This document shows positions 1 to 59,835 of a DNA stretch of 59,835 nt, piece after piece. This DNA comes from a phage. Positions within the stretch are counted from its first letter, which is position 1. Each line of letters begins with the position of its first letter. The notes beneath the pieces were generated by a model. That model was not told the DNA's origin and searched no databases. It saw nothing but the letters and a program-made list of their open reading frames with translations. Location of the stretch: sequence record PZ445421.1, one strand, 5' to 3'. The position numbers were made by a program, and so were the translations under genes.

Positions 1-1599
1 ATGGACTCAATGATTCAAACACCGTCCACTAAGGTAGTATGGAAACCACATCCAGGATCTCAAGTACTGGCACTGAGTTGTCCAGCAGATGAGATTTTAT
101 ATCATGGTACTCGTGGCCCTGGAAAGACCGATGCTCAGTTGATGCGTTTTCGTCGTTATGTTGGCATGGGGTATGGTAAACACTGGCGCGGTATCATTTT
201 TGACCGAGAATACAAAAACTTAGATGACTTAGTTGCAAAGTCACAGCGTTGGTTTCCTGAATTTAATGATGGTTGTAAATTCTTATCTTCCAAGTCAGAT
301 TATAAATGGGTGTGGCCTAGCGGCGAAGAACTAATGTTCCGTGTTGCTAAAAAGCCTAAGGATTACTGGCTGTACCACGGTCAGGAATTTCCATTTATTG
401 GATGGAACGAATTAACTAAATATCCTGATAGTGGGCTTTATGAAGCAATGAAGTCCTGTAACCGTACATCATTTGTTGCAGAAGAAAACCCGATAATTAT
501 TGACGGTGATGTGTATCGGAGAACTGGACGTCTTGTGCTTGTTCAGCCAGACCATGAATACGCAATGCAGTTCATACTGCCACCTTTGCCGTTGCAGATC
601 TTTTCTACGACTAACCCATTTGGAGTTGGACATAACTGGGTCAAGAAATATTTTATTAACTCTTGCCCTCTTGGGTCCATGAAGAAGGAAGTGACAAACG
701 TCTTCAACCCGCGTACACAGAAACGGGAAGACGTAGTTCGAACTCGCTGCCATATATTTGGTTCGTATCGAGAGAACCGCAACTTGACACCAGAATATGT
801 TGCGCAGCTTGTAAACATTGACGATCCTAACCTCCGTATGGCATGGCTCGGTGGTAGCTGGGATATTACGTCAGGTGGGATGTTCGACGACCTGTGGCGC
901 CAGAATATACATGTGGTCAAACCATTTCCAATACCTCACTCCTGGAGAATTGATAGATCATTTGACTGGGGCTCAAGTAAACCGTTCTCTGTTGGTTGGT
1001 GGGCAAGAAGTGATGGTAGCGATATCGTGTATCCAAATGGGCGTCGTGTACGAACAGTACGAGGTGACTTATTTAGGATCATGGAATGGTATGGTACTAA
1101 CGGAAAACCGAACGAAGGTTTAAGATTATTGGATTCTGAAATTGCTCGTGGTATCATCGTCAGGGAAATTGAAGCTGGTTTATACGGTCGCGTAGTTCCA
1201 GGCCCTGCTGATAACAGCATTTGGGACGTTAAGGACGGTAACAGTACCGCAGCAACAATGTCTAAGCCAATAACTATCAATGGTCGGTCTTATCCTGGTG
1301 TACAGTGGATCCGAAGTGATAAATCCCCTGGATCACGTAAAGCAGGTTGGAAGCGAATGCGGGAATATTTAGCTGCTTCAATTCCGGATCCTAAGGTTGC
1401 CGCTTTGCGTGAAAGACCTTCTATGTTTATTTTTGACAACTGTCATCATTTTATAGATCTTGTTCCAACTCTTGCTAGAGACGAAGATGATCTTGATGAT
1501 GTCGATACTGATTCTGAGGACCACATTGCTGACGAAGCTCGTTATCGCGTAGCCAACGAAGCACGTGGCGGTAGTATCGGTAAGACTGTTGGAACATAA
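1..1599 (+). CDS. terL: terminase large subunit
   Basis: 532-aa ORF with N-terminal P-loop 'GTRGPGKT', Walker-B-like 'FIGWNE' and acidic C-terminal nuclease-like region; followed 12 nt later by the portal gene; small-terminase-like ORF lies at the window 3' end. Confidence 0.85.
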   Translation: MDSMIQTPSTKVVWKPHPGSQVLALSCPADEILYHGTRGPGKTDAQLMRFRRYVGMGYGKHWRGIIFDREYKNLDDLVAKSQRWFPEFNDGCKFLSSKSDYKWVWPSGEELMFRVAKKPKDYWLYHGQEFPFIGWNELTKYPDSGLYEAMKSCNRTSFVAEENPIIIDGDVYRRTGRLVLVQPDHEYAMQFILPPLPLQIFSTTNPFGVGHNWVKKYFINSCPLGSMKKEVTNVFNPRTQKREDVVRTRCHIFGSYRENRNLTPEYVAQLVNIDDPNLRMAWLGGSWDITSGGMFDDLWRQNIHVVKPFPIPHSWRIDRSFDWGSSKPFSVGWWARSDGSDIVYPNGRRVRTVRGDLFRIMEWYGTNGKPNEGLRLLDSEIARGIIVREIEAGLYGRVVPGPADNSIWDVKDGNSTAATMSKPITINGRSYPGVQWIRSDKSPGSRKAGWKRMREYLAASIPDPKVAALRERPSMFIFDNCHHFIDLVPTLARDEDDLDDVDTDSEDHIADEARYRVANEARGGSIGKTVGT

Positions 1600-1611
1600 G
1601 GAGTTTAACAG

Positions 1612-3138
1612 ATGGCCATTTCTTCGGTTCATCCTAAATATTTACAGTTTAGTGCATTATGGTTGAAGATGCGGGACTGTTTTCTTGGAGCTGACCACAT
1701 CAAAGCTCAAGGCACTTTGTATCTTCCACCGACACCTGCTATGCGTTATGACGGTATGAAACCAGGCGAAGATGGCTATATCCGTTACAACGATTATAAA
1801 GAACGTGCAGTGTTCCCGGAGTATGTCGCTGATGCGGTAGTTAATCACAGTGGTATGCTTCATAGTAAGTCAGCTATCATTCAGTTACCTGCTGCAATGG
1901 AACCCCTTCGTCAATCTGCTACCAGCAAGCGCGAAGGTTTAGATCAGCTACTACGCCGTATAAACGAGCTACAGCTACGCGATGGTCGTCTTGGCCTTCT
2001 GTTGGAGCTGCCAGCGGGAAGTACCCGTGATACGTTGCCGTACATCGCAGTATACGAGGCGTTAAGTATACGAAACTGGGACGACGGTGAAGATGATCTT
2101 GGTTCACTTAACCTTAACCTAGTTGTTCTGGATGAGTCCAAAGAAGTATTGGACAAGACTTCACTTGATTGGACTTATAAAGTTCAATATCGAGTTCTTG
2201 TTCTTGGAAGCGCCAATGTAGACGAACCGACAGATAGCGGTTACGTGTATGGGCAGTACATGACAGAACTACTTCCTGGTGAAGATGACGAACCAGAAGA
2301 GGTGAGCTCTGACGTTGTAGTCCCTCAGTATAAAGGTACTCCGCTTGAGCAGATACCTTTCGTATTTTGTAACGCTATGGACTTAGTCCCAGAACCAGAT
2401 AAACCACCGCTACTTGCATTAGCAAACAGATGCATTTCCATTTATCATGGTGAAGCTGATTATCGACAGGCTTTGTTTATGCAGAGCCAGGATACGCTGG
2501 TTGTTCGCGGTGGTATTACGAACAGTGACGCAGTTGATGATAAAGCTCCTGTTCGTGTTGGTGCTGGTGCTCGTATTGATGTATCTCCAGACGGTGATGC
2601 TAAATACATTGGTACTAATTCACAAGGTTTACCGGAGCAACGTAAAGCACTTGAAGCTGACCATAAAGACGCTCAGACCCGTTCCGGGCATTTAACCAGT
2701 GCAGAAAGTGCTTCTCAAGAATCTGGCGATGCTCTGGAAACACGTCTTATCACTAAGACTGCTTCATTAGTTGGTATTGCTAAGACTGGTGCTGCTGCGT
2801 TAGAAAAAATCCTTCGTATTTGTGCTATATGGATGGGATTAAATCCAGACGAAGTTAAAGTTACACCTAACCTTGACTTCAGCAAAGCTAATATTGAAGG
2901 CCAGGAATTGGTGCAGGTGCAGACTGCCAAGAATCTTGGTGCTCCGTTATGTGCTGAGTCTATGCACAATTGGTTGCAGGATAAGGGAATGACCTCTTTG
3001 ACGTTTGAAGAGGAGATGAAACGGCTTGAGGAGGAGCGCAAAGAATACCCGTTCCTTTTACCTCAAGTTAAAAACGATCAGAACCAAATCCAGCAAACAA
3101 CTGGAGAACAGACGGGGAATGCAAATGCCGCTAAGTAA
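1612..3138 (+). CDS. portal protein
   Basis: 508-aa ORF directly after terL, SD 'AAGGAG' upstream; size and synteny typical of portal; no motif-level proof. Confidence 0.7.
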   Translation: MAISSVHPKYLQFSALWLKMRDCFLGADHIKAQGTLYLPPTPAMRYDGMKPGEDGYIRYNDYKERAVFPEYVADAVVNHSGMLHSKSAIIQLPAAMEPLRQSATSKREGLDQLLRRINELQLRDGRLGLLLELPAGSTRDTLPYIAVYEALSIRNWDDGEDDLGSLNLNLVVLDESKEVLDKTSLDWTYKVQYRVLVLGSANVDEPTDSGYVYGQYMTELLPGEDDEPEEVSSDVVVPQYKGTPLEQIPFVFCNAMDLVPEPDKPPLLALANRCISIYHGEADYRQALFMQSQDTLVVRGGITNSDAVDDKAPVRVGAGARIDVSPDGDAKYIGTNSQGLPEQRKALEADHKDAQTRSGHLTSAESASQESGDALETRLITKTASLVGIAKTGAAALEKILRICAIWMGLNPDEVKVTPNLDFSKANIEGQELVQVQTAKNLGAPLCAESMHNWLQDKGMTSLTFEEEMKRLEEERKEYPFLLPQVKNDQNQIQQTTGEQTGNANAAK

Positions 3139-3210
3139 AGGCGTGCAGCGTAAAGCAAAAGCCAAGAGTAAAAAATAGTTGCTTCATTCTTAATGATGTA
3201 TTAGTTTTAT

Positions 3211-3241
3211 AGCGCGGTAGAACGGTCTATCGCGCTTTTTA
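3211..3241 (+). terminator. rho-independent terminator (11-bp stem with one G.U, tetraloop, T5 run)
   Basis: AGCGCGGTAGA-acgg-TCTATCGCGCT followed by TTTTT, between portal stop and scaffold start. Confidence 0.55.
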
Positions 3242-3268
3242 GTGGAACGGTCCACAATGGAGAATTTT

Positions 3269-4147
3269 ATGAACAAATATCACATTCATCTAGCGGTAGC
3301 TTATTCCGCTGGCTTCTTCCAGTCTATGCCTCGTTTTGGTGCATTGGAACTTGAATATACTTCTGAAGATGAAATCCCGGAAAACGCGCGTGAGTATTAT
3401 TCCCAAGAAGGCGATAAGTGGATCCTCACTGGTGTAAAGGGTGGTGGCAAACAGAATATTGACAGGTTGCAATCTGCACTTGAAAAAGAACGCAACGATC
3501 ATAAAGCGGTCAAGAGTAAGCTAAGTAAGCTGAACGGACGTGATATTGACGAACTCTTGCAGCGCGACGCTGAATATGAAGAGCTTAAACTGCGTGCGGA
3601 TAAAGTTGATGATGAAAAGTTGGAGCAAATCATTAACGTACGAATCCGTAACAAGTTAACTCCGCTTGAGCGTGAACGTGACGAGCTGAAAAACAAACTT
3701 TCTACCTATGAGAAGCAAGTAGAAGAGCTGACCACAAAAGAGAAGAACCGCATCGTTAAGACCGCTCTTAGCAAGGCTGCAATGTCTGCTAAAGTGATCA
3801 CGGAAGCTATTGACGACGTGGAACTGATTGGTTCTCGTTTGTTTGAGCTCACCGAAGACGGTCAGGTTGTGACACGCGACGGTGTGGGCGTAACTCCTGG
3901 CATCACTCCAGAAATGTGGTTACAGGACATTCAAGATAAGAAACCTCACTGGTTCCCTGGAAACGTTGGCGGTGGTGCTGGTGGCTCGCGTACTCCTGGC
4001 GCTGCTGGTAAGAACCCGTGGAGTGCCGACGGTTGGAACCTTACTGAGCAGGGTAAAATTCTTCGTGAAAATCCTGAAAAAGCAGGCCGTTTGGCAGCCA
4101 TGGCTGGTGTGGACTTGAAGCGTCCAGTACGTCCAGTTAAAAAATAA
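3269..4147 (+). CDS. putative head scaffolding protein
   Basis: Track ORF 3242..4147 begins at GTG; internal ATG at 3269 has SD 'GGAG'; long charged coiled-coil-like central region and Gly-rich C-terminus, positioned between portal and major capsid genes. Confidence 0.5.
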   Translation: MNKYHIHLAVAYSAGFFQSMPRFGALELEYTSEDEIPENAREYYSQEGDKWILTGVKGGGKQNIDRLQSALEKERNDHKAVKSKLSKLNGRDIDELLQRDAEYEELKLRADKVDDEKLEQIINVRIRNKLTPLERERDELKNKLSTYEKQVEELTTKEKNRIVKTALSKAAMSAKVITEAIDDVELIGSRLFELTEDGQVVTRDGVGVTPGITPEMWLQDIQDKKPHWFPGNVGGGAGGSRTPGAAGKNPWSADGWNLTEQGKILRENPEKAGRLAAMAGVDLKRPVRPVKK

Positions 4148-4166
4148 TAAAATTTGTTGACACTCC

Positions 4167-4199
4167 CTCCGGTTGGTGTTAGTTTTACATCAACCGGAG
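4167..4199 (+). other. stem-loop (9-bp perfect inverted repeat CTCCGGTTG/CAACCGGAG, 15-nt loop) with no U-tract
   Basis: Read directly; lies between scaffold stop and capsid start, adjacent to a TTGACA hexamer at 4158-4163. Confidence 0.3.
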
Positions 4200-4285
4200 C
4201 ACGGGCTCCGATCAATCAAGGATTATTGGAGCCTCCCACGGCGGTAGAGTTCCAAAGTAAATCGATTAACTTTGCGGAGACTACC

Positions 4286-5389
4286 ATGTCTAAAATTCTG
4301 TCAGCTCCGATGCTTAATTTACGAGCTACAAATTCAATTCTTCTGTCTGCTGTTCGTCGTGGTGCGATCACTGAACTTGCAGATGTTATCGTTCCAGAGA
4401 TCTTCGTACCATATGTGCAGAACCGCACAACTGAAAAGTCCCGACTGATTCAGTCTGGTGCTATTGAGATTTCTGAGCGTCTTAACGCTGCATTGATGGG
4501 TGAAGGTACTACCTTTAACCAGCGTTTCTTTAAAGACCTGGATCGTGACGAAGAAAACGTTTCAAGCGCAAGCGATGCAACCGATTCTACTCCTGGCGGT
4601 ATCAAATCCGGGCGTGAAATCCAGATCCGTCTGTCCCGTAACCATTCATGGGGTTCTGCGGACCTGCTGGACAGCCTGATCTCCCCTGACCCGCTGGATG
4701 CTATCATCAATCTGGTGGCAAGCTACCGTCAGAGCCGTCTGCAACGTGCATTCGTTGCAACTGTAGGCGGTGTGTTTGCTATGAACGCCGCTGCTCCGAC
4801 TGGTTCCGGTGATAAGAAGTCCACCCATGTTCAGAACGATATGACCCATGACATCTCTGGTTCATCCTTCACCGATGGTGTGACTAACTTCAACCCGGCC
4901 GGTGTTATCCTGGCTGCTGGTACTATGGGTGACTCCCTGAACGAGCTGTCTATGATGATGGTACACAGTGTGGTATACCAGCGTATGCAGCTTATGAACC
5001 TGATCGACTTCATCCCGGATGCTCGTGCTGAAGTAATGATCCCGACCTACATGGGCCGTGAAGTTATCGTTGATGATATGATGCCTCACGATGGTGGTAA
5101 GTACGAAACCTGGCTGGTTGGTCGTGGTGCATTCCAGTTAGGTGTCGGTTCACCGAAAGTTCCTGTTGAAACTGAACGTAAACCTGCATCCTACAAAGGT
5201 GGTGGTTCTGAAATCCTGTTCCACCGCTGGGAAAACATCATTCACCCTGTCGGTCACGCATGGGTTGGTACTGCTGCTGAAGGTGGTCCGGATAACGCCG
5301 CTCTGAAGACTGCTACTAACTGGGCTCGTGTATTCCCTGAGCGTAAACAGATTAAGATTGCTCGCCTGATCACTCGCGAACACGCTTAA
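4286..5389 (+). CDS. major capsid protein
   Basis: Track ORF 4154..5389 starts at TTG inside the hairpin; internal ATG 4286 has SD 'GGAGA'; 367 aa, position after scaffold, followed by strong terminator. Confidence 0.7.
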   Translation: MSKILSAPMLNLRATNSILLSAVRRGAITELADVIVPEIFVPYVQNRTTEKSRLIQSGAIEISERLNAALMGEGTTFNQRFFKDLDRDEENVSSASDATDSTPGGIKSGREIQIRLSRNHSWGSADLLDSLISPDPLDAIINLVASYRQSRLQRAFVATVGGVFAMNAAAPTGSGDKKSTHVQNDMTHDISGSSFTDGVTNFNPAGVILAAGTMGDSLNELSMMMVHSVVYQRMQLMNLIDFIPDARAEVMIPTYMGREVIVDDMMPHDGGKYETWLVGRGAFQLGVGSPKVPVETERKPASYKGGGSEILFHRWENIIHPVGHAWVGTAAEGGPDNAALKTATNWARVFPERKQIKIARLITREHA

Positions 5390-5407
5390 TGCTTTAGCCA
5401 TGTAATT

Positions 5408-5434
5408 AAAGGGGCCTATATGGTCCCTTTTTGT
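5408..5434 (+). terminator. rho-independent terminator
   Basis: AAAGGGGCC-tatat-GGTCCCTTT then TTTTG, immediately after capsid stop. Confidence 0.6.
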
Positions 5435-5445
5435 TAGGAGGAAAC

Positions 5446-5526
5446 ATGCGTTATCAACGTTATTCAAGACATCGTCGTTATGTACGTCATGAACGTCTCG
5501 GTTCAGATGCAACACCTAAAGAGTAG
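5446..5526 (+). CDS. small Arg-rich basic peptide (26 aa), unannotated in ORF track
   Basis: ATG 5446 preceded by SD 'AGGAGG'; encodes MRYQRYSRHRRYVRHERLGSDATPKE; flanked by two intrinsic terminators. Confidence 0.3.
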   Translation: MRYQRYSRHRRYVRHERLGSDATPKE

Positions 5527-5573
5527 ATTGAGACTGTTGAAGTATAAACGTTAAATTGCTAGATGTTTTAAAG

Positions 5574-5607
5574 GGTGTTACACTTCGCTTGTAACACCTT
5601 TTATTTT
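5574..5607 (+). terminator. rho-independent terminator
   Basis: GGTGTTACA-cttcgct-TGTAACACC followed by TTTTATTTT. Confidence 0.65.
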
Positions 5608-5616
5608 GAGGAATGA

Positions 5617-6288
5617 ATGATGAAAGACAAGATCATTGAAGGGCTTCGTAAACTCAACGTTGAGAATGACAATCATTGGACTGCCGATGGCCTGCCTAAA
5701 ATTGAAGCATTGAAGTTTACAGTTGGCCCGTCCGTCACGCGAGAAGATGTCAATTCTGTTGCGCCTGAGTTCACTCGTTCAAATCCTGTAATTGAGGACG
5801 TCGAACATGAAGAAAAGCATGACACTTCCTCATTGCAGGAAACCGAACAGACGGAAGTTATTGCAGATACCGACAATGCACAATATGAGTCCTTATCTAA
5901 GGCTGAAGCAGATAAGGAAACTGTTAACGGTAAATCGATTGTCACTACGCGAATAGCTTTAGAAGTCAACGTGAGCGATGCAGTTAAAGCAATACTCAAA
6001 GATATTCCAGATATTGACTTTGACACTGTTTCTGTGGAAGAGCTTAAAGAATATGAAAAAGTTCTTTCGGAACAAGTGAACGCAGACAACCAGATGTTAT
6101 CTGCAATGCACGAACTTGTTGAATCTCGTGCTAAACTGTACGCAAAAGTCAACACTGAAATTGAACGTCGTAAGCCTAAGACCGAGCTGGCTCACACGTT
6201 AGCATCTTTCCGCGATCAGATGGCACAAATCCCACATGTGGTCAATCAGCCTCGTATGGTTGTTCGTAACGGTATTCGTACTCGTTAA
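5617..6288 (+). CDS. hypothetical protein (acidic, head module)
   Basis: 223-aa ORF in the morphogenesis operon; no motif recognised. Confidence 0.5.
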   Translation: MMKDKIIEGLRKLNVENDNHWTADGLPKIEALKFTVGPSVTREDVNSVAPEFTRSNPVIEDVEHEEKHDTSSLQETEQTEVIADTDNAQYESLSKAEADKETVNGKSIVTTRIALEVNVSDAVKAILKDIPDIDFDTVSVEELKEYEKVLSEQVNADNQMLSAMHELVESRAKLYAKVNTEIERRKPKTELAHTLASFRDQMAQIPHVVNQPRMVVRNGIRTR

Positions 6289-6296
6289 GGTGACAT

Positions 6297-6626
6297 ATGG
6301 TATTTCGAACAGACAAAAAGTTCCTGTTTCATATGATGCAACGTAACAGACGTCGTCGAGATGCCACGTTGAATCCTGTAAGTGGTGTCCTGGGGTGGGT
6401 AACACCGCCCCCGTCGACAGGTGTCGTATATACCGGTTACGCCATGACGTGGCAGAATGGCCAAACACCTTACGTTGTGCAGGTCTTTAAAGATAAAAAG
6501 TTGGTCTCACAGAATCAGTTTGATTTGCAGACCTTCACAATTAACAAATCGTCCGCTGCAAGATACGATATTAAAATTATAAGTGCAGACGGTCAGATTC
6601 TTAATGGTACAATAGATATTGCGTGA
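6297..6626 (+). CDS. hypothetical protein (head module)
   Basis: 109-aa ORF, SD-like 'AAGGTGA' upstream. Confidence 0.45.
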   Translation: MVFRTDKKFLFHMMQRNRRRRDATLNPVSGVLGWVTPPPSTGVVYTGYAMTWQNGQTPYVVQVFKDKKLVSQNQFDLQTFTINKSSAARYDIKIISADGQILNGTIDIA

Positions 6627-6633
6627 GGCGCCT

Positions 6634-7137
6634 ATGACTGTAACTATCATTGTCGAAGATGGGTCTTGTGTACCTAATGCAAATAGCTATATTGATGTCG
6701 AATATGCTACGCAGTATTTAGAAGACCGTGGGGTTACTGTCCCGGCGGAAGATAAGTTGAAACCCATGCTTATCAACGCGATGGATTTCATGGAGAGTCT
6801 TAACCGTTATAAGGGTAAGCGCACCAACCAGGATCAGGAGCTACAATTCCCGCGCAGCGGCTTATACAGCGACGGTGTAGAGATTCCAGGTAACACCATA
6901 CCCGTAGCAATTAAGCGAGCACAGGCTCAACTGGTCGCGGATACGGTACAGAGCGGTAAGCCATTATTAAGTAACAGTACCAGTTATGCACTGAAAAAGC
7001 GTATTCTTGGACCGCTGACGCTTGAATATGCAGTTGGTCAGAGTGCTGTATTAGAAAGTGCAACACCACACCCGCGTTTCTGGGCTTTGATTAATGACTA
7101 TCTGCGAAGCTCTAGCTCAAAAGGAGTAATGCGATGA
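6634..7137 (+). CDS. putative head-tail connector/adaptor protein
   Basis: Track ORF starts at TTG 6619; ATG 6634 has SD 'GAGG'; position between capsid and tail genes; weak resemblance to gp6-like adaptors. Confidence 0.45.
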   Translation: MTVTIIVEDGSCVPNANSYIDVEYATQYLEDRGVTVPAEDKLKPMLINAMDFMESLNRYKGKRTNQDQELQFPRSGLYSDGVEIPGNTIPVAIKRAQAQLVADTVQSGKPLLSNSTSYALKKRILGPLTLEYAVGQSAVLESATPHPRFWALINDYLRSSSSKGVMR

Positions 7138-7508
7138 CAATTGCTTCAGAATTTATTGCAATGGCACATGAGATGTTGAACGACCAAGAAATTGGTTTTG
7201 ATGGAACACTCATTGTTAAAGTAAAAGAAGATGGAAGTGAATCAAAGCCTTGGGCTCCGACTTTTAAAGAACAAGAAGTACCACTGCGTTTGTTCTATGA
7301 CGAGCAGTCAAAGACTAACGTAAACGGTAGTATAGTTCTTAAAGGTGAAAAGGTCTTTATCACTTACGAACCGGACGGTATTAGTCTGGAAGATTGCATT
7401 GGTTTTAAATTTATTGACCACAAAGGGCGCTCGTTCGTTGTTAATGCAGTTGAGCCTATCGGTGCGGGTGGAACTACAATCATTAGTTACGTTAAAGTTG
7501 GTTCCTAA
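7134..7508 (+). CDS. hypothetical head-tail joining protein
   Basis: 124-aa ORF, overlapping start/stop with neighbours (translational coupling). Confidence 0.5.
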   Translation: MTIASEFIAMAHEMLNDQEIGFDGTLIVKVKEDGSESKPWAPTFKEQEVPLRLFYDEQSKTNVNGSIVLKGEKVFITYEPDGISLEDCIGFKFIDHKGRSFVVNAVEPIGAGGTTIISYVKVGS

Positions 7509-7927
7509 TGGCTAAGAAGAGCTTCCGTGATCAGTTTACCAGTGCTCAATTAAGAGCCATGCAAAAAGCCGCAGGTGAGGTAAAACAAAGACTTTATGGC
7601 TTCGTTAGTGCTGTTGTTGATGACACTCCTGTTAAGGACGGTGGATTACGCGGAAGTTGGCAGATACAGAAATCACCCGACCTTATTCAGGACAATCTGC
7701 CGGAAGACCCGTCCGGAGCTGCTACGAAACAAAGATTGTTTACTAAAATAAGATATCTCCCAATCCATCAAGATTGGGATATTTATTTTGGTAACGGTAA
7801 GCCTTATGCTCAGAAGATTGAATATGAAGGTTACAGTAAGCAGGCGCCTAACGGGATGTTGCGTAAGAACATCGCAAGAGGTGGACAAGCATTCAGTGGA
7901 TTTAAACTTGGGAGCTTTGATAAATGA
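7508..7927 (+). CDS. hypothetical tail-completion/neck protein
   Basis: 139-aa ORF, ATG overlaps upstream stop (TAATG). Confidence 0.5.
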   Translation: MAKKSFRDQFTSAQLRAMQKAAGEVKQRLYGFVSAVVDDTPVKDGGLRGSWQIQKSPDLIQDNLPEDPSGAATKQRLFTKIRYLPIHQDWDIYFGNGKPYAQKIEYEGYSKQAPNGMLRKNIARGGQAFSGFKLGSFDK

Positions 7928-8391
7928 TCCCGTATCCGTTTCATTGGGTCGAAGATACCCTGAAATCACACTTAGTGAATAACTATGCTGAAATGTCACA
8001 CGCTATGGCGTGGAAGAACTTGACATTTGATGCCAGCGTCTTTAAAGTGTGGTTAAAGATTATGAATACCCCATCCAGTGAAGACCCTGTAACGTTAGGC
8101 CCTTATGGCGATAATGAAATGCGTGGGTTTTTGCAGATTGGTGTGTATTCACAGCTGACTATCGGTATTGAAGAATCTAACGCTGTTCTTGGACATGTGA
8201 GTAAAATCTTTAGTGTACCAAGACAGCTCCAGGCACCGGACGGCTGCATGTTAAGACTGACAAGAAAGACGTTTTCTCAGGGCGGGCAGACGTCAATTGC
8301 AGACTTCACTCGCGGTGGCGTTGAAGGTGTTTGGGATGCTCAATATGTAACAATCTACTGGCTCGCACGTGAGCCTAAACAGAGGATATAA
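7924..8391 (+). CDS. hypothetical tail protein
   Basis: 155-aa ORF coupled to neighbours. Confidence 0.5.
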   Translation: MIPYPFHWVEDTLKSHLVNNYAEMSHAMAWKNLTFDASVFKVWLKIMNTPSSEDPVTLGPYGDNEMRGFLQIGVYSQLTIGIEESNAVLGHVSKIFSVPRQLQAPDGCMLRLTRKTFSQGGQTSIADFTRGGVEGVWDAQYVTIYWLAREPKQRI

Positions 8392-8393
8392 CG

Positions 8394-9569
8394 ATGGCTG
8401 AAGGTTCACGTTATAGTAGCTATTACATCAAAGAACAGACCTCCGGTGTCACTCCGTCTAGCGGAACTCTGAAGGTCTTTCGTGCTACTAAATCGGGTCT
8501 TGATATTAAAGTCGCTACTCTGCAATCTGAAGAAATTCGAGATGACGCGGAAGTGGCGGATTTCCGTCTTGGTGCTCGTCACGTAGAAGGTACAGCAACG
8601 GGTGAACTGTCTTATGGGACATTTGATGACCTGTTGGGTGGTGCGTTACGTGGTACGTTTGCGGGTGAAGTGCTGACCGCAGGCATCGAGCGCCAATCCT
8701 TTACTTTTATCGACTATAACGCAGATATTGCAGACTTCCCGTATACCATCTATCGCGGTTGTGAAGTTAACAGTCTTGCAATTACTGTAAGTGCTGAAGC
8801 TATCACCGGCGTGGAATTCGGTATCGTTGGTCGTACGATGGAACAAGCTGCTACCCTGCCGTCTGGTCTAAGTAAAGGTACTCGTACGACTACACCACCT
8901 ATGGATGGCTTCTCTGGTAAGCTGGCTATGGGCGATGTGTCCGTTGATGTTATTACTGAGATGGCTATTAACCTTGAGAACGGCATTGAGCCTCGCTTTG
9001 TTGTTGGTTCCAAGTTCTCCATTAAGCCAAGCTCTAAACGCCGTCAGATTAGTGGTACACTGACCGCCTACTACGAAGATAACAAACTGCGTAGTAAGTT
9101 CCTGAACGAACAGGAAAGTGACCTGACTATTGACATCCTGGACGGAACTACTGGTGCCGGTTATCGCTTCAGTATGCCCCGTATCAAGATTACGGAAGCT
9201 CCGCGTCCGATCGATGGTGAAGGCGATATTATGCTGAACATGAGCTATACTGGTCTGTTGGATCAGGAAGAAGGTTACAGCATTCGCATTACTAAACTTC
9301 CTCCGATGTCTTTCACGACGGATCTTACCGCAAACAAGACTATCACTAAAGGGCAAACGCTGACCCTTTCTGTTGTGGTCAAAGGTGGTGCAGAACCTTA
9401 TACCTACGTGTGGAAGAAAGGTGGTGTCGTTATTGGAGGTGCTAATCAAGCTACATTCACTAAAGCTAACGCACAACAGGCGGATGCTGGTCAGTATGTA
9501 TGTGAAGTAACAGATTCACATGGCCGTACTATACCGAGCACACCTTGCCTTGTTGCTGTTACTGGTTAG
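8394..9569 (+). CDS. major tail (tube) protein with C-terminal Ig-like domain
   Basis: 391 aa; C-terminal ~90 aa has Ig-like signature (...YTYVWKKGG...AGQYVCEVTD...); placed before chaperone pair and tape measure; followed by terminator. Confidence 0.7.
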   Translation: MAEGSRYSSYYIKEQTSGVTPSSGTLKVFRATKSGLDIKVATLQSEEIRDDAEVADFRLGARHVEGTATGELSYGTFDDLLGGALRGTFAGEVLTAGIERQSFTFIDYNADIADFPYTIYRGCEVNSLAITVSAEAITGVEFGIVGRTMEQAATLPSGLSKGTRTTTPPMDGFSGKLAMGDVSVDVITEMAINLENGIEPRFVVGSKFSIKPSSKRRQISGTLTAYYEDNKLRSKFLNEQESDLTIDILDGTTGAGYRFSMPRIKITEAPRPIDGEGDIMLNMSYTGLLDQEEGYSIRITKLPPMSFTTDLTANKTITKGQTLTLSVVVKGGAEPYTYVWKKGGVVIGGANQATFTKANAQQADAGQYVCEVTDSHGRTIPSTPCLVAVTG

Positions 9570-9576
9570 TAATTGG

Positions 9577-9602
9577 AACGGGGTGTAAACCCCGTTTTAT
9601 TA
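9577..9602 (+). terminator. rho-independent terminator
   Basis: AACGGGGT-gtaa-ACCCCGTT followed by TTAT-rich run. Confidence 0.6.
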
Positions 9603-9612
9603 AGGAACTATT

Positions 9613-10041
9613 ATGTCTTCAGAAAACAAACAAGTATCCACTGAAGTTGCAAAGAAAGCTGTTAGTGCATCTTTCCGTGACTTTAACTTGAAAAAGAAAT
9701 TAGAGAACGCTCCGCTGCTGCATTACCCGCTCGTTTTCCCAGGACAGGGCGATACAGGTCACTGGTTGAAAATTCGCAACCGCCACAGCGAAGAATTTCG
9801 TCAAGCGGATTTAAAAGCACAACGTCAGATTAGTGCGCTTGTCGTTGCTAACGGATCTTTTGAAAAGATTGATAAAGACATGCTCGACGATATCAATATG
9901 CGAGCGTTCTGTAAGTTGGTTGCTTCGTGGAGCTTCGAAGAAGAATGTAACGAAGACAATCTTCTTGAATTCTTTGATAATAACCCGTTTGCGTATGACG
10001 ACATCAATCGTCTGGCAGCGCAAGATTCCCTTTTTTTCTAA
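9613..10041 (+). CDS. tail assembly chaperone (G-like)
   Basis: 142-aa ORF immediately upstream of tape measure; ends ...SLFF with a T7 run just before the stop. Confidence 0.65.
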   Translation: MSSENKQVSTEVAKKAVSASFRDFNLKKKLENAPLLHYPLVFPGQGDTGHWLKIRNRHSEEFRQADLKAQRQISALVVANGSFEKIDKDMLDDINMRAFCKLVASWSFEEECNEDNLLEFFDNNPFAYDDINRLAAQDSLFF

Positions 10042-10424
10042 GATCCCGCGAAAAGCTAATTGATCACTTACTGCTCGAATGGCAATTGCACAGTTGCCCG
10101 CCGGGCAGTAAGACTCCAACAATTAAACATCTCCAGCACGTTAAAAAAGTCACTGGTAAGACTCCCTCCTTACTAGCAAAGTACGAATCCAGCTCCGTAC
10201 CACACGAACTCAGATACATTTACAAGTTATTTCTTGACTTTTATAATGGTGATAAATTCAGTTACAGCGAATTTAACGCCTGGCAAGATTATATAGGTGT
10301 AGAACTTGATTTCAGAGAGCGTGAACTAATTCGGCAGATTTGTCTTGAACGGCAAGCATTTGATATTAGGCGTCAACAAGAACTTATGCAACACGCTCAG
10401 ACCAATAATAAAGGAGGTAAATAA
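9613..10424 (+). CDS. tail assembly chaperone, -1 frameshift extension product (GT-like)
   Basis: -1 frame from the slippery site is open and runs into track ORF 10086..10424 (same frame); this ends at the tape-measure start. Confidence 0.45.
10031..10037 (+). promoter_or_regulatory. slippery heptamer for -1 programmed ribosomal frameshift (U UUU UUC context)
   Basis: TTTTTTT run 2 nt before the chaperone stop; the -1 frame is open from here to 10424. Confidence 0.5.
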
Positions 10425-13400
10425 TGGCTGATGCAGCTGACATCGTCATTAGAGTCCGTGCTGAAGGTATTCAGAATGCTGAAACAGCACTGCGACGCTT
10501 GCAAGCGGCAGGTGTAAGAGTTGAGACTGTCAGCTCGCGTATGGAGAATGGTTTTCAACGTGCAGCTACAAGTGCTGACGCATTCCATCAGGCCATTAGT
10601 GCAATCTATACGGTAATGACTGTAACCACACTGACATCCTACGTCGGTGGGCTTGCTAAGTTATCGGATGCGTGGCTGGACGTCACTAACAAACTGGCTA
10701 ACGCCAACTCTGCAAACGAGCAGATGGTTGATATTCAAGATCGAGTGTTCGGTATCGCTCAAAGAACTCGTACGAGCCTGGAAGCTACGTCAACTCTTTA
10801 TGCTCGTATGGAACGTTCGCTGAACCAGTACGGTGTGACTGGCAAACAGGTCGCTCAGATCACTGAAACAATTAACAAGGCGATGATTGTTTCTGGTGCG
10901 ACAACTGCGGAATCTACTGCTGCTATTATCCAGTTCTCACAGGGTCTGCAATCTGGTGTGTTACGTGGGGACGAATTCCGTTCTGTAATGGAACAAGCTC
11001 CTCGTCTTGGTAAGATGATTGCAGATGGTCTCGGTGTTGGTACTGCTGGTCTTCGCCAGATGGCTAACGCTGGACAGTTGACCGCTGACGTTGTTATTAA
11101 CTCCATTTCTAAAGCTGCATCAACTATTGACGATGAGTTTAATCGTACAATACCAACGTTCTCTCAGCGAATGGAGATTGCGAATAACAACTTAATTAAA
11201 TTCGCGGGAACGTCAACCTCAGTACAAACTGTGGTCAATTCAATGGGTGCTGTGATCGAAACTGCTACAGACCACCTCACCTTGCTGTCCAATACGGCAA
11301 TCGGTGTTGCTGCTATTGTTGGCGGTCGAATGATCACTGCCCTGGCCGTACAAATTGCAGCATTCATCAAGCTCAATGCAATACAGGCAAGTAGCTCGGC
11401 TATAAACATTAAGACTATTGATGGTATCACACGATCCGCAGTAGCTCGCTATAATGAAGCACAAGCAACGTTAGCACAGGTTGCAGCCGAGCGCACCAAG
11501 ATTCAGGCGGCATTGCAAGCCAACCAAACGTATTATAAAGGTATAGCGACACTCAACGCATACATGCAGAATACGCGGCAGGCGCGCGAAGCTACGGAAG
11601 CGGTTGCTATTGCCCAGACTACCATGCAGGCGCGTATGGCTGCTGCGACCGTAGCGTCCCGTGTGCTTACTGTCACCATGACAGGCCTGCGGACGGTAAT
11701 GGGCTTGATGGGTGGACCTGTAGGTGTGGTCGCATTGGCTGCTGCCGCATGGTTCATGTGGAGTCAGAACAGTAAACAAGCTGTCCAGGATGCACAGAAC
11801 CTTGCTTCCTCTCAAGAAGATTTAAAGAACAAGTTAAAAGAAACAACTCTTGAACAACAACGAGCTCTTAGTGTTCAGTTGCAACGTGCCGCTATTACGT
11901 TGGACGAACAGATTGCTGCTGAAAACAGAGAGCTGGATGAATTAAAGAACCGTCTTAGTACAGTAAAGCGCTATCAAGAGGAAGCAACTGAAGGAACAAG
12001 CGAGTATAACCGACTCACTAAAGACCGTACGGAGTTAGAAGGTGACGTTGCTATTAAGATTGGTGAAATATCCACCCTTGAGCAAAAAGCACAACAGGTT
12101 AAATCTAATTTAACGACTGTACTGAACAATTTAACTGCTGCTGTAATGGGTCATACTGATGCACTCAAAGCGGAAAACGAGCAGTTGTCTATTAATATCA
12201 GTTCTGCTGCCGGTCGTTCACAGGAGCTAGTCAGTGCAATTCAAGCTCAGAATAATGAGTTAGATGTTGCTCAATTAAAGATGTCTGGACACGCACGACA
12301 AGCAAGTATCCTGAAAGATGCTCAGACAGCTCTTGGTAAGAAGTATAAAGAAAACGAAACGTTCATTAAGAACTATATCAGCGGCCATGCTGACGCAACT
12401 GCTGTATTAACGGATGAGCAGCAAGGACTAGTTGAACTTCTCAATTTATCCGGGAAGAACTACGACGCTCAGAAGAAGATCCATGAACAGCAAGAAAAAG
12501 AGCGTCAGAATAAGAAAGACAATAAAGCTGCCGCACGTTACGCTGAACAATGGGATAAAGCATATGAACGTGTGGAAGCGCGTGGTGCTACTGGTTTACA
12601 GCGTCTTAACTTACAGCAAGAAGCTGAAGTTCGTGCTATTCGTGATAAAGCCGAACGAGCTAAAGCATCTGAAGAAGAATTGCAGAACGCATTATTAGCT
12701 ATCCAACGTAAGTATGATCTGAAACGTGCAGAACTGGCGGAGCAGTACAAGCCAGGCGTTGCAATGGTGCGTGCGTACAAAGAAGCACAGCAAGAAATAA
12801 ATCAGTTGCTTGAAGCTGGTTTATTGACAGAGCAACAGGTATATACAGCTAGATTAAATCTGCAAGCGGATTATTATACAAAACGTGCGCAGATGCAATC
12901 CGAACTGAACCCGGCTGGACAAGCTGCTGATCAAGAAGCTGCTGAGCTTGCGGCACTTAAATCCCAGTATGAAACAGCGATTGAATTAGCCACTGGCAAA
13001 GAAGAGCAACTAACCGCTATCAAAGAGAACTATGAGCGCATACGACACGACATTCAGTTGAAGTACGCTCAGAAGCAGATGCTCGCACAGAATCAGACGG
13101 CAATGGCTTACATTGAAAGTCTAAGCTCTATGGCTGGGTCAATGACCACAATTATGGCGGCTGCTGGTGATGATGCTAGTGGTGCTTACAGGGTTATGTT
13201 CGCACTGTCTAAATCGTTCAGTATTGCTCAGTCGATGTTAAGCATTACCACCGCACTGTCGCAGGTGTTAGCGGATCCGACAGCATTGACACCGATGCAA
13301 AAGATGGCCAACTACGCGACTATTGCAGCCGCTGGTGCTAACATTATTTCAACATTGTCCAGTGTCACTCTTACTGGTATGGCTCATGATGGTATAGCCA

Positions 13401-13684
13401 ACGTTCCAGAAGAGGGTACATGGCTTCTGAATAAAGGTGAACGAGTTCTTAGTCCCCAACAGAACGCGGACTTTACTAACTTTATGAAGGGTCAATCAAA
13501 TACTGGCAATAATTCGGGTGGGGGTGTTATCATTAACCAGAACTTTAACATCCATGGTAATGGTGATGCAGCTTTGAAAAGCGCAGTTCAACAAGCTGCG
13601 AGAGATGGCGCCCAGCAAGGTTATAACATGGTACTCCAAGACTTTGCTAACCGTGGATCAATTAGAAAATTAGCGTTGGGGTAA
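10424..13684 (+). CDS. tail tape measure protein
   Basis: 1086 aa, Ala/Gln-rich coiled-coil, hydrophobic segments, SD 'GGAGG'; canonical position. Confidence 0.9.
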   Translation: MADAADIVIRVRAEGIQNAETALRRLQAAGVRVETVSSRMENGFQRAATSADAFHQAISAIYTVMTVTTLTSYVGGLAKLSDAWLDVTNKLANANSANEQMVDIQDRVFGIAQRTRTSLEATSTLYARMERSLNQYGVTGKQVAQITETINKAMIVSGATTAESTAAIIQFSQGLQSGVLRGDEFRSVMEQAPRLGKMIADGLGVGTAGLRQMANAGQLTADVVINSISKAASTIDDEFNRTIPTFSQRMEIANNNLIKFAGTSTSVQTVVNSMGAVIETATDHLTLLSNTAIGVAAIVGGRMITALAVQIAAFIKLNAIQASSSAINIKTIDGITRSAVARYNEAQATLAQVAAERTKIQAALQANQTYYKGIATLNAYMQNTRQAREATEAVAIAQTTMQARMAAATVASRVLTVTMTGLRTVMGLMGGPVGVVALAAAAWFMWSQNSKQAVQDAQNLASSQEDLKNKLKETTLEQQRALSVQLQRAAITLDEQIAAENRELDELKNRLSTVKRYQEEATEGTSEYNRLTKDRTELEGDVAIKIGEISTLEQKAQQVKSNLTTVLNNLTAAVMGHTDALKAENEQLSINISSAAGRSQELVSAIQAQNNELDVAQLKMSGHARQASILKDAQTALGKKYKENETFIKNYISGHADATAVLTDEQQGLVELLNLSGKNYDAQKKIHEQQEKERQNKKDNKAAARYAEQWDKAYERVEARGATGLQRLNLQQEAEVRAIRDKAERAKASEEELQNALLAIQRKYDLKRAELAEQYKPGVAMVRAYKEAQQEINQLLEAGLLTEQQVYTARLNLQADYYTKRAQMQSELNPAGQAADQEAAELAALKSQYETAIELATGKEEQLTAIKENYERIRHDIQLKYAQKQMLAQNQTAMAYIESLSSMAGSMTTIMAAAGDDASGAYRVMFALSKSFSIAQSMLSITTALSQVLADPTALTPMQKMANYATIAAAGANIISTLSSVTLTGMAHDGIANVPEEGTWLLNKGERVLSPQQNADFTNFMKGQSNTGNNSGGGVIINQNFNIHGNGDAALKSAVQQAARDGAQQGYNMVLQDFANRGSIRKLALG

Positions 13685-13686
13685 AG

Positions 13687-14277
13687 ATGGCGATATTAAC
13701 CTGGCCTGAAGCCTTAAGACCTTCTACAATGGACTGGGATCTCGTATCTAACTCTGTAAAATTTACAAGCCCCTTCAACGGGGCTTCACAGGTTGTAGGA
13801 TATCCAGGATCACGTTGGAAGGCGAGTCTTGAATTTAATAACTTGGACGATTGGGAATCCCGAAAGTTAGAAGTCCTTATCGCTAAGTTGGACGGCATGG
13901 TTGGCATGATAAAGTTACACGACTTCGGTAGATGGGGACGTCCACCAGTTGGGACACCTGTGGTCAAAGGAGCGAATAATACCGGGACACAGATACAGTC
14001 AAGAGGTTGGCTCGCTGAACGCCTTGTTCTACAAGAAGGTGATTACATTACTATCAACAACGAACTCAAACTTGTTACAGAAGATGTATGGAGCGACGCC
14101 AGTGGTCTTGCTACGGTGTACTTTGCACCTATGTTAAGAAATATTCCACCTGACGGAGCTAAGATAGAGACTGAAAACCCATTTGGATTATTTCGTTTAT
14201 CTGATAACACAAATGGTGTGTCCCGTCAACCTGCATTCAATAACTCGTTCACGTTAGAGTTTGAGGAGACTTTTTAA
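13687..14277 (+). CDS. minor tail protein (distal tail)
   Basis: 196-aa ORF immediately after tape measure. Confidence 0.55.
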   Translation: MAILTWPEALRPSTMDWDLVSNSVKFTSPFNGASQVVGYPGSRWKASLEFNNLDDWESRKLEVLIAKLDGMVGMIKLHDFGRWGRPPVGTPVVKGANNTGTQIQSRGWLAERLVLQEGDYITINNELKLVTEDVWSDASGLATVYFAPMLRNIPPDGAKIETENPFGLFRLSDNTNGVSRQPAFNNSFTLEFEETF

Positions 14278-14862
14278 ATGATATTTAGTCCGTTTAGTGA
14301 CTCTTTATTGGACTCTATGGAACAACCTAGCGTCACGATGATAATTGCAGTTGCAATTTATTTTGATTCAGGAACAACAAGAGTCCACTCTGGTACTGGC
14401 GTATTATCTATTGATGGTCAGACATTCGTTGGTGTCGGTAATCTTGGTGATGTAGGTGGTGTCACGGAAGAGAATACTACCAGTGCAAGCACGATGTCTC
14501 TTACATTAAGTGGACTTGATATGACACTTGTTGGGCAGACACTCAATGAAAACTGCGTAGGACGCGATGTGAAATGTTATATCGCTACTATGGATGAAAA
14601 AGGGCAAGTAACTAACGCTAACGTCCTTTTTGAAGGTTTTATTAGTGATACTGCAATGCAAGCGGGCACAACAAACGCTATCACGTATACGGTGTCAAAT
14701 ATATTTGAAAAGTGGTCTTCCGGTATACCGGATCGTTATACGGATGAAAGCCAACAGCGATTACATCCAGGAGATCGCTTCTTTAGATATGTTGCACAAA
14801 TGGCGGAGCGTTCAATCTATTGGGGAAGTAAAAAAGATGCACCAGGATTCAGTTACGAGTAA
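14278..14862 (+). CDS. minor tail protein (L-like)
   Basis: 194-aa ORF, synteny. Confidence 0.55.
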   Translation: MIFSPFSDSLLDSMEQPSVTMIIAVAIYFDSGTTRVHSGTGVLSIDGQTFVGVGNLGDVGGVTEENTTSASTMSLTLSGLDMTLVGQTLNENCVGRDVKCYIATMDEKGQVTNANVLFEGFISDTAMQAGTTNAITYTVSNIFEKWSSGIPDRYTDESQQRLHPGDRFFRYVAQMAERSIYWGSKKDAPGFSYE

Positions 14863-15271
14863 GACTCCAGGTTGGCAGATGCGCTTGCTAACCACAGTTA
14901 ACTCGCTCAAAGAAGTACCTTTCCAATGGGGTCAAAACGATTGCTGCATCTTTGCCGCTAAGTGTATTGATGCTCAATACGGTACAAAGATTGCGGATGA
15001 AGTTGTCGGTCAATATGACTCCGAGATCAGCTGTAAACGCTTCATGCTAAAACGAGTTAAAGACACATCCCTAGCAATGGTTCTGGACTCATTCTTACCA
15101 GTTCGTGTAGACAGAAAGTTTGCTCAACGCGGTGACGTAGTGACATTTAACGGGGATCTTGGCTTAACTGCTGGGGTACTGTGGACAGGTTGCATTTGGG
15201 CGATGGGCCCGAATGGTGTTGTTACCTTTAAACTGACGGACGTCGAAATCACAGACGCGTGGAGGGTGTAA
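14837..15271 (+). CDS. putative tail assembly protein (K-like, possible NlpC/P60-type Cys)
   Basis: Track ORF 14630..15271 overlaps the upstream gene heavily; in-frame ATG 14837 chosen; motif 'WGQNDCC'. Confidence 0.4.
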   Translation: MHQDSVTSKTPGWQMRLLTTVNSLKEVPFQWGQNDCCIFAAKCIDAQYGTKIADEVVGQYDSEISCKRFMLKRVKDTSLAMVLDSFLPVRVDRKFAQRGDVVTFNGDLGLTAGVLWTGCIWAMGPNGVVTFKLTDVEITDAWRV

Positions 15272-18049
15272 ATGCCACCAGCAATAATTGGAGCCGTAGT
15301 TGCTATCGGGGCAGCGGCTGGGGCAGCGGCAGGTATTATCACAGCCACTACCGCGCTTGTGATTGGTATTGCTGCCAGTGCCGCTGGAGCTCTACTTACA
15401 AAGACTCAAAGTTTCAACTTTGATTCCTACACACCTCAGAGCGAACGTAAGCAGGTTATTCGTGCCGCTGCTGCATCTAGAACTGTGATTTATGGGACAA
15501 CTGTGTCCAGTGGTGTTCTTGTATTTGCGGAAGAGGAACCAGGAGTACAGGAACCAGATAAACATGGCGAGAACCATGAAAAGTTGACGTTGGTTCTTGC
15601 ATTAGCCGGACACGAACTAACAGAAGTAGGACAAGTGTGGTTAGGGGATGATGCTATCGAAAGTTTTGGTGATAAAGCGTCATATGTAATACATAACAAT
15701 CCTACTACCGTTAGTCGAGATATGCTGAATCGTTGCCCATCATGGAAAAGTGACATGATTGGTAAAGGTATTTGCTGGATGCAATTAAACCTTGTGTTCG
15801 ATTCTGAAAAATTCCCTTCTGGCCTACCTAACGTTAAATGCCTTAAGAAAGGTCGTAAAGTATTAGATCCTAGAACTGGTAATATGATATTTAGCAATAA
15901 CGCAGCTTTAGTCATTCTGGATTACTTGCGAGTGTACTTAAAGCGTTCTGATGATGCAATTCTTTGGGACCAGTTCAAGGAAGCTGCTAATATATGTGAT
16001 GAAAGTGTGAAGAACGCGGACAACACATTTGAACCTCGTTACACCATAAATGGTGAGTTCGATATTGACGAAGCTTCATCTAAGATCCTGGAGGATATGC
16101 TTGACTCTTGTGGTGGGGAGTTAACTTATATTGGCGGTAAACATGGTTTATTAGTTGGTGCTTATTACGGTCCACCTGAACTAACACTTGACACAAGTTG
16201 TATTGCTGGTGATATTAAAATCACACCTGAAACAGCTTTTAAAGAACGCACCAATACAATCACAGGTACTTATATAGATCCTTTGCAGAACTATCAGGAG
16301 GCAGACTTTCCTCCTGTAAGCGTTGCGGAATGGATAAAACAAGACGGGCAAGAAATCACACAAGACGTAGACTATCGTTTTGTAACAAGCCCATATCAGG
16401 CACAACGTTTGTCTAACTTAACATTGAAACGCAAACGCATTGGTCGTTCCATCGAGATACCATGTAACATGCGTGGGTATCGTTTCCGTCCAGGAATGTA
16501 TGTTTACGTTGACATTCCTAATATTGGAATGAACAAAGTAGAGATGCGTGTCATTAAGTGGCAGTTTGATCCGAAAGGTGGTGTCACTGTAACTGTACGC
16601 CAAGACTTCCCGGACTTATGGGACGATGCAATTGGCAAACCTGTAGAGCGACCAGATCTAGTGGATTTACCTACTGGTGGCGCTATGCAACCTCAGAACC
16701 TACAATATGAAGTCTTACAAATTAGCGACGTTGTACAGGGTGTTCTGTCGTGGCAAAATATAATGGCTGTAGCCTACAACAACGTAGTAATTAAGAAAGA
16801 TGGTACTACCGTATTGACGGTGCAAGTACCGGGCCAGAGCACGCGGATTACGGGGCTTATTCGCGGCGCTTATACAGCACATGTGAAAGCTGTGGCGTAT
16901 ACCGGCGCAACAAGTCCAGAAGCATATCTTGAATTTAACATTCAAGCACCTTCCGCTCCCACATCTGTTGAAGTAAAACAAGGCTACTTTGCAGTGACAC
17001 TGAAACCAAAATCTGCAGATCTAGCGAACGTTAGTACACAATATGATTTCTGGACGTCCGGTGAAACAAGACTACCATCCACCGCTGTAGACGTGGTAGA
17101 GAGACAAGCCACCCGTGCTGGTATGGGTACAACGTGGACTTCAGAAGGGTTACTTAATGACCACACTTATTACTGGTACGTGCGAGCAATCAATGCTTTT
17201 GGTTCTTCTTCATTTGTAGAGGTGGCTGCAAGATGCTTCACAGATGCTGCTGGCCTTATTCCGCAGATTGACACAGAGTTCAAAGGTACTAACACCTATA
17301 AAGAACTTATGGCTGAGATTGGAAGCGTCAGTGATGGTGTTAAGAGTTATGTGGACGACCAAATTGAGACCTCTGAAGGGCGCTTAACTCAAACAATAGA
17401 TACAGTGCAACAATCTGTAGTTCTTGTTGACGGTAAAGTGCAGCAACAAGGCGTCACAATTAATAAACAGGGGCAGTTAATAGATGCTCAAGGTAAGTTA
17501 ATCGAGACAAACGGCCGACAAATTAATGTGGTCAAAGCTACCGTACAGGAAGTCAGTAAGTCCGTTGTAGATCTTGAAGGTAAAGTCAACGCTCAGTGGG
17601 GCGCCAAGATCCAGGTGGATAGTAAAGGACAGAAATATGTTGCTGGTATTCAGTTAGGTATGGAAGGTTCCGGTGGAGCTATCCAATCTTACTTTATGGT
17701 CAACGCCAACAACTTTGCTATCTATAACCCAACTAACAGCACAGCGGATTTAGCATTTGCAGTTAAGAACGGTCAAGTGTTTATGAAGGCGACGTTCATT
17801 GAGAACGGGTCTATTGATAATGCCAAAATCGGCAACTATATCCAGTCCAACAACTATGCAGCTGGTTCTGCTGGCTGGAGGATTACCAAGGACGGAGCTT
17901 CGGAGTTTAATAATGTTATCGTCAGAGGTGAGATATATGCAGCGGTTGGCAAATTCGGATTCAACGGAAATGGAGGTATAACAATCAATAGCAACGGGAT
18001 TACGGTTCCATTGTCAGGTGGTGGTAAAGTTGTAGTTGGTAGATGGTAA
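15272..18049 (+). CDS. tail tip / host-specificity protein (J-like) with fibronectin-III-like region
   Basis: 925 aa; Gly/Ala-rich hydrophobic N-terminus; '...YYWYVRAINAFGSS...' FN3-like segment; SD 'GGAGGG'. Confidence 0.7.
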   Translation: MPPAIIGAVVAIGAAAGAAAGIITATTALVIGIAASAAGALLTKTQSFNFDSYTPQSERKQVIRAAAASRTVIYGTTVSSGVLVFAEEEPGVQEPDKHGENHEKLTLVLALAGHELTEVGQVWLGDDAIESFGDKASYVIHNNPTTVSRDMLNRCPSWKSDMIGKGICWMQLNLVFDSEKFPSGLPNVKCLKKGRKVLDPRTGNMIFSNNAALVILDYLRVYLKRSDDAILWDQFKEAANICDESVKNADNTFEPRYTINGEFDIDEASSKILEDMLDSCGGELTYIGGKHGLLVGAYYGPPELTLDTSCIAGDIKITPETAFKERTNTITGTYIDPLQNYQEADFPPVSVAEWIKQDGQEITQDVDYRFVTSPYQAQRLSNLTLKRKRIGRSIEIPCNMRGYRFRPGMYVYVDIPNIGMNKVEMRVIKWQFDPKGGVTVTVRQDFPDLWDDAIGKPVERPDLVDLPTGGAMQPQNLQYEVLQISDVVQGVLSWQNIMAVAYNNVVIKKDGTTVLTVQVPGQSTRITGLIRGAYTAHVKAVAYTGATSPEAYLEFNIQAPSAPTSVEVKQGYFAVTLKPKSADLANVSTQYDFWTSGETRLPSTAVDVVERQATRAGMGTTWTSEGLLNDHTYYWYVRAINAFGSSSFVEVAARCFTDAAGLIPQIDTEFKGTNTYKELMAEIGSVSDGVKSYVDDQIETSEGRLTQTIDTVQQSVVLVDGKVQQQGVTINKQGQLIDAQGKLIETNGRQINVVKATVQEVSKSVVDLEGKVNAQWGAKIQVDSKGQKYVAGIQLGMEGSGGAIQSYFMVNANNFAIYNPTNSTADLAFAVKNGQVFMKATFIENGSIDNAKIGNYIQSNNYAAGSAGWRITKDGASEFNNVIVRGEIYAAVGKFGFNGNGGITINSNGITVPLSGGGKVVVGRW

Positions 18050-18050
18050 A

Positions 18051-18072
18051 TTAAGGGGCGAAAGCCCCTTAA
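18051..18072. terminator. bidirectional hairpin between convergent genes
   Basis: TTAAGGGGC-gaaa-GCCCCTTAA; overlaps the stop of the minus-strand gene; weak U-tracts on both strands. Confidence 0.45.
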
Positions 18073-19034
18073 TACATATTGGGTAGTGCAATAATAGGTG
18101 TTGGGGTAACAATGTTTCTTTCAGGTGGTCGTAGTGAGGGGGAATGAAAGTTCCCTATTACCTTATTTCTTTCAGCTCGTACTTTATTTCCATACATACG
18201 AACGCCATTATATCTTACATTGTCATAACCACCATTATAAACGTTCTTCATTCCATAGAAAGCAAGTTGAATTAATCTGTCACCAATATCCTGATCACTT
18301 GTTGTTAAAGTTAGAGTTTTATCAAATAAGAACGGTTTCTTTACTGTGGAGAATGTAACTTGCCCAGCGGTATTAGTCATGGTAATACCGTCACCTGCTG
18401 CTGGTGGGGTATTATTAAATATTACCAGTTCCATTGTTACACTGGCAGCAACATCATCCCTACCAGTGTAGGTGATGTCCCGAACTATAATGTTAGTTCC
18501 ATCAAAGCCAACAGAAACGTTAGCAGAGTTCCATCTTGCAAAAGGAATGCCTGATACTGGAAGTCGCATACTTCCGTTAACTGTAACAGTACCAGCATAC
18601 TGACAAGTCATTAATTTTGCATTATTTGAAATAGCTGTAAAATCCGTAGAGTTTGACACATACAGACCTGTGTTATATGTAGAAGCAGGTAATACTTCCA
18701 TAATAGAGCCTGCCCATTGTGGAAGTTTTCCAGTATATCCAAAAGGATTAGCACCCCTTAAAATAACACCAGAGTTACCATTCCTGCTGATAGAGGAGAT
18801 ATAGAAAGGTGCAGGGACTACAAGACCCTGATCGTATACTTCGATAATTTCAACAGGTTTAGTAGGGATCACAAAAACTTCAGAGGCTTGTGTGAGGGTT
18901 GTATTAATTGTTAAAGTTTGATCAGACTGGCAACGCTGATTAAAGTTAGCACAAAAAGATAAAGCTCGCAATCCTGCTGTTATTTGCATTGCAGGTCTTC
19001 CGTCATTGTAGTTTATGTAAATACCCTCAGGCAT
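18069..19034 (-). CDS. hypothetical protein, reverse-oriented inside tail module (candidate receptor-binding/host-range protein)
   Basis: Track ORF starts at GTG 19040; ATG 19034 has SD 'GGAG'; Asn/Thr/Gly/Ser-rich, no signal peptide; own AT-rich upstream region 19035-19150. Confidence 0.6.
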   Translation of the reverse strand: MPEGIYINYNDGRPAMQITAGLRALSFCANFNQRCQSDQTLTINTTLTQASEVFVIPTKPVEIIEVYDQGLVVPAPFYISSISRNGNSGVILRGANPFGYTGKLPQWAGSIMEVLPASTYNTGLYVSNSTDFTAISNNAKLMTCQYAGTVTVNGSMRLPVSGIPFARWNSANVSVGFDGTNIIVRDITYTGRDDVAASVTMELVIFNNTPPAAGDGITMTNTAGQVTFSTVKKPFLFDKTLTLTTSDQDIGDRLIQLAFYGMKNVYNGGYDNVRYNGVRMYGNKVRAERNKVIGNFHSPSLRPPERNIVTPTPIIALPNMY

Positions 19035-19150
19035 AATCACTCCAAATAATGTGGTTAAAGACGATAGATAATATTGTTTTATATTCTAATTTAATTTACC
19101 ATATTTGTATGCCCTGAAATATCTATTAATTTTACAGATAAGAGGTAAAA

Positions 19151-22100
19151 ATGACAATTCGTCTATATGGTGTCCTGACAGATGGTTTGAATAAACCTAT
19201 TGTTAATGCAACCGTATCCTTGATAGCAAGAAGTAACACTCTTACCGTGTTAGGTGGTAGCGAAGCTGTATTTCGCACAGACGCGCAGGGTGCATATAAT
19301 ATCACAGTGAACCCAGGGCACTATGTGGTCATAGTAGGCCCTCAAGGAAAAGAACCATATAAGGCTGGAGAAATTGTCCTATATGCAGATAGTCCGGGGG
19401 GATCACTTAATGGTTATCTTGTTAATTGGGTGGAAGAAGAACTAACACCAGATGTTATCAAACAAGTTCAACAACTTATGGCTGCTTCTGAAGAATACTC
19501 TTTGCAAGCTGGCCGCTCTGCTGCGGCAGCAAACGCAGATGCTACGGATGCTCGCAATAGTAAGGCTTCAGCTGCTCAATCTGCTTCGGAAGCCCTTGTG
19601 TATAAGAATGATTCTAAAACCAATGCTGACGCTGCTAAACAAGCACAGGCTGGAGCTGCTGGGTCTGCTAACACCGCTAACGCTGCGGTAACCACAATTC
19701 AAGGTATCCAAAAGGATGTCACAGCATCCAAGGACCGTGCTGTGACTGCGGAAACTAACGCTAAATCCAGCGAGAATGTGGCTACACAAGCTAAAGAGCA
19801 AGCTGTAGCTGCTAAGAATAAAGCTCAACAGATTGCAGATTCAATAGACCCGCAGTCTATTAAAAATTCTATCGGTCTTGGGTTGGCTCCTCGAAACTGT
19901 CCGGATATCTCAGGCAATCCATCAGGATATGTTGGATTTATGCGTATTATGAGCACGGCAACAGGCTTTCCATCGGTTGCATCCGGTGAAAGCAGTCTTA
20001 CGGGGTTTATTAGTCAGGCAGATGAAACTCCATCGTATACAGGTGTATTTCAGGGATGGGCTACGCGCTCGCTTTATACTTATCGCTGGAATCCGACAAT
20101 AGGCCCACAATGGACGCGCCACGCTCGCAAAAATGAAGTGGACCGTCTTAACCAATGGAGCAGCGAAACATGGATATATAACGCTGATGAATCTATGCGC
20201 CTGGGTTTAACCGGATCAACATGGGGGTGTTACAGCGACACACAAAAAAAATGGATACCACTTGATGTTTCTCATGGTGGCACTGGCGCAAATAGCCTTG
20301 ATGACGCCAAAACTAATTTGCAAATCCCTGAGGGTGGGTTAACAAAAGCGATGACCATTAATGCACCTGGTGGTGCAGTGGATGGCAAATACTACCCTGT
20401 CATAATAGACACATCCGCAATGGAAGGTTACGGCAACCTGACATGTCCTATTGATATAAAAACAGCAGGACGTTCATCATCAGACCCGCTTAATAGCAAT
20501 ACATTTAGTGGATATTTTCGATGCGGTGGCTGGAGTGACTCCAGAGATATAGCTTGCGGCTCATTTGTTGCCTATGACAAAAATGAGCTAGGGATACTTT
20601 GCCTTAAAGTATCGCAGAAAGACTATCCGCAATATGTAGCGTTCTATATCCATAAAGCCGCTTTCCCGATATTATTGCAAACAGGCTATAAAGCACGAGT
20701 CATTGTACCAACAGAAGATTATATAATCGGCACAAGCGGCGTTAAATATAAATTTGGTGTATCAACGTCAACAGAGGGTAACGCCGAGAACGCTGTTAAA
20801 AATGCTCTCGATTTCACTGGCGGTGAAAGCGGGTTTTATAGCAACCTGCCGTTCCGGCAAGGATACGCCTATAATGTCGCATTAACAAACGGGATGGTTC
20901 TTGATAATAATTTTGTCTTAACCGCTCCAGTATTTATGAACAATGGCGAGGTTAAAGCAACAAAATCTTTCACCGCGTACGGTACGGATGTTTCAAACAG
21001 AACATTTGTTTCTCAAAGATTACAATCCGAAGGAGGTCCGGTTGTCGATCAAACTGAACTAAGGGCTGGTAACGGGAAAGGTGAAATTGTTGTCAGGGAC
21101 ATAAATAATTCAGGGAACAGCAAGTTCTTTAATTTTAACCTTGATGGTACCTTCAGTTCTTATCAGGGATTGGTTGTTCACACAGAGCAAAACTGGAGCA
21201 CTCAACATACAGAGAATGTAAATAAGTTTAAGCCAATAGCAGGGAGCGCAGGCGGTCCTGACGGAACAATGGTTGTTGGCGGGTTCCATGCTCAATTTAG
21301 CGGTAATTACGTCACACAATTCGCCGGTCGCAACTCCAAATTTTGGGCAAGAAGCTTTGAGGCTGGGGTTGATAAGGGATGGAAACGACTATTAACAGTA
21401 GACGATCTCAATTCATCTACCGATCTTGCTGTCAGGTCATTAACCACATCTAACCCGGTAAAATCTGGCGGAGGGCGGATTAATGTCCTTGGAAGCACGT
21501 CAGATTATAGCAAAATGGATTGCTTTGTAAGTGGGTTTGATAGCACCGGTAATTCTCTCGCGTGGGCGTTGGGTTCATCAGTCGGCGTAAGTAAGATGCT
21601 GTCGCTAAAAAATTTCTTTAGCGGAGCTGAGATACTGTTAAATGGCAGTGATGAAGCAGTTCAACTAAAAACAGGTACTGTTGGTGGAGCCGCTGCGCAA
21701 GCAATTACTATAAATAAAGATGAAGTTTATTCAACTGTCAATTTTTCTATTACAAAAGGAGGTAAACGACTCTCTATAGAGAACAGTGCCAACTCGGAAT
21801 TATCGTTTAATATGAGGATATGGGGTTCCAGCACTCGTCAAAACGTTTTTGAGGTAGGCACGTCTGCCTCCTATCTGTTCTATGCTCAAAGAACATCACA
21901 GGGGCAACTGTTTGATGTAAACGGTAATATTAACTGTGTGACACTTAACCAATCTTCGGACCGTAGACTTAAAGACAATATCACTGTTATTGCTGACGCA
22001 ACAGGTGCTATCCGCAAGATTAATGGATATACTTACACCCTGAAAGATGGTGGTTCTAATAAGGCTGGCGTTATTGCTCAAGAAGTCATGGAAGCATTGC

Positions 22101-22333
22101 CCCAGGCTGTAGGTTCATTTATCCGATACGGCCAAGAGCTTCCAGGTCCAACAGCAGATGGGAACCGCTTGCGTGAGGAGGAACCATATCTTAACGTTGA
22201 CTATTCTGCGCTTACTGGTCTTCTTGTTCAGTTTGCTCGTGAGTCGGATGATCGTATTACGAAGCTTGAAACGGAAATCGAGGAACTTAAAAAGTTAGTC
22301 GCTACGCTTGTTAATAAAGAAACTCTACCTTAA
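19151..22333 (+). CDS. tail fibre protein with C-terminal intramolecular chaperone (peptidase S74-like) domain
   Basis: 1060 aa; Ala-rich N-proximal region; C-terminal '...SSDRRLKDNITVIADATGAIRKINGYTYTLKDG...GVIAQEVMEALPQAV' matches the auto-cleaving chaperone domain signature (from ~21956). Confidence 0.8.
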   Translation: MTIRLYGVLTDGLNKPIVNATVSLIARSNTLTVLGGSEAVFRTDAQGAYNITVNPGHYVVIVGPQGKEPYKAGEIVLYADSPGGSLNGYLVNWVEEELTPDVIKQVQQLMAASEEYSLQAGRSAAAANADATDARNSKASAAQSASEALVYKNDSKTNADAAKQAQAGAAGSANTANAAVTTIQGIQKDVTASKDRAVTAETNAKSSENVATQAKEQAVAAKNKAQQIADSIDPQSIKNSIGLGLAPRNCPDISGNPSGYVGFMRIMSTATGFPSVASGESSLTGFISQADETPSYTGVFQGWATRSLYTYRWNPTIGPQWTRHARKNEVDRLNQWSSETWIYNADESMRLGLTGSTWGCYSDTQKKWIPLDVSHGGTGANSLDDAKTNLQIPEGGLTKAMTINAPGGAVDGKYYPVIIDTSAMEGYGNLTCPIDIKTAGRSSSDPLNSNTFSGYFRCGGWSDSRDIACGSFVAYDKNELGILCLKVSQKDYPQYVAFYIHKAAFPILLQTGYKARVIVPTEDYIIGTSGVKYKFGVSTSTEGNAENAVKNALDFTGGESGFYSNLPFRQGYAYNVALTNGMVLDNNFVLTAPVFMNNGEVKATKSFTAYGTDVSNRTFVSQRLQSEGGPVVDQTELRAGNGKGEIVVRDINNSGNSKFFNFNLDGTFSSYQGLVVHTEQNWSTQHTENVNKFKPIAGSAGGPDGTMVVGGFHAQFSGNYVTQFAGRNSKFWARSFEAGVDKGWKRLLTVDDLNSSTDLAVRSLTTSNPVKSGGGRINVLGSTSDYSKMDCFVSGFDSTGNSLAWALGSSVGVSKMLSLKNFFSGAEILLNGSDEAVQLKTGTVGGAAAQAITINKDEVYSTVNFSITKGGKRLSIENSANSELSFNMRIWGSSTRQNVFEVGTSASYLFYAQRTSQGQLFDVNGNINCVTLNQSSDRRLKDNITVIADATGAIRKINGYTYTLKDGGSNKAGVIAQEVMEALPQAVGSFIRYGQELPGPTADGNRLREEEPYLNVDYSALTGLLVQFARESDDRITKLETEIEELKKLVATLVNKETLP

Positions 22334-22350
22334 CCACATCTAACTTCCTC

Positions 22351-22377
22351 AGCGCGTCTTCGGGCGCGCTTTTTATT
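22351..22377 (+). terminator. rho-independent terminator (UUCG tetraloop)
   Basis: AGCGCGTC-ttcg-GGCGCGCT followed by TTTTTATT, right after fibre stop. Confidence 0.7.
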
Positions 22378-22504
22378 GACTGCCAATCCCAATTTACAAA
22401 ATCTTTACATTTGGATCATTGTAAAAAGCATGTTAAGGGATATGCTTTATTTCGTAACCAGTTGGTTACATCCGCTTAACAAATCCATATATGGAGATTT
22501 TCCT

Positions 22505-22753
22505 ATGTCTGACATGACTCTTTTACCTACTAATCTCGGTGGCGACGGTTTCGGCGGTGAAGCTGGTGCGGCTGGTATTGGTTCCTGGATCGGCGGCTTA
22601 ATTGGTTCCTGGATCGGAAATGGTTGGGGTGGTGGTTGGGCATCCAAGAATCAAATAAGAAACAAGAAAAGAAGAATAAGTAGAGACAACGTACGGCATT
22701 TTGGGGCATTTTATTGTGGGCCAGTACAAATGTATTGGCCCACATTTTATTAA
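22505..22753 (+). CDS. small Gly/Trp-rich glycine-zipper protein (82 aa)
   Basis: Track ORF 22376..22753 starts at TTG inside the terminator T-run; ATG 22505 has SD 'GGAG'; sequence MSDMTLLPTNLGG|DGFGGEAGAAGIGSWIGGLIGSWIGNGWGGGW... then basic tail. Confidence 0.5.
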   Translation: MSDMTLLPTNLGGDGFGGEAGAAGIGSWIGGLIGSWIGNGWGGGWASKNQIRNKKRRISRDNVRHFGAFYCGPVQMYWPTFY

Positions 22754-24723
22754 GCGGCGTATGCGAGTTTTTCCAGCAATTTTTCCGCTTTAGCTATGTA
22801 CACTTCGTGGTTGAGATCTGGCGGTAACTGGTCAGTAAGTTCCATCATAGGTTTACCCCCTGATGTCTTACCAACACGCCCACCACTCTTGACTATCAGT
22901 ATTTCAGGTACTTCTTCTTTTGTATAGTACCAGCGAACAACCTTACCTAATGGCTCACTATTCCACGCAGCTCCACCGTTAGCTGTCTTGATACAAACAA
23001 ACTTACGAATATCTTGACACTCTGTGATAGTTTTAGCAATTGGTGTACCGTCACGGAGAAGGTTAACCACTGCATCCATAATGATCTCGCCTTCCGCGTT
23101 CTTAGCTAGACCAGTCTCGGCGAACCAACCTTTACGCTTGGCTTTACCATCCGCTTTGATCGCGACGTAGTTGTTAACGTTTGCAGAGTTAAGGCGCAGA
23201 TACTGATTTAACTCCATTTCAAAACCAGTTGTTTCTTCCCACCAATTAATGATATCCGTCATTAATTGCTTCTTAGCTTTGCAAGGCTTAATAACGATAC
23301 CATCCGTGTTAGCACTAACGACCTGAATACCGTTAAGCTCTAGTGTTTCAATGAGCATAAGCAGAGCCAACTGACCTGTCAGTGTGGTCTGAATAATAAG
23401 GTGCGGTGCATACAGAATAGAGAACGGTGAACCAAACTTACCATAAGAACCGTTAATAACGATCTTAAGAGTTTGTGCAGTCTTATCGTCATGAGCCATC
23501 TTAGCTGCAATACGTCGTTGTACAATCTTAACGAAGATATCGATAAAACGTGGGCCCAAATGCTCAGGATACAGTTGCTGGTTAATGATACAGATTGGGT
23601 AGTATGACGTTACGTCAGCATCCCACATCTCTTCATCTTCAGATGGTACAATCTCCATTAACTCTTCGCAGGAGTGCAGACCACCGATACCCATGTTGTA
23701 AGTTGTCTGATTAATTGTAAACTTCAAAGAGTTCATGGTTGATGGTTGCTTAATTTTACCATCTTCTGCAACTCGGAAGTAACTATCAAGCACAACCTGA
23801 AATACGGACTTCATTAATGGAGTTTGGAAACCTAACCACACTGGAGGATTGTATCTGAAGGTTCTACCGACTTCCACCATACCCTTCTGTGGTACGAAGC
23901 CCAGCATTTCCTTCATTTCATGGCGGATTACAGCTTCTGCGATCTGTGCATCGGATTTAGAGCGAAGGTCTACTTTATACTCTTCGCTCATAATCTCACG
24001 TAGATGGATCTGCTCTTCCAGTGAGTTAAACAGAGCCATTGTTGTATCAAGGTCGTTAATACAGTAGAAGCGCACAATAGCGATCTGTTCTACGGATAAC
24101 GCCCAATGTGGTGGGAATGGTAAGTCCTGGAGCTTCTGCATGTGCATACGTCCACCATACAACTTCAACGAACCAAAGCCAGGAGCTACTTCTTGAACGT
24201 CAATGTGGTCAATCCAAAACTGTTTTACACCAAAACTGTTAAGAATGTCCCACGGAGCCCACTCTTCCTGGATCATCCTGTCACTTGCTTCTTTTAGCTT
24301 GTCAACAGTCAGACCAGCAATGGCAAGGAATGTCATCGTATTATCGTAGTTTCTTGAGTTGAAACCAACGGTACGAAAGTTCTTCATTATCCATTCATAT
24401 TTTTCCGTGTCAAGTGTCTGACCGGCAGTCATTTCTAGATAATAAACCTTACCGAACTTAATCCCTTTAAACGCCACAAGAAAATAGTTCTTATAACATT
24501 CGATATCATATACGAATGTTTCTTGTGCAAAATACATCTCCACTAATTCACCGTCTGTCATACGCGGATCGTTAGCTGCAAAACGCATTGCTGCATCAAG
24601 ACCTGGAAGGTAGTCTGGGCGCTCCCATACCCTTTCAACTGGTTGACGTTTTACTTTCTGTTTCTTCTCTTTTTTAGCGGGAGGTAAATCAGTCCAGAAA
24701 AACCCAATAGCATCTTTTCTCAT
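22750..24723 (-). CDS. DNA polymerase, family B (with 3'-5' exonuclease motifs)
   Basis: Exo I 'YDIECY', Exo II 'FNSRNYD', Exo III 'YCINDLD'; Pol motif A 'DVTSYYP', motif B 'KIVINGSYGKFG', motif C 'ANTDGIV'. Confidence 0.8.
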   Translation of the reverse strand: MRKDAIGFFWTDLPPAKKEKKQKVKRQPVERVWERPDYLPGLDAAMRFAANDPRMTDGELVEMYFAQETFVYDIECYKNYFLVAFKGIKFGKVYYLEMTAGQTLDTEKYEWIMKNFRTVGFNSRNYDNTMTFLAIAGLTVDKLKEASDRMIQEEWAPWDILNSFGVKQFWIDHIDVQEVAPGFGSLKLYGGRMHMQKLQDLPFPPHWALSVEQIAIVRFYCINDLDTTMALFNSLEEQIHLREIMSEEYKVDLRSKSDAQIAEAVIRHEMKEMLGFVPQKGMVEVGRTFRYNPPVWLGFQTPLMKSVFQVVLDSYFRVAEDGKIKQPSTMNSLKFTINQTTYNMGIGGLHSCEELMEIVPSEDEEMWDADVTSYYPICIINQQLYPEHLGPRFIDIFVKIVQRRIAAKMAHDDKTAQTLKIVINGSYGKFGSPFSILYAPHLIIQTTLTGQLALLMLIETLELNGIQVVSANTDGIVIKPCKAKKQLMTDIINWWEETTGFEMELNQYLRLNSANVNNYVAIKADGKAKRKGWFAETGLAKNAEGEIIMDAVVNLLRDGTPIAKTITECQDIRKFVCIKTANGGAAWNSEPLGKVVRWYYTKEEVPEILIVKSGGRVGKTSGGKPMMELTDQLPPDLNHEVYIAKAEKLLEKLAYAA

Positions 24724-25712
24724 AGCCGAAATCCTACAATTACCCCACGTAGATTTTCACCATAAAAAATAATAGGAGTTGAAAGACCCCTTTCGTCCTT
24801 TTCATTGAAACGAGAAGCGTCCCAATCCGTTGCAAGTCCTTTCAACTGCATAATAAGATCTATATTATACACGCCAATTGACTTAGATTCCCGGAACATT
24901 GCACTAGCACCGTCCAGCTCGTTGTAATGGGTACGCACAACACCATTTTCCATGTAAATACGCCCATCCCGCTCACAGAACGGTTTTATCTTTTCTAAGC
25001 AATTAAAAAGCTCAGTATCAAGCGTATAGACGTTGGCCCCATTTTCTGTACGCTCAATTATCTTATCAATGTTAGGCCACTTTAATTCCAGCAATTGTGT
25101 ACGCAACCAGCAACCGTCTTCGTAGTGAAATGTCATGCTGGTATCCGTACATTGAATTCTTACTGGTGGCTTTTTAATACGCAATAATTCTTTGATGGCC
25201 ATACGTGGCACAACACAATCAACGGGGAATACAGCACCGAACCAATACTGTATAATACTAGCGTTGTTGGTCGCGTACATGCTGCCCTGTTTTACCAGCA
25301 CGCCGCAAGACCACGGGCGGGAAGCATCGTCGCTTATAAACGGCGTTACGCGGCTTAAACCGTTGAGAAAAAGCTGACCGTCTATTTCGTGAATTGTTCC
25401 TTCTGGCTCTACGTGTGCAGTTGGTTTCTGAAGAGTATCTACACTAACCTTAAAGCCACCAGACTTAATGCTCAACTTACCGTTCGCTAACATTGTCATT
25501 TGTACAGCTTCATCACATGCTGCAATAGCCTTGAGCATTGGTTCAGCTTTAGGCGTACAGTCAATATTTAGTGGTACTGGACTACACAATGAAATAGTTC
25601 CGTTGAACCCGCGCACAGTACCATCAACAATACGGAAGTGAGTTAAACCTTCCTGGAGTTCTTTCTTCGCGACGGAGCCTTGAACAAACTTTAAAGCATC
25701 AAGCAAATCCAT
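24720..25712 (-). CDS. hypothetical protein; possible polymerase processivity (clamp-like) factor
   Basis: 330-aa ORF translationally coupled to the polymerase gene; only weak pattern resemblance to beta-clamp N-termini. Confidence 0.45.
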   Translation of the reverse strand: MDLLDALKFVQGSVAKKELQEGLTHFRIVDGTVRGFNGTISLCSPVPLNIDCTPKAEPMLKAIAACDEAVQMTMLANGKLSIKSGGFKVSVDTLQKPTAHVEPEGTIHEIDGQLFLNGLSRVTPFISDDASRPWSCGVLVKQGSMYATNNASIIQYWFGAVFPVDCVVPRMAIKELLRIKKPPVRIQCTDTSMTFHYEDGCWLRTQLLELKWPNIDKIIERTENGANVYTLDTELFNCLEKIKPFCERDGRIYMENGVVRTHYNELDGASAMFRESKSIGVYNIDLIMQLKGLATDWDASRFNEKDERGLSTPIIFYGENLRGVIVGFRL

Positions 25713-25720
25713 AAGTAACC

Positions 25721-26674
25721 TTATTCGTCAAATAAATCCTGGAGACGTTCGTTGAACTTCCCATTGTGGTTAGCAAGAATCATAGCGTTGACCACACCAT
25801 ACGCCCATAAATTGTATGCAGCGCGTGATTCGTATATCGTTGAAAGTCGTTCGTATGTGAAACCTGACTCCTCCAAGTAGCGCAGAACGTTGTTCTGTTC
25901 TATTTCTGAAAGATTGCAGATATGTTGCCCTTGATAGTGTCGTGACGGTGACTTTTCGGATACCTGCATTGGACCCCACTTAGGAGTTTCAATAGCACCA
26001 AATGCGGCAGATTGAATCCAGGAGGATGAGTCACAGGAGTACCACGGGTAACGCTCCATAAGTGGGCGGGACGTAATACCAAAGCCATGGACTTTGATCT
26101 TAGCTCGCCCACTACCGTCTACAAGGTGTTTATCCCATACCCTGTCTAGCCATACCTGAAGTTGTTGTGTACTCGCTCCAACAAGACCACCGAGAGTGAT
26201 ATATTCATAATTTCGTACATAATGGTCCAGGTATTCAAAAGGTTCGCCGGCGTGGAAGCACGGTAAAGGTCTTACACCTCTGGCTTCCATCTCTTCCTGG
26301 TTGCGCCACGTTTGAAGTGGATCACCGATACCATCGAGTACAGAAGCCATAAGCGAACCATCTTCCACACGGATGATATCTATGTTTCGTTGGATGTAAT
26401 CACAGTATTCTTTAACTGATAACGTAACTCCCAAAGTGTAGGCTGAGAACGCTCCGGAGTCGAGAAATATCTTGGCCCCATCGGCACGCATGGCATCGAC
26501 ATAGGATTGCTTTCCAACGTAATGGTAGGATTCAAGAATGTTTGGAATATTCTCGACAACACGTTTTTCTTGTTCGTTGAGTTTGACATAGCGATTCATG
26601 CCGGGCTTGTAGGAGTTCGTATATACCGCTGCCATGTATATTTGAAAAGTATAATCTATAGATTCTTTATACAT
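25721..26674 (-). CDS. dpdA: DpdA-like DNA-guanine transglycosylase (TGT superfamily)
   Basis: 'IFLDSGAFS' resembles the TGT catalytic 'DSGG' segment; 317 aa; embedded with folE/queD/queE/queC. Confidence 0.65.
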   Translation of the reverse strand: MYKESIDYTFQIYMAAVYTNSYKPGMNRYVKLNEQEKRVVENIPNILESYHYVGKQSYVDAMRADGAKIFLDSGAFSAYTLGVTLSVKEYCDYIQRNIDIIRVEDGSLMASVLDGIGDPLQTWRNQEEMEARGVRPLPCFHAGEPFEYLDHYVRNYEYITLGGLVGASTQQLQVWLDRVWDKHLVDGSGRAKIKVHGFGITSRPLMERYPWYSCDSSSWIQSAAFGAIETPKWGPMQVSEKSPSRHYQGQHICNLSEIEQNNVLRYLEESGFTYERLSTIYESRAAYNLWAYGVVNAMILANHNGKFNERLQDLFDE

Positions 26675-27161
26675 TATAGCGATTCCCTTTAGATCTGTTT
26701 TCTAACATTGGTAAGTATTGCAAATTAGCCAACACATGTAAACCAGAGACAAGATCCCCTTGTAACGGAATGATATGATCAACCTCATAACCTTCCGGGC
26801 AGTTCTTATAAAACTCTTTAATTTCTTCAGTTTCACTCCATGCAGGAACCCTTTTCAATCGTTTACATCTTTGGAGTGAGCTTTCGCACCTATACATAGC
26901 AGGATCTTTCGAATAGCGCTCCCGGTCTTTCAATCTTAATTTTTCCCGTACACCAGGCTGATTTCTGTAAGATTCTACTGATTCCTTAAACTTATCGGGA
27001 TTATTTTCATAAGCGACACGCTGCTCTTCCCGAACACACTTGACACATTTCCAATCATATACTTGCCTTTCGCATACGTGGCCGGCTTTCTTACAAGGTT
27101 TACCAGTAAAATATCGCTTCAGACCTTTCTCTTTAGCTTCTTTACACGATATAAGTTTCAT
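26667..27161 (-). CDS. HNH homing endonuclease
   Basis: Cys-rich N-terminus and C-terminal HNH motif 'EVDHIIPL...GLHVLANLQ'; ATG 27161 with SD 'GGAG' (track start TTG 27176). Confidence 0.7.
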   Translation of the reverse strand: MKLISCKEAKEKGLKRYFTGKPCKKAGHVCERQVYDWKCVKCVREEQRVAYENNPDKFKESVESYRNQPGVREKLRLKDRERYSKDPAMYRCESSLQRCKRLKRVPAWSETEEIKEFYKNCPEGYEVDHIIPLQGDLVSGLHVLANLQYLPMLENRSKGNRYNV

Positions 27162-27178
27162 CTTCACTCCAAACAAAA

Positions 27179-27198
27179 TAAGCGCCCGTAGGCGCTTA
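27179..27198 (-). terminator. putative intrinsic terminator (minus strand)
   Basis: TAAGCGCC-cgta-GGCGCTTA; on the minus strand followed by AUUUUGUUU. Confidence 0.4.
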
Positions 27199-27232
27199 TT
27201 ATATTAAAGATAATGTATGATTCGCAAATTAG

Positions 27233-27832
27233 TTACTTTTTACACGCTTCAAGAAATTCCCGACGCCATGTGTCACCAGTCACATCAGGTAATACACCAT
27301 CGCCCAACGCAGTACGTCCGCGGAATGCTTTAGTAATGGTTGAGCTGCCGCATACCTGTTTAACACCGCGCGACTCCATACACATATGCTTGGCGTCAAT
27401 ATAAACACACACAGCTTTCGGGTCCAAGTGCTCTACGATAGCATCTGCAATTTGGTTAGTTAGACGCTCTTGGACTTGCAAACGACGAGCAAACGCATCA
27501 ACCACACGAGATAACTTACTAAGGCCAACAATACGACCGTTAGGAACATACCCCACGACAGCGTGACCGATAATAGGAGCCATATGATGCTCACAATGAC
27601 TGTAGACAGGGATATCACGGACGATGACCATTTCATCACAGTTTTCCCCACCATCTTCAAATGTCTTGAACAGGGATGCGATATCGACATCGTAACCGCC
27701 GAACCATGTAGCATAAGCCTTAGCGACACGTTCAGGTGTTTCCTGTAGCCCACCACGCAAAGTCGGCGACGAATGGTCTTCAATATTAAACAACAGAGAA
27801 GTGATAGCGCCTTTTACAGCTTGTTTATTCAT
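27233..27832 (-). CDS. folE: GTP cyclohydrolase I
   Basis: 'YSHCEHHMAPIIG' and 'GLSKLSRVVDAFARRLQVQERLTNQIADAI' match the FolE active-site and conserved C-terminal blocks. Confidence 0.9.
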   Translation of the reverse strand: MNKQAVKGAITSLLFNIEDHSSPTLRGGLQETPERVAKAYATWFGGYDVDIASLFKTFEDGGENCDEMVIVRDIPVYSHCEHHMAPIIGHAVVGYVPNGRIVGLSKLSRVVDAFARRLQVQERLTNQIADAIVEHLDPKAVCVYIDAKHMCMESRGVKQVCGSSTITKAFRGRTALGDGVLPDVTGDTWRREFLEACKK

Positions 27833-27858
27833 GGTTTACAGTTTCCTTGTGTGGTCAA

Positions 27859-28386
27859 TTATTTGCAATAGTTAACATGGCATTTGGACGTTTCTTCAAT
27901 GGTGCATTCTACCAATTCAACACCATATTGGTCAAGCAGTTGAGGACCAATTACGTCAACCATATATGCAGCTAAGTTTTCCGCAGTTGGGTTGAATGGT
28001 AAACACACCATAGACCTGAAGAAATGACGGGCGTCTTCATTTGCAACCGTCAAAGGCGTATGATGAGTCTGATCATGATCAACAAGAACCTTAATACCGC
28101 GGATGAGTTCATCTTTCTCCCAATGCAGGAATTTATGATCCCAGTTATCTTCCAACCACTGGCAAAGCGTAGTTTTAACCACACTAAAGTCGATAACACG
28201 ACCTACGTCGTCCAGTTGCTTAAGGGCCGCAAATTCAGCTTCGTCCATGACTTTATAAGGGACTTTCGGCGCAACCTTAAAGTGAAACTTATAGTTGTGC
28301 CCGTGCAGGTGGCGGCACTTACTTTCATGGCCAACTACACGATGGCCAGCGCAAATCTCATGTGAACGGATTACTTCGTAGCTCAT
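27859..28386 (-). CDS. queD: 6-carboxy-5,6,7,8-tetrahydropterin synthase
   Basis: 'CAGHRVVGHESKCRHLHGHNYKF' matches the QueD/PTPS zinc-binding His motif. Confidence 0.85.
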   Translation of the reverse strand: MSYEVIRSHEICAGHRVVGHESKCRHLHGHNYKFHFKVAPKVPYKVMDEAEFAALKQLDDVGRVIDFSVVKTTLCQWLEDNWDHKFLHWEKDELIRGIKVLVDHDQTHHTPLTVANEDARHFFRSMVCLPFNPTAENLAAYMVDVIGPQLLDQYGVELVECTIEETSKCHVNYCK

Positions 28387-28631
28387 TCTGCCACCTCATA
28401 AGTCTGGGCAAAAATATCAGGTTTACACGGGTAATGCTCACCATTTACTCCTCGTATAATCCAGTCACCATTGGACGCTGTCATGACCCCTTCTAGAGTA
28501 TTAATTAATAAATTGTCGCCCATAACATGACAATCCCGCGACCCACTATTACAGAAATCGTATACTTCCTGCGTATTCAATCCAGTCCATTGAACAGCTT
28601 CAATCACGACCGGCTTTTTACGGAATCTCAT
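28383..28631 (-). CDS. hypothetical protein inside deazaguanine cluster
   Basis: 82-aa ORF coupled to queD. Confidence 0.5.
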   Translation of the reverse strand: MRFRKKPVVIEAVQWTGLNTQEVYDFCNSGSRDCHVMGDNLLINTLEGVMTASNGDWIIRGVNGEHYPCKPDIFAQTYEVAE

Positions 28632-29032
28632 TGGGATTTCTCCACTTCAATAGCTGCTTTAATATCACGCAGTGCGCGAATTTCATGGTGCAGATAACCA
28701 GTATCTTCTTCCACGTTTTCCGCAGCAACGCGCTCCAGGATAGTGATCAACGAATCAACGTGCGTTGACATCATATCCGCAATGTTGAGATGACCTTTAT
28801 AAATGTCGTTCCCACTAATGCGATTATACAACGCAGCGGACGCTGATTGGTACTCCGGCCAGTCGTTAGCAATAAAAATCCCTTCGGTGACACCGCGCCC
28901 TTCAGCAACCCGCCCAAGGACAACGATGTCAGTCAGGTCTTCAATAGTCTCACGCTGGTCACGAGTGAGGTACTTTTTGACGTCATCGTTCTTAAGAACT
29001 AAGTAACGATGCTCGAAGCGTTTATCCTTCAT
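28628..29032 (-). CDS. hypothetical protein inside deazaguanine cluster
   Basis: Track ORF starts at TTG 29092; ATG 29032 (MKDKRF...) avoids the large overlap. Confidence 0.45.
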   Translation of the reverse strand: MKDKRFEHRYLVLKNDDVKKYLTRDQRETIEDLTDIVVLGRVAEGRGVTEGIFIANDWPEYQSASAALYNRISGNDIYKGHLNIADMMSTHVDSLITILERVAAENVEEDTGYLHHEIRALRDIKAAIEVEKSQ

Positions 29033-29291
29033 TTTCTTTCTCCATAAATTCACGGTATTTACGAACGCACTCGTCTTTACTACGGGACGCAAAACAGCGC
29101 CAACCGTTGTCCAGCTTGTACGACCAGTAGAACGCGCCGAAACATTTCTTCATCTGCTTAGTTACACAGACGCTCTGTTTCAGCATTTGGTTTTGAGACT
29201 TGATAAAGGCAGCACGTTCAGCGGCAGGTAACATCTCATAGGCCTCCTTCTGCATACTGGCATAAACCATCTCACGGAAATTCTGTTTCAT
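29022..29291 (-). CDS. hypothetical protein (Cys-containing, basic)
   Basis: 89-aa ORF. Confidence 0.45.
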   Translation of the reverse strand: MKQNFREMVYASMQKEAYEMLPAAERAAFIKSQNQMLKQSVCVTKQMKKCFGAFYWSYKLDNGWRCFASRSKDECVRKYREFMEKENEG

Positions 29292-29325
29292 AGGTTTCTC
29301 CTGGACGTCCCTGTCCGGTTGTTAG

Positions 29326-30741
29326 TTACTGTTCATCCAGATAGTTAATTACCTCTGGCGCGTTATTAATACTAAACGCAGTCCGTCGCATCATGCAAGG
29401 TCCACACGTACCGCAATGCAGGTCACCGTTACGGTAACAACTCCAGGTGTGCTCCAACGGGGCCCCTAAACGCAGACCTGTAGCGACAATTTCGTGCTTC
29501 ATTAAGTTACCTACTGGCATGAGCACTTCAACGCGCTTACCGTCCCCTACAGCGAACGGTAACACCTGATTAAAGCGATTAATAAACTCGGGTTCGTTGT
29601 CCGGATAGGCTCCAGCTTCTTCTAAATTGTTACCAAGAACAATATAGTCGAAACCGTTAGCTTCTGCGTATGCAGTAGCAACAGAAAGCATTACAAGGTT
29701 ACGAGCTGGAACCCATTCATGGGCGAACTCAGCACCTTCTTCACCGCCAGCAATTGTAGCATCTTGATCAAATAATGGGCTATCTTTCTTATCGTAGATC
29801 GGGATTGGAAATTCAATTAATGGAACCCCCATTACCTCCGCAATCTTACGAATAGCGTACAGTTCATTAGTTTCTGCACGACAACCATACTGGAAGTTGA
29901 TCAATGTGACATCTAAACCATTGGACTTACACATCTGAGCTGCTACTGTGCTGTCCATACCACCACTGGCGACAACTAACGCACGTTGAGTCTGCTTATT
30001 TGGAATAAGATCAACTTCATTGCATACATCAGTCGATGTGACCACATTACAGGTGTAAGGCTTCAACATTTGCTTAATAGCACGGGTTGGAAGCATATCT
30101 TCCTGGCTGGCGAAATACATACCAGTATCAGTCTTACCGATCCAGATTGGACGATAATTACATGCTGCAAACACATACCCAGGAAGTGAATCGTGCGTTG
30201 CAAGGATTGCGTAACTTCCTTTCAACTTGCGAATAATTTCATGAAATACGTTATAAAGGTAATCTGAATCAGACAGACACGTTTCATCCGCTGAAAGTGT
30301 GCATTCCGCTAACTGTTCAACAATCGCAGCACTATCAATTTTAGTCTGTAGTGCATAGGTACGAAGGTCTTTATCGTTCGCAATAGTACCGTTATGAACA
30401 ATAGTCCAACCATCCATATGATACGGTTGCTGGTCCCACTCGTTCTTGTCAACGACCCACTCTGTAGTCGGTTCAGCACGAGCGTTACCAATCATTGTGA
30501 AGCTACCAATAGCTCCAGCATGAGATACAATGCGCCCAACTTTGACAGGACGTTCCAGTGATGTTTCCTTACCGACACTAACAATACGTTGCGGGTGCAT
30601 ACTGTGGTCACCATGCGTAAAGCGTACACCAAGACCATCACGACCACGCTTGATACTAGCTTTAATAAGATCCTCAATGTCGTTACGGATAATAAGACTT
30701 TCAGGTTGACCGTTAGTAATAACACCAAAGATAGAGCACAT
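29326..30741 (-). CDS. queC: glutamine amidotransferase (class II, Ntn) - QueC fusion (7-cyano-7-deazaguanine synthase-like)
   Basis: Start reset to ATG 30741 (SD 'AAGGAAGG') giving N-terminal 'MCSIFGV' (Cys-2 nucleophile, AsnB-like); PP-loop 'VVASGGMDST'; C-terminal Zn Cys cluster 'CYRNGDLHCGTCGPC'. Confidence 0.85.
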   Translation of the reverse strand: MCSIFGVITNGQPESLIIRNDIEDLIKASIKRGRDGLGVRFTHGDHSMHPQRIVSVGKETSLERPVKVGRIVSHAGAIGSFTMIGNARAEPTTEWVVDKNEWDQQPYHMDGWTIVHNGTIANDKDLRTYALQTKIDSAAIVEQLAECTLSADETCLSDSDYLYNVFHEIIRKLKGSYAILATHDSLPGYVFAACNYRPIWIGKTDTGMYFASQEDMLPTRAIKQMLKPYTCNVVTSTDVCNEVDLIPNKQTQRALVVASGGMDSTVAAQMCKSNGLDVTLINFQYGCRAETNELYAIRKIAEVMGVPLIEFPIPIYDKKDSPLFDQDATIAGGEEGAEFAHEWVPARNLVMLSVATAYAEANGFDYIVLGNNLEEAGAYPDNEPEFINRFNQVLPFAVGDGKRVEVLMPVGNLMKHEIVATGLRLGAPLEHTWSCYRNGDLHCGTCGPCMMRRTAFSINNAPEVINYLDEQ

Positions 30742-30742
30742 A

Positions 30743-31501
30743 TTATTTACCTTCCTTAACCATTTCAATTTCACGCTCAACGCATGCAATAATATCGTTG
30801 AGGTCTTCCAGTAAGTCTTTATGACCGCGCTCACCCGCACACAGCACTTTCTTCAGTGCATGTTGCATGGGCCCACTGGTTACATTGAATGCTTTAATTA
30901 CATCATACACGTCAACCCACACATCGATTTCAATCGGGCTACCGTTAATGTCATGTGATTCAAAACTTTTGATTTTGCGCATATATTTATTTGGACGTGG
31001 AGCTTTAATATCCTGGATGCAATCCTTATTAACAAACGCTTCATTAACGAATAGTTCCGGCTCGCCTTCTTTGTCACGATCAACTTTAAAGACGCTCGCA
31101 AGTACATCTTCCATGATACCAGCTAATTTTTCAGAAGAAGTTTTATGATTTTTAACCATCTTCCCCACCTCTTCTGCTTTCTGGCTTCCGCTAACAGAAG
31201 GACTAATGCGCCATTTGTAAAGCGCATTACGCGGAGGCGTTACATGCGTGTTGTAGACTGTCTTTAAGTTCATAAGATCATTTCCATCCATACCTTCAAC
31301 AAAGACAGTGAGTGCGGGACTGCTATCGTTCAGAACATCTACTAAATATCCTTCTCGAATTACAGATGCAAGAGCTGCATGGGACGCCGCCTGAGAAACT
31401 GTGGTCACATAATGTTTTACAAATCCGTCTTCATCAAACAGACACTGGTTTAACACATTTTGTGGAACAATTTGACCGAGTAATTGAATATGCTTATTCA
31501 T
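30743..31501 (-). CDS. hypothetical protein (252 aa) between Gat-QueC and QueE
   Basis: Long ORF, stop 1 nt from the queC start; no motif recognised. Confidence 0.55.
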   Translation of the reverse strand: MNKHIQLLGQIVPQNVLNQCLFDEDGFVKHYVTTVSQAASHAALASVIREGYLVDVLNDSSPALTVFVEGMDGNDLMNLKTVYNTHVTPPRNALYKWRISPSVSGSQKAEEVGKMVKNHKTSSEKLAGIMEDVLASVFKVDRDKEGEPELFVNEAFVNKDCIQDIKAPRPNKYMRKIKSFESHDINGSPIEIDVWVDVYDVIKAFNVTSGPMQHALKKVLCAGERGHKDLLEDLNDIIACVEREIEMVKEGK

Positions 31502-31618
31502 AACGATTTACCTTATTAGTTGAACATACCGTGTCTTTTAGCGCGTTGACCGTCACCAGCATAATGATCATTAGCCACAGCAATCATCCATGCGTTTTTG
31601 AATATGTATAACTTCACT

Positions 31619-31873
31619 CTACACCTTAGTTAATGTCTGAGTCCAATCTAACCCTTCAAGATCAACTTTTGCAATCTTCTCGTAATAACCAGCATCAATA
31701 TCAGGAACCCAGCGACCATACTCCACATTACAACATATTGGATCGTCTTCGTAACCCATCAGAGTTCCGTTTTTATCACAGGCAAGATATGTGACCCAAT
31801 TTGGAACTGTTAAGTTAATACCATGAAACTTAACAACTTTATTAGTTTTAAACAGGGTTTTTACACGCATCAC
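31619..31873 (-). CDS. hypothetical protein (84 aa)
   Basis: ORF overlapping the queE stop by 4 nt. Confidence 0.5.
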   Translation of the reverse strand: MMRVKTLFKTNKVVKFHGINLTVPNWVTYLACDKNGTLMGYEDDPICCNVEYGRWVPDIDAGYYEKIAKVDLEGLDWTQTLTKV

Positions 31874-32634
31874 TCTACACCTAAATATTTGTGGATCTGC
31901 AACTGCACGATGTAATTATGCTTCATTGCGTATTTAACGACAGCTTGAGTGTTTGCTTTATTAGCATCGTCGTCCTGTTCATCCATAGGTTGAAGATAGA
32001 TATTACCTTTAAAGTGTACCGGAGGACGTGCGATAAATGGTGTTGCACGGTGATCCAGTGCCTGCAACGGTAATCCATCTTCCTCGTTGACGTTTCCGCT
32101 TTTCATTACATATTTGAAAGCGTCTGCTCTGGCAGAAACACTAGGGTGAATCTTTGCTGCCTTAGGACTACATACTACCACACAACTATAGTTGAGTTCA
32201 CGCGGGATAGGCATAGTTCCGTTAGTTTCAACCTGTACACGGTATCCCTTCATATCGATAAGATAGTTGATAAAATTAACAACTTCAGGTTGACGGAAAG
32301 GTTCGCCACCAGTAATAACAACTAATTCAGTCTTAGCTTCACCAGTAACACGGACAATCTCTTGCCAGATATCGTTATGACTCATCTTCCTACGATTAGA
32401 CGTATAGTTTGTATCACAACCTGGGCATTGTAAGTTGCAACCAGCTAATCGAACAAATACGGCAGGTTGACCACAAAATGGACCTTCACCTTGAATGGTA
32501 TGAAAAATGGAATGTACATCAAGAATACCATGTTCACGAACTAACTTCTCAGGTTCCTGAGTATTAATAATTTTCATATGATTTCCAAATTTGGCTTGAG
32601 CCCAGTGGTGGGCGATAATGGCTTGTGCAAACAT
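31870..32634 (-). CDS. queE: 7-carboxy-7-deazaguanine synthase (radical SAM)
   Basis: 'SIFHTIQGEGPFCGQPAVFVRLAGCNLQCPGCDT' matches QueE; ATG 32634 with SD 'GAGG' preferred over track TTG 32658. Confidence 0.85.
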   Translation of the reverse strand: MFAQAIIAHHWAQAKFGNHMKIINTQEPEKLVREHGILDVHSIFHTIQGEGPFCGQPAVFVRLAGCNLQCPGCDTNYTSNRRKMSHNDIWQEIVRVTGEAKTELVVITGGEPFRQPEVVNFINYLIDMKGYRVQVETNGTMPIPRELNYSCVVVCSPKAAKIHPSVSARADAFKYVMKSGNVNEEDGLPLQALDHRATPFIARPPVHFKGNIYLQPMDEQDDDANKANTQAVVKYAMKHNYIVQLQIHKYLGVE

Positions 32635-32657
32635 TTGAACCTCGGGGTAAGATAACA

Positions 32658-32678
32658 AAGGGGCAGTAGATGCCCCTT
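32658..32678 (-). other. hairpin upstream of queE (possible partial terminator/attenuator)
   Basis: AAGGGGCA-gtaga-TGCCCCTT; on the minus strand followed by UUGUUAUCUU. Confidence 0.3.
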
Positions 32679-32702
32679 CTGAGTTTCCGAAGTGTCTACA
32701 GA

Positions 32703-33527
32703 TTACTCTGCAGATTTCTGAGACGGAATTTCTACGTTAGCGGCCGCCTGTGCAATATTAGCAGGTACTGGAACGGATACGCGACCAGTAATGCCCATGT
32801 ATTTTTTCCAGCGAGCATATTCCGCTTTAACGTTCGCTTCGTTCAGGCCTTTGTCCAGTGCAACAGGCAGAACGTAGCTGATCGGCGCAGTCTGACCAAG
32901 CTCCAGGGTGACAGCGTCAAAGATATCCCATGCAGCACGACACAGAGTACCGACACCAGGCTTACGAATACCGTTCTGTTCAGGCTCTTTCTTATCTTCG
33001 CGTTCTGCTGCTTTACGAGCACGCTCTTCGTCCTGCAGACGTTTCTTCTCAGCGCGTTCTGCGTCACGTTTCGCTTTTTCAGCGGCCTTAGTGGCTTCGC
33101 GGGCAGCGGATACACGGCCTTTAACATCTTTCAGGGTGGATTCAATGCTAGAAACCAGATCTTCAGATGCTGCAACGGCAGTTTTCAGTTGATCATTGTC
33201 TTTAATTTTACGTGCGGCCGCTTTGACAGCTTTCAGACCTTCTTTAGCGGTCTTCAGTTGAGCTGTAACTACGCCTTCAACTGCTTTAACTTCGTCCAGC
33301 AATGAACCTTCGTTCAGGGTCGCGAACTGTTCTTTAACAGCGGACACAGCACCTTCGATCACATTGTAACCGTCAGTGGCTTCGTTCAATGCGGCGTCAA
33401 CTTTAGCCTGCAATTCACGTGCTGCTTTTTCTTCAGCTTCACGTTTTTTCTTTGCTTCAGCTTCTTTTGCTGCTTTCTTTGCAGCTTCTTCTGCTTCCAG
33501 TTGTTCTGGAGTTTTCTCTTTAGCCAT
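32703..33527 (-). CDS. Lys/Ala/Glu-rich coiled-coil protein (274 aa), function unknown
   Basis: Long ORF with clear ATG and dedicated promoter; strongly low-complexity KAE composition. Confidence 0.55.
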   Translation of the reverse strand: MAKEKTPEQLEAEEAAKKAAKEAEAKKKREAEEKAARELQAKVDAALNEATDGYNVIEGAVSAVKEQFATLNEGSLLDEVKAVEGVVTAQLKTAKEGLKAVKAAARKIKDNDQLKTAVAASEDLVSSIESTLKDVKGRVSAAREATKAAEKAKRDAERAEKKRLQDEERARKAAEREDKKEPEQNGIRKPGVGTLCRAAWDIFDAVTLELGQTAPISYVLPVALDKGLNEANVKAEYARWKKYMGITGRVSVPVPANIAQAAANVEIPSQKSAE

Positions 33528-33582
33528 GATTTAAATCCTCACAGTGTGGTTATTGGTTGTGAACTACGTTTTAAGTGGTTGC

Positions 33583-33611
33583 ACTATAACCCCTCTAAAA
33601 GAACTATGCAA
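33583..33611 (-). promoter_or_regulatory. sigma70-like promoter (TTGCAT-N17-TATAGT) on minus strand
   Basis: Plus-strand 'atgcaa' 33606-33611 and 'actata' 33583-33588 with 17-nt spacing; about 50 nt upstream of ATG 33527. Confidence 0.5.
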
Positions 33612-33623
33612 TATTTTAGTTAA

Positions 33624-34346
33624 TTAATTTAAGCCACGTTCTTTTACCCAGACCCCTAATGTATTGCTTGATGTATTACGCTTCACACCTTGTGCCTCTA
33701 AACGATCCATCATTTGTTTTCTAAGCTGAAGGATTTCCTTCTTGTCACGAGGTTCACCAGCTTCTTTCCACATTTCGTCAGCAACAGCGAAAATAATATC
33801 GCGAGTGCCGGCTGTACGCGACGTTGCGGCACGTTTTTCGTTTGCCGGTGCGCTAGTACCTTGCCGCTCTCTTGTCGGTGTCCATGCCCCTTGTATGCCC
33901 ATATTTGTTTGTACGGTTGGGCCGTCAATGATGGTGGATTCCAATGAACTATCATTCCGTACTTGAATATTAAGCTCCTCCCCCAAATCTGGAACAGAGC
34001 TGCCTTCGCGGTACATGCACTCACCCTCTTTATTACTAGCAATTGCCCAGTCCGCTTGTTCAGCCACATCCGCATCTATTACTGTCTCCGGTATTTCATT
34101 TAAAAAGTAATGGATGATCTTACTGATCATTTTCTTTGGATATAAAGCACCTTGCTTATTACCCGTTAAGTTGATGTACAAAAGTTGCATTTGCACATCA
34201 TCAAACTCTTTATGCAGTTCTTCAACTTCTAACGGAAGAACTACAGAACTTTCGCTACAGCATAGAATTCCATACTCATGAAGACGTTGGAAGTTTGGAT
34301 GCTTGGCTAATACCTGCATCCGATCGTAATCAATTAAGACGTACAT
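33624..34346 (-). CDS. hypothetical protein
   Basis: Track ORF 33624..34424; ATG 34346 with SD 'GGAAGG' abuts the upstream stop. Confidence 0.5.
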   Translation of the reverse strand: MYVLIDYDRMQVLAKHPNFQRLHEYGILCCSESSVVLPLEVEELHKEFDDVQMQLLYINLTGNKQGALYPKKMISKIIHYFLNEIPETVIDADVAEQADWAIASNKEGECMYREGSSVPDLGEELNIQVRNDSSLESTIIDGPTVQTNMGIQGAWTPTRERQGTSAPANEKRAATSRTAGTRDIIFAVADEMWKEAGEPRDKKEILQLRKQMMDRLEAQGVKRNTSSNTLGVWVKERGLN

Positions 34347-34347
34347 A

Positions 34348-34587
34348 TTAATCCTTCCACCATTCGGGCCCACAATACATTCCACGTAGTTCTTCACGCA
34401 TGTAATTTTCAAACTCGTCTTCAATATTGATTACTTGACTTTCGTGAAAAACTGCTACACCATGAATAAATCGTTTAGCTCTTTCTCCTTTAATTACACC
34501 GTAACCTAACGCCTCCCACTCTTTAAAAGTCTTCCATTCACCATCTTCCGGTGAATAGTCGTCACTTCTAAACGTCATCTTTGCCAT
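34348..34587 (-). CDS. hypothetical protein (79 aa)
   Basis: Track ORF 34348..34755 overlaps the helicase; internal ATG 34587 with SD 'GAGG' sits just after the helicase stop. Confidence 0.4.
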   Translation of the reverse strand: MAKMTFRSDDYSPEDGEWKTFKEWEALGYGVIKGERAKRFIHGVAVFHESQVINIEDEFENYMREELRGMYCGPEWWKD

Positions 34588-34594
34588 ATAAGCC

Positions 34595-36598
34595 TCAAAA
34601 CGGAATGTCGTCATCAAAGTCTGGTGGTAGTTCTTTACCGTTACCAGTAAGAATAGGTTGATTAGACGTAGAATGCAATACTGTCGTACGGGAATCAGTC
34701 TGCTCATCTTCATCAAACTTATTCGTATAACTGCTACCAAACTGGGACAGACCATTCATTGCTGCAATTTGTACAACCGGACGTTCGTTTGTTGCTTCTT
34801 TCTTACCGAATTCACTACCATCATAACAACTATTCAACACTTCTGGGAACTTACCCTTCAAGTTGACATAAATGTGCGTCGGTACACGAAGCTGGCTGAC
34901 CACATTGAGAGCTTCGTCAATGTTGGCTGGGATTGCCAAGCTGCAATGCTCACGCCACCAGTTACGCGCTTTCTTGCCTGCAAAACCAGTATGGAACAGA
35001 CAAATATATTGTTGAATAGTTTGTGAGCCACAAAGATAATCGACACGAAGTGTTGGTGGCTTAGAACGGTCACCCCTGTTCTCGTGGCGGTAGTAACTCA
35101 CCATATCAACTTTCAACACTTCAGTAACTGGTAGATCATTCTTGATAATAGCTTTCGTACTAGCACTCGCCATTAGTTTCTTCTCAAAAGTAAACTCATG
35201 ACCACAATAACCAGCACGGCACGCTTTATTATTTGTAATGGTATAACCTAACCCTTGCAGATAAAGTATTTCTTCATGTGACATACTGCTTGTGTCGAAT
35301 GGTTTTAACCCACCGCAATAGCGAACCGACGCATGGTTCCAGGTTTTACATACCGGGCATTCTTTAACAGGTGCAGCGGACTTTCCTTTCTGCCCTGGGC
35401 GCTTAGGAATTACAGGGTCGTTAATAGGCCCAAGGCGTCTTGTGTTACCTGCATAATCCAATACAAGACAGTTCTGTTTATGCGAAGCGGAGATAGCTTG
35501 CAAACGACCTTCCGTTGTGGTCAAATCAAAACCATCAGCATAATCAGGTCGAGTACCACGTCCAAGCATCTGAACCCACAAACGGGAAGATTGAGATGGT
35601 CGCATACCGATTATCAAGTCAAGACCCGGATGGTCAAAACCTGTCGTTAATACGTTGTTGTTCGCTATTGCCTGCAAACGACCAGCTTTAAAGTCAATAA
35701 GGTACTGGTCACGCAAGGCTTTCGGTGTATCGCCAGTTACAACTTCACAACTAATACCGCGCTCATTAAGATAGTCTTTTACATCCTTTGCATGGTCCAC
35801 ACCAGCACAAAAGATAAGCCAACTCATCCTATTCTCTTCTTCCGCAATACTAATCGCATCATCTAACAAATGACGTGTTACATCAGGGTCGTTTACAACT
35901 TTCTGAAGTTCACTTTCAATGAACTCACCGCCTCGAGTATGAACACCACTTACATCATACTCTTTCTTTGTTTTACGTGGTACTAACGGAACCAGATAAC
36001 CTTCATCAATAAACCAGTTGAAGCACTCTACGGTACACGCGTTAAATACGATTTCATCAAATAAAGCGTTAGGCGCATAATCATCTTTGATAATAGAACC
36101 AAAACCAAGACGCCAACTCGTAGCAGTAAGACCGATAATCTTTAGATATGGATTCTTTTCACGAATGTGCGCAAAGAATTTCTGATAACTTGTTTGTTGA
36201 TTTGGACTAATAAGGTCACATTCGTCAACTATAATAATATCAACGTCCTCAAAATATTTAGCTTGTTTTGCAACAGACTGAATACCTGCGAACGTTATCA
36301 TTGCGTTCTTATCTTTGCGACCCATACCAGCACTATAAATACCAGTCGGTGCTTCAGGCCACAACTTTTTAAATTTATCGTGGTTCTGGTCTATCAATTC
36401 TTTTACGTGAGTAATTACCATCATGCGGGTACTACCCCAATTATCGTGAATTGTCTTTAATAGACCAGCAATTACAAGGGACTTACCAGTCCCCGTAGGC
36501 AACAAGATAACAGGATTTCCTGACTTTTCACCGTGATTGATGAAATAGCGCAATGTACTGTTTACAGCTTCTTGCTGATAATCACGTAGTTTGAACAT
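34595..36598 (-). CDS. SF2 DNA helicase (DEAD/DEAH-like) with C-terminal Cys-rich region
   Basis: Motif I 'LLPTGTGKS', motif II 'DECD', motif III 'TATS', motif VI 'QMLGRGTR'. Confidence 0.8.
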   Translation of the reverse strand: MFKLRDYQQEAVNSTLRYFINHGEKSGNPVILLPTGTGKSLVIAGLLKTIHDNWGSTRMMVITHVKELIDQNHDKFKKLWPEAPTGIYSAGMGRKDKNAMITFAGIQSVAKQAKYFEDVDIIIVDECDLISPNQQTSYQKFFAHIREKNPYLKIIGLTATSWRLGFGSIIKDDYAPNALFDEIVFNACTVECFNWFIDEGYLVPLVPRKTKKEYDVSGVHTRGGEFIESELQKVVNDPDVTRHLLDDAISIAEEENRMSWLIFCAGVDHAKDVKDYLNERGISCEVVTGDTPKALRDQYLIDFKAGRLQAIANNNVLTTGFDHPGLDLIIGMRPSQSSRLWVQMLGRGTRPDYADGFDLTTTEGRLQAISASHKQNCLVLDYAGNTRRLGPINDPVIPKRPGQKGKSAAPVKECPVCKTWNHASVRYCGGLKPFDTSSMSHEEILYLQGLGYTITNNKACRAGYCGHEFTFEKKLMASASTKAIIKNDLPVTEVLKVDMVSYYRHENRGDRSKPPTLRVDYLCGSQTIQQYICLFHTGFAGKKARNWWREHCSLAIPANIDEALNVVSQLRVPTHIYVNLKGKFPEVLNSCYDGSEFGKKEATNERPVVQIAAMNGLSQFGSSYTNKFDEDEQTDSRTTVLHSTSNQPILTGNGKELPPDFDDDIPF

Positions 36599-37549
36599 TT
36601 ACTCACCGTAATAATCTGCTGCTTCGTATTGACCACATGCTGCCATCTGATCTTCCTTTGTTAATACACCTTCAGTTCCATCGGTGATGTATGCAGTAGC
36701 AGAAGCTACTTTGATTGCACATCTCCAGGTTCCATCTTCAAGCGGATAAGAGTGCTTACAGGTGCGGCAGTTAACTTCAGGCATCTTATTGTTGTGGCAT
36801 ACTGCTTTGTGGTCACACCATTTGCATTTATAGTAAGATTTACTTTCATTGAGCTTAGGTGGTGGGCATTCCGCCAGTGCAATCACAAATCCACGGTCTT
36901 TGTAGCGTTCTGCGGTTTCTTTATCAAACGGTACAAGCTCTGCCCAAATCTCGTCCGTGTTCTTATTAACTGCAATATAAAGAGCGGCTGGGAGTCCATA
37001 ATACAACATGTATTCCTGCATCTGAACATAGTGCTCCCATTTGGATTCCATCACACCATTAACGACAAGTTTCTTGAACGAATCGTTATTGTGCGTTTTC
37101 ATCTCCGTCAAGATTGGTGTAGAAGGTTGTGGCATGTCGGGGCAACCAATGACAATACCATCTATCGCAGAGCCAAAGTGCCCGTTGAGATAGCTAACTC
37201 GATACTGGCTGCCATTTTCGTCTTGTTGGATGACTTGCATACCGGCAGTAAGTAATAAGGCCACGAAGCGACCTTCTTCAAGATGCCCGCGATTGAATAG
37301 ACGTAAGGTTTTACCGTTAAAGTGCGGTTTTGTTGCCCATCTCCATCCATAGAAGATTGCTCTGCTACACTCTTGCCCGATAAGACTAATCCCAAGATGC
37401 GAACGGAATCCGCCATCTCCCTCTCGATATGCGTCTTCAATATGCGGTAATACTTTTCCGAGCCATACTCTGTAAGCGGATCCTTGATCTCGTTCAATAC
37501 AGTCATTGAATAACTCCATTGTCTTAGTAGCAGGATAAAAATGTGGCAT
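36599..37549 (-). CDS. PD-(D/E)xK-type nuclease with C-terminal Cys cluster (RecB/Cas4-like exonuclease candidate)
   Basis: 'DGIVIG...LTEMKT' D...E.K arrangement; C-terminal 'CKWCDHKAVCH...CRTCKH...WRC'. Confidence 0.5.
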   Translation of the reverse strand: MPHFYPATKTMELFNDCIERDQGSAYRVWLGKVLPHIEDAYREGDGGFRSHLGISLIGQECSRAIFYGWRWATKPHFNGKTLRLFNRGHLEEGRFVALLLTAGMQVIQQDENGSQYRVSYLNGHFGSAIDGIVIGCPDMPQPSTPILTEMKTHNNDSFKKLVVNGVMESKWEHYVQMQEYMLYYGLPAALYIAVNKNTDEIWAELVPFDKETAERYKDRGFVIALAECPPPKLNESKSYYKCKWCDHKAVCHNNKMPEVNCRTCKHSYPLEDGTWRCAIKVASATAYITDGTEGVLTKEDQMAACGQYEAADYYGE

Positions 37550-37611
37550 ATCATAATCCTATATAGAAAAATAAAGCTCCCGGAGGAGCTTTATTATAAC
37601 ATGATTTTTAA

Positions 37612-38517
37612 TTACTGTGCAGAGTCATTGCCTTCAGTGGAACGTTTCCACGGTGGAGTCTTGGTCTGAGCTGCTTTAGCGATATCGTCCTGCACTTCAG
37701 GTTCTGCATGGTTAGCAGTACCAGTGTTTTGAGCTTGAGTTTGTGGTTGCTCTACTCCAGGCTGTACCTTCTGAGTTGCCCAGTTAGGCTGCTGTGGCTG
37801 CTGCGCACCAGTAGCCCACGGTTGGGATTGTGCCGCACTGTTAAAATCAACTGTTCCAGACTGCTGCTGTTGCTGTACCGGCTGTTGCGGCTGTTGTTGC
37901 TGCTGCGGTTGCTGGAACCACTGAGTCTGAGGTTGTTGCTGCTGTTGCTGAGGCTGCTGCCCAAATGCGCCCGGGAAACCCTGCTGCGATTGCTGCTGTG
38001 GTTGCTGAGTACCACCGAACGCACCGCCACCAAATGCTGGAGATTGTGCTGCCGCTGCCGGAGTTGATTTAGGTAGGTTAGCCATATCCGCCTTAGTTGC
38101 GTATACAACACCTTCCATATTATCAATCGCTTGATAAATCTGAGGTTCGTTGTTTGGCTCATAGCCAGGTTGCTGACGAACTTTCACTTTCAGGTTAAAC
38201 GGAATACCGTGCAGTTGTTCAGTATCGTTCCAAACTGGAACTTTAACAGCACGAGACAGCTCTGCCAGTTCTTCCATTGCAATCTGTACAGCGACAGGGT
38301 TCGCGTTCTTGACGTTGTAACCGCCAAACATCACACGACCAGCAAAATCACCCTGTATAATCTTAAACTGAAGATTCAGACGCGCACCGCCTGGAGTTTT
38401 AGTCGGTTTGATTTCAGAGTTTACAATCTGAACAACATACCAACCAGCGGGCATCAAGCTGTTGTGTTGACGCTCTGCGTGCTGTCCAGCGTTAAATTGC
38501 GTTCCTAAACCGGCCAT
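37612..38517 (-). CDS. putative ssDNA-binding/annealing accessory protein with Gln/Pro-rich low-complexity linker
   Basis: 301 aa; N-terminal globular part, then ~100 aa of Q/P repeats; start overlaps stop of the ATPase gene. Confidence 0.4.
   Translation of the reverse strand: MAGLGTQFNAGQHAERQHNSLMPAGWYVVQIVNSEIKPTKTPGGARLNLQFKIIQGDFAGRVMFGGYNVKNANPVAVQIAMEELAELSRAVKVPVWNDTEQLHGIPFNLKVKVRQQPGYEPNNEPQIYQAIDNMEGVVYATKADMANLPKSTPAAAAQSPAFGGGAFGGTQQPQQQSQQGFPGAFGQQPQQQQQQPQTQWFQQPQQQQQPQQPVQQQQQSGTVDFNSAAQSQPWATGAQQPQQPNWATQKVQPGVEQPQTQAQNTGTANHAEPEVQDDIAKAAQTKTPPWKRSTEGNDSAQ
37861..38010. repeat. CTG/TTG trinucleotide-rich tract (encodes poly-Gln/Pro on the minus strand)
   Basis: Read directly: ctgctgctgttgctg...gctgttgttgctgctgcggttgctg... 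Confidence 0.6.
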
Positions 38518-39263
38518 TATTGTACCCCTTTGATTTTGTTAATGATTACACCGAGATGTGGATATTCCATCTGTTCTAACGAACCAGAACGATCTTTACA
38601 TACATTTGACAGATCTGGTCTTGTCAGCAGATAACGAAAATCTGCTTGAGTATTTTGGTCTTTACCAACACTAATCTTGAACACTTCGTCAAAAAAGTAT
38701 GGTAATTCTGGACCTAATTTTGCACCAGGCATAGAAGGACCATAAGACGTAATACCTGTTAACTCGTCCTTATTACGGGACATTTTAGCTGCCATGTATA
38801 CGTTAAGTCCAGGAATATCTCGAAAAGCACGAACCAAAGTTTGCATCTTCTCAATGAGATCCCCATAAGCCTGACGCGGATCTTTCACAGTACGCTTCGC
38901 ATTGTTAAGGCACTTTTCAGCAATCTCAGTAAGTGAATCCAGCGCAAGAGACTGAAAGCGCGGTAAACCATCTTCACCTACAGGGTTGTTTGCAGGGTTA
39001 GTCGCCCAAACGTAAGCCTGCTCCACATCCTGGATATTTTCAACCGTGATGGTTGGAATATCGTAACAGATATCTGGTCTGTTTTCACCAAACACACGAG
39101 CAATGTTATTCGGTGTTAAAGACAGAAGCCCAGACTCTGCAGAAATCAGCAACGGTCTTGGAAGAGTTGCTGTAAGCATGGTCTTACCCATACCGGATTC
39201 ACCATACACAAGCATCTTGACACCAGTGTCCAAAACTGCCTGCGCGGTAGTTGTAAATTGCAT
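38517..39263 (-). CDS. RecA-like/AAA ATPase (Sak4-type recombination ATPase candidate)
   Basis: Walker A 'GESGMGKT' near the N-terminus; 248 aa; adjacent to the SSB-like gene. Confidence 0.55.
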   Translation of the reverse strand: MQFTTTAQAVLDTGVKMLVYGESGMGKTMLTATLPRPLLISAESGLLSLTPNNIARVFGENRPDICYDIPTITVENIQDVEQAYVWATNPANNPVGEDGLPRFQSLALDSLTEIAEKCLNNAKRTVKDPRQAYGDLIEKMQTLVRAFRDIPGLNVYMAAKMSRNKDELTGITSYGPSMPGAKLGPELPYFFDEVFKISVGKDQNTQADFRYLLTRPDLSNVCKDRSGSLEQMEYPHLGVIINKIKGVQ

Positions 39264-39327
39264 AAGTTGTTCCTTGTGTGGTTACGGTTGCAATACTAGG
39301 ACCTAATTAACCTGAATGCAAACGTGA

Positions 39328-40275
39328 TTATTCACTAATATCTGTTGGATCACGGAAACTTTGATGCGTGGGAATACGCAATTTGTCTTTCATACCGTGA
39401 GCAAAGAATTTCCATTTAGAAATCTTCCCAATGAATTCATCAGGATGCTCAAAATAATATTTACGTTCTTCGTGCGTAAGACGACCAGCACCTACACGCA
39501 TCTCTTGCCCGACTTCAATAAGATCTTCAAGGCCTTCTGGTACTGTAAGCACACGTACATCAAATGAGCCAACCATACCATTTGGAATCATATTTTCCTG
39601 ATGGGATGAACGGAACGTCTGTCCTAATTCGTTAATCTGAGCCTCATTTGCATTGGTGCAACCTTCAATGATACGAATGATCTCGCCTTCACCATCAGTG
39701 AAACGTTTAATGCGGAGATAACCGCCTTCACGCTGCGTACTACGGCCCCATTTATATTTCGCTTCAAGGTCACGAATAATAACGCCTTCGTATCCCATAT
39801 CGAGCCAAATATTTTCCCACTCCAGCAGTTCTTGTTCGTTGTTGACCACATACAACGGCACAAGTTTCACGTCCATCAACTCGCCGTTAGCGTGGCATTC
39901 GTCCACGTACTTCTTGAGCATATCATAACGCTCTTTGTACGGTAGATGTGCAACATTTGGTTCGCACAAATCGAACACATGCCACGTCCAAACGTATTCA
40001 CCTTCAATTTTAGATGTTGCACTACTTGTTTTGCGACATAAGTCAAAGTCCGTTTCGTCCCCAACGGCAAGCTCACCGTCCATACCATCATAGATGGGAG
40101 ATTCAAATACCTTTGCGACCTGCTTATTTGCAAAAGATTTAAGACTTCGTCCAACAAGCTCCCCAAACGGTTTCATCCCACGAACGCCGTCAATTTTAGG
40201 CATAATACCTACAGGATATTTCTGTTTAGCTGAATCCCAATCTGTTGCTAGAAAAGGACGAAATTTTTTAGTCAT
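39328..40275 (-). CDS. ATP-dependent DNA ligase
   Basis: Adenylation motif I 'MPKIDGVRG' (KxDGxR); ATG 40275 with SD 'GGAGGG' (track start 40290). Confidence 0.85.
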   Translation of the reverse strand: MTKKFRPFLATDWDSAKQKYPVGIMPKIDGVRGMKPFGELVGRSLKSFANKQVAKVFESPIYDGMDGELAVGDETDFDLCRKTSSATSKIEGEYVWTWHVFDLCEPNVAHLPYKERYDMLKKYVDECHANGELMDVKLVPLYVVNNEQELLEWENIWLDMGYEGVIIRDLEAKYKWGRSTQREGGYLRIKRFTDGEGEIIRIIEGCTNANEAQINELGQTFRSSHQENMIPNGMVGSFDVRVLTVPEGLEDLIEVGQEMRVGAGRLTHEERKYYFEHPDEFIGKISKWKFFAHGMKDKLRIPTHQSFRDPTDISE

Positions 40276-40801
40276 CTGAACCCTCCACATGCAAATTCGT
40301 CATGTATAGATTTTCTCATATCATCTAACCATTCTGAAGCAAGAGCTAAACCTTCATCCGTAAATGGAAACACCTTCTGTTTACGTTTACCATTAACTTG
40401 AATTGTGGCGCACCAACGCTCATAACCATTATTGTTTACAAACCGAGATACACCTTTTACACCGGAAGTGTTGTTAGCCTGAATAATTTATTACAGTTAT
40501 TTTGGCTTGATGTGGCTTTTCTAATATTACACCATCTGTTATCAAAACCTTTCCCGTTTTTATGGTCTATTTCAACTTGAGGATCTTCCCCTGTCATCCA
40601 TTTCCAAATGACCCTGTGAACAAAGTAATCGCGTCCTTTAAGACCTACATACTTATAATTTAGACCATAATACCCAGCTTCCGCTCCAGCAACTCTTCTC
40701 CGCCAACTTTTACGCCAACTAAGAATGCCAGTTTCCGCGTTATAATCCAATAACTCTTTTAATTCCTGTTCACTATAAGGAATAGGTTTAAATCGAGCCA
40801 T
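40272..40801 (-). pseudogene. HNH-AP2 homing endonuclease split across two reading frames
   Basis: HNH frame 40457..40801 ('EIDHKNGKGFDNRWCNIRKATSSQN'); the AP2-like part ('NNTSGVKGVS...NGYERWCATIQVNGKRK...') is in another frame from 40487 to a TGA overlapping the ligase ATG. Confidence 0.5.
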
Positions 40802-41378
40802 TGAAATTTACCTTTGTGTGTTCCCGAACAAGAAGTTTTAACTTCCTAACCCAAGATTGCTGTTTCTCAATGTTAACTTTCTTCGGTTTAGGAATAATGG
40901 ATTTTGCTGTAGCTACTTTTAATTTATCGTAGTCCATGCGACGTCTACCTGTTCGCATGTGCATACCCGCAATTTCATCACACTTGTCTTGTGCAAGACT
41001 ACGGGAATCCATCCTACCTGAATGACCTTTAACATGACGGAACTGGAAACTAAGCCTATTCTCAACGATAGTATCCATGAACCATTTATATATTTGCTGC
41101 TCTTCTCCTCTCGGTGGACGTTTACCTTCGAACATATGGATAGCTGCTTTGCAATCCGTCTGGAACAATATAACGTCGTTTGTGTAGATAAGTCCAGCCT
41201 CTATACCATGATATAAACCGTTAGCTACTGCAATACATTCAACTACGGTATTATCTGTGTGACCATGCGCAGGGCCACCAAAAGCCTTCTTACCACGCTT
41301 GGAGGCTACCCAGATTCCATAGCCTCCACATTTAGTACGGTGACAAAACGACGCATCCGATATTATCGTGATGAGCAT
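40788..41378 (-). CDS. rnhA: ribonuclease H
   Basis: 'ISDASF...GGYGIW' N-terminal block and 'HVKGHSGRMDSRSLAQDKCDEIA' C-terminal block typical of RNase HI. Confidence 0.8.
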   Translation of the reverse strand: MLITIISDASFCHRTKCGGYGIWVASKRGKKAFGGPAHGHTDNTVVECIAVANGLYHGIEAGLIYTNDVILFQTDCKAAIHMFEGKRPPRGEEQQIYKWFMDTIVENRLSFQFRHVKGHSGRMDSRSLAQDKCDEIAGMHMRTGRRRMDYDKLKVATAKSIIPKPKKVNIEKQQSWVRKLKLLVREHTKVNFNGSI

Positions 41379-41804
41379 TTAACCCTTCTTAACAGCGATC
41401 TTAACCTGTGGAGAACCTGGAGTTGTGGTCACACATTCGTCAAAGATCGCCAACTGTTCAGCTGTGAGCTTACGATATGCAGCCACACGGAGTTCTACTT
41501 TAGTTTCAGTAACTTCGTTGACATCCACACCAGCTTCAACAAGGTCTGGCAGAATCTGACTAAAGATCGCCTTATCGACTTTACGCGTATAAGGTTGAGT
41601 AACAACAAGATCATCGCCTGTATCAAGTTTAATCTTGTTAGTATTTTCGTTAAGACCATCAGGAAAGAAGACGCTAACCACACTTTGGCGCAGTGCACGT
41701 TCTTGCGCTTGTACTTTGGCCAATTCTTCTTTCTTAGAATACCAGTTGTAAAGGAGTTCGTACTTCTGCTCTTCAGTTAAGTTCATTTCTGGTAACTGGA
41801 CCAT
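41379..41804 (-). CDS. hypothetical protein
   Basis: 141-aa ORF. Confidence 0.5.
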   Translation of the reverse strand: MVQLPEMNLTEEQKYELLYNWYSKKEELAKVQAQERALRQSVVSVFFPDGLNENTNKIKLDTGDDLVVTQPYTRKVDKAIFSQILPDLVEAGVDVNEVTETKVELRVAAYRKLTAEQLAIFDECVTTTPGSPQVKIAVKKG

Positions 41805-41884
41805 GTTATTGCCCTCGTTGTTTGCTATTTGCTTAGGGGTAATTTACTAGGAACTTAGTTCGTTGTAAATACCCCTAGCTGATA

Positions 41885-42490
41885 TTAAAATTTCTTACCG
41901 TGTTCCTGGGCGCGGTTCTCACGCTTATGGTCTGCACGGTTCGAGTTATATGCACGCTTGTCGCCCAGCGCCTGCTCCAGTGGCCAACCCCAGCCAACCG
42001 CCCAGTAAATCATATCCAGTGCGATAGCCAGCTCGAACGCTGCGATATCTAACGTTTCGTTATTATCTTCGTTGGAGTGAGGAACCTGCATAACCTGGTT
42101 CTTACGCACACCCTCCAACCCTGCGCTAATGTGCTCGTGCAGATCCGCATAATACTGATAGAAGTTTACATCCGTTTCAAACGCCGGCGGCGTGTCGTTA
42201 GCGCCTAAACGGTATACAGCGTCCAGCGCTTTCTCCAGATCCCACTTCTTATGACCGAAGAAGTCATAGATACGGATTGCAGCGTCCGCCAGCTCGACTA
42301 GCTGATTGGTGTATTGTGATAAGTGATCGTCCTTATCACCAGTCTTAAAACCAGTGTATGACTCAGATACTTCAGAATGGATCAGCGCGATTGTTGTACC
42401 GTCCGGACGCACTGGTTCATCCCACCAGCCGGCCTTGACATTGTGGTTATAGATTTCGTCGCGTAATACGTTGGGGTTTTCAATTTGCAT
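41885..42490 (-). CDS. hypothetical protein (possible NTP pyrophosphohydrolase-like)
   Basis: Track ORF to 42598; ATG 42490 with SD 'AGAGGA'; function guess is weak. Confidence 0.4.
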   Translation of the reverse strand: MQIENPNVLRDEIYNHNVKAGWWDEPVRPDGTTIALIHSEVSESYTGFKTGDKDDHLSQYTNQLVELADAAIRIYDFFGHKKWDLEKALDAVYRLGANDTPPAFETDVNFYQYYADLHEHISAGLEGVRKNQVMQVPHSNEDNNETLDIAAFELAIALDMIYWAVGWGWPLEQALGDKRAYNSNRADHKRENRAQEHGKKF

Positions 42491-42959
42491 GACCGTTCCT
42501 CTTGATGTACTCAATTGCATGGGCGCGAAAAAGCATCCGAAAATCTTCCAGGGATATTTCACATCTCGGAGGATCTTCTTTGTGATGTTTCGCTTCATCG
42601 GCGAAAAGCATGATAGGATTCATATACAGGACTACGCGCCAGGACTTTTTATTCTGACGGTACATAAGAACTGGAAACTTGTCTGCTTCCAATGCACTCT
42701 TAACACACTGCGCCCACCATGTGTTAATTGATATCTGCTCCTGTCGTTTAACTTCCACCGCATAGAAACAGGTATTTGTGATATCACAACCACCTACAGC
42801 ACTCTGATTCTGGTTACGTTGTGCTATGGGCTTTTCAGGATAAGTCATTCCAAGAGCGGCGTAAACTTCTTCGTAGATGTCATTAAAGAATTTACAAATT
42901 TCACGCTCACCTGTCTGACCTTTAGTACGAGGATTAGCTCCCATGTTATAAATCTCCAT
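42480..42959 (-). CDS. hypothetical protein (nuclease/resolvase-like guess)
   Basis: Track ORF to 43007 (starts within a G11 tract); internal ATG 42959; function uncertain. Confidence 0.4.
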   Translation of the reverse strand: MEIYNMGANPRTKGQTGEREICKFFNDIYEEVYAALGMTYPEKPIAQRNQNQSAVGGCDITNTCFYAVEVKRQEQISINTWWAQCVKSALEADKFPVLMYRQNKKSWRVVLYMNPIMLFADEAKHHKEDPPRCEISLEDFRMLFRAHAIEYIKRNGHAN

Positions 42960-42983
42960 CCAAAAAATAGAGGTACACAAGTA

Positions 42984-42994
42984 CCCCCCCCCCC
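42984..42994. repeat. homopolymer C11 (G11 on the minus strand)
   Basis: Read directly: gtaCCCCCCCCCCCgaaagc. Confidence 0.9.
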
Positions 42995-43135
42995 GAAAGC
43001 GAAGCATATAATAGATAATAACATGTCAGCGAGAGGCAGCCTTCGAAAAGGGGTAATCTACCAACCACTCTCGCAAATAATGTTAACCTGTTTACGTGTT
43101 TGATTACAATACACGAATTCGTCACAATTCACAGG

Positions 43136-43411
43136 TCATACCGTACATTTTTGCCAATGGCCCATAGAAAATGACAGCGAAGTGCAGACAACTTCCAGCC
43201 CGTTATCATCACGTACCACTGGCAAAGCTAGGCCGCTGCGGGCGTTATGTACAGTGCGGTGTACTCTATACACAGAGTTAGGCGTAAAGCGCCGCGTGTT
43301 CGCGTTTGTGCAGCGTAATAACGATCCGATATGTACAAGTGGAGCGGGCATAGTAAAGCCGATCATTAGATCCTTCTCTTTCTTATTAGGCTGGCGTACA
43401 GTTACATTCAT
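43136..43411 (-). CDS. hypothetical protein
   Basis: Track ORF to 43429; ATG 43411 with SD 'GAGGGGG'. Confidence 0.45.
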   Translation of the reverse strand: MNVTVRQPNKKEKDLMIGFTMPAPLVHIGSLLRCTNANTRRFTPNSVYRVHRTVHNARSGLALPVVRDDNGLEVVCTSLSFSMGHWQKCTV

Positions 43412-43589
43412 TGTGTCGTCCCCCCTCATTTAAAGATTCCAGGCGCTCACCTAACAAAATGAGCGATTTAATTTGATGCGGTTTCTTACCAAGATGTTCA
43501 GCAATGTGGTTATAAGTAAAACCTTTCTCCCGCATACGATAAGCAGTAATAGCGGCATTGCGATTGCGGATATCGGTTTTCTTACTCAT
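43386..43589 (-). CDS. small helix-turn-helix protein (putative transcriptional regulator)
   Basis: 67 aa; 'FTYNHIAEHLGKKPHQIKSLILLG' HTH-like. Confidence 0.45.
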   Translation of the reverse strand: MSKKTDIRNRNAAITAYRMREKGFTYNHIAEHLGKKPHQIKSLILLGERLESLNEGGRHNECNCTPA

Positions 43590-43894
43590 GGTAAACTAAT
43601 TCTCCTTAATTTAGCTTCAATACGATTAATTAACATTGAGATACTACGATCTGCAACCATATGATGTGGTTCGTAGTAACCGTATGCCCAATAGTTTACC
43701 TCTTGCCCGCAATGATTACAATTAATCTTTGACTCGCACACAGGTGAATAGTATCCATCAACTTGAGCTACCACAGTCTCTGTGAACTGAGTGTGACCAC
43801 ACTTTGGGCATTGTATGCACTTCATTTCCTTGTCGTAGTTTGAGCGAAAAGTATAAGGCTTCCATCCTAACATCTTGTATATTTTGCTAGGCAT
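43586..43894 (-). CDS. zinc-ribbon protein
   Basis: CxxC...CxxC pairs (CPKCG ... CNHCG). Confidence 0.5.
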   Translation of the reverse strand: MPSKIYKMLGWKPYTFRSNYDKEMKCIQCPKCGHTQFTETVVAQVDGYYSPVCESKINCNHCGQEVNYWAYGYYEPHHMVADRSISMLINRIEAKLRRISLP

Positions 43895-44130
43895 TAGTGT
43901 AGATTCTCTTTAGGTTGTTCTTCGCTCGTCATAAGATGAGCTAATACGCCACATACATTTGATTTCTGCCAGGCTTTCTCAATTTCATCTAACGAGGATT
44001 CTGGTTTACATAACCGATAGGCTTCTATAAATGAATTCTGGGCTGCTTCAATGATTGCCAGAGACGCCAACACTCTTTCGTCTAGCATCATCGTTTCTTC
44101 ATATTTATCACACATATTAATTCTCCTCAA
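43894..44130 (-). CDS. hypothetical protein
   Basis: 78-aa ORF, coupled. Confidence 0.45.
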   Translation of the reverse strand: MRRINMCDKYEETMMLDERVLASLAIIEAAQNSFIEAYRLCKPESSLDEIEKAWQKSNVCGVLAHLMTSEEQPKENLH

Positions 44131-44336
44131 TGTTTATCAGAAATTATACCTAGTTTATCTTCAATTATTTCAATTCGTGTGAATAATCTATCAATATACT
44201 CGGACTTAGTGTCTTCATCTATACGATGTGATTGATTAGAACCGCAATTCGGACAGATGTACTGGTTAGTCAACACTTCCCTCTGAGAAGGCCGGTCCAT
44301 GCCAGCTTCGCATTCATCGCAGTATATAAAGGCCAT
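44127..44336 (-). CDS. zinc-ribbon protein
   Basis: 'CDEC...CPNCG'. Confidence 0.5.
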   Translation of the reverse strand: MAFIYCDECEAGMDRPSQREVLTNQYICPNCGSNQSHRIDEDTKSEYIDRLFTRIEIIEDKLGIISDKH

Positions 44337-44900
44337 TTATTTCTCCAATTCAATAATGTTTAGAATAATTACATTATCAACTTCAATCTGTCCCTTGATT
44401 ATTTTTTCAACTTCTTGAATTGACTCCATACTAACATCTGGCATAATCACACTTACATTTCCAAAACCTGGAGTAAGTAAACCAGCTTTACTAAAGCTAT
44501 ACGACACCATGAATTTTCTACGGTTTTCGGTGACTTGCTCAGTCTGTTCACACTGGTTACATTGATCTCCCATAAATACAGGATCCTTTTCTGTTTCGTT
44601 AATACATTGGATAAGTTGATGTATAGTTACATCAACATAAATGTCACTACCCTGAAGCTCTTCTACGAATTGATCTTCGCAACGAATCGGATTGTGTATA
44701 GTGCCAATTTCATAAACTTGAACATGAGGGATAAGTGGTAATAAATATATTCTTACCAGTTTTATCAGAATTTGGTGTGGATCCCTTTCATCTAAACTGA
44801 TATTGTTATCCTCGCAAAAATAATCAACAATATCTCCATCACCGAAACCAAACTTACTTGCTAAACTTGCAGCAAGAAGCCTTATAACATTACCCTTCAT
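44337..44900 (-). CDS. hypothetical protein
   Basis: 187-aa ORF. Confidence 0.5.
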   Translation of the reverse strand: MKGNVIRLLAASLASKFGFGDGDIVDYFCEDNNISLDERDPHQILIKLVRIYLLPLIPHVQVYEIGTIHNPIRCEDQFVEELQGSDIYVDVTIHQLIQCINETEKDPVFMGDQCNQCEQTEQVTENRRKFMVSYSFSKAGLLTPGFGNVSVIMPDVSMESIQEVEKIIKGQIEVDNVIILNIIELEK

Positions 44901-44915
44901 TTAAGCACCCCCGAA

Positions 44916-45113
44916 TCAAAAGAACGTACCAGTAAGTACATACAACACAGCGTCGCGCAGTGTTGGTAACAAGGGCGAGCAGTTAGGAACGCTGTAGAAT
45001 TTACGTGATCCCACTTTAACACGCACTATTGTAATATAACGTTTATTGCGCTCTACTGCGTAGAGACCACCACCAAGACGACGGACTTTATATAGAGGTT
45101 GATGCTTTTGCAT
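44916..45113 (-). CDS. hypothetical protein
   Basis: 65-aa ORF. Confidence 0.4.
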   Translation of the reverse strand: MQKHQPLYKVRRLGGGLYAVERNKRYITIVRVKVGSRKFYSVPNCSPLLPTLRDAVLYVLTGTFF

Positions 45114-45130
45114 GTTTTAACTCCTTTCTT

Positions 45131-45409
45131 TTATTTGCTGACACGTATAGCTCTACCTGTTAAGAAGGTGTATCCACAGTGCCGCATTAAGTCACGTTCT
45201 TCTATTACACTTCGTAACTGGCGTGACAGCGTTTCATAGTAAGGACGGACCTCGTTCTTACTGATAGCTAAAGCATAGGCGAACAGTTGTTCCGAGTCAA
45301 TACGATTAGACTTGATTCTTTTGATTGCCTGCTCAATTCCTGGGAACTCTTCATCCTGGTATAGAGCACCGTACACAATTTTGATAGCTGCTAGATTGTA
45401 ACTGGACAT
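45131..45409 (-). CDS. hypothetical protein
   Basis: 92-aa ORF. Confidence 0.5.
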   Translation of the reverse strand: MSSYNLAAIKIVYGALYQDEEFPGIEQAIKRIKSNRIDSEQLFAYALAISKNEVRPYYETLSRQLRSVIEERDLMRHCGYTFLTGRAIRVSK

Positions 45410-45444
45410 TTGACCCTCGGACGTAAAATAATTCTTGATACCTA

Positions 45445-45472
45445 TTGCATTCCTAAGGAAATGCTCTATAGT
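45445..45472 (+). promoter_or_regulatory. sigma70-like promoter (TTGCAT-N16-TATAGT) on plus strand
   Basis: Same hexamer pair as the 33583-33611 promoter; 35 nt upstream of a plus-strand ATG with SD 'GGAGG'. Confidence 0.4.
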
Positions 45473-45507
45473 ATGTATTATACAGTTTGTAAGCGGAGGA
45501 ACACAAA

Positions 45508-45645
45508 ATGACTCACCAAGATCTTATAAAAAGAAACATCAGAACTGCAATGAACAAATCAGAGGAATTCTCACACAACTGTACTAATGGCACTCATAAA
45601 ATTAGATATGAATATATGGGGATCCTCAACTGTGGTTACATTTGA
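45508..45645 (+). CDS. small plus-strand ORF (45 aa) in an otherwise minus-strand region
   Basis: ATG 45508 with SD 'GGAGG'; an overlapping 50-codon ORF (45587..45739) in another frame ends at the terminator. Confidence 0.3.
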   Translation: MTHQDLIKRNIRTAMNKSEEFSHNCTNGTHKIRYEYMGILNCGYI

Positions 45646-45743
45646 GAACGATCAGTATCACGTTGGAGACTTTTCAACACCAGATTACGACGAGATGTTT
45701 GAATACGTTGTATGTGGGTTCTTAAAATTGCACGAATAATATA

Positions 45744-45770
45744 ATGGGCGCATATAGCGCCCATTTTTAT
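45744..45770. terminator. bidirectional intrinsic terminator
   Basis: ATGGGCGC-atata-GCGCCCAT followed by TTTTTAT on plus; overlaps the stop of the minus-strand primase gene. Confidence 0.55.
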
Positions 45771-48316
45771 AACTTAATGACTTCATTCATTCTCTCAATG
45801 TCTACCAAATAACATTTCATTCTTGGTGGTACAAAATCAGGACCGAATAAACTTGAGAAGTCCATAGGCCTCATTTCAGCAAGAACTTCCATAGACATCA
45901 GACCATAAATTGTATTGTCTATGACCTGCAATATGTTGTCATTTCTTGTCTGCTTGAATGCTTTAAATTGCCTACAATAAGTGCATAAATCACTCCGTGT
46001 GACTATAAATGAGTCCTTAAACATTGGGAACCGTTTATACACGTAAGCCTTTACTTCCCCATCCAAGAACTTCTTGATAGAGTTGAGCATTATTTTCTCG
46101 CGGCTTGTACTGTCTGTAGACCCAATCTGCCCACTGTTACGCTTCTCTAAGAAACGCTCGTTACCCTGATCGATAAATGACTCAGCCCAACGATAATGTT
46201 CCATAGTAACAACTGGTCGTTCACTGTTATCCGCAACAGCAAGAAGAGAGGCGATACGCAATACCTTCAACGCCTTCCTTGTGTACATCTGACGAATTAC
46301 TTCGTCTTGTACCTGTTCACCATCATTACCGCTGTTCAGGAACTTCGCGACAACATTGTCAAGGTTATCAAATGCTTCATGTACCTCTGCTTCCATTTCA
46401 ACATAACATGGAGCAGTCCCTGACATAATACGCACAGCTTGTTTATAGATAGCTCCAATAGTGCGTAGAATTGCTTCTGGATATTCCAGGAGCATACTTT
46501 TATTCATCAACGGTCTGTCAGCTGTACATTCCCATGCGATAATACGGGACATGAAGCCACTCGACATCATGCGGTCATCAACGTTCCCGTAAAATTCATC
46601 CGGTGTCGTTTCACCTGCAAAACTATACGCCTTGACCTTACCGCCAGCAGTCGTATTATCTTTACTAGAGTGCTTTGAACCACCAGAGAAAGCATAGAAA
46701 TGCCCCTTGTCATAAAGGGAAAGCATTTCATCCATAATGTCTTTAGCTTTACCGACTTCCATCTTACCGTTACGGAAAAACGCACCGACTTCAGTCTTAT
46801 AGTTAATGGATGAGCCACAAGACATAACGGATGTATCCATTATGACGTCCTTGCGCAATGCAGCATCAGACGCATAGGTACTTGTATCCAGGACACGTTC
46901 AATACCAAATATCTGCTGGCCATCTTGACCTCCATAATTGGACACTTGAGAAAGAATAGTTTCAATGTTAGAGCGAAACGCTTCTTTACCAATACCAGAA
47001 CGTGCAATTAATACAAAGTAGTTATTCAGACCACTTCGTGTGACTGTGTTCCACGCCTTACCGCACATACCACTAAATAAAGCAAGAGCAGACAGAATAC
47101 TAATGTCTTTAATAGGCAACAAGCTCGCTTTATACATATTACGCGCAACCTCGCCCATAAAGCCCGGAGGCCAAGCGAGACCGTCCGCCTGCTCTTCAGT
47201 GTAATTACCATCTGTGGTCAACACTTCTTCAGGTGGGCGTTCTGGTGTAGTTGCTTGACGTAGTTTTTCCGTGCGCTCTATAGCTGCATTAACGTTATTC
47301 TGAACTATCTGCATAAGTCCCATAGATTTAACATGGGCATCATAACGATAGTTGCGAATCATTCTATCCAAATGATACGGACGTTTGATTTTTTCACCAG
47401 GCATACGACGGGAATCATCGTAACGACTACTCATTGGTGAATACATGAACAGACGTCTTACCTGGAAATTGTACTTACTCTTAAAGCAAAGAAAGTCAAT
47501 TAATGCAAATTCTGCTTCAGACTGGGAAGGGAAACAACGTTCACCGATAGAAGTATCAACTTCTTCAGCTCTCCAACGACCTTCCCATAGCTGCTTAAAC
47601 AATGTTCCGTTTTCTTGTTCGCACAACTGAATATAGACATCCTGGTCTTCCATTGCATATGGGTCGTTACTAAAATCTTCTTCAGTAAGTTCCAGCATTT
47701 GGAAGCCATCAGACTCATTAATCTCACTCATCTCTGACATAAGCTGATGAATGAGATTAGCGATATACCCTTCGCTTTCACTACCTGGAGCACCAGACAC
47801 AGTACGCGGAGTAATATCCCAGTGATCACCTGTACAGATAATAAAACGATACTGTGAATACACTTCCACATCATCACGGCGCTTACCAGCCTGAGGGATG
47901 GAATAAATCCATGTATGCAACCCATCACCACTTCTGGAAATTTCCGTATAGCTATGGAACGATTCAACAATCTTCTTATATCGCTCACCAGCAACTTTCT
48001 TTTCCATTTCAGACATGGTATCTTTAATGTCCATGTCTATACAACAGAACGGGTCACTTGGAAGTAGATAGAAACCTAAACGCAAATTATGGCCAATCTC
48101 GTTATAATAACGAACGCAGCGTTCAGCATCTTCAAAAGACATAAGTAAATGCAGGTTAGACGGTTTCTTATCGTTGCCATCTTTACGAAGTGGGACCATA
48201 TCCCCTAAATCATCATCCCACACATAAGGTTGTTTTTCTGATGATGTACCTGGATGAAAACCGCAGACAGCCCACTGTTCGTATTGTTTAATTTCTTGAG
48301 GAAAAAGTTCCAGCAT
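45767..48316 (-). CDS. primase-polymerase (AEP-like) fused to P-loop NTPase/helicase domain
   Basis: 849 aa; AEP-like 'CCIDMDIKD' (DxD) and 'SGDGLHTW' (sxH); central P-loop-like 'ARSGIGKE'. Confidence 0.55.
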   Translation of the reverse strand: MLELFPQEIKQYEQWAVCGFHPGTSSEKQPYVWDDDLGDMVPLRKDGNDKKPSNLHLLMSFEDAERCVRYYNEIGHNLRLGFYLLPSDPFCCIDMDIKDTMSEMEKKVAGERYKKIVESFHSYTEISRSGDGLHTWIYSIPQAGKRRDDVEVYSQYRFIICTGDHWDITPRTVSGAPGSESEGYIANLIHQLMSEMSEINESDGFQMLELTEEDFSNDPYAMEDQDVYIQLCEQENGTLFKQLWEGRWRAEEVDTSIGERCFPSQSEAEFALIDFLCFKSKYNFQVRRLFMYSPMSSRYDDSRRMPGEKIKRPYHLDRMIRNYRYDAHVKSMGLMQIVQNNVNAAIERTEKLRQATTPERPPEEVLTTDGNYTEEQADGLAWPPGFMGEVARNMYKASLLPIKDISILSALALFSGMCGKAWNTVTRSGLNNYFVLIARSGIGKEAFRSNIETILSQVSNYGGQDGQQIFGIERVLDTSTYASDAALRKDVIMDTSVMSCGSSINYKTEVGAFFRNGKMEVGKAKDIMDEMLSLYDKGHFYAFSGGSKHSSKDNTTAGGKVKAYSFAGETTPDEFYGNVDDRMMSSGFMSRIIAWECTADRPLMNKSMLLEYPEAILRTIGAIYKQAVRIMSGTAPCYVEMEAEVHEAFDNLDNVVAKFLNSGNDGEQVQDEVIRQMYTRKALKVLRIASLLAVADNSERPVVTMEHYRWAESFIDQGNERFLEKRNSGQIGSTDSTSREKIMLNSIKKFLDGEVKAYVYKRFPMFKDSFIVTRSDLCTYCRQFKAFKQTRNDNILQVIDNTIYGLMSMEVLAEMRPMDFSSLFGPDFVPPRMKCYLVDIERMNEVIKL

Positions 48317-48325
48317 GTTATTACC

Positions 48326-48562
48326 TTAAAACGTAGCGGGATTAATTTCAAATAACGAACGTGATGGTACAACATCAAAGTTGACATCTACCAGCTTAAA
48401 AGAATTCGTGTAAACACACCATGTACCGACTTTTTCATTAAAGACGGGCTTGTCATTATTAAACGCGTACACGCAACCATCAGAATCTGTTGCAATATAT
48501 CTTGTGTCTTTTGGTACTTCTACATCCGAACCATAATAGTGAACGGTAATTAAATCTGACAT
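48326..48562 (-). CDS. hypothetical protein
   Basis: 78-aa ORF. Confidence 0.45.
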   Translation of the reverse strand: MSDLITVHYYGSDVEVPKDTRYIATDSDGCVYAFNNDKPVFNEKVGTWCVYTNSFKLVDVNFDVVPSRSLFEINPATF

Positions 48563-48611
48563 GTTATTCTCCTACGATCCATTAGGCACACATAGTATAT
48601 ACTGATGGATC

Positions 48612-48631
48612 GCAGGGGGCTAACCCCCTGC
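48612..48631 (-). other. GC-rich hairpin without U-tract
   Basis: GCAGGGGG-ctaa-CCCCCTGC between two minus-strand genes. Confidence 0.3.
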
Positions 48632-48634
48632 AAA

Positions 48635-49033
48635 TTACGGTACTAAGACCCAACGACAGGCGAAAGGTTGGCACGTTATTTCTTCTTTAGAGATGTTAAT
48701 TCGGTCCCTGAACATTATTCTCGGATAAAAATACTTCATATAATTATCCGAATCCGTTTTACATTGTGCATTCAATATGCGGGAGCTGACAACAAATTTT
48801 AAATCCGCCCAATCCTCCATAGAATTAGAAAAAGATAAAATACGCCCATTTCCACGAACTTTAGCCGTTGACTCAACTGGTAGCCTGTGATTAATATCAC
48901 ACGGTAAGTCTAAAGCAGGTATCTTTCCTTTGATTAATTTATCTGTATTAAAAGAACCAATTTCCAAAGTATGGATATTTTGACCTTTAATTGGTTCTTC
49001 AAACTTAACATCGACAACGAGTTTGACTAACAT
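48635..49033 (-). CDS. hypothetical protein
   Basis: 132-aa ORF. Confidence 0.5.
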   Translation of the reverse strand: MLVKLVVDVKFEEPIKGQNIHTLEIGSFNTDKLIKGKIPALDLPCDINHRLPVESTAKVRGNGRILSFSNSMEDWADLKFVVSSRILNAQCKTDSDNYMKYFYPRIMFRDRINISKEEITCQPFACRWVLVP

Positions 49034-49048
49034 ATATTACCTTCACAA

Positions 49049-49318
49049 TTACCATAAAATTTCTACACTTTCAGTATCCATCTGACTCAATGGTTGCTTA
49101 TATGAGATTGTATATCCAAATGATACCAGTTGTTCAGTCACCTTTCTCATTGCAGGACGTGCATTAGGACTACCAATTTCACTATATGGCTTTTCAAATA
49201 ATTTAATATGATTCCTGCCATCTAGAGACGCTTTAGTAATCCATTTATCCAAATCATCAAGATATGCACTGGTATCCAAGTTTTCACTATTTGTACGAGC
49301 TTCTTGTACTGTGATCAT
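49049..49318 (-). CDS. hypothetical protein
   Basis: 89-aa ORF. Confidence 0.5.
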   Translation of the reverse strand: MITVQEARTNSENLDTSAYLDDLDKWITKASLDGRNHIKLFEKPYSEIGSPNARPAMRKVTEQLVSFGYTISYKQPLSQMDTESVEILW

Positions 49319-49320
49319 AA

Positions 49321-49644
49321 TTATTGCTCCATAGCTTGTTTGATCAATGCGTCATAAATACATTTCGCACTAGACGCGTTCCACAGTTGTTCGTCTGTCT
49401 GAACTTCCTGGCTCCATTGCTTGTCAAATAAACCTTCTTCATACGCGTCTTTAATACGCTCGCACAAAGTAAAGATGTCGGTTTGAAGAATATCAATTTC
49501 TTCTTGGGTTAACGCAACCTGGAGTTCTTTATTCATCTGTATCACCTTCTTTATTCTGTTGACCACATGTTGGTGTCCATTCGCCGAGCAATAATCGTTT
49601 ATAATCACCTTTGCGCATACGCTCGAATCACTCAGTGTGGTCAT
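49321..49644 (-). CDS. hypothetical protein
   Basis: 107-aa ORF. Confidence 0.5.
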   Translation of the reverse strand: MTTLSDSSVCAKVIINDYCSANGHQHVVNRIKKVIQMNKELQVALTQEEIDILQTDIFTLCERIKDAYEEGLFDKQWSQEVQTDEQLWNASSAKCIYDALIKQAMEQ

Positions 49645-49921
49645 GAGGATTGTCGCTTACTTTATAGTCTATATTAACACACGTTTCTTTGAAATCCATA
49701 CCTTCCAGGTCTACGTTATAACAGATATCGATTTCAATACCTGGCTCAGTTAATACCCAAAAACCATCGCCATCAATACATTCGCACCACTGAGGTTCAT
49801 TCTCGAACGCAGTTAAAGTACCGTCCTCGTCGACCGCAAGGTATTTCGCCCACACAGGAACAAACAACACTTCACCGAAGTAGCGAACAGCCTTCTGAGT
49901 AAGATTAATTTGCATCTTCAC
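49628..49921 (-). CDS. hypothetical protein
   Basis: 97-aa ORF. Confidence 0.5.
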   Translation of the reverse strand: MKMQINLTQKAVRYFGEVLFVPVWAKYLAVDEDGTLTAFENEPQWCECIDGDGFWVLTEPGIEIDICYNVDLEGMDFKETCVNIDYKVSDNPHDHTE

Positions 49922-50258
49922 CTCCCGTTACCAGTTCCAAAGTCTCACGAAGCAGACGCTCGAGCTTCGATTTATTTTTGATAAGCTGATATTGCCGATC
50001 CACCACAAGCGCCTTCTGACGGTTACGCATAAGGTATTCGAACGCACTTTGAATATCTTCGACTTTACCTTCGTAGCCTAAAGCCTTCGCAACGTGCGAC
50101 ATACGATGCAGCAAGAAGTCCGCCGAGTCCATAACGTCCATCGCATTGACAATAGCGTCAAGTAAATCCGGATTTGCAATCGGGTCCAGCTGTTTAGCCT
50201 GTTCAAGAAGACGCACCTTTGCTTTATATAAAGACGAATTGCTTATTGTTTGCATCAC
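49905..50258 (-). CDS. hypothetical protein
   Basis: 117-aa ORF. Confidence 0.5.
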   Translation of the reverse strand: MMQTISNSSLYKAKVRLLEQAKQLDPIANPDLLDAIVNAMDVMDSADFLLHRMSHVAKALGYEGKVEDIQSAFEYLMRNRQKALVVDRQYQLIKNKSKLERLLRETLELVTGGEDAN

Positions 50259-50722
50259 TTCCTCCAGATATCACGCGATTCTTTAATACGGATGTTGTAC
50301 CGTATAAGTTGTTGCATAATTTTATGCAGGTCATCGAGATGCTTCCTTAAACGAAGGCGTTTCTTGATAGCCCACAGGTTCTTCATATCCGTTCGTTGCA
50401 GATCCTCCCTTAAATACAATGAAAAGTCAGTCTGCCGATCTAAGATAAATTGGATACGCATCAAAGTATCTGACTTACGATAATCAGGATACCATTTAGG
50501 AAGAAGATCTTGTTCGTGAATCACCTTATGCTCCAAACTGATCAATGTACTCAATGAGCTCTTGCAATTCTTGCTGTAACTGCACATTACCACTATTATT
50601 CGTCTGAAGTCTAACGAGGCATTCCTTGATATGTGTAATGTGGTTAGCACCCATCCGACGCTTCTGTACATCGCACCAGCGAACAACACCATCTTCAATA
50701 TACGCACGACGCGCTTTACCAC
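50255..50722 (-). CDS. hypothetical basic protein (start uncertain)
   Basis: Track ORF overlaps the upstream gene by ~200 nt; the true start is probably an internal Met. Confidence 0.35.
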   Translation of the reverse strand: MVKRVVRILKMVLFAGAMYRSVGWVLTTLHISRNASLDFRRIIVVMCSYSKNCKSSLSTLISLEHKVIHEQDLLPKWYPDYRKSDTLMRIQFILDRQTDFSLYLREDLQRTDMKNLWAIKKRLRLRKHLDDLHKIMQQLIRYNIRIKESRDIWRK

Positions 50723-51146
50723 GCGGGTATCTCAGTGGCCGAACTTCACACTTATCGCCAACCCACTTAAAGCCCAGGATCATAACAGCGTTACCTTCCG
50801 TATCAGGACACACGTCAAAGCAACTGTTGAACCCTTTACTGTGCATATACTTGTCCAGCGGAATCACACAATCCACATCTAACAACCAGTACCCGAAGTA
50901 AATGTCAACAGTAAACATCATCCCAAGCATCGGAGCCGACCAGCACATATACATCCGCCCGTCATCCAACTTCTTGACAGCATTCGGCCGCAACATCAGG
51001 CCAGCCGCCTTCCACGCTTTGACCACATTACTTAGGCTGTCATTATGCTGTTCTAATATGTCTACCGCTTTGGCGTACATTTCTTCGTTATAACCGAACA
51101 TTTCCTGTACGTGTGCGTGCGTTATTTCAATATTACTATTCCGCAT
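50526..51146 (-). CDS. hypothetical protein (first gene of the leftward operon)
   Basis: Track ORF to 51197 (TTG); ATG 51146 with SD 'GGTGAGG'. Confidence 0.5.
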   Translation of the reverse strand: MRNSNIEITHAHVQEMFGYNEEMYAKAVDILEQHNDSLSNVVKAWKAAGLMLRPNAVKKLDDGRMYMCWSAPMLGMMFTVDIYFGYWLLDVDCVIPLDKYMHSKGFNSCFDVCPDTEGNAVMILGFKWVGDKCEVRPLRYPRGKARRAYIEDGVVRWCDVQKRRMGANHITHIKECLVRLQTNNSGNVQLQQELQELIEYIDQFGA

Positions 51147-51312
51147 AACCTCACCCTTGATAATAATAATCGACCGATTTTGAAATTCAGTTGCCAAGTT
51201 TTAATTTATGCGAAGTTTTTGCTATTTGCAATTGTGACATTTTGCGGTGTTTGTATGTGCAATGTTTTTGCTTTTGCAAAAATTACAACAGTCTGAAGGT
51301 GAGAAATTGTAC

Positions 51313-51520
51313 ATTTATAAAGATCGGTGAAAAAATGCACAATTTATAAAGACCCCGTAATACATAAAACGGCGAAGCGAAGTGTATGAAAAATAAGGGA
51401 AAATTTCGAGGGTTTGGGGGAACGTGTGAATTTATAAATTTTATAAAGGGGTCTCGTAGGGGTCGTCAGTAGACAACTCAAAAACAAAAAATCTTTATAC
51501 AATTTATATAAATACACACA
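51313..51520. repeat. AT-rich region with repeated ACAnTTTATAAAGA / TTTATAAA motifs and GGGGTC direct repeats
   Basis: TTTATAAAG at ~51314, ~51353, ~51441; GGGGTCTCGTAGGGGTCGTC at 51448-51467; (CA)n-like run near 51513. Confidence 0.5.
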
Positions 51521-51559
51521 TACACACATTTTTTACCTTATTTTTCATGCACTTACCTC

Positions 51560-52120
51560 CTTTCATTTCGTATATTAAGCGTTAATACATGAGCAATATA
51601 ACATATATTTGTTGCGCAACGACTGTGTGTTTTCTAACCAATCGAAAGATTGCTTTATATACGTCCGCGCGTCTAACACAAAAGAAAAGTAGATTGCAAG
51701 CGATTTTTGCTGATGTAACTCTCGAAGTGAAAGCGATTTGCGAGGTTGAAATTTTGTAGCCCGAAAACGATTCTATTTTATGGTATAAATGTCGGATTTT
51801 TCGGTGAAAGCTGGCTTTTCGGTGAGGTTGGGTGGCTGGGATCGGGGTAACGGGTAGCCCATAAAGCGAAAATAGCCGCGAAAACGGGGCACGTAGCGCG
51901 ATTAAATGGTTGGATCGGTGTAAGGGTGGCGGTGAGGGGCGAAAATGCCGCAAAATCGCGTACAGGGAAGCAGGGAGTGGATGGCTGTAAGGGCGTATAA
52001 GGCGACTAAATTGGAGTCTATGGTAATGTATGGAAGAAGGATTCAGGTTCTTAGAGCGCGAATGGTGGAGCTATGGGTGAGGAATATGTGGTCAGCAGGG
52101 TAACGCGGGAGGTGGTGCGG
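51560..52120. other. ORF-poor, strongly purine/G-rich (plus strand) region with many short direct repeats
   Basis: Repeats TTTTCGGTGA x2, GCGAAAAT x2, TGTAAGGG x2, GGTAACG x2; the minus strand is C/T-rich and G-poor. Confidence 0.45.
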
Positions 52121-52122
52121 GT

Positions 52123-52159
52123 ACAAAAACGAAAACGCCCCGTTGGACTTCAACAGGGC
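52123..52159 (-). terminator. rho-independent terminator (minus strand)
   Basis: Minus strand CGCCCUGUUG-aaguc-CAACGGGGCG followed by UUUUCGUUUUUGU. Confidence 0.65.
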
Positions 52160-52184
52160 GCGGATTCTAAAATGGTTTTAGAAG

Positions 52185-52433
52185 TTATTTACAAGTTAAT
52201 AGTACCGCCCAGGTATTATCTGGAAGCGTACCAATTCCACGGATTTTCAACTGGAGCGACTGGTGCTGCATGTTGTAGTTGTCTAGTAACTCCTGGGCCG
52301 CGGCAGCGGCGTTCGCTTCACTGTTGAGGCTGTAGTCGTTACTCGTTACCGCGCACATACCGAGACCAACTGCTTTGAAGCGCAAACCTTTGGATTGAGT
52401 CGGTGCGAGTGCTTTGACATGGATAGCTTGCAT
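52185..52433 (-). CDS. small protein (82 aa), paralog of 52963..53211
   Basis: Shared N-terminus 'M(A)QAI..K.LAPT.S.G.R.KA' and shared C-terminal pattern with the second copy. Confidence 0.55.
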   Translation of the reverse strand: MQAIHVKALAPTQSKGLRFKAVGLGMCAVTSNDYSLNSEANAAAAAQELLDNYNMQHQSLQLKIRGIGTLPDNTWAVLLTCK

Positions 52434-52462
52434 ATTATATATCTCCGTTACAATTTGAAAGG

Positions 52463-52720
52463 TTAGCAGTTTTTTAACAGGTTGATGAAGCCCGCCAGCG
52501 TGGACGCTGTTGCAACCAGGCGGCCTATAGTATGCAGTTCCGCGTGAACTTTACCGTCGTCAAATACAGTTAAATAAACGTTAAGACCATTGCAACGGAC
52601 GCGATATTTGCGCGCGTTATTACCGAAAGTTTCTAGCTCTGCGGTGATAGTCGCGAGATTAGCTATACGTTTTCCGATAATACGGCGAGTGATAGTGGAC
52701 TGGTTTAATACTGTAGACAT
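52463..52720 (-). CDS. hypothetical protein (85 aa)
   Basis: First gene downstream of palindromic promoter module 1. Confidence 0.5.
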   Translation of the reverse strand: MSTVLNQSTITRRIIGKRIANLATITAELETFGNNARKYRVRCNGLNVYLTVFDDGKVHAELHTIGRLVATASTLAGFINLLKNC

Positions 52721-52751
52721 AATAATTTCCTCTGTTAACTATGAGAAGTGC

Positions 52752-52780
52752 ATATTATTGCCCACTGTTACTATGGGCAA
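52752..52780 (-). promoter_or_regulatory. promoter with embedded palindromic operator (TTGCCCA-N9-TGGGCAA), copy 1
   Basis: Minus strand reads TTGCCC-N17-TAATAT; the palindrome overlaps the -35/spacer; ~30 nt upstream of ATG 52720. Confidence 0.5.
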
Positions 52781-52788
52781 TGTATATG

Positions 52789-52953
52789 TCACTCAGCGGA
52801 AACATATTCTAACGCTTCTGATAGTGTAGCGAAGTGACCATCACTCACCAGATTAATAGCGTATTCAAGTTGATCGCGGGTCAGGTTGCGAAACTTGTTA
52901 CGGATGTGATAGCAACGACCGCGATAAATAAGCTGGAAATAGTTGCGTTCCAT
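52789..52953 (-). CDS. small ORF (54 aa), below track cutoff
   Basis: ATG 52953 with SD 'GAGGGA' overlapping the stop of the upstream paralog; encodes MERNYFQLIYRGRCYHIRNKFRNL... Confidence 0.3.
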   Translation of the reverse strand: MERNYFQLIYRGRCYHIRNKFRNLTRDQLEYAINLVSDGHFATLSEALEYVSAE

Positions 52954-52962
52954 AATTATCCC

Positions 52963-53211
52963 TCATGCAGTGATAATGAAGGAGTAACCGCTTTGATCCG
53001 GGAGCTCACCACCAGCGAGGATCTTAAACTCGGCGTCCATTTTAGCGTTTAACTTTTTGACCAGCTCTTCCACTGCGGCGCGATGGTTGCCGTATGTGTC
53101 CAACTGGTAACTCCAGGCAATAGTCACGGAACTATTCCAGCACGTTGCTTTTACACGATCGCCACGGGACATAGTTGGAGCCAGGAATTTAGTGATAATT
53201 GCTTGTGCCAT
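52963..53211 (-). CDS. small protein (82 aa), paralog of 52185..52433
   Basis: See paralog above. Confidence 0.55.
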   Translation of the reverse strand: MAQAIITKFLAPTMSRGDRVKATCWNSSVTIAWSYQLDTYGNHRAAVEELVKKLNAKMDAEFKILAGGELPDQSGYSFIITA

Positions 53212-53216
53212 GATAA

Positions 53217-53402
53217 TTACTCCGGTAAAATTACAGTGACGTTAATATTTGCAATGCGAGCGCACTCGCGGAAACCTTTTACATAAGCATCCATTTCGTC
53301 ATAGGATGCGAAAGTTGCGTCCGGGACTGGTCCGTTGTTAATATTCACGCAATATTCATGTTCGTCCAGGTCAACCCAACAATTCAGAACGATAGTTTCC
53401 AT
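53217..53402 (-). CDS. hypothetical protein (61 aa)
   Basis: Track ORF 53217..53435; ATG 53402 with SD 'GGAGGG'. Confidence 0.45.
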   Translation of the reverse strand: METIVLNCWVDLDEHEYCVNINNGPVPDATFASYDEMDAYVKGFRECARIANINVTVILPE

Positions 53403-53403
53403 A

Positions 53404-53478
53404 TTATTTGCCCTCCGTATAGTACAGACCTGCAACTATTGGAGCTCCGAATACCAAGAACGCTAATAAGTAGAACAT
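53404..53478 (-). CDS. hydrophobic micro-peptide (24 aa), below track cutoff
   Basis: ATG 53478 with SD 'AAGGGGG'; encodes MFYLLAFLVFGAPIVAGLYYTEGK; sits exactly between two genes. Confidence 0.3.
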   Translation of the reverse strand: MFYLLAFLVFGAPIVAGLYYTEGK

Positions 53479-53480
53479 AA

Positions 53481-53960
53481 TTAGTTGCCCCCTTTATTGT
53501 TGAGCCCGTTGAATTTACGCCATGCGTAGAATTCAATCGTTGCATTATTAATATTCCAACCATTAGCTTTCGCAAGGTCACGGACGTTACCAATAGTTGG
53601 CACACTATCAGGTAACATATTATCCAGGGCATTCCAAACGTCTGCGCATTTACCTTTAATCGGGCGACGGACCCCGTTGCGCGTTTCGCTGCGCGTTTTA
53701 CCTTTGGCGGGAGCGACCGGAGCTTGTTGTGTGGTCACTTCCACGACAGTCGCTTTATCAGCTTCAACCAGATCGTTAGCCGCCTTATTAACCGCGCTTT
53801 CGCTGTACCAGTAGCGGCCACCGTCTTCGTGCGGTTCCTGGTGAATAAAGCTGTTAGCTGTCGCTGTGTCTACGTCCAGAACCTTTTTCAAGGCACGGCG
53901 AGCGTTAGACATGTTGGTGAAAAAGCGAGCATCTTTTGCTACGCGAGTGATAGTAACCAT
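53481..53960 (-). CDS. hypothetical protein (159 aa)
   Basis: Track ORF to 53975; ATG 53960 is served by the 'GGAG' that follows the first ATG. Confidence 0.5.
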   Translation of the reverse strand: MVTITRVAKDARFFTNMSNARRALKKVLDVDTATANSFIHQEPHEDGGRYWYSESAVNKAANDLVEADKATVVEVTTQQAPVAPAKGKTRSETRNGVRRPIKGKCADVWNALDNMLPDSVPTIGNVRDLAKANGWNINNATIEFYAWRKFNGLNNKGGN

Positions 53961-53993
53961 TGTGAATATCTCCATGCTGTTCTAGCGGATTGC

Positions 53994-54022
53994 ATATTTT
54001 TGCCCACTGCGACAATGGGCAA
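53994..54022 (-). promoter_or_regulatory. promoter with embedded palindromic operator (TTGCCCA-N9-TGGGCAA), copy 2
   Basis: Minus strand TTGCCC-N17-AAATAT; near-identical ~45-bp module to copy 1, including the flanking GTATATGTCA. Confidence 0.5.
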
Positions 54023-54034
54023 AGTATATGTCAA

Positions 54035-54208
54035 TCAACTATCTTGTATATTGTCCAGTAGATGCGCGAGCAGATCCAGCTGGCTCTTGGTTTTGAGAGC
54101 TTCTTCTCCGGTTTGCTCTTCGTACTCGTTGTAGAGCGTAACATACAACCATTGAAACAGGTCTTCAGCAATAAGGCACTGAGAGTCGGTTAGTTGGATG
54201 GTTTTCAT
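54035..54208 (-). CDS. small acidic ORF (57 aa), below track cutoff
   Basis: ATG 54208 with SD 'AAGGGGA'; its 3' end overlaps promoter module 2. Confidence 0.35.
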   Translation of the reverse strand: MKTIQLTDSQCLIAEDLFQWLYVTLYNEYEEQTGEEALKTKSQLDLLAHLLDNIQDS

Positions 54209-54390
54209 GGTGTTCCCCTTCGGGTGAGGCGGGCGCGGAACCCGTGTCCCGCTTAAAAACCCCCTTTACCCTACGCAGTTATAATAGGACAACTGGGTAT
54301 CAGATGCAACTATTATCTGCATTATTTTAGAACTTTTTTAGTTGTGTTTCGTAATAATAACATCCGGTACTATGCGGTAGATGGTGTGCC

Positions 54391-54470
54391 GGAAATACCA
54401 GGTAGCGCGAGCGTGTCGAAAATACCAGGTAACAGCACGCGCCGAAAATACCAGGTAGCACATACATAGA
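54391..54470. repeat. iteron array: three direct repeats with 26-bp period (core GAAA(A)TACCAGGTARC)
   Basis: Units begin at 54392, 54418 and 54444; read directly. Confidence 0.7.
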
Positions 54471-54506
54471 CAGCACATAGTGGGCAGGTGGATAGTAACA
54501 GATGCA

Positions 54507-54531
54507 ACTATACTGGACGGTACAGTATAGT
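54507..54531. repeat. palindrome ACTATACTG-N7-CAGTATAGT
   Basis: Read directly; the 13-mer CAGATGCAACTAT also occurs twice (54301 and 54499). Confidence 0.5.
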
Positions 54532-54809
54532 CGTGTAATAGATAGCATACTAATCAAATAAAAATAATAACGCGTGTAACAATAAACAACGTTATAGTAG
54601 AGCGAGTGACAGTCACATGACGTAACAATCACCTCACTGACGATCACGGGACGTTATAGTAACGCCGCGGGGCGGCTCTTAGATCTCTGCCAAGGATTCT
54701 TCGTTTGTAGATTATCTCGTCACTAGACACTTTATATCCTCACCTCACCTGCCCTATATTGTTCGTATAAAGTTAATTCCGTATGTAAATACTCGAGAGG
54801 AGATCTATT

Positions 54810-55097
54810 ATGTTCGTTCTGGCTTTCAATAGTGCAATATGGCTAGGTATCAACTGGATCCTTGCAATTATATTAGGTCTTGTGATCTGGTATGTACCGT
54901 TTATGCGTTACGCTGTTATCATTTCGCTTGTATATTTAGTTGTTAAACATTTCTTCGTATGGTGCGTATGCAATCCACAAGCTGCAAACATCAAACGTAA
55001 GAAAGCGAACTTCTTTAGTGTGCTTATTTTAGGTTCACTGATTGTGTACGCATGGTTGCTTGGTGCGCAGAACTTAGGTTGGTTCACGTTGCCTTAA
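54810..55097 (+). CDS. small multi-pass membrane protein (95 aa)
   Basis: Three hydrophobic segments; strong SD 'GAGAGGAG'; first gene of the rightward block after the iteron region. Confidence 0.55.
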   Translation: MFVLAFNSAIWLGINWILAIILGLVIWYVPFMRYAVIISLVYLVVKHFFVWCVCNPQAANIKRKKANFFSVLILGSLIVYAWLLGAQNLGWFTLP

Positions 55098-55182
55098 TGT
55101 GGTCACTAATTGTTGCGGCCGGCTATGTTAATCAACTTGCGTATCCTGTTATAGTTATTCCGTTAACGTTAAAGGGGTTTAT

Positions 55183-55548
55183 ATGAACGAGAATATAGTT
55201 AAAGCCTGGTCTATCTTACGACCACAGCTGAAAGACGATCGTGTCGCTTTTGTTTTATGTCCGAGCAATGAGTATCGCCGGAAGCTCGAAGAAGTGTTGC
55301 GCGAAGATCCTGAGTTCGTTCGCTGTGTACAACTGTCGCGCGAGTCATCTGTGGTGCAGTTTGATCGTTTCCATCTTCGTTTGGTTTCTCATCGCAGAGA
55401 CTCGTATGAAGACACTGTTATTCGTACGAGTGGCTTCCATTGTGATATTGCCATTCTTGACTGCGAATTAAGTATTGAGCAGAAACAAGACTTATATAAT
55501 CTTGCTCGTGAACGTCATGGTGAACTGTTAATTGTGGAAGTGCAATAA
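55183..55548 (+). CDS. hypothetical protein
   Basis: 121-aa ORF. Confidence 0.5.
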   Translation: MNENIVKAWSILRPQLKDDRVAFVLCPSNEYRRKLEEVLREDPEFVRCVQLSRESSVVQFDRFHLRLVSHRRDSYEDTVIRTSGFHCDIAILDCELSIEQKQDLYNLARERHGELLIVEVQ

Positions 55549-55886
55549 TGGCCAAAGATATCGTTATTCCGAAAATGTATTGTCAGCTCCGTGATACTTT
55601 ATTACAAAGCGGTTGGATTATTAGTCATACCGATGTGAATGATACTTATATTGTTCTTATACCACCTGAAGGAACGATATCCTGCATTTTGCACTACATG
55701 CCCGAAGCGAAGACGGTTTATCCGAACGGGTCATTCCTGCTTCGTTTGCGCTCTGATACATGGAAGATCCAGACGGATACCTGTGCAATTGACGAGAATA
55801 CCAGTAAAGAGTTTATTCGCAAGCTGACTCAGCTGAATAAAATCTACGAGCATGTTAAATTTGATTTGTTTAAGGAAGTGTTCTAA
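55548..55886 (+). CDS. hypothetical protein
   Basis: 112-aa ORF, ATG overlaps upstream stop. Confidence 0.5.
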   Translation: MAKDIVIPKMYCQLRDTLLQSGWIISHTDVNDTYIVLIPPEGTISCILHYMPEAKTVYPNGSFLLRLRSDTWKIQTDTCAIDENTSKEFIRKLTQLNKIYEHVKFDLFKEVF

Positions 55887-56326
55887 TGATTACTATCAAC
55901 GATCCAATCAAGCATAAAACTCAGAAAAGCATAATGGCTTGCATCCCTACCTGCCTTGCTATGCTTCTTGACAAAGACCCTGAGCAGGTATATGACGAGT
56001 TCACGAAGGATTATATTCGTGGTTTTACTGACGTGTCGAACTATCTGTATAAGCACGGTGTCTTTGCGCAGCCGCATATCACTGCCGGTATGCACCAGAT
56101 CCGACCTGGGCGCTTGTATCTTGCGACTGTACCCTCTTTGCAGTTACCTGGACTTTTCCATCAGATCATTATTGACGCTCGCTTCGGTGATGTTAAGGTA
56201 TACGACCCATGTAAAGGTCTGCAAGGGAAACAATACTATTCCTATGACCACATTGCAGAGGGTAATGATCTGGCGTATCCTCTGCGGTCTTTCCTGATCG
56301 ATTATGAAATTATATTGCCGGGGTGA
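55886..56326 (+). CDS. papain-fold cysteine peptidase, C39-like
   Basis: 'Q-x5-CIPTCLAM' resembles the C39 'Q...CGxAxLxM' Cys block; downstream 'HQIIID...DP' resembles the His...Asp-Pro block. Confidence 0.45.
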   Translation: MITINDPIKHKTQKSIMACIPTCLAMLLDKDPEQVYDEFTKDYIRGFTDVSNYLYKHGVFAQPHITAGMHQIRPGRLYLATVPSLQLPGLFHQIIIDARFGDVKVYDPCKGLQGKQYYSYDHIAEGNDLAYPLRSFLIDYEIILPG

Positions 56327-56329
56327 TTT

Positions 56330-56683
56330 ATGGGCTTGCAACGTTTTGACAATGCAGAACTCGCGTGTGAATTTGCAAAGCGCAAGTTTGCTAAAACAGG
56401 TACGCCGCGATGTGTACATGCGGCTATTGGGCAAAATGGGGCAAAGTATTGGTACGTTGGTACAGTAGCTCAGATTAAGCGAAGATTCGCGACTACGCCC
56501 GAAATGCGCCGGCTTGGGTCCCCTACACTTGTGCGAAACAGGCAGTTGGATAAAGAGGAAATTTATCGATTTCTTAGGAATTACACTGGTAAAGAGAATA
56601 GATTTCAGGTTGCAGCGAAAGAGTTTAATATCGGTCTTTCCACTGCTTATAAAATTTATCACATATATGGGCGTTTAATATGA
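56330..56683 (+). CDS. hypothetical protein
   Basis: 117-aa ORF. Confidence 0.5.
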   Translation: MGLQRFDNAELACEFAKRKFAKTGTPRCVHAAIGQNGAKYWYVGTVAQIKRRFATTPEMRRLGSPTLVRNRQLDKEEIYRFLRNYTGKENRFQVAAKEFNIGLSTAYKIYHIYGRLI

Positions 56684-57174
56684 CCGCAATTGCTTATCGT
56701 AATGGTATATTGGCTGTAGATCGTCAGGTTACATGGGGTAATATTGCAACAACTACAGATAAAGTTCACACTGTCAATATTCCAGGAATTGGACTTTGTC
56801 TTGTTGCGATGTCTGGTAAATTACGTGCTGTAGAAGACATTGTAGAGCATCTCAAAACTACGGTTCGTGGACGTAAAGAACCTTTCTCGGATTTAATTCC
56901 AGATTCCCGTTATGGTATTGCGGTGACACAAGATCTTGTTGTGTATCCTATCTACGGGGATGGTAAATTAGGTCTACCGGACACTAATGAATTTATTGCG
57001 GAAGGTAGCGCGTTTGAGTTCCTGATGGGTGCAATGGCGGGAGGTTGCACCGCTGAAGAGGCAGTACGACTGGCGTGCGTATATTGCGACAGTTGTGGTC
57101 AAGGGGTTAAGTTCTATGACGTAGCCTACACTCTTAAAGTGGCGCAGTGTAAAATCGAGGAGAAACCATTTTGA
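56680..57174 (+). CDS. Ntn-hydrolase of the HslV/proteasome beta type (candidate)
   Basis: N-terminal 'MTAIAYRNGILAVDRQVTWGN' (Thr-2) and C-terminal 'AEGSAFEFLMGAMAGG...' follow the HslV pattern. Confidence 0.45.
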   Translation: MTAIAYRNGILAVDRQVTWGNIATTTDKVHTVNIPGIGLCLVAMSGKLRAVEDIVEHLKTTVRGRKEPFSDLIPDSRYGIAVTQDLVVYPIYGDGKLGLPDTNEFIAEGSAFEFLMGAMAGGCTAEEAVRLACVYCDSCGQGVKFYDVAYTLKVAQCKIEEKPF

Positions 57175-57362
57175 AGAAACCTAAGACTGGTCTGTTCCTT
57201 TGTGTTGGTGGACCTTTTGACGGTAAGCGTATACGCTTAACAACATCAGATTTGTATCCAAGTTCCTCCGTTTTCTCTGTTCCATCTTATAAAAACGGTG
57301 AGAAGGGGAAATACGTCTGCAATGATGAAATTCGAAACAGTGTAATCTGGAGAACATCGTGA
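57171..57362 (+). CDS. hypothetical protein
   Basis: 63-aa ORF. Confidence 0.4.
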   Translation: MKKPKTGLFLCVGGPFDGKRIRLTTSDLYPSSSVFSVPSYKNGEKGKYVCNDEIRNSVIWRTS

Positions 57363-57586
57363 GCGATACTACAAATGCGCAATTAGCCGCTGCAAGAGTG
57401 TATATGCGCGGAGCTGCCGCTGAGATTGATGCTTTGCCTCAATTTGAAAAGCATGTACAGCAACTTGAACATAAATTTAAGGCTCTTAAAGACTTAGGAG
57501 ATAAGAAGGACGCCATAGCCTTTCTTCTTGCTATCCAATACTTGTCTATGGGGGTTGGTGACAAAGTATGTTCCTTAGAAGAATAA
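57359..57586 (+). CDS. hypothetical protein
   Basis: 75-aa ORF, GTG start with SD 'GGAGA'. Confidence 0.4.
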   Translation: MSDTTNAQLAAARVYMRGAAAEIDALPQFEKHVQQLEHKFKALKDLGDKKDAIAFLLAIQYLSMGVGDKVCSLEE

Positions 57587-58068
57587 TTGGTATTGTTGCA
57601 CCTTGGATACCACTTGTCATAATTGTTATTCTAGCCAACTGGGCTTATGACAATGCCATAGAATCAGCTAGAAAGGAGGGTTTCGATGCCGGTGTGTCGT
57701 ACCAAAAAGAAACTCAGAAAGCGGTTGATTTCGAGGAGGAGAAACGGAGAGCGTATGAGAAAGACACTATCGAACGTCAGTACAGATCTCGTATTGAATC
57801 TTTGGTTGCCGATCTTAATAATTATCGTGCTACTAATGACAGGTTGCACAACGAAATCGCAACCGTCCGTAAGTACCTCGGTGACGCTACCGGCCCTCAG
57901 CCCGACAGCAAGACAACCGCCCAGATCGCCCGTGTGCTCACCGAGCTGTATTCAGAAAGCGTCACAGAATACAGACAAGTGGCAGAAGAGGCTGAAAAGT
58001 ATCGTATTGCCGGCGAGCAGTGCGAACTACAATATGATGCAATGCGAAATCCGCGTAAACAAAATTGA
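57568..58068 (+). CDS. i-spanin (Rz-like)
   Basis: N-terminal TM segment then helical periplasmic domain, Cys near C-terminus; overall pattern like lambda Rz; contains an embedded +1-frame lipoprotein ORF. Confidence 0.65.
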   Translation: MFLRRIIGIVAPWIPLVIIVILANWAYDNAIESARKEGFDAGVSYQKETQKAVDFEEEKRRAYEKDTIERQYRSRIESLVADLNNYRATNDRLHNEIATVRKYLGDATGPQPDSKTTAQIARVLTELYSESVTEYRQVAEEAEKYRIAGEQCELQYDAMRNPRKQN

Positions 58069-58099
58069 TAAACTGCAAAGTCCTTGCCGGGTTGCGTAA
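57755..58099 (+). CDS. o-spanin (Rz1-like lipoprotein), embedded in +1 frame
   Basis: Lipobox-like 'LLMTGC' followed by Pro-rich sequence; start could instead be ATG 57686 (strong SD). Confidence 0.5.
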   Translation: MRKTLSNVSTDLVLNLWLPILIIIVLLMTGCTTKSQPSVSTSVTLPALSPTARQPPRSPVCSPSCIQKASQNTDKWQKRLKSIVLPASSANYNMMQCEIRVNKIDKLQSPCRVA

Positions 58100-58190
58100 C
58101 TAAACGTTCAATCTTAATTGCACATAATTGATTGTGTACATGTGATAATTCAACTATGCTCTATTCGGTTTAACTGAATGGAGCTTTTTT

Positions 58191-58625
58191 ATGACTGTGC
58201 AACCACGAGGCATTCGGAATAACAATCCGGGAAATATTCGTTGGGGTGATAATTGGAAAGGTCTTGTTCCTGAAGACAAACGGACTGACCGTTCTTTCTG
58301 TCAATTTATCGATGTAAAATACGGTATTCGCGCTATTGTGCGTATTCTACTAAACTACCGCAACCGCGAAGGAATGAAAGGTGTCGGAAATAAAGGAATT
58401 GACACTGTACGGGAGATTATTTCGCGCTGGGCTCCGCCGAATGAAAATAACACTGAAGCCTATATTCAATCTGTGTCTAAGGCTTGTGGTGTTGGTGCAG
58501 AACAGCCGATTTCATTGACCGATGATAAAATCATGCTTGCAATCGTGAAAGCGATTATCAAACATGAGAACGGTGTGCAACCTTATTCTGATGAAGTTTT
58601 GCTCGCGGGTATTCACATGGCATAG
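58191..58625 (+). CDS. putative endolysin (by position only)
   Basis: 144-aa soluble protein between spanins and holin; no catalytic motif recognised. Confidence 0.3.
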   Translation: MTVQPRGIRNNNPGNIRWGDNWKGLVPEDKRTDRSFCQFIDVKYGIRAIVRILLNYRNREGMKGVGNKGIDTVREIISRWAPPNENNTEAYIQSVSKACGVGAEQPISLTDDKIMLAIVKAIIKHENGVQPYSDEVLLAGIHMA

Positions 58626-58638
58626 TAAGAGGTTATAA

Positions 58639-58947
58639 GTGTCGCCGAACTGGGATTGGAATATAGTTTTTATTCTCACTGCCATTGCGATGGTAGGGGG
58701 TTCCCTTGGCTACGCTGCAAGAACCCATGATGCTAAAGAAAAGTTCAGACTCAGTGTCTTCATTCAAGAGGGTGCTTTTTCTGCATTCTTTGGTTTCTTG
58801 ATAGGTGTAATTAACGTGGAACAAGGTGTCTCACTGGGGCTCAGTGGGGCGTTCATAGGCGTGTTATCTTGGTCCGGTTCAAGAACCATGCTAAAGTTTC
58901 TACGGAGAAAGACAGAAGCATGTGACCGAGAAAAGGAAAGAGGTTGA
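58639..58947 (+). CDS. holin (three-TM, class I-like)
   Basis: GTG start with SD 'AAGAGG'; three hydrophobic segments and a charged C-terminus. Confidence 0.55.
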   Translation: MSPNWDWNIVFILTAIAMVGGSLGYAARTHDAKEKFRLSVFIQEGAFSAFFGFLIGVINVEQGVSLGLSGAFIGVLSWSGSRTMLKFLRRKTEACDREKERG

Positions 58948-59186
58948 TTATGCGTCACTTCATCAATGATCTTCTTATATTGTGTAAGAAACCGCGATTG
59001 CTTTTCATCTATATGATGATTGGACTTGCACAAATTGGAGTTAGTGCTATCGCCATTGATCAGATGCACAAGAAACACAGGGCAAACCTGCAACTTTCGC
59101 CACCACCTGTTTATGTGGTCAATAAGGTTGAACAAATCAAACAAGACATTCGGGAGATAACGTACATTCCTAAAGTTGACATGTAG
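58944..59186 (+). CDS. small membrane protein (possible antiholin/lysis regulator)
   Basis: 80 aa with one TM segment, coupled to holin. Confidence 0.4.
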   Translation: MIMRHFINDLLILCKKPRLLFIYMMIGLAQIGVSAIAIDQMHKKHRANLQLSPPPVYVVNKVEQIKQDIREITYIPKVDM

Positions 59187-59201
59187 ATTGGTTTATAAGT
59201 A

Positions 59202-59241
59202 AAGCCCGCTCTTTGAATTTATATCGAGCGGGCTTTTTATT
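59202..59241 (+). terminator. rho-independent terminator
   Basis: AGCCCGCTC-14 nt loop-GAGCGGGCT followed by TTTTTATT; a TTGACA hexamer starts in the T-run. Confidence 0.65.
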
Positions 59242-59315
59242 GACATTTGCTATAACCCTTGCAATTAATTAATCCACCGCTTATATTCGTGTCAAGAATC
59301 GACAGGAGTAACGTT

Positions 59316-59835
59316 ATGGTAAAGCCTATTCTACCTTGGACACGTAGCATTGAATACGAAGCCGATCTCACTAAAGAAGAGATGGCTATACGTGACTCTG
59401 TCGTTGAAGAATATCTGTTCGATTATGATTGGGTTAATGCGTGTAAACGTGTAGGCATGAGCTCCGCAATGGCGTTTGATTATGCTAAACGTTTTCAGGA
59501 TGATAGCTATTGCCAAAGACGAATTAAAGAACTTCAACAGCAGAAAGCAAGAAGTGCTGAACGTGACCGTAAATACGAAATAGAACAAGAGCGCCAGCGC
59601 ATCATTGAAGGTCTTAGATTTGAATCCACGTATCGTGGCCCTGGATCTTCTCAAGCTGCTCGTGTTGCTGCATATAAACAATTATGTAGTATCTTTGGAT
59701 TTGAAGCTCCTAAGCAACAGAAGATGGATATTGGTGTATCTACTGGTGTTATGCTGGTTCCTATGGTTGGTTCTATGGATGATTGGGAAAGAGTTGCTGG
59801 GGAGTCTCAGACTAAGCTGCAAGAGGATACTTTAA
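59316..59835 (+). CDS. terS: terminase small subunit (3'-truncated by window end)
   Basis: ATG 59316 with SD 'GGAG'; 173 codons open to the last base; HTH-like 'DWVNACKRVGMSSAMAFDYAK'; not in ORF track because no stop in window. Confidence 0.55.
   Translation, partial: MVKPILPWTRSIEYEADLTKEEMAIRDSVVEEYLFDYDWVNACKRVGMSSAMAFDYAKRFQDDSYCQRRIKELQQQKARSAERDRKYEIEQERQRIIEGLRFESTYRGPGSSQAARVAAYKQLCSIFGFEAPKQQKMDIGVSTGVMLVPMVGSMDDWERVAGESQTKLQEDTL

What the first reader, a model, noticed from the sequence alone, without database searches (positions are those of the whole stretch)
9613..10424. Programmed -1 frameshift predicted for the tail assembly chaperone pair
A T7 run (10031-10037) immediately precedes the stop of the G-like chaperone, and the -1 frame is open from that run through the downstream ORF to the tape-measure start. 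This is the conserved G/GT arrangement of long-tailed phages.
Basis: partly seen in the sequence, partly recalled or inferred. Interest (0 to 1): 0.45.

Follow-up and report, generated by a model that had tools for sequence, protein, structure and literature searches.

The report
Phage tail chaperone G/GT frameshift
This is the ordinary, already reported programmed -1 ribosomal frameshift that makes a long (GT) and a short (G) tail assembly chaperone in a 9g-like E. coli phage; it is real and well conserved, but not new.

Summary
The window is Escherichia phage FritzHoffmann (Nonagvirus). G ORF 9613-10041 ends ...CTT TTT TTC TAA. The T7 run is 10031-10037 and the in-register slippery heptamer T TTT TTC is 10032-10038. 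The -1 frame is open from 9999 to TAA 10422-10424, which overlaps the tape-measure ATG (10424). The fusion is 270 aa.

- The pair lies between the tail tube and tape measure genes.
- The T part hits Pfam Phage_TAC_18.
- The only early start-like codon in the T frame (TTG 10086) has no Shine-Dalgarno sequence and lies inside a hairpin.
- The supposedly non-coding stretch 10042-10085 evolves as -1-frame coding sequence.
- T TTT TTC (or TTA) is kept in register in 22 lineages, down to 27% protein identity.

It is not new. The 2014 phage 9g paper reported this G/T frameshift and confirmed the motif by Sanger sequencing, but called it -2. Frame arithmetic shows -1; the -2 frame closes after 8 codons. 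Phage Seurat's record annotates the slippage; Nonagvirus records do not.

One extra: a conserved hairpin (10067-10112) lies 28 nt downstream, too far for a classical stimulator. Its role is unknown.

The parts
9613..10041 (+). Gene G: short tail assembly chaperone, 142 aa, stop TAA 10039-10041. GenBank bas20_0013, 'putative tape measure chaperone'.
10032..10038 (+). Slippery heptamer T TTT TTC (X XXY YYZ in the G frame). It is part of the T7 run 10031-10037.
   Evidence: Unique in the window. Conserved in register in 22 lineages. It belongs to the H_HH.U_UU.Y class, which Sharma et al. 2014 list among the most efficient motifs in E. coli (PMC4066793).
10038..10424 (+). T segment: 128 codons in the -1 frame, CTA 10038 to stop TAA 10422-10424. 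It is translated only as the C-terminal part of the 270-aa GT fusion (9613-10038 joined to 10038-10424).
   Evidence: -1 frame open 9999-10424. Pfam Phage_TAC_18 E 4.6e-16; phrog_569 positions 160-249. Codon-position pattern of substitutions.
10086..10088 (+). TTG used as the start of the GenBank CDS bas20_0014 ('hypothetical protein'). Most likely not a real start.
   Evidence: annotation. No SD: -0.9 kcal/mol. It lies in the apical stem of the hairpin. Conserved -1-frame residues REKLIDHLLLEW lie upstream of it.
10067..10112 (+). Conserved RNA hairpin (11-bp lower stem plus 7-bp upper stem, MFE of the 110-nt stretch containing it -29 kcal/mol) inside the T segment, 28 nt 3' of the heptamer. 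Function unknown.
   Evidence: z -3.96. Strongest of 150 sliding windows over 8400-11400. More stable than synonymous recodings in 4 of 5 phage-record lineages and in 6 of 6 metagenome lineages. Four pairs with compensatory changes; 85% of cells paired against 20-46% for slid controls.
10424..13684 (+). Tape measure protein gene. Its ATG overlaps the T stop (TAATG). Strong SD AAGGAGGT 10411-10418.
   Evidence: Pfam TMP_3 E 4.3e-57. SD pairing -12.9 kcal/mol.
8394..9569 (+). Major tail (tube) protein gene with a C-terminal Ig-like domain, directly upstream of G.
   Evidence: Pfam Phage_tube_2 E 3.4e-41; Ig_3 and I-set on residues 307-389.

Best explanation
Most ribosomes translating gene G (9613-10041) terminate at TAA 10039-10041 and make the 142-aa chaperone G. 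A small fraction do something else. With tRNA-Phe in the P site (UUU 10033-10035) and tRNA-Phe in the A site (UUC 10036-10038), these ribosomes slip back one nucleotide on U UUU UUC. Both tRNAs re-pair with UUU. Translation then continues with CUA (10038-10040) through 128 more codons and gives a 270-aa GT fusion that ends one base into the tape measure gene.

By analogy with lambda gpG/gpGT, the G parts coat the tape measure protein. The rare T domain recruits the tail tube protein. The ratio of the two products is fixed by the slip frequency.

Shown here: the frames, the heptamer, the lack of an independent start for T, coding-type evolution of the junction, family membership of the T part, and deep conservation of the heptamer. 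Inferred: that the shift actually happens, its efficiency (expected to be low, a few percent or less), and the chaperone roles.

A conserved hairpin 28 nt downstream is probably not a classical stimulator. What it contributes is open.
For: - Frames and heptamer.
- Gene order tube - G - T - tape measure, and Pfam Phage_TAC_18 on the -1 segment (59.2 bits, cut-off 27).
- phrog_569 (256 positions) matches G at positions 5-125 and T at positions 160-249, so the family profile spans both halves.
- The only start-like codons in the T frame are TTG 10086 (SD pairing -0.9 kcal/mol) and ATG 10386, near the end.
- The region 10042-10085, non-coding in GenBank, varies mostly at -1-frame third positions (9/4/1).
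- A tblastn of the fusion finds 172 phage records. In nearly all listed records that cover both halves, the match comes as two pieces in different frames.
- In-register T TTT TTC (19 lineages) or T TTT TTA (3 lineages) occurs in 22 lineages from Escherichia to Vibrio, Pseudomonas, Xanthomonas-group, Acinetobacter, Alteromonas and Variovorax phages. The preceding codon varies (CTT, AAT, GAT, AGT, GCT) but always ends in T.
- Gene callers left the G-to-tape-measure gap empty in 4 of 6 metagenome contigs.
- The Seurat record annotates the homologous pair as a joined CDS with ribosomal slippage.
- The 9g paper reports the G/T frameshift and Sanger confirmation of the motif.
- The motif class is among the most efficient in E. 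coli.
- Biology of lambda G/GT: Atkins et al. 2016 review.
Against: - There is no direct evidence for the GT protein in this phage or any Nonagvirus.
- There is no stimulatory structure at the canonical 5-9 nt spacing and no SD-like element upstream, so efficiency may be low.
- The FF residues encoded by the heptamer are also conserved as amino acids, so part of the nucleotide conservation could be protein-level.
- The published description of 9g says -2, not -1.
Confidence: 0.9

Rival explanations
1. Transcriptional slippage: RNA polymerase adds one extra U on the T7 run. A subset of mRNAs then encodes GT in one continuous frame, and the ribosome does not shift.
For: The site is a homopolymer run of 7, the only such run on this strand. 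One inserted base gives the same protein frame as a -1 ribosomal shift. Only a few percent of product is needed.
Against: Seuratvirus, Vid5, PSTCR4 and the Vibrio phages keep only T6. From my own knowledge, that is well below the run lengths of about 8-9 or more usually needed for appreciable slippage by bacterial RNA polymerase. The run is capped by C or A in all 22 lineages rather than being lengthened. That fits the ribosomal motif H_HH.U_UU.Y and not selection for run length.
Confidence: 0.05
2. T is an independent gene that starts at TTG 10086, as annotated in GenBank (bas20_0014, 112 aa). There is no recoding.
For: ORF finders and several GenBank records call a separate CDS.
Against: SD pairing is -0.9 kcal/mol, weaker than the mean of random positions (-1.46). 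The TTG sits in the stem of a stable hairpin. Conserved -1-frame residues and a coding-type substitution pattern extend upstream to the heptamer. Annotated starts in relatives are inconsistent or absent. The phrog_569 profile spans G and T.
Confidence: 0.03
3. A -2 frameshift on CCCUUUUUUU, as stated for phage 9g by Kulikov et al. 2014.
For: The published statement (PMC4276943).
Against: The T frame is the G frame minus 1. In the window, (10038-9613) mod 3 = 2. In the 9g record, (43832-43359) mod 3 = 2. A -2 shift would read FFSKIPRKAN and stop at 10061-10063, adding 8 residues and never reaching T.
Confidence: 0.01
4. A homopolymer sequencing error: G and T are really one continuous ORF.
For: Homopolymer runs are error-prone. 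PaMx28 shows T6 where its close relative phiH1 has T7, and its T ORF then falls in the +1 frame.
Against: The T7 junction is identical in 12 Nonagvirus genomes and contigs. It is also present in the three Klebsiella/Escherichia relatives of the K9PH25C2 type and in six metagenome lineages. The run was confirmed by Sanger sequencing in 9g. The two-frame arrangement is conserved across distant lineages.
Confidence: 0.01

Closest known systems
Phage 9g G/T tail assembly chaperone genes (Kulikov et al. 2014, Viruses 6:5077, PMC4276943)
   Same: This is the same genus (Nonagvirus). The region is 96% identical in DNA and the junction sequence CCCTTTTTTTCTAA is identical. The paper reports nested G/T genes with a programmed frameshift and confirmed the motif by Sanger sequencing.
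   Different: The paper calls the shift -2, whereas the frames require -1. The GenBank and RefSeq records of 9g and FritzHoffmann do not annotate any slippage.
Phage Seurat tape measure chaperone pair CPT_Seurat13/14 (KM236243)
   Same: It belongs to the same subfamily (Queuovirinae) and has the same gene order. The heptamer T TTT TTC is followed directly by TAA, T is in the -1 frame, and there is a hairpin at a similar distance. The record annotates a joined CDS with 'ribosomal slippage'.
   Different: Protein identity is only about 41%. The run is T6, not T7, because the preceding codon is AAT.
Lambda gpG/gpGT (Levin, Hendrix & Casjens 1993; Xu, Hendrix & Duda 2004, 2013, 2014)
   Same: The position between the tube and tape measure genes is the same. 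A -1 shift near the end of G gives a G-T fusion. The expected roles and the low G:GT product ratio are those described in the review read.
   Different: There is no detectable sequence similarity. Lambda's slip site is G GGA AAG (my own knowledge), whereas here it is T TTT TTC. Here the G stop follows the heptamer immediately.
HK97 tail assembly chaperone, PDB 2OB9
   Different: The match is weak (Foldseek E 0.8, TM 0.35-0.44), the model is of only moderate confidence (pLDDT 70.6), and identity is 12-17%.
Classical bacterial -1 frameshift cassettes (dnaX, IS911/IS3): heptamer plus a structure 5-9 nt downstream
   Same: There is a slippery heptamer of an efficient class, and a stable downstream hairpin exists. 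In the Pseudomonas, Stenotrophomonas, Variovorax and Acinetobacter phage relatives, a predicted hairpin starts about 6-9 nt after the same heptamer.
   Different: In FritzHoffmann and its enteric relatives the hairpin starts 22-35 nt after the heptamer (28 nt here). There is no SD-like element upstream.

Membership tests
Tail assembly chaperone G/GT pair with programmed -1 frameshift (lambda type; Xu, Hendrix & Duda 2004) | The pair lies between the major tail (tube) gene and the tape measure gene. | tested here: met
   Tube gene 8394-9569 (PF18906), G 9613-10041, T to 10424, tape measure gene 10424-13684 (PF20155).
Tail assembly chaperone G/GT pair with programmed -1 frameshift (lambda type; Xu, Hendrix & Duda 2004) | The second ORF is in the -1 frame, overlaps the 3' end of the first, and has no initiation signals of its own. 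| tested here: met
   The -1 frame is open 9999-10424, a 43-nt overlap. TTG 10086 has SD pairing of -0.9 kcal/mol and lies inside a hairpin.
Tail assembly chaperone G/GT pair with programmed -1 frameshift (lambda type; Xu, Hendrix & Duda 2004) | A slippery heptamer X XXY YYZ lies in the 0-frame register within the overlap. | tested here: met
   T TTT TTC at 10032-10038. It is unique in the window. Its motif class is efficient in E. coli.
Tail assembly chaperone G/GT pair with programmed -1 frameshift (lambda type; Xu, Hendrix & Duda 2004) | The two-frame arrangement and the slip site are conserved in relatives. | tested here: met
   22 lineages keep T TTT TTC or TTA in register with a 109-133-aa -1 ORF. 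172 phage records match, mostly as two pieces.
Tail assembly chaperone G/GT pair with programmed -1 frameshift (lambda type; Xu, Hendrix & Duda 2004) | Sequence membership in curated tail assembly chaperone families. | tested here: met
   T part: PF23812 Phage_TAC_18 at 59.2 bits, cut-off 27. G part: PF08748 below cut-off (17 vs 21.1), but phrog_313 'tail assembly chaperone' E 1.8e-14 and phrog_569 E 1.6e-30. No NCBIfam hit.
Tail assembly chaperone G/GT pair with programmed -1 frameshift (lambda type; Xu, Hendrix & Duda 2004) | G has the fold of solved tail assembly chaperones. | tested here: inconclusive
Tail assembly chaperone G/GT pair with programmed -1 frameshift (lambda type; Xu, Hendrix & Duda 2004) | Both G and GT are made in a fixed ratio with G in large excess, both are needed for tail assembly, and both are absent from virions. 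| not testable with these tools
   This needs proteomics and genetics. The lambda data are summarised in PMC5009743.
Classical -1 frameshift cassette with a 3' stimulatory structure (dnaX / IS3 type) | A stable hairpin or pseudoknot starts 5-9 nt after the heptamer. | tested here: not met
   The hairpin starts at 10067, 28 nt after the heptamer end. Only weak 4-bp pairings lie in between. No Rfam family matches.
-2 programmed frameshift (as claimed for phage 9g) | The downstream ORF lies in the -2 (= +1) frame relative to G. | tested here: not met
   The T frame is G minus 1. The -2 frame stops at 10061-10063 after 8 codons.
Transcriptional slippage site | A homopolymer run long enough for polymerase slippage (about 8-9 or more; my own knowledge), conserved as run length rather than as a codon register. 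| tested here: not met
   The run is T7 here and T6 in 7 of 22 lineages, and it is always capped by C or A. Transcript heterogeneity itself is not testable here.

The most novel reading that the evidence does not exclude
The conserved hairpin at 10067-10112 is a distance-acting frameshift stimulator. A ribosome that has already shifted pauses as it starts to unwind the hairpin, with its A site about 7-9 codons past the slip site. The next ribosome collides with it while sitting on U UUU UUC and is pushed into the -1 frame. GT synthesis would then be self-reinforcing and would depend on ribosome load. The 22-35 nt spacing in enteric Queuovirinae is roughly one ribosome footprint more than the canonical 5-9 nt. 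Smith et al. 2019 showed that a stalled lead ribosome stimulates -1 shifting in a trailing ribosome at 8-10 codon spacing.
Probability: 0.1. Interest if true: 0.55.

Novelty: already known. Interest (0 to 1): 0.15.

Why it matters
There are three practical points:
- The GenBank and RefSeq records of FritzHoffmann, 9g and the other nonagviruses lack the joined GT CDS. They carry a spurious 112-aa 'hypothetical protein', and in RefSeq the chaperone is misnamed 'tail length tape measure protein'. These should be corrected.
- The one published description gives the wrong direction of the shift (-2).
- The G/GT frameshift is universal in long-tailed phages, so one more instance adds little biologically.

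The only element with some research value is the conserved hairpin one ribosome-length downstream of the slip site. It could be a natural test case for collision-stimulated frameshifting. It could equally be a protective structure in a sparsely translated mRNA stretch.

Tried and rejected
- **Rfam:** a scan of 9500-10500 at E <= 1 gave no family.
- **PDB sequence search with the fusion:** only chance-level hits.
- **NCBIfam:** no hit.
- **Large protein search with the fusion:** it returned 20 proteins, all covering only the G half. No natural in-frame GT fusions were found, and there was no alignment depth for the T half.
- **Promoter and terminator scan of 8300-10700:** nothing above shuffled expectation. 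It did not flag the terminator-like hairpin after the tube gene.
- **Upstream SD-like stimulator before the heptamer:** I looked by eye and saw none.
- **Pseudoknot partners for 10039-10066:** I found no convincing complementarity.
- **A stop codon directly after the heptamer as a conserved feature:** rejected. The distance from the A site to the G stop varies from 1 to 32 codons among lineages.
- **Another candidate site, A AAA AAG at about 54339 on the - strand:** it lies in an implausible low-complexity ORF (54327-54647) and was dropped.

Full report
**Identity of the window.** The region 9300-10700 is 100% identical to Escherichia phage FritzHoffmann (Bas20, MZ501068.1; Queuovirinae, Nonagvirus). 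Window coordinates equal record coordinates minus 520. The region is 93-97% identical to 17 other records of 9g-like phages.

**The observation.** One search shows ...GAT TCC CTT TTT TTC TAA GAT CCC....
- The G ORF runs 9613-10041 (142 aa).
- The T7 run is 10031-10037, C is 10038, and the stop is 10039-10041.
- In the G frame the sequence reads CT[T TTT TTC], a canonical X XXY YYZ heptamer at 10032-10038.
- The -1 frame is open from 9999 to TAA 10422-10424, and that stop overlaps the tape measure ATG at 10424.
- The overlap zone is 43 nt and the fusion is 270 aa.
- The +1 (= -2) frame closes at 10061-10063.
- This is the only run of seven or more T on the + strand of the window. It is the only in-frame TTTTTTC among about 16,200 in-frame positions of a crude gene set, which holds 35 heptamers of any X XXY YYZ type. 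A chance heptamer in a 14-codon overlap zone has an expectation of about 0.03.

**What the genes are.**
- The upstream gene (8394-9569) is a tail tube protein (PF18906, E 3e-41) with a C-terminal Ig-like domain.
- The downstream gene (10424-13684) is a tape measure protein (PF20155, E 4e-57).
- The -1 segment matches Pfam Phage_TAC_18 at 59.2 bits against a cut-off of 27.
- G matches Phage_TAC_4 only below threshold (17 vs 21.1 bits). It matches phrog_313 'tail assembly chaperone' at E 1.8e-14 and phrog_569 at E 1.6e-30.
- phrog_569 is 256 positions long. It is hit by G at positions 5-125 and by T at positions 160-249, so the family profile spans both halves.
- An AlphaFold model of G built on 20 metagenomic homologues has moderate confidence (pLDDT 70.6).

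**T has no translation start of its own.**
- The only start-like codons in the -1 frame after the slip site are TTG 10086 and ATG 10386. GenBank uses the TTG for the 'hypothetical protein' bas20_0014.
- The best anti-Shine-Dalgarno pairing before TTG 10086 is -0.9 kcal/mol. That is weaker than the mean of random positions (-1.46). It compares with -6.1 for G, -5.8 for the tube gene and -12.9 for the tape measure gene.
- The TTG is buried in a hairpin stem.
- Among 12 Nonagvirus sequences plus three 60%-identical Klebsiella/Escherichia relatives, the supposedly non-coding stretch 10042-10085 varies at 9, 4 and 1 columns in -1-frame codon positions 3, 1 and 2. This coding-like pattern appears in that frame only.
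- The peptide REKLIDHLLLEW encoded there is conserved in more distant lineages.
- Annotated 'T' starts in relatives are inconsistent. In 4 of 6 metagenome contigs the gene caller left the whole gap between G and the tape measure gene empty.

**Conservation.**
- A tblastn of the 270-aa fusion finds 172 phage records. In nearly all listed records that cover both halves, the match comes as two pieces in different frames.
- I examined 22 lineages with 27-100% protein identity: Nonagvirus, Klebsiella phages, six metagenome lineages, Vid5, EC151, Seuratvirus, Providencia, Vibrio, Stenotrophomonas, Variovorax, Pseudomonas, Acinetobacter and Alteromonas phages.
- The G frame carries T TTT TTC in 19 of them and T TTT TTA in 3. 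In all 22, a -1 ORF of 109-133 codons follows.
- The amino acid before the FF pair varies (Leu, Asn, Asp, Ser, Ala), but its codon always ends in T. The two Phe codons are always TTT then TTC, or the pair is TTT then TTA (Leu).
- The T run is 6 or 7 and never longer. The distance from the slip site to the G stop varies from 1 to 32 codons.
- So the heptamer itself is under selection. Neither the run length nor the adjacent stop is.
- The one exception is PaMx28, which has T6 where its relative phiH1 has T7. That puts T in the +1 frame and is most simply a homopolymer sequencing error.

**Mechanism.**
- U UUU UUC lets both Phe-tRNAs re-pair cognately after a one-base backward slip.
- Sharma et al. 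2014 place H_HH.U_UU.Y among the most efficient -1 motifs in E. coli. They state that cognate A-site re-pairing is the main rule in bacteria (PMC4066793).
- The biology expected of the products comes from lambda, summarised in Atkins et al. 2016 (PMC5009743). G in large excess and rare GT bind the tape measure protein, and the T domain recruits the tube protein. Neither product ends up in the virion.
- None of this has been shown experimentally for nonagviruses.

**Prior knowledge.**
- Kulikov et al. 2014 described phage 9g, the type phage of the genus. [quoted passage not shown] They give the motif as 5'-CCCUUUUUUU, 'confirmed by targeted Sanger sequencing' (PMC4276943).
- They call it a -2 shift. 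That does not fit. In the 9g record (43832-43359) mod 3 = 2, and in the window (10038-9613) mod 3 = 2, so T is in frame G minus 1. A -2 shift would add only SKIPRKAN.
- The record of phage Seurat (same subfamily, about 41% identity) annotates the homologous pair as a joined CDS with ribosomal slippage.
- No Nonagvirus record that I inspected does so.
- The finding is therefore already known in substance. My contribution is the corrected direction, the breadth of conservation and the annotation gap.

**A conserved hairpin downstream.**
- Bases 10067-10112 fold into an 11-bp plus 7-bp hairpin. The MFE of the 110-nt stretch 10031-10140 that contains it is -29.1 kcal/mol, z -3.96 against dinucleotide shuffles.
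- It gives the strongest signal of 150 sliding windows between 8400 and 11400.
- I compared it with recodings that keep the T protein sequence but redraw synonymous codons.
  - Nonagvirus: z -2.2 to -3.5.
  - Kpn2-P2 group: about -3.9 to -4.5.
  - Vid5: -4.0.
  - Seuratvirus: -2.8 to -3.4.
  - The six metagenome lineages: -2.4 to -4.9.
  - The EC151 group: only -1.5.
- In a gap-free alignment of 13 sequences, 85% of cells pair, against 20-46% when the partners are slid. Four pairs show compensatory changes: 36-81 CG/UA, 39-78 AU/GC, 54-63 AU/GC and 46-72 GC/CG.
- The support is moderate, because few independent events underlie these counts.
- The hairpin starts 28 nt after the heptamer here and 22-35 nt after it in the other enteric lineages. 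That is far beyond the 5-9 nt of classical stimulators.
- In the Pseudomonas, Stenotrophomonas, Variovorax and Acinetobacter phage relatives, a predicted hairpin starts 6-9 nt after the same heptamer (MFE only).
- Only ribosomes that have already shifted can reach the FritzHoffmann hairpin, because the G stop follows the heptamer directly.
- Possible roles:
  - masking the spurious TTG start;
  - protecting a sparsely translated 380-nt stretch from Rho or RNases;
  - pausing a shifted ribosome so that the next one collides while on the slip site.
- On the third role, Smith et al. 2019 found that a stalled lead ribosome stimulates -1 shifting in the trailing ribosome at an A-site spacing of 8-10 codons (PMC6815119). 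The geometry here gives about 7-9 codons.
- I rate that reading at about 10%.

**Rivals.**
- **Transcriptional slippage** cannot be excluded as a minor contributor on T7. It is disfavoured by the T6 relatives and by the capped run.
- **Independent initiation of T** is disfavoured.
- **A -2 shift** is excluded by the frames.
- **A sequencing error** is excluded by the many independent genomes and the Sanger check.

**Verdict.** The kind is already known, and the shift has been reported for this genus. Interest is low, with a small upside in the hairpin.

Noticed in passing
window 10067-10112: A conserved stable hairpin lies inside the T coding segment, 28 nt downstream of the slip site. It is more stable than synonymous recodings in most lineages and has a few compensatory pairs. 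The spacing is non-canonical for a frameshift stimulator, and the function is unknown.
   Followed up: yes
literature on phage 9g (PMC4276943) versus window 10031-10063: The 9g paper states that the G/T shift is -2. The frames in 9g and in this window require -1, and the -2 frame closes after 8 codons (SKIPRKAN*).
   Followed up: yes
window 9577-9601: A terminator-like hairpin (AACGGGG TGTAAA CCCCGTT, then TTATT) lies between the tube gene stop (9569) and the G start (9613). The sliding-window fold z is about -3.1 to -3.3. Some related GenBank records list a 'terminator' feature within the matched 1.4-kb stretch, but I did not check its position. The simple terminator scan did not flag the hairpin. 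It may lower transcription of G, T and the tape measure gene relative to the tube gene.
   Followed up: partly
window 8394-9569; L004 (Salmonella phage SE1, NC_042025) 592-1774: The tail tube protein carries a C-terminal Ig-like domain (residues about 307-389). In SE1 a single extra T at the tube/Ig junction (CTTCC-TCC becomes CTTCCTTCC) splits the gene into two overlapping CDS. This is either a sequencing error or a natural variant that has lost the Ig domain. It is not at a slippery heptamer.
   Followed up: partly
GenBank/RefSeq records of 9g, JenK1, JenP1, JenP2, SE1: The RefSeq re-annotation names the G chaperone 'tail length tape measure protein' and the tube protein 'Hoc-like head decoration'. 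Both names look inherited from PHROG family labels and are misleading. The T ORF is 'hypothetical protein' or missing.
   Followed up: partly
L018 (Pseudomonas phage PaMx28, NC_028931) about 883: PaMx28 has T6 at the homologous slip site where its relative phiH1 has T7, so its T ORF appears in the +1 frame. This is probably a homopolymer sequencing error in that record.
   Followed up: partly
window 20244-20251: An A8 run, the longest homopolymer in the window, lies in-frame as A AAA AAA inside the 1060-aa ORF 19151-22333. It could be a slippage-prone site. I did not examine it further.
   Followed up: no
L033-L036 (metagenome contigs): Automatic gene calling leaves a gap of about 370 nt with no called gene between G and the tape measure gene in 4 of 6 related metagenome contigs. 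Gaps of this kind could flag unannotated G/GT frameshifts in bulk data.
   Followed up: partly

Follow-up and report, generated by a model that had tools for sequence, protein, structure and literature searches.

A reversed gene behind the tail-tip gene J of Escherichia phage FritzHoffmann as a very probable LptD receptor-binding protein gene in a putatively exchangeable host-range cassette

Gene order and signals at the locus

The window, that is, the whole stretch of 59,835 nucleotides analysed here, corresponds to practically the entire 59,834-bp record of Escherichia phage FritzHoffmann (MZ501068.1; BASEL Bas20; Nonagvirus, Queuovirinae), and bases 17000-20500 showed a 100% match to it; subtracting 520 from a coordinate of that record gives the window coordinate. 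Between the genes for the tail tip and the lateral tail fibre, the following features were recorded:

17941-18049, plus strand: 3' end of the J-like tail-tip gene (whole gene 15272-18049), with the C-terminal motif ...GKFGFNGNGGITINSNGITVPLSGGGKVVVGRW; left edge of the putative exchangeable cassette
18050-18073, no strand assigned: GC-rich hairpin with a 10-bp stem, ATTAAGGGGC-GAAA-GCCCCTTAAT, between the convergent J and receptor-binding protein (RBP) genes
18069..19034, minus strand: RBP gene bas20_0020, 321 aa, DUF6453, ATG start, stop included; the GenBank CDS is identical
19035-19150, no strand assigned: divergent AT-rich intergenic region of 116 bp, 23.3% GC against 43.5% for the whole window
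19041-19044, minus strand: Shine-Dalgarno GGAG of bas20_0020, 6 nt before the ATG at 19034, read from the sequence
19151..22333, plus strand: lateral tail fibre gene with the domains phage_tail_N and Peptidase_S74; right edge of the putative cassette, where the backbone resumes

The first-pass annotation had described a 321-aa minus-strand ORF that interrupts a rightward structural operon, with a hairpin on one side and an AT-rich region of about 115 bp on the other, and this layout was borne out in each of its parts. All other gene-like long ORFs within positions 1-22753 lie on the plus strand, leaving bas20_0020 as the sole reversed gene of the structural block. Its product is named "hypothetical protein" in GenBank. 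The ORF is a genuine gene and did not arise by chance, since the protein matches Pfam DUF6453 over its full length (E = 1.3e-123, 412 bits, cut-off 25). An alternative GTG start at 19040 would yield 323 aa, but the spacing of the Shine-Dalgarno sequence favours the ATG and the 321-aa product. The GC content of this ORF is 38.6%, compared with about 44% in the neighbouring genes. Downstream of the lateral fibre gene, and before a convergent DNA polymerase gene, lies bas20_0022 (22430-22753, plus strand), which encodes a small Gly-rich protein (GIGSWIGGLIGSWIGNGWGGGW) with no match in Pfam; it matches only the first 50 of the 234 positions of PHROG 9288 and may be a truncated remnant.

The hairpin begins directly after the J stop codon (18047-18049) and includes the RBP stop codon (18069-18071), so that it fills the 19 nt between the two stops, and its predicted stability is -16.8 kcal/mol on the plus strand and -15.4 kcal/mol on the minus strand. 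A scan for consensus terminators did not call it, because it is not followed by a U-run. At the same convergent junction, 10 related loci have GC-rich hairpins of -17 to -22 kcal/mol with other stem sequences, and the depositors of the phage SA80RD record annotated a bidirectional rho-independent terminator at the corresponding position. Since it is stable and conserved in position, we retain the hairpin at 18050-18073 as a probable bidirectional terminator or 3'-end stabiliser.

The intergenic region on the other side, which is 100% identical over its full 116 bp in ChristophMerian, SE1 and SP8, probably holds the promoter or promoters of the RBP gene, the lateral fibre gene, or both. A minus-strand sigma-70-like promoter match (TTGTCA-17-TAAAAT) is located at 19157..19129. 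A non-coding block at 19049-19111 (about 65 bp) scarcely differs in Seuratvirus relatives, in which the flanking DNA shows about 75% identity to FritzHoffmann; its 35-mer at 19077-19111 is exact in seven loci, and the SA80RD depositors annotated a plus-strand sigma-70-like promoter within it. No more than 12 phage records contained the block, all from Queuovirinae and all among the matches to the RBP-to-fibre region of the window; an Rfam scan of 17500-19700 at E <= 1 gave no match. Across Nonagvirus and Seuratvirus taken together, the block likewise hardly varies, in surroundings of only about 75-92% identity. Its role may be to regulate specifically the divergent RBP and fibre genes, and it is plausible that the hairpin ends both convergent transcripts while the AT-rich block drives divergent transcription.

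A 22-codon plus-strand micro-ORF at 19049-19117 (MWLKTIDNIVLYSNLIYHICMP), which falls on the conserved block and is open in relatives, was considered and dismissed as coding, the overlap being judged coincidental. It lacks a Shine-Dalgarno sequence, such an open frame is estimated to arise by chance in AT-rich DNA at about 0.1 per frame, and within a 42-nt core (19070-19111) no codon position varies, a pattern that indicates constraint at the nucleotide level.

The encoded protein and its receptor

DUF6453 is the only Pfam match of the 321-aa protein, and NCBIfam has no model for it. In the PDB, phmmer matched a single protein, chain C of 9RPT (also 9RPW and 9RQI), with E = 2.7e-132 and residues 2-321 aligned on 2-321; this is the RBP of phage Oekolampad (Bas18), to which 202 of 320 positions are identical (63.1%) without a gap. 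The homology search proposed in the first-pass annotation thus led to DUF6453 and to an LptD RBP, in agreement with the suggestion made there of a beta-rich adhesin or receptor-binding module. The composition on which that suggestion had been based was also confirmed: Asn, Thr, Ser and Gly together account for 33.3% of its residues, compared with 23.6 +/- 4.6% in 43 ORFs of at least 150 aa, and neither a signal peptide nor a lipobox nor a transmembrane segment was found in it (maximum Kyte-Doolittle 19-residue average, 0.97). A single-sequence AlphaFold2 model of the protein was unusable (pLDDT 30.9, pTM 0.18); the fold, comprising two lectin-like beta-sandwiches, is implied by the 63% gapless identity to a solved chain together with a published AlphaFold2 model. 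That model treats the FritzHoffmann protein as an LptD RBP and gives it a double lectin-like beta-sandwich; superposition on other LptD RBPs leaves a deviation of about 1 Angstrom, with an RMSD of 1.04 Angstrom to the OzMSK RBP (Black et al., PMC13035648).

Entries 9RPT, 9RPW and 9RQI are cryo-EM structures in which the Oekolampad RBP is bound to Shigella flexneri LptDE (Dunbar et al., PNAS 2025, PMC12685063). In these complexes the RBP reaches deep into the LptD lumen from the extracellular side, the contact area is about 1,700 square Angstroms and the translocon is in an open state; furthermore, LptD resistance mutations are reported to abolish binding of the RBP in vitro (PMC12685063). For FritzHoffmann itself the evidence is genetic. 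Mutants resistant to seven small siphoviruses, FritzHoffmann included, carry lptD mutations, and two lptD deletion alleles completely block all seven, with LPS-targeting control phages unaffected; these LptD-dependent siphoviruses have a common "bona fide RBP locus" downstream of gpJ (Maffei et al., PMC8594841). More recently, a preprint covering 255 phages associated the DUF6453 RBP family specifically with LptD (10.64898/2026.04.02.716166). On the basis of homology to a solved complex and of the published genetics of the phage, the identification of the FritzHoffmann protein as an LptD-binding RBP is strongly supported. Insertion of RBP loops into the LptD lumen was demonstrated for the Oekolampad homologue, and by analogy we infer the same for FritzHoffmann.

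Among homologues, conservation is highest at residues 1-30, 121-135 and 196-240, and residues 31-45, 91-105, 241-255 and 286-315 are variable. The conserved N-terminus and the variable segments agree with the published view that the N-terminal base faces the tail and that variable loops touch the receptor (PMC13035648). Compared with Oekolampad, the least similar segment comprises residues 282-301 (9 of 20 identical), and it includes the position at which Gln299 of Oekolampad, which hydrogen-bonds LptD Ser350 in the solved complex (PMC12685063), is replaced by Pro in FritzHoffmann.

On the tail side, J has the Pfam domains Phage_Tail_Tip and Ig_J_second and ends in ...GGGKVVVGRW, and the same motif was present in every DUF6453 locus with an adjacent J ORF identified. 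The consensus of these J ends is ...G.F.F.G....I...G..V.L..GG.V.VG.W, with the terminal form GGG[KR][VI]V[VL]G.W, and the J ends of JenP1, CAjan and 9g, which have other cassettes at this site, differ from it. The RBP gene adjoins the J 3' end in all related loci examined. Since the J motif and the conserved RBP N-terminus are co-inherited, we infer that the latter docks on the former, which would make the motif a candidate docking site. A search of the literature for virion proteomics or a tail-tip structure locating the DUF6453 family on the particle found none. An extended form of the motif, GFNGNGGITI.SNGI.VPL.GGG.V.VGRW (window 17941-18046; positions 3890-3992 of the sampled locus L017; other loci), occurs in virulent and temperate phages of several lineages.

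Taken as a whole, the best explanation of the locus, in which we have high confidence, is that the reversed gene encodes a dedicated terminal LptD-binding RBP carried on the tip of J, within an exchangeable host-range cassette. The protein would be soluble, beta-rich and of about 35 kDa, would be produced late alongside the tail proteins, and would be held by non-covalent contacts at the C-terminal end of the J-like central fibre. During infection, the lateral fibres would first touch surface glycans reversibly, and the variable loops at the far end of the RBP would then enter the extracellular lumen of the barrel of LptD, part of the LptDE lipopolysaccharide translocon, an insertion that would commit the phage to DNA injection.

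The LptD RBP function of bas20_0020 is already known from the literature, and database annotations lag behind it. The family is labelled "membrane protein" and placed in the moron category in PHROG 1265, a label that, like the product name of bas20_0020, clashes with the structural evidence and should read LptD-binding RBP. Since LptD is essential and conserved, phages that use it are of interest for phage therapy and for phage-resistant production strains, as has already been noted in print. Small refinements from the present analysis concern where the cassette begins and ends, the candidate docking motif of J, the inversion seen in particular lineages and the absence of an exclusion gene in Queuovirinae; they could guide engineering by RBP swaps.

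Exchange and orientation of the cassette

The first-pass annotation had also regarded the locus as an independently acquired host-range cassette, and comparison among related phages, which it had proposed, supports this view through clear recombination boundaries and an RBP relatedness that does not follow taxonomy. Against 9g, the closest backbone relative, DNA identity is 92% through J up to 17940 (codon ~890), ceases there and picks up again at 19151 with the start codon of the fibre gene; considering 9g, CAjan and JenP1 together, homology returns at 19140-19151. In the other Queuovirinae examined, the same site between the J 3' end and the fibre gene is occupied by one reversed lipoprotein gene, together with a longer J (9g and CAjan), or by two reversed genes (JenP1). 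An RBP gene 5' end in common with the otherwise unrelated JenP1 cassette was considered and ruled out, since homology to JenP1 begins only at 19140; the match to SE1 is explained by the presence of the same gene in SE1, where it spans the origin of the record.

With respect to the RBP itself, FritzHoffmann (Nonagvirus) is 85% identical to VogelGryff (Seuratvirus) and 67% identical to ChristophMerian, another Nonagvirus; the ChristophMerian RBP is closest to that of slur06, a Dhillonvirus (76%), and two Dhillonvirus RBPs share only 33% identity with each other. As judged from these comparisons, the cassette appears to be mobile, with RBP relatedness cutting across phage taxonomy, and independent acquisition is supported by these identities together with the lower GC content of the ORF. 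Frequent horizontal transfer of the RBP locus is a published conclusion (PMC8594841). The exchangeable unit would consist of the RBP gene, the last ~36 J codons, the terminator hairpin between the convergent genes and the regulatory stretch upstream of the RBP gene, and would travel among Nonagvirus, Seuratvirus, Dhillonvirus, Drexlerviridae and temperate enterobacterial phages.

The placement of the gene had been called moron-like, which proved misleading, because in most relatives it is an ordinary tail gene located right after J and in the same direction. The RBP gene is inverted, and hence convergent with J, in Queuovirinae, Dhillonvirus, Rogunavirus and Tunavirus, and it follows J directly in the same direction in the temperate Salmonella phage Oslo, the Klebsiella Webervirus NJS2 and the Dickeya phage Sucellus, in the last of which the J and RBP coding sequences overlap. 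In 82 of 88 sampled loci from IMG/VR and bacterial genomes, mostly prophages and dominated by close relatives (58% identity class) from isolate-genome records, the homologue was co-directional and immediately after J. Given this proportion, the reversed orientation is a lineage-specific layout of these virulent small siphoviruses and does not point to a non-structural moron. In prophages of Salmonella, Citrobacter and other Enterobacteriaceae, as well as in Webervirus and Sucellus, the co-directional gene starts no more than a few bases from the J stop.

Competing readings and the missing exclusion gene

Several readings other than a terminal LptD RBP deserve to be weighed. The gene could encode a moron or host-takeover membrane protein, or a superinfection-exclusion factor, expressed apart from the virion genes and acting in the cell, as might be suspected from its reversed orientation, its own AT-rich upstream region and its terminator hairpin, from the moron category of PHROG 1265, and from the reversed cassettes of 9g and CAjan at this site, each a single small lipoprotein gene. 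However, the PHROG label is automated, the protein has none of the signal peptide, lipobox or transmembrane segment that such a role would suggest, and it is 63% identical to a protein structurally located on the extracellular face of LptD. The co-directional position in 82 of the 88 sampled loci and the overlapping coding sequences of Sucellus also argue against it, and the known exclusion factor is a different protein, the lipoprotein Rtp45 of about 6 kDa; we therefore grant this reading a very slim chance. An assembly factor or adaptor for the J tip that makes no receptor contact would account for the co-variation of the conserved RBP N-terminus with the J C-terminus, yet the Oekolampad homologue on its own binds LptDE through its 1,700 square-Angstrom interface, and the LptD resistance mutations described in PMC12685063 abolish that binding in vitro, so that this reading appears the least probable of all.

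A further reading keeps the DUF6453 fold and the RBP role, and supposes that diverged tip loops recognise another or an additional terminal receptor, with LptD dependence indirect or partial. The predicted contact loops are indeed the least conserved parts of the protein, LptD RBPs fall into three loop classes with possibly different binding modes (Black et al., PMC13035648), and Bas01 requires both NupG and LptD (10.64898/2026.04.02.716166). Nevertheless, the dual need of Bas01 was ascribed in the same preprint to the C-terminal domain of J and not to the DUF6453 protein, the family is LptD-associated across the 255 phages, and bacteria with either lptD allele are fully resistant to FritzHoffmann while the LPS-targeting controls are unaffected. 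We consider this reading improbable.

Three known systems come closest. The LptDE-binding RBPs of Oekolampad and Rtp (Rtp44) belong to the same Pfam family, have the same length and share the position next to the J 3' end, the J motif and LptD as the receptor identified by genetics, whereas FritzHoffmann differs from them in its diverged C-terminal loop region, in having no upstream lipoprotein gene of the Rtp45/SEOeko type and in having the non-coding block confined to Queuovirinae. With T5 pb5, the RBP for FhuA, it shares the principle that one dedicated RBP, located on the central-fibre tip, uses its loops to bind an outer-membrane beta-barrel, and the tail-proximal end of the RBP is poorly ordered in both the T5 and the Oekolampad complexes; however, the receptor differs and no similarity to pb5 was found, 9RPT being the only PDB match and DUF6453 the only Pfam match. 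Lambda-type J proteins with a C-terminal receptor-binding domain (9g, CAjan and small siphoviruses targeting TolC or LamB) represent the same tail-tip backbone protein at the same locus, but J has 925 aa in FritzHoffmann and 1029 aa in 9g, and in the former a docking motif would replace the binding domain, with a separate protein recognising the receptor.

Exclusion had been offered in the first-pass annotation as an alternative to host range, and this part did not hold, since exclusion belongs to a separate small lipoprotein of the Rtp45 type that FritzHoffmann lacks. In C119, slur06, Shfl1 and phiEco273 (Drexlerviridae, Dhillonvirus), the gene next upstream of the RBP gene encodes a small lipoprotein and reads in the same direction. 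Rtp45 of phage Rtp, a superinfection-exclusion lipoprotein, attaches to LptD from the periplasm and prevents the RBP from binding by steric hindrance; such steric displacement differs from the allosteric action of Llp of T5. In FritzHoffmann, ChristophMerian and VogelGryff, the RBP gene stands alone, with no upstream lipoprotein gene. Neither tblastn nor an HMM built from four lipoproteins and run on the six-frame translation (best E 0.42) found an Rtp45-like lipoprotein in the whole FritzHoffmann genome, and a lipobox regular-expression scan of the genome gave no credible ORF.

A tentative reading, which we consider less likely than not, is that the LptD-targeting Queuovirinae (FritzHoffmann, ChristophMerian, VogelGryff, SE1 and relatives) carry a stripped-down cassette of RBP gene and conserved block, and may either lack superinfection exclusion at the level of the receptor or encode an unrelated factor that escaped recognition. 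Exclusion might be dispensable if the RBP recognises LptDE solely in its open, active state, which is rare. Two modest loose ends are left at the locus, namely the lack of an exclusion gene and the conserved non-coding block.

Homologues of the RBP were detected by tblastn in 342 phage records. One record names the homologue "exonuclease" or "host specificity protein J". Homologues also appear in records assigned to improbable hosts, namely "Campylobacter phage A120" (80% identity), "Pseudomonas phage PsgS01F", a Nitratidesulfovibrio contig and tiny contigs of Dyella and Geodermatophilus; all of these most likely reflect host misassignment or coliphage contamination.

Follow-up and report, generated by a model that had tools for sequence, protein, structure and literature searches.

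Which functions are encoded by two overlapping genes in the replication region of a phage genome, and what is the role of the long glutamine- and proline-rich stretch in one of their products? This question is raised by positions 37,612 to 39,263 of a window of 59,835 nucleotides (the whole stretch of DNA that was analysed; sequence record PZ445421.1), which is 100% identical to Escherichia phage FritzHoffmann (Bas20). Of the two genes, bas20_0043 and bas20_0042, one is at present annotated as "hypothetical protein" in Bas20 and the other as "RecA-like ATPase", and RefSeq already names their orthologues in phage 9g Sak4 and SSB. The pair is a new example of an already known Sak4 plus SSB recombination/replication module in a known E. 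coli phage; this settles how both Bas20 genes should be annotated and does not overturn current understanding of such modules. The features of the pair are as follows.

38517..39263, minus strand: gene for a Sak4-like ATPase with a RecA/Rad51 core, 747 nt, 248 amino acids (bas20_0043)
39180..39203, minus strand: Walker A motif GESGMGKT, residues 21-28, read from the translation
38937..38951, minus strand: Walker B-like strand SLALD, residues 105-109, followed by S110 and E113, placed by alignment
38515..38519, minus strand: TAATG junction, in which the Sak4 stop and the DUF669 start overlap by 1 nt at base 38517
37612..38517, minus strand: gene for a DUF669 single-stranded-DNA-binding protein, 301 amino acids (bas20_0042), matching Pfam DUF669 and PHROG 6015
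38113..38457, minus strand: predicted OB-fold domain, residues ~21-135, from the predicted fold

The original prediction placed a Walker A ATPase at 38517..39263 and its partner at 37612..38517, both on the minus strand and overlapping at 38517, and these gene calls and coordinates are correct. A Shine-Dalgarno-like run, AAAGGGG, lies about 8 nt 5' of the TAATG junction. The cognate ssb gene thus adjoins sak4 with a 1-nt overlap, and the same Sak4-then-SSB order is found in HK620 (4-nt overlap), in N4 (gp44-gp45) and in all six distant contigs compared, metagenomic or phage, where the two genes are adjacent on the same strand. Genes for primase, ligase, RNase H, helicase and polymerase surround the module. 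A plus-strand open reading frame (37708-38067) and an out-of-frame minus-strand one (37752-38162) were rejected as by-products of the repeat in the DUF669 gene, whose annotated frame is supported by the finding that indels in the repeat tract are in-frame only.

Regarding the upstream gene, its product matches Pfam AAA_24 with E 6.8e-23 and a score of 82 bits (cut-off 27), and PHROG 124 with E 1e-53. Residues G24, G26, K27 and T28 of the Walker A motif show no variation across 49 homologues, nor do D109, S110 and E113 at the Walker B-like strand (alignment A2). The closest solved structure is the filament-forming Sak4 recombinase of S. aureus phage 52A (PDB 8rc5); RAD51 paralogues and RecA come next, not AAA+ loaders. 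A sequence search of the PDB with the ATPase returned P-loop noise matches only, and NCBIfam gave a single match, "phage nucleotide-binding protein", below its cut-off. The upstream gene is a Sak4-type ATPase with the RecA/Rad51 core only.

Residues 14-116 of the downstream gene's product match Pfam DUF669 (PF05037) with E 7.9e-9 and a score of 36.2 bits (cut-off 21), the protein matches PHROG 6015, "single strand DNA binding protein", with E 7.5e-94, and the structural model predicts an OB-fold DNA-binding domain. The protein lies outside the canonical SSB family: it has no match to the Pfam SSB family at E<=0.01, and tblastn with the E. coli SSB found no match to its OB domain in the window. 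PDB searches with the protein and with its family profile failed to retrieve any relative of the DUF669 domain and gave low-complexity matches alone, such as the ZipA linker, and NCBIfam holds no model that matches the protein. A fold search of BFVD retrieved DUF669 relatives only, HK620 SSB and N4 SSB being absent from the top 50. PrgE of pCF10 (PDB 8s4s) is 13% identical to the DUF669 protein, shows no sequence relationship to it by profile search and, unlike it, carries no long Q/P tail. The same tblastn query found no second, canonical SSB in the window, matching only a helicase tip and, non-significantly, linker sequence; the DUF669 protein is probably the phage's own SSB and apparently its sole one.

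Biochemical work on related systems provides the basis for assigning functions to the pair. In HK620, a DUF669-type SSB binds ssDNA and stimulates annealing by Sak4 as well as recombineering, the stimulation requires the last six residues of the SSB (NDYPPF), and Sak4 itself anneals DNA in vitro (Hutinet et al. 2018, PMC5928155). Replication in S. aureus phages needs Sak4 and its cognate Ssb (PMC5499656), and DUF669 has been tied to N4 SSB by HHsearch (PMC4889955). From these three studies, the DUF669 protein of Bas20 probably binds ssDNA, and by analogy with HK620 Sak4, the sole member known to do so, the Bas20 Sak4 may perform ATP-dependent ssDNA binding and annealing. In HK620, as in Bas20, sak4 (HkaL) lies upstream of and overlaps ssb (HkaK/"Abc1", described as DUF669), the ATPase matches both AAA_24 and PHROG 124, and the SSB combines a globular N-terminal domain with a flexible tail bearing an end motif of Pro-Pro-Phe/Trp. 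However, the HK620 SSB has 195 aa with a short tail free of any Q/P tract, whereas the Bas20 tail is ~150 aa long and Q/P-rich; the NDYPPF tip of HK620 is truly C-terminal, whereas 11 residues follow PPW in Bas20; and HK620 is temperate and carries abc2, whereas Bas20 is virulent and has its own replisome.

Sequence comparison did not establish homology to the SSBs studied by experiment. BLASTP of the Bas20 pair against HK620 SSB and Sak4 gave no useful pairwise similarity, and hhalign of the DUF669 protein with HK620 SSB gave E 0.23 for the full-length alignment and E 0.013 at 3% probability for the N-domain profile. HK620 SSB has no match to Pfam DUF669 at E<=0.01 and belongs to PHROG 743, unlike the Bas20 SSB (PHROG 6015), and NCBI names its relatives "DUF669 domain-containing". 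N4 SSB and the DUF669 protein share, by hhalign and hmmsearch, a short match of 25-45 residues (hhalign E 0.0012, probability 19%, 25 columns) with the local motif G-h-h-x-I-x-SE-x-K-x-TK-x-G-x-G. The link to HK620 and N4 SSB is therefore drawn from the literature and from the NCBI naming. N4 also has the adjacent order seen in Bas20, with a Sak4-like gp44 followed by gp45 (N4 SSB), but in N4 the tail of the SSB (…AKSLFGKK) is neutral or basic, with no Q/P tract and no PPW. The Sak4 of S. aureus phage 52A (PDB 8rc5) has ~10% sequence identity to that of Bas20.

The C-terminal half of the DUF669 protein contains the following features.

37615..38067, minus strand: predicted disordered C-terminal tail, residues 151-301, AF2 pLDDT ~38-51 throughout, Q/P/G/A-rich
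37861..38010, minus strand: Gln/Pro core tract, residues 170-219, an imperfect CAG/CAA/CCN repeat (CTG/TTG on the plus strand)
37796..37993, minus strand: six in-frame indel hot spots (near 37993, 37945, 37912, 37879, 37868-37875 and 37796), from MAFFT of 13 genomes
37816..37851, minus strand: conserved island A VDFNSAAQSQPW, residues 223-234, conservation 0.54 vs 0.39 in the flanking linker
37744..37791, minus strand: conserved island B QPNWATQKVQPGVEQP, residues 243-258, conservation 0.63
37645..37689, minus strand: conserved island C DDIAKAAQTKTPPWK, residues 277-291, with the Pro-Pro-Trp tip at 37648-37656

A linker of almost pure Q/P over ~100 aa had been proposed. The Q/P richness holds, but the purity and length do not: the core covers ~50 aa with 76% Q+P, CAG/CAA making up 31 of its 50 codons (62% Gln) and CCN 7 (14% Pro), and in the wider region of residues 155-250 Q accounts for 41% and P for 11%, G, F, A, T and W being scattered through it. 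The enrichment is far beyond chance, since the best 54-aa window, at the tract, reaches a Q+P fraction of 0.70 (z ~12 against all frames of the window) against a background mean of 0.08 (sd 0.05; all stop-free six-frame windows of 54 aa) and 0.39 for the next best elsewhere. That second-richest window (~22638, minus strand) falls within no ORF of at least 80 aa and was dismissed, as were terminator-like matches on the plus strand inside the tract, which are repeat artefacts. At the DNA level, the 150-bp trinucleotide tract lies where it had been placed, at 37861-38010, but is an imperfect, cryptic repeat rather than a regular one: no perfect tandem repeat exceeds 18 nt (2 x CAACAGCCG), no more than three identical codons stand in a row, and TRF covers just 37861-37914 with 62% matches.

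Length polymorphism between isolates, also predicted, was found. Among 13 sequenced relatives, the sak4 gene normally has 747 nt and the DUF669 gene varies from 906 to 948 nt. In a MAFFT alignment of 13 Nonagvirus genomes, the linker holds 80 of the 85 internal gapped columns, every in-frame indel falls at one of the six hot spots, and each of these sites shows net length differences of 3 to 18 nt, always divisible by 3. Among proteins with identities of at least 82%, linker 1 has between 11 residues (natural variant P0047) and 58, which gives a natural deletion/insertion series usable for studying the effects of linker length on SSB cooperativity and partner recruitment; in Klebsiella-phage relatives it reaches about 170 residues. 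These data could be read as a hypermutable contingency locus, with frequent switching of length or frame within the phage population: nearly every isolate differs in length (10 distinct lengths in 13 genomes, 17 in 47 close relatives), and the indels are positioned inside repeated units. A simple-sequence contingency locus would carry a long perfect repeat and frame-shifting variants, but the repeat is imperfect, as described above, and no frameshifted tract allele was seen among the aligned Nonagvirus genomes; the out-of-frame indels in the 2-kb region occur only at the sak4 3' end of HdK1 and 9g. Furthermore, substitution density peaks in the linker (0.20 vs 0.07-0.11), which fits relaxed constraint. 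A contingency locus is thus very improbable, the microsatellite/phase-variation reading was rejected on the imperfect repeat and the in-frame alleles, and the slippage-prone microsatellite once suggested is a weak idea. Judged from the aligned genomes, the data point to evolutionary length drift rather than rapid switching.

In contrast to the drifting spacer, three islands of the tail are conserved, as judged by column scores across 62 homologues with identity down to ~35%. Island A takes the form [VN]NFxxAAQxQPW in Klebsiella-phage relatives, and P244 and P253 of island B are nearly invariant. In island C, W290 is invariant in the 62 sequences and P288 and P289 are conserved in at least 90% of them. 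The protein ends in ...TKTPPWKRSTEGNDSAQ, so that PPW is followed by 11 more residues and lies in the region where canonical SSBs have their acidic tip; as PPW is not at the extreme C-terminus, any mode of recognition requiring the terminal carboxylate is excluded. The motif is kept across distant relatives even though the neighbouring sequence is unalignable: in a library clustered at 50% identity, 118 of 150 representatives have PW in their final 15 aa, and 92 have PPW. In the distal tail, pLDDT rises above 50 at residues 289-292 only (AF2). A flexible tail (pLDDT <50) with a conserved tip (W290), a putative partner-binding site, is therefore present, and together with the DUF669/PHROG 6015 assignment and the predicted OB fold it supports the SSB-type, partner-recruiting architecture that had been suggested for this protein. 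The contact between Sak4 and SSB may be made through PPW, by analogy with the HK620 tip. A PPW-tipped SSB adjoins a divergent AAA_24 protein in L016, and a DDDVPF-tipped member of the family likewise adjoins an AAA_24 gene; therefore, the type of tip does not obviously track the type of Sak4.

The neighbouring elements are also relevant to the function of the pair.

39328..40290, minus strand: ATP-dependent DNA ligase, directly 5' of sak4 (Pfam DNA_ligase_A_M 3.4e-8; PHROG 114 8.8e-63)
37570..37595, minus strand: intrinsic-terminator-like hairpin and T-run, directly 3' of the DUF669 stop codon
36599..37549, minus strand: Cas4-domain exonuclease (PD-(D/E)XK, Cys-rich), PHROG 1990, E 1.1e-114
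34595..36598, minus strand: SF2 helicase ending in ...PPDFDDDIPF (Pfam ResIII/DEAD/Helicase_C)

The ligase CDS is shorter in the sequence record (876 nt). The hairpin consists of an 11-bp stem, AATAAAGCTCC/GGAGCTTTATT, followed by TTTCTATATA, and bears a terminator annotation in HdSG1 and SP8. The Cas4-domain exonuclease, which occupies the same place 3' of the DUF669 gene in related phages, is a likely end-resection partner.

On the established gene structure, family membership, predicted folds and disorder, length polymorphism, motif conservation and conserved synteny, it is probable, by analogy with HK620, that the two translationally coupled genes constitute a phage single-strand annealing and replication module in which the SSB tail recruits Sak4. 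The ssDNA would arise at replication forks or through the activity of the adjacent Cas4-like exonuclease and SF2 helicase, and would be coated by the DUF669-type OB-fold domain. The tail, ~150 disordered residues comprising a Q/P spacer of freely drifting length, three conserved islands and PPW, would use its tip to bring Sak4 onto the SSB-coated ssDNA. Sak4 would then anneal complementary strands in an ATP-dependent manner, the annealing would serve recombination-dependent replication, repair and concatemer formation, and the adjacent ligase may seal the products. The pair would thus probably drive the recombination-dependent replication of the phage, and Sak4/SSB pairs are candidates for use in recombineering. 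Against this reading stand the homology to the HK620 and N4 SSBs, which sequence comparison failed to confirm, and a tip unlike those of HK620 and E. coli.

In N4, the SSB serves as an activator of E. coli RNA polymerase at late promoters, and the DUF669 protein might mainly or additionally act as such an activator in late transcription, with its Gln-rich tail as the activation region. The literature tie between DUF669 and N4 SSB (PMC4889955), the weak local similarity and a 9g annotation without a phage RNA polymerase speak for this role. However, the similarity is limited to one beta-hairpin motif, the N4 tail has neither Q/P tract nor PPW, some natural variants retain just 11 linker residues, and the gene is coupled to sak4 as part of a replication/recombination operon, all of which make an activator improbable. 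A similarly low probability is given to an AAA_24 ATPase that loads or remodels the replication helicase or primase instead of acting as an annealase, beside a purely replicative SSB. The location of the module among replication genes, the Sak4 requirement of S. aureus phage replication (PMC5499656) and the sub-threshold NCBIfam name are consistent with a loader, but the structural neighbours of the ATPase are recombinases rather than AAA+ loaders, and the HK620 Sak4 anneals DNA in vitro (PMC5928155). The annealing and replication module remains the preferred reading.

The comparison with E. coli SSB leads to a wider and more speculative proposal. Both proteins have three parts, namely an OB domain, a disordered G/Q/P-rich linker with scattered F and W, and a tip, but the E. 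coli tip is the acidic DDDIPF at the extreme C-terminus, whereas the Bas20 SSB has PPW and DDDIPF is found on the phage helicase instead. By tblastn, the helicase tail matches the E. coli SSB tip at E 0.012, and relatives from Seuratvirus, Pseudomonas and Klebsiella likewise have an acidic-[IV]PF tip. A search of the accessible literature on phage proteins that mimic the SSB C-terminal tip gave nothing relevant. It is conceivable, although rather doubtful, that phages of the Queuovirinae type possess a rewired SSB hub, in which an internal PPW on a Q/P linker replaces the carboxylate-dependent acidic-IPF tip and the SF2 helicase bears an exact copy of the tip of bacterial SSB. The QPW and PNW of the islands may be further Trp motifs that make the SSB multivalent. 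If such a hub exists, the helicase would tap into the host's network of SSB partners or rival host SSB for access to it, and PPW would privately recruit the phage Sak4 and replisome. The Q/P linker could then drive cooperative binding or condensates, as has been reported for the E. coli SSB linker (10.1101/797431, 10.1101/2022.01.17.476650, PMC12143593). PPW and the SSB-type helicase tip are thus leads on how a virulent phage may organise its own SSB interactome beside that of the host. The helicase tip itself reads as follows: DFDDDIPF (Nonagvirus), DLDDDIPF (a Pseudomonas phage), DYVPF (Seuratvirus) and DLDVPF (a Klebsiella phage).

The gene pair is of a known kind, a Sak4 and DUF669-SSB module, and is already so named in the 97%-identical phage 9g. 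The 2-kb region shows 100% identity to Escherichia phage FritzHoffmann (Bas20, MZ501068.1; Queuovirinae, Nonagvirus) and 94.6-97.3% identity to 12 other Nonagvirus genomes, including 9g, JenK1, JenP1, JenP2, BRET and SE1. The Bas20 record names the products "RecA-like ATPase" (bas20_0043) and "hypothetical protein" (bas20_0042), and their orthologues in the 9g RefSeq record are "Sak4-like ssDNA annealing protein" and "single strand DNA binding protein, DUF669 family member". Added here are an in-frame length polymorphism of the linker, a conserved Pro-Pro-Trp (PPW) tip, two Trp islands, and an SSB-type tip on the helicase. The features concerned are as follows.

38517..39263, minus strand: ATPase ORF, 248 aa, Walker A GESGMGKT
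37612..38517, minus strand: DUF669 ORF, 301 aa
Base 38517, minus strand: TAATG junction, the base belonging both to the Sak4 stop codon and to the DUF669 start codon
37595-37570: intrinsic-terminator-like hairpin, directly after the DUF669 stop codon
Downstream of the DUF669 gene: Cas4-domain exonuclease (PHROG 1990, E 1.1e-114)
34595-36598, minus strand: SF2 helicase, second gene downstream of the DUF669 gene
39328-40290, minus strand: ATP-dependent ligase, upstream of the Sak4 gene

The original observation of a Walker-A ATPase gene overlapping that of a Q/P protein was real and its interpretation essentially right, the two ORFs sharing base 38517. A Shine-Dalgarno-like AAAGGGG lies upstream of the DUF669 start codon. 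The Q/P richness is evident, with Q+P peaking at 0.70 in a 54-aa window against a mean of 0.08 (sd 0.05) for all stop-free six-frame windows and 0.39 for the next highest 54-aa value elsewhere in the window, whereas "almost pure Q/P" over ~100 aa overstated its purity and extent. Likewise, the proposed trinucleotide repeat is borne out in codon usage (37861-38010, residues 170-219; CAG/CAA in 31 and CCN in 7 of 50 codons) but not in regularity: TRF reports just 37861-37914 with 62% matches, perfect tandem repeats reach at most 18 nt, and runs of identical codons do not exceed three. As a DNA repeat the tract is imperfect.

The Q/P protein scores 36.2 bits against Pfam DUF669 (cut-off 21) and hits PHROG 6015, "single strand DNA binding protein", at E 7.5e-94; its orthologue is the sole protein annotated as SSB in phage 9g. 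No OB-domain match to E. coli SSB was found in the window. In an AlphaFold2 prediction built on 62 homologues, residues ~21-150 reach a pLDDT of 90-98, and the predicted elements (strands 25-38, 45-53 and 62-70, helix 74-91, strands 107-114 and 122-130) follow the order of an OB fold. Residues 155-301 are predicted to be disordered, since their pLDDT is ~38-51. Published HHsearch results connect DUF669 with phage SSBs (PMC4889955; PMC5928155), and it is on these, the common gene order and the predicted fold, rather than on our own sequence comparisons, which gave no clear connection, that the link of this subfamily to the HK620 and N4 SSBs is based.

Within the tail, all 62 homologues, down to ~35% identity, have W290, and conservation is 90% or more at P288 and P289. 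Two more islands, VDFNSAAQSQPW (residues 223-234) and QPNWATQKVQPGVEQP (residues 243-258), exceed the surrounding linker in conservation. The N-terminal domain was also searched against cluster representatives (50% identity clustering), and the tails of the best 150 hits (35-79% identity to the query domain) were surveyed. PW occurs within the last 15 residues in 118 of these 150 and PPW in 92, and a few end in DDDVPF, DDVPY or similar instead. Tail length ranges from 0 to 201 residues; 102 tails have 60 residues or more, and Q+P makes up at least 30% in 74 of these. The family plan is therefore an OB domain, a Q/P spacer whose composition is kept but which is unalignable, and a short aromatic tip. 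Classical SSB has the same plan, with an acidic IPF tip where PPW stands here. PPW must be recognised differently from the classical tip, as 11 residues follow it in the Bas20 protein and 1-12 in relatives.

Length variation of the tract between isolates, the check proposed earlier, was found in 13 genomes, where the DUF669 gene measures 906 (FritzHoffmann, the shortest), 912, 915, 921 (three genomes), 924, 927 (three), 930 (two) and 948 nt. The Sak4 gene is 747 nt, except that 3′-end frameshifts change its annotation in 9g and HdK1. In the DNA alignment, 80 of 85 internal gapped columns fall in the linker, clustering at six hot spots (37796-37993) with net differences that are all multiples of three; variable-site density is also highest in the linker (0.20 vs 0.07-0.11 in flanking coding segments). 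The only two other internal indels lie near the sak4 3′ end: in HdK1 GTTC (4 nt) is inserted, and in 9g 1 nt is missing. These out-of-frame changes (about 38575-38585) may be genuine or may stem from sequencing errors; in both records they affect the C-terminus annotated for Sak4 and how its gene overlaps the SSB gene. The 47 full-length relatives in the database (at least 82% identity) have 17 total lengths of 266-309 aa, single extremes to be read with care as part of the set comes from metagenome assemblies. The first 169 residues are constant in length in all 47, while linker 1 spans 11-58 residues, the middle segment 20-29, and the C-terminal segment 56 or 58. In JenP2, GFPGAFG replaces QQPVQQQ at about 37868-37879 and repeats the upstream QQGFPGAFGQQP motif, suggesting intragenic recombination or conversion in the linker beyond simple slippage. 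Residue 200 (37918-37920) is Trp in FritzHoffmann only (PQTQWFQQ), an additional aromatic inside the Q/P tract, and Gly in 12 of 12 other isolates (QTQGF or QAQGF).

The best-supported reading of the mechanism is by analogy with HK620, where the gene adjoining sak4 is described as DUF669-type and its product is a bona fide tetrameric SSB. The last six residues of that SSB, NDYPPF, are needed both to stimulate Sak4 annealing and to let Sak4 bind ssDNA coated with the SSB (PMC5928155). HK620 shares the overlapping sak4-ssb order seen here, in N4 gp44 (Sak4-like) is followed by gp45 (SSB), and S. aureus phage replication requires Sak4 and its cognate Ssb (PMC5499656). By these precedents, the Bas20 DUF669 protein would coat ssDNA, PPW on its long flexible tether would recruit Sak4, and perhaps further replisome proteins as well, and the recruited Sak4 would anneal complementary strands. 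The Q/P spacer is most likely an entropic tether of weakly constrained exact length; it may also have a role in cooperativity or condensation, for which there are reports on the linker of E. coli SSB (10.1101/797431, 10.1101/2022.01.17.476650, PMC12143593).

The SF2 helicase C-terminus (34598-34621) reads ...PPDFDDDIPF. This tip is the same as that of E. coli SSB (MDFDDDIPF), and tblastn with the E. coli SSB query matched it at E 0.012. Among related phages, the helicase ends in DDPDYVPF in Seuratvirus SLUR63, in DLDDDIPF in a Pseudomonas phage, in EEDLDVPF in a Klebsiella phage and in DGDEPLNF in a metagenomic phage, and the SSBs of these phages end in PPW. The tip is absent in two other relatives looked at, Iggy and L017. 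The tip may mimic that of host SSB, or it may be an acidic tail that binds polymerase, as in T7 gp4; the literature searched contained no description of an SSB-type tip on such phage helicases. A Seuratvirus (Bas22) helicase, described as the homologue of this Queuovirinae helicase, is reported to trigger Retron-Eco11 (PMC12746101).

Pseudomonas phage Iggy and two ~60-kb metagenomic phages, with DUF669 domains just ~40% identical, keep the order AAA_24, DUF669, a ~300-aa gene at the exonuclease position, and helicase. One Seuratvirus, one Pseudomonas phage and one Klebsiella phage keep it too. AAA_24 lies directly upstream of DUF669 in six of six contigs looked up, one with a DDDVPF-tipped member. 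The ligase start codon is uncertain (longest ORF 320 aa; GenBank CDS 876 nt, 291 aa). A 114-aa HNH-type "putative homing endonuclease" ORF (bas20_0045; 40457-40801, minus strand) separates the ligase gene from that of RNase H in FritzHoffmann and is probably a mobile insertion; in phage 9g this position is empty and RNase H directly follows the ligase. Two other short tandem arrays lie at 33414-33488 (24 nt x 3.1, 64% matches) and 54386-54460 (26 nt x 2.8, 82%).

Follow-up and report, generated by a model that had tools for sequence, protein, structure and literature searches.

Free-standing homing endonuclease genes (HEGs) of T4-like phages, such as SegF and MobE, are located within or beside essential genes, and their flanks are co-converted when they spread. 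The endonuclease I-HmuI of the Bacillus phage SPO1 is intron-encoded and contains a helical/HTH DNA-binding part at its C-terminus. The HNH-AP2 homing endonucleases of bacteria, phages and ciliates are a well-established family, for which PMC10448857 cites Magnani et al. 2004. In the phage ICP1, the ORFs gp115 (HNH) and gp116 (AP2) were interpreted as parts of a single HEG that a frameshift had inactivated, and the HEGs of this phage were described as 'unstable due to frameshifts' (Barth, Dunham and Seed 2023, PMC10448857).

The window (the whole stretch of phage DNA that was analysed, 59,835 nucleotides) was found to contain a split gene which, with a probability of about three in four, is a recently inactivated HNH-AP2 homing endonuclease carrying a real one-base deletion, that is, a case of ordinary early decay and not of a new mechanism. 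The layout resembles the 'IPA-HNH' HEG gp115/gp116 of ICP1, in which an N-terminal HNH ORF is likewise followed by an AP2 ORF with the breakpoint between the domains, whereas the ICP1 gene, compared here by its description, belongs to a Vibrio phage, contains an HNH region too divergent for Pfam HNH_3 and occupies another genomic location.

Over 2.1 kb around the endonuclease, the window was found to be 100% identical to MZ501068.1, the record of Escherichia phage FritzHoffmann (Bas20; Queuovirinae, Nonagvirus), and in this region the window coordinates equal the record coordinates minus 520. All genes at the locus are on the minus strand, and the order of transcription was found to be a putative DNA-binding protein, RNase H, the homing endonuclease bas20_0045, an ATP-dependent DNA ligase and a RecA-like ATPase. 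The RNase H gene (40788-41378) is directly upstream of the endonuclease and shares its last 14 nt with the endonuclease start. In the GenBank record, bas20_0045 ('putative homing endonuclease') is the sole annotated HNH gene, and no other HNH gene was found in the window by tblastn with the intact protein, by the family HMM in six frames or by Pfam on 30 other ORFs, so that these searches gave no counterpart for the label 'second HNH endonuclease' of the earlier note.

The upstream piece (40457-40801, annotated as bas20_0045) was found to contain the ATG at 40801-40799 and 114 codons, followed by a TAA at 40459-40457, 182 nt upstream of the ligase ATG, which is the premature stop of the shifted reading. 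The downstream piece (40272-40487), unannotated in GenBank, was found in the -1 frame, which is open from 40487 to 40275 (71 codons), reads IIQANNTSGVKGVSRFVNNNGYERWCATIQVNGKRKQKVF...ACGGFR and encodes an AP2/ERF-type domain. Its TGA at 40274-40272 overlaps the ATG of the ligase at 40275-40273 as ATGA. The earlier note had placed the stop of the HNH frame at 40457 and an AP2-type segment in another frame, and both were recovered at these coordinates; its 28-nt stretch open in both frames (40460-40487) was found to be exact, and the ATGA overlap that it described was confirmed and is present in the intact copies as well.

The open -1 frame is not due to chance, since the tail of 216 nt stayed open in only 0.3% of shuffles and both pieces match one family. 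PHROG phrog_99 was found to be colinear over the two pieces, with positions 110-205 on the first followed by positions 208-267 on the second. The family profile, which was built from 37 homologues and was also run on the six-frame translations of the window, was likewise colinear, with positions 4-107 (E 2e-44) followed by positions 107-165 (E 6e-14).

The first piece was found to contain the Pfam HNH_3 domain (PF13392) at residues 59-102 (40496-40627), with a score of 38.1 bits against a cut-off of 24.8. In the alignment of 36 homologues, the residues H80, N88 and N104 were invariant and all of them are located upstream of the lesion, the codon of N104 being 40492-40490. Positions 43-118 of the family profile matched I-HmuI (PDB 1u3e) with an E of 3.7e-10. 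The HEG of the FritzHoffmann type differs from I-HmuI in being free-standing and in its AP2/ERF-type C-terminal domain.

The C-terminal domain was found to be kept in 36 of the 36 aligned homologues, 13 of which contained a precomputed PF00847 hit beside HNH_3. The Pfam AP2 model (PF00847) gave no match on the 71-aa fragment or on the full protein of phage JenK1, even at E<=10, and this sets the FritzHoffmann and JenK1 sequences apart from other members of the HNH-AP2 family; the assignment therefore draws on the profile of the family and on the fold. Positions 111-165 of the family profile matched the solved AP2/ERF domains of WRI1 (E 3.4e-10), TEM1 (E 7e-6) and AtERF1 (E 4e-3). In the AlphaFold (AF2) model of the intact JenK1 protein (pLDDT 88.8), the C-terminal part contained three strands together with a long helix, so that the domain is predicted to be folded like AP2/ERF, as a three-stranded sheet on a helix, as well as being homologous to it. 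The protein thus shares with the HNH-AP2 endonucleases and the plant AP2/ERF proteins the order of HNH followed by AP2 and a fold matching TEM1, WRI1 and AtERF1. The label 'AP2-like' given previously to this segment stood at the level of family profile and predicted fold, and it did not stand by the Pfam AP2 model on this sequence. The intact enzyme (176 aa, JenK1) is an I-HmuI-like N-terminal and HNH part joined to an AP2/ERF-type domain.

The two domains were not found in one reading frame in the window, owing to a 1-nt deletion, and were found in one frame in JenK1 and in the contigs L004, L009, L010 and L011. JenK1 and four other public contigs contain the gene at the equivalent site as an intact ORF of 176 aa, and the other copies found with this ORF came from IMG/VR, two metagenome contigs and one genome contig. 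The JenK1 HEG (AKA61084.1 / YP_009219324.1) is a single ORF of 531 nt at the equivalent site between RNase H and ligase, with 99% DNA identity, and it has the start, the ATGA junction and the GGAGG in common with the FritzHoffmann copy. The pairwise alignment was found to contain a single gap, JenK1 TGTAATAAAATTATTCAG versus FritzHoffmann TGTAATAAATTATTCAG, at which one A of AAAA is lost (context AATAAAATT versus AATAAATT), as well as 4 substitutions across the element and three amino-acid differences (E10Q, V75A and T132A). JenK1 accordingly has AAAA and one 176-aa ORF, whereas FritzHoffmann has AAA, a 114-aa ORF and an orphan fragment of 71 codons.

The lesion, AAA (TTT on the plus strand) at 40487-40489 where the other copies have AAAA, is the only disrupting difference from the intact copies and shifts the downstream part to the -1 frame. 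The deleted A is one codon past N104, the last invariant HNH residue. The alignment with intact HNH-AP2 relatives that the earlier note had proposed thus gave a 1-nt gap against JenK1 and the four contigs, and the lesion, which had been expected within the 28-nt overlap, was located at its upstream edge.

Both alleles were also sought by a pattern scan of IMG/VR, JGI metagenomes and GTDB genomes. The A3 allele was not found elsewhere in these collections, and all other copies contained A4, a 176-aa ORF and the GGAGGG...ATGA junction. In a collection of 15 billion proteins, the 90% cluster of the HEG contained 45 members, and among the members listed all were of 176 aa except FritzHoffmann's own. 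In the same collection, the exact JenK1 protein was found on 43 contigs and the 114-aa FritzHoffmann protein was found once, in its own GenBank record.

A second broken copy was observed on the 1.6-kb Logan contig DRR596573, in which an A5 run (window 40557-40561) is shortened to A4 and the frame ends at the equivalent stop. This break may reflect a separate case of decay or, as the contig is short and of low quality, an error.

The deletion in FritzHoffmann, if real, is very recent, as no private substitutions were found downstream of it. The same pristine sequence would also be seen if the phage truly had AAAA and an intact 176-aa gene and a base had been dropped from the consensus during sequencing or assembly; a lesion of a single homopolymer base, present in no other sequence, and the second split copy, which likewise falls in an A run as errors would, are compatible with that. 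Indels in the Illumina consensus of a 4-nt run are rare at 50-100x. The BASEL genomes were sequenced on an Illumina NextSeq 550, typically at 50-100x, and assembled de novo, with ambiguities settled by PCR and Sanger sequencing (PMC8594841). The depositors also annotated the truncated ORF as it stands. An assembly error is therefore possible but less likely than a real recent deletion because of the Illumina reads at this depth, and it stands as the main rival, with a minor share of the probability.

The geometry of the two frames would also fit a -1 shift within the 28-nt overlap, by programmed ribosomal frameshifting or by transcriptional slippage, which would yield two products, a short HNH protein and the HNH-AP2 protein in full length, and the conserved ATGA junction at the end of the downstream frame would suit such an arrangement. 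No X XXY YYZ heptamer was found anywhere in frame A, however, and the sole run of at least 5 nucleotides in it was the A5 at 40557-40561, outside the overlap, in which the homopolymers were of 3 nucleotides or fewer. Transcriptional slippage would need a run much longer than three A. The downstream 216 nt gave a minimum free energy of -47.8 against -44.6 +/- 4.1 for the shuffles (z -0.79) in pseudoknot-free folding. The two-frame layout was not shared by the relatives, which were single-frame except for the one short contig broken elsewhere. Programmed frameshifting is accordingly all but excluded, as neither a slippery heptamer nor a notable RNA structure was found and the split lacks conservation. 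The frameshift-regulated option of the earlier note thus failed on the slippery site, the structure and the conservation of the split, and its option of a decaying homing endonuclease is favoured by the 1-nt deletion in the A4 run, the intact orthologues and the lack of frameshift features.

The truncated product was found to contain native residues at positions 1-105, followed by out-of-frame residues at positions 106-114 (LFRLTTLPV), and to have lost the C-terminal domain. The native part comprises the N-terminal DNA-contact region and the complete HNH motif, and because these are kept the truncated product may retain, to judge from its domains, some residual nuclease or nicking activity. 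Such a truncation could in principle have been advantageous and maintained, either as an HNH-only protein or through the loss of the HEG activity or of the coupling between HEG and ligase, with a domesticated nuclease or relief from self-toxicity as examples. In keeping with this, the truncated ORF still has its start and its N-terminal region, and none of the invariant HNH residues is missing; the second, independent truncation reaches the equivalent stop codon, and phages are known to co-opt HEG domains (PMC10448857). No truncated lineage was found, however, with one genome and one short contig standing against dozens of intact copies; the C-terminal domain is kept in all 36 aligned homologues, and the AP2 fragment lacks a start of its own. 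A selected truncation is accordingly held to be improbable, and a retained function of the HNH-only product is considered less likely.

Expression of the AP2 fragment alone was also considered. The sole start in its frame is the GTG at 40373, which would leave 33 aa of helix, and the purine-rich AGAAGG at this GTG overlaps the start codon without a spacer; this candidate was rejected.

On the favoured reading of a recently inactivated gene, bas20_0045 is to be annotated as a frameshifted pseudogene of a JenK1-type HNH-AP2 homing endonuclease, and the orphan AP2 fragment is worth recording, as is the true start of the ligase, 72 nt upstream of the GenBank start. For users of the BASEL collection, this means that the element, intact in JenK1, is probably dead in FritzHoffmann.

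The alignment of 9g, JenK1 and FritzHoffmann placed the insert at 40255-40783 (529 bp when compared with 9g and other HEG-less Nonagvirus phages; in JenK1, 530 bp), which is within the ligase gene, after its codon 6, and not in an intergenic spacer. The embedding of the element in the 5' end of the ligase itself was missed by the earlier reader. The ligase of 9g reads ATGGCTCGATTTAAACCTTATCTAGCAACAGATTGG, corresponding to MARFKPYLATDW, and begins with an ATG that overlaps the RNase H gene end. The first 18 nt of this ligase (MARFKP) were found as the start of the endonuclease in FritzHoffmann and JenK1; in the window this original ligase start, an ATG and five codons, is located at 40784-40801 with an overlap of 14 nt with the RNase H gene end.

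At its 3' end, the insert was found to contain GGAGGGTTCAG-ATG-ACTAAAAAATTTCGTCCT, which provides a new Shine-Dalgarno sequence and a new ATG for the ligase, and the recoded N-terminus of the ligase is MTKKFRPFLATDW (MTKKFRP). The Shine-Dalgarno GGAGG (40282-40286) is located 6 nt upstream of the ligase ATG and is conserved in all intact copies. The ligase (39328-40275, 315 aa) starts at the ATG of the ATGA overlap, and the start given in GenBank (MPKIDG) is 72 nt further in.

The ligases of HEG-less outgroup phages were found to start with MAFKPHLATD (Seurat), MSKFKPFLACD (Klebsiella phage Kpn2-P2) and MPFKPHLACD (Vid5), all with TTTAAACC. These starts indicate that the uninterrupted site is ancestral and that the HEG has its first six codons from the ligase. 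A secondary deletion as the origin of the HEG-less state was ruled out, as the ligases of Seurat, Vid5 and Kpn2-P2 start with M..FKP.LA like that of 9g. A covariation of F and Y between the N-termini of HEG and ligase (L004 versus FritzHoffmann) was also considered as a proof of duplication and set aside, since single-nucleotide changes are too weak for this purpose.

The element shares with the HEGs of the SegF/MobE type the presence or absence at a fixed site, a short co-transferred flank and a position at or inside a replication gene. It differs from them in that the HEG of FritzHoffmann and JenK1 takes the start and six codons of the host gene and brings a recoded 5' end with a Shine-Dalgarno sequence. 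No description of this captured-start arrangement, nor of the element in Queuovirinae, was found in a non-exhaustive search of the literature. Tentatively, the layout may represent a distinct strategy, in which the HEG captures the start and six codons of the ligase and returns a recoded 5' end, a stronger Shine-Dalgarno sequence and the ATGA, though the odds are against it. If this were true, loss of the HEG would need near-precise excision, the target in the element's own genome would be erased by the recoding, and the FritzHoffmann truncation would be a natural experiment in which the ligase is uncoupled from translation of the HEG. We would not call the locus a new system; the split is better described as a new instance of a known phenomenon and the embedding in the ligase as a tidy variant of the habit of free-standing HEGs.

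The intact enzyme would be made from the original translation start of the ligase. Its N-terminal region and AP2 domain would recognise the uninterrupted 5' end of the ligase gene in a co-infecting HEG-less phage, with the putative target around TTTAAACCT/TATCTAGCA as judged only from the comparison of empty and occupied sites; in the junction of RNase H and ligase of 9g, the target is expected around CGATTTAAACCT/TATCTAGCAACAG. The HNH motif would then cut or nick this site, and recombinational repair would copy the element in. In the occupied allele, the insert splits this site and the downstream half is recoded (TTTAAACCTTAT to TTTCGTCCTTTT), which would make the allele immune.

In FritzHoffmann, translation would end after 105 native and 9 foreign residues and the AP2 domain would not be made. 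With the AP2 domain, target recognition would be lost, and on these sequence-based grounds homing by the FritzHoffmann element is most probably abolished. Ribosomes would halt 182 nt before the ligase ATG, and any translational coupling through the ATGA would be lost. The ligase would then be made from its own GGAGG (40286-40282), well placed 6 nt upstream; the viability of the phage implies that this GGAGG is sufficient or that the ligase is not needed on K-12.

The insert of ~530 bp was found to be absent from 15 of the 18 matching Nonagvirus records and present in the remaining 3 (FritzHoffmann and two JenK1 entries), so that it varies between presence and absence at one precise site among collinear close relatives. 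Between FritzHoffmann and JenK1, the element contained 4 substitutions in 530 nt (0.75%), whereas the RNase H and ligase flanks contained 61 in 1521 nt (4.0%; Fisher p 7e-5), a difference of the kind left by lateral movement. The flanks of FritzHoffmann were closer to those of the HEG-less ESCO3 (97.7%) than to those of JenK1. The low-divergence tract between FritzHoffmann and JenK1 was found at ~40178-40884, that is, the insert and ~100 bp on each side, with 5 substitutions and the indel in 707 nt. Taken together, the high similarity of the element, the flanks nearer to HEG-less phages and this tract point to a recent homing event that left a short co-conversion tract.

The locus offers a snapshot of the HEG life cycle, with a recent spread followed by a first-hit inactivation. 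JenK1 and FritzHoffmann form a ready pair for testing homing into the 5' end of the ligase gene of HEG-less Nonagvirus phages, for example ChristophMerian (Bas19) or 9g, and with the pair one could also ask if the 7-deazaguanine (dG+)-modified DNA of Nonagvirus phages is cut by an HNH-AP2 enzyme. The association of the HEG with the site itself is old, as a metagenomic phage that is ~73% identical throughout was found to contain an intact HEG, 73% identical, at the equivalent position and with the ATGA overlap.

The copy of the HNH-AP2 homing endonuclease gene (HEG) in FritzHoffmann was found to differ from the intact copy of phage JenK1 at three codons, all of them non-synonymous (E10Q, V75A and T132A; window positions 40771, 40574-40575 and 40406, respectively), with no synonymous differences between the two. 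V75 and T132 were also found to be present in other natural copies of the HEG, so that these two represent standing variation rather than decay. Another split copy of the FritzHoffmann-type HEG, carrying an independent break, was found at positions 1034-1563 of the public Logan contig DRR596573_286866 (L005). The lesion was found in an A5 run that had lost 1 nt (CATAAAAACGGG to CATAAAACGGG), again giving a 114-aa ORF whose stop is shared with the truncated ORF of FritzHoffmann, followed by an AP2 part downstream of the lesion in which the original frame is still perfectly coding. The split of this copy may be due either to genuine decay or to an error within this short contig.

The earlier note had called the HEG the second HNH endonuclease, and the first one thus implied was not located in the whole window. 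No paralogue of the HEG was found in the window by tblastn or by the family HMM, no HNH match came up when 30 other ORFs of the window were scanned with Pfam, and the GenBank record contains only one annotated homing endonuclease. These searches may have overlooked an HNH endonuclease of a divergent type. The record was also found to contain about 1 kb without an annotated CDS (window ~51146-52183; record 51666-52703), where the only ORF of at least 90 aa (51582..51953, minus strand) had no Pfam match.

The adjacent DNA ligase is annotated in GenBank (bas20_0044) as starting with MPKIDG, right at the KxDG adenylation motif, and the ligase in the record of the HEG-less phage 9g is annotated with the same short start. 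A start at the ATG at window position 40275, with GGAGG 6 nt upstream, lengthens the protein by 24 residues (MTKKFRPFLATDWDSAKQKYPVGI; window 40204-40275, record 40724-40795). JenK1 and the HEG-less outgroup phages Seurat, Vid5 and Kpn2-P2 have ligases in which these residues are conserved, so the annotated CDS probably begins 72 nt too far downstream.

Inside the ligase gene, 17 substitutions within 98 nt (window 39588-39685) were found to separate FritzHoffmann from JenK1 and 9g, the latter two being identical at most of these positions, and the cluster looks like a small mosaic patch originating from another lineage. Downstream of the gene for the DNA-binding protein, the spacer (window 41805-41900) showed high divergence and many indels among the three phages, and its adjoining genes showed 96-98% identity.

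This HEG and ligase of an E. coli Nonagvirus were also found, at near identity, in contig37 (10,896 bp; NZ_MPDK01000037.1) of the thermoacidophilic Firmicute Sulfoacidibacillus thermotolerans Y002 (handles L012 / L009; also IMGVR_UViG_2886857978), and the HEG protein is listed under that organism in RefSeq (WP_109431645.1). The presence of this contig in the assembly is most likely phage contamination.

Follow-up and report, generated by a model that had tools for sequence, protein, structure and literature searches.

What is a run of eleven C residues doing in a compact phage genome, and does its length govern the gene that lies downstream of it? The window, by which we mean the whole 59,835-nucleotide stretch of DNA analyzed here, was identified by megablast as Escherichia phage FritzHoffmann (Bas20; Nonagvirus, Queuovirinae; GenBank MZ501068.1). 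The run stands on the plus strand in the context AAGTA-CCCCCCCCCCC-GAAAGC; the local genes are all on the minus strand, where it reads as G11. It is the sole G/C run of more than six nucleotides in the window, the next-longest being six, and a first-order Markov model predicts about 0.0009 C runs of eleven or more per window. The run noted in the initial annotation is thus confirmed by the sequence, is unusual, and lies far beyond chance expectation. That annotation had placed it either inside an N-terminal coding extension or in the 5' leader of a nuclease-like gene, and had proposed that changes in length would switch the start context or frame and give phase-variable expression, or that the run might be an assembly-error hotspot. 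As a whole this reading is partly supported: the unusual tract, its place in an intergenic 5' leader, and its character as a hotspot of uncertain length all stand, and the coding extension and the switch of frame or start context do not. The features on which the argument turns are collected in Table 1.

Table 1. Features of the FritzHoffmann locus, numbered from the first nucleotide of the window
Feature	Position	Strand	Basis
PD-(D/E)XK-type nuclease gene bas20_0049, 154 aa	42480..42944	-	annotation, PF24608, phrog_244, homologue starts
Shine-Dalgarno GGAG, 9 nt upstream of ATG 42944	42954..42957	-	sequence; invariant in alignment
Near-invariant non-coding block ending in the terminator, roughly 165 nt	42960..43125	-	alignment, pairwise diversity
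Predicted terminator U-tract, ATTTTTT on the coding strand	42962..42968	-	sequence, alignment, terminator scan; T5/T6/T7 among relatives
Predicted terminator stem-loop GGGGGTAC-TTGT-GTACCTCT, 8 pairs including 2 G-U	42969..42988	-	terminator scan (called at 42988..42969), folding, annotation of relatives
G11 homopolymer (C11 on the plus strand)	42984..42994	-	sequence, uniqueness, relatives with G5, C10 in MZ501068.1
Upstream gene, phrog_20894	43136..43429	-	ORF list, phrog match

By prediction, the G-run supplies the 5' arm of a Rho-independent terminator that is conserved among relatives. A scan tool called an intrinsic terminator at this position, and the predicted fold is a hairpin of four G-C, two A-U, and two G-U pairs with a UUGU loop and a folding energy of -11.0 kcal/mol. 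Stem and loop fall within the dimensions expected of intrinsic terminators (stem of at least 5 bp, loop of 3 to 8 nt), a U-rich tract follows immediately 3' of the stem, and the element lies between transcribed genes, on their strand, at a position that is conserved in relatives. It is annotated as a terminator in the records of phages HdSG1, HdK1, and SP8. The transcript of the upstream gene would run into it. Only the 3'-most five G (42984 to 42988) make up the 5' arm of the stem; the other six (42989 to 42994) are a lineage-specific expansion.

The history of the tract was read from relatives. The coding-strand intergenic region was aligned from 13 named Nonagvirus genomes, and the pattern TATGCTTCGCTTTC-N(3-25)-TACTTGTGTAC was scanned in IMG/VR, in JGI/ENA metagenomes, and in GTDB genomes. 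Together these gave 28 related records from about 22 distinct genomes, and in every one the arm is 5 nt long, within CGGGGGTAC-TTGT-GTACCCCC-TATTTTTT, or, spelled out, C-GGGGG-TAC-TTGT-GTA-CCCCC-TATTTTTT. The sole variants of the terminator in these relatives are TGGGG (SP8), C4 (HdK1), T5 (9g), and T7 (BRET). FritzHoffmann alone has G10 or G11 together with a 3' arm of CCTC instead of CCCCC, and the ancestral stem-loop has the form GGGGGTAC-TTGT-GTACCCCC. In the FritzHoffmann lineage, then, the ancestral G5 arm would have grown to about G10-G11, with replication slippage as the likely cause, and the C5 arm would have become CCTC by the loss of one C plus a C-to-T change. The 3' arm is predicted to pair with the last five G, which would leave the other six overhanging the 5' side of the stem. 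The single-base indels in the short C- and T-runs of the terminator (42962 to 42972; C4 in HdK1, T5 in 9g, and T7 in BRET) indicate that slippage at this hairpin recurs in the genus. We think it probable that slippage lengthened the G-arm of this conserved terminator in one lineage and that the resulting tract is functionally near-neutral. In kind it is an ordinary slippage product within a known type of element, an intrinsic terminator combined with a homopolymer indel hotspot.

A terminator in this place is not peculiar to Nonagvirus. In distant phages, too, a hairpin and a U-run precede the orthologous nuclease gene, with unrelated stems: GGGGCGC-TTCG-GTGCCC plus T7 directly before GGAG-ATG in Klebsiella phage vB_Kpn2-P2; TACCGCC-TAAG-GGCGGTA plus T7 directly before the gene start in Vibrio phage 83AMN; GACCTATC-TTCG-GATAGGTC plus T9 some 170 nt before the ATG (400-430 versus 601 in the locus) in Providencia PSTCR4; and AGCCCAGG...CCTGGGCT plus T6 some 75 nt upstream, with a promoter-like site after it, in Seuratvirus CAjan. 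A conserved internal terminator before the nuclease gene can thus be recognized across Queuovirinae-like phages. A blastn search for distant matches to the intergenic block itself returned Nonagvirus only. One contig, NZ_MPDK01000037.1 (10.9 kb), deposited as Sulfoacidibacillus thermotolerans Y002, is 93 to 96% identical to FritzHoffmann over 7.3 kb of the 8-kb locus; this coliphage-like contig is most likely a contamination of that assembly.

The RNA was folded as a nascent transcript ending with the 3' arm and, separately, with flanks or the full leader. The ancestral hairpin has a predicted energy of -15.7 kcal/mol, compared with -11.0 for FritzHoffmann and -12.1 for HdK1, which has the C4 arm. 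Tracts of every length between G5 and G14 are predicted to give the same 8-pair hairpin; the expansion alone leaves the hairpin unchanged because only the last five G pair. The weakening of the hairpin, by about 4.7 kcal/mol, would stem from the changes in the 3' arm and not from the expansion of the G-run, and a weaker terminator would probably allow somewhat more read-through into the nuclease, "dUTPase", and replication genes. The extra G are left unpaired or enter a small flanking helix with an upstream CUUCG, and each added G shifts the total energy by no more than 0.7 kcal/mol. When more downstream sequence was included, some folds joined extra G to the U-run by G-U pairs. Since some extra G pair with the U-tract or with CUUCG in full-leader folds, a modest effect of tract length on termination is possible. 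An upstream CCCC (43053 to 43050) was considered as an anti-terminator, and such pairing was not predicted by any fold.

The tract lies outside the nuclease gene. The initial annotation had begun that gene at ATG 42959, which lacks a Shine-Dalgarno sequence; the start is corrected to ATG 42944 by the genome annotation, by the GGAG motif, and by homologues from Klebsiella, Vibrio, Providencia, and Seuratvirus phages, which in tblastn align from residue 1 of the product. This ATG is 40 nt downstream of the last G of the tract, so the placement in the 5' leader is borne out. Because the Shine-Dalgarno sequence and the start codon are both downstream of the tract and the U-run, tract length changes neither, and a switch of frame or start context finds no footing. 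Nor does the N-terminal extension, which had been thought to encode RGGG. A frame beginning MLRFRGGG at ATG 43007 is open with G11 only, and with G10 it is out of frame; a stop codon stands immediately before the -15 ATG in 5 of 12 named relatives (BRET, PD328, JenP1, SE1, and ChristophMerian); and 1-nt indels in the C- and T-runs bring different upstream ATGs into frame in different phages, which is the pattern of non-coding sequence. No upstream reading frame is conserved.

The description of the downstream gene as nuclease-like holds. Its product matches PF24608 (PDDEXK_15) with an E value of 9e-14 and 52.1 bits against a cut-off of 27, it also matches phrog_244, and a D54...E64-V-K66 motif is readable in the translation; we assign it as a putative PDDEXK_15 family nuclease. 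The RefSeq label "RusA-like" was set aside, there being no match to the RusA Pfam family (PF05866), and a PDB sequence search and NCBIfam returned nothing for this protein. Beyond it, the gene annotated as a dUTPase (41885 to 42535, minus strand) has no Pfam match at E<0.01, and encodes 201 aa in FritzHoffmann versus 169 aa plus a separate 47-aa ORF in relatives. Nucleotide homology to the relatives breaks at about 42535, within the 3' end of the nuclease gene, and marks a mosaic junction.

A scan for sigma-70 promoters, run also with relaxed settings, turned up no convincing promoter either near the tract or downstream of it; CTGACA-15-TATGCT came closest, and two extended -10-like sites lie upstream. 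A role for the tract as a promoter spacer was dropped, as no promoter hexamers flank it. A gain or loss of one G would therefore alter neither a reading frame nor a promoter spacing, the tract being non-coding, free of flanking hexamers, and without predicted effect on the hairpin. An on/off switch by single-nucleotide steps is unsupported because the same 8-pair hairpin is predicted for 5 to 14 G, and the fixed 5-nt arm in about 22 relatives also speaks against phase-variable expression of this kind. A tract that is retained with variable length across relatives, as in contingency loci, is not what we see: 28 of 28 records have the 5-nt arm.

The length of the tract itself is 10 or 11. When MZ501068.1 was compared whole, after rotation by 520 nt to match the window, one base differed in the entire 59.8 kb, namely, C11 in the window versus C10 in the record. 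G/C runs of nine or more have a high slippage frequency, and NextSeq, a two-colour Illumina platform, reads G as the absence of signal; a G/C run of 10 to 11 is both slippage-prone and hard to call by two-colour Illumina sequencing, which would explain why the two deposits differ only at the tract. The idea of a length-uncertain hotspot is backed by this sole difference, although a polymorphism within the phage is here indistinguishable from base-calling error, that is, from homopolymer miscalling by NextSeq. For the BASEL genomes, reads came from an Illumina NextSeq 550 and assembly was done in Geneious, typically at 50-100x (PMC8594841). In a search for independent FritzHoffmann assemblies, an exact-protein look-up with the nuclease retrieved the GenBank record alone, and one with the upstream protein retrieved no record. 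The C10/C11 base is non-coding, so neither version of the genome alters a protein. We prefer to see the tract as a near-neutral hotspot for both mutation and sequencing rather than as a switch, and it is the single unstable or uncertain base in the reference of FritzHoffmann (Bas20), a widely used BASEL phage.

Several other explanations of the tract were weighed against this one. Tract length could act at the level of RNA if the terminator were a hypermutable attenuator, in which added or lost G retune read-through by G-U pairing with the U-tract or by an extra stacked helix; populations would then carry a heritable, reversible spread in the expression of downstream DNA-metabolism genes. The nuclease gene has no evident promoter between itself and the terminator, which would leave it dependent on read-through, the two deposits differ by one G, and the folds of longer leaders in which extra G pair with the U-run do grow more stable with length (-14.6 kcal/mol for G10, -15.3 for G11, and -15.7 for G12). 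These steps amount to at most 0.7 kcal/mol per added G, however, with the core hairpin unchanged; in the established model of intrinsic termination the U-tract sits in the RNA-DNA hybrid at that moment and is not free to pair; and about 22 relatives with a fixed G5 and no long tract argue against a conserved device. We regard such an attenuator as quite unlikely. We give still less credence to a bet-hedging terminator, at which slippage between G9 and G13 generates virulent-phage subpopulations that differ in read-through into the nuclease, nucleotide-metabolism, and replication operon. If tract length did tune read-through, this would be a rare hypermutable terminator in a lytic phage, which the evidence does not favour. 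Regulation at the level of translation, in which G11 frames ATG 43007 to give an N-terminally extended nuclease and G10 or G12 switches it off, seems to us scarcely credible: the ORF 42480..43007 is indeed open with G11, but it has no Shine-Dalgarno sequence before ATG 43007, it would have to be read through the terminator hairpin and the U-run, it is closed in the G10 version in GenBank and stop-blocked in five relatives, and homologues begin at the position of ATG 42944.

The alteration of both the 5' and the 3' arm in one lineage could hint at selection rather than drift. One proposal is that damage to the 3' arm (C5 to CCTC) came first and that a longer G-run was then selected because it restored stability or flexibility of register. 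With flanks included, the predicted energies fit such a course, at -12.8 kcal/mol for G5 with CCUC, -17.5 for G11 with CCUC, and -17.0 for the ancestral G5/C5 pair; the gain, however, arises in a flanking mini-helix and in G-U pairing with the U-tract, the terminator stem proper staying at -11, and the changes occurred in one lineage only, which provides neither replication nor an order of events. Compensation of this kind appears unlikely. It is very unlikely, finally, that the run is purely an artefact and that the true phage has the ancestral G5. NextSeq chemistry is known for poly-G artefacts, and the two deposits disagree on length; on the other hand, such artefacts occur at read ends and not inside a consensus, both versions have at least 10 G in mid-genome at 50-100x with flanks that match perfectly, and the adjoining 3' arm has independent changes. 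A near-neutral slippage expansion of the terminator arm thus remains the reading that we prefer.

The terminator forms the end of a conserved non-coding block (Table 1), in which pairwise diversity among about 18 distinct Nonagvirus genomes is 0.009 to 0.015, versus 0.037 to 0.05 in the flanking genes; it is the most conserved stretch of the locus. The block may serve as a regulatory leader or 3'UTR, or encode a small RNA; Rfam gave no family at gathering thresholds over the whole window, nor at E values up to 10 over 42850 to 43250. A long-range stem is predicted between 43019-43026 and 42942-42949 (CATGTTAT/ATAACATG) and between 43009-43014 and 42953-42960 (TCTATT/GGATGGAG), that is, CAUGUUAU and UCUAUU upstream of the terminator are predicted to pair with the downstream Shine-Dalgarno/AUG region. 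Such a stem would bracket the terminator and would sequester the Shine-Dalgarno sequence and start codon of the nuclease gene. A consensus fold of a 14-genome alignment contained no compensatory pairs, the bases of the long-range stem all being invariant and the sequences too similar for covariation. The two extended -10-like sites (43015 to 43023 and 43055 to 43063, minus strand; TGTTATTAT and TGGTAGATT) lie within the block and are matches to the consensus only; if active, they would start short transcripts that end at the terminator. A 24-aa ORF with a GTG start, bas20_0050, is annotated in the block (43058 to 43132, minus strand). Phage SP8 lacks this GTG owing to an HNH endonuclease insertion whose end coincides with the block's edge, so bas20_0050 is probably not a gene.

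The literature found on Bas20/FritzHoffmann covers host range and defence phenotypes only, with nothing on this locus or on Nonagvirus transcription or transcriptomes. Like the Rho-independent terminators of E. coli and its phages, the predicted element has a G+C-rich 8-bp stem, a 4-nt loop, and a run of six U, and is intergenic; unlike them, it has six surplus G before the stem and two G-U pairs. It also differs from terminators at the ends of operons in lying directly before a Shine-Dalgarno sequence with no promoter between, and would therefore work as an internal attenuator. Simple-sequence contingency loci with poly-G or poly-C tracts are familiar from Neisseria, Haemophilus, and Campylobacter, and Campylobacter phages carry poly-G tracts in receptor-binding genes. 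The FritzHoffmann run shares with such loci only a length, at 10 to 11, above the threshold at which they slip (about 8-9 or more G/C). The two records of this genome disagree on that length, which may reflect either slippage or miscalling; the run differs from such loci in lying outside any ORF and promoter spacer, in being G5 in all relatives, and in having no predicted on/off effect (for an overview of contingency loci, see PhasomeIt, PMC6321876). In the tlpB mRNA leader of Helicobacter pylori, a variable G-repeat is targeted by the small RNA RepG (PMC8295292). There, as here, a homopolymeric G-run lies in a 5' leader, where its length could in principle tune post-transcriptional control; the FritzHoffmann run, unlike that of tlpB, is a predicted terminator arm, is not conserved in the genus, and had no C/U-rich partner RNA that we could find. 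With these differences, the tlpB leader and RepG would be the nearest functional analogy for a G-run in a leader.
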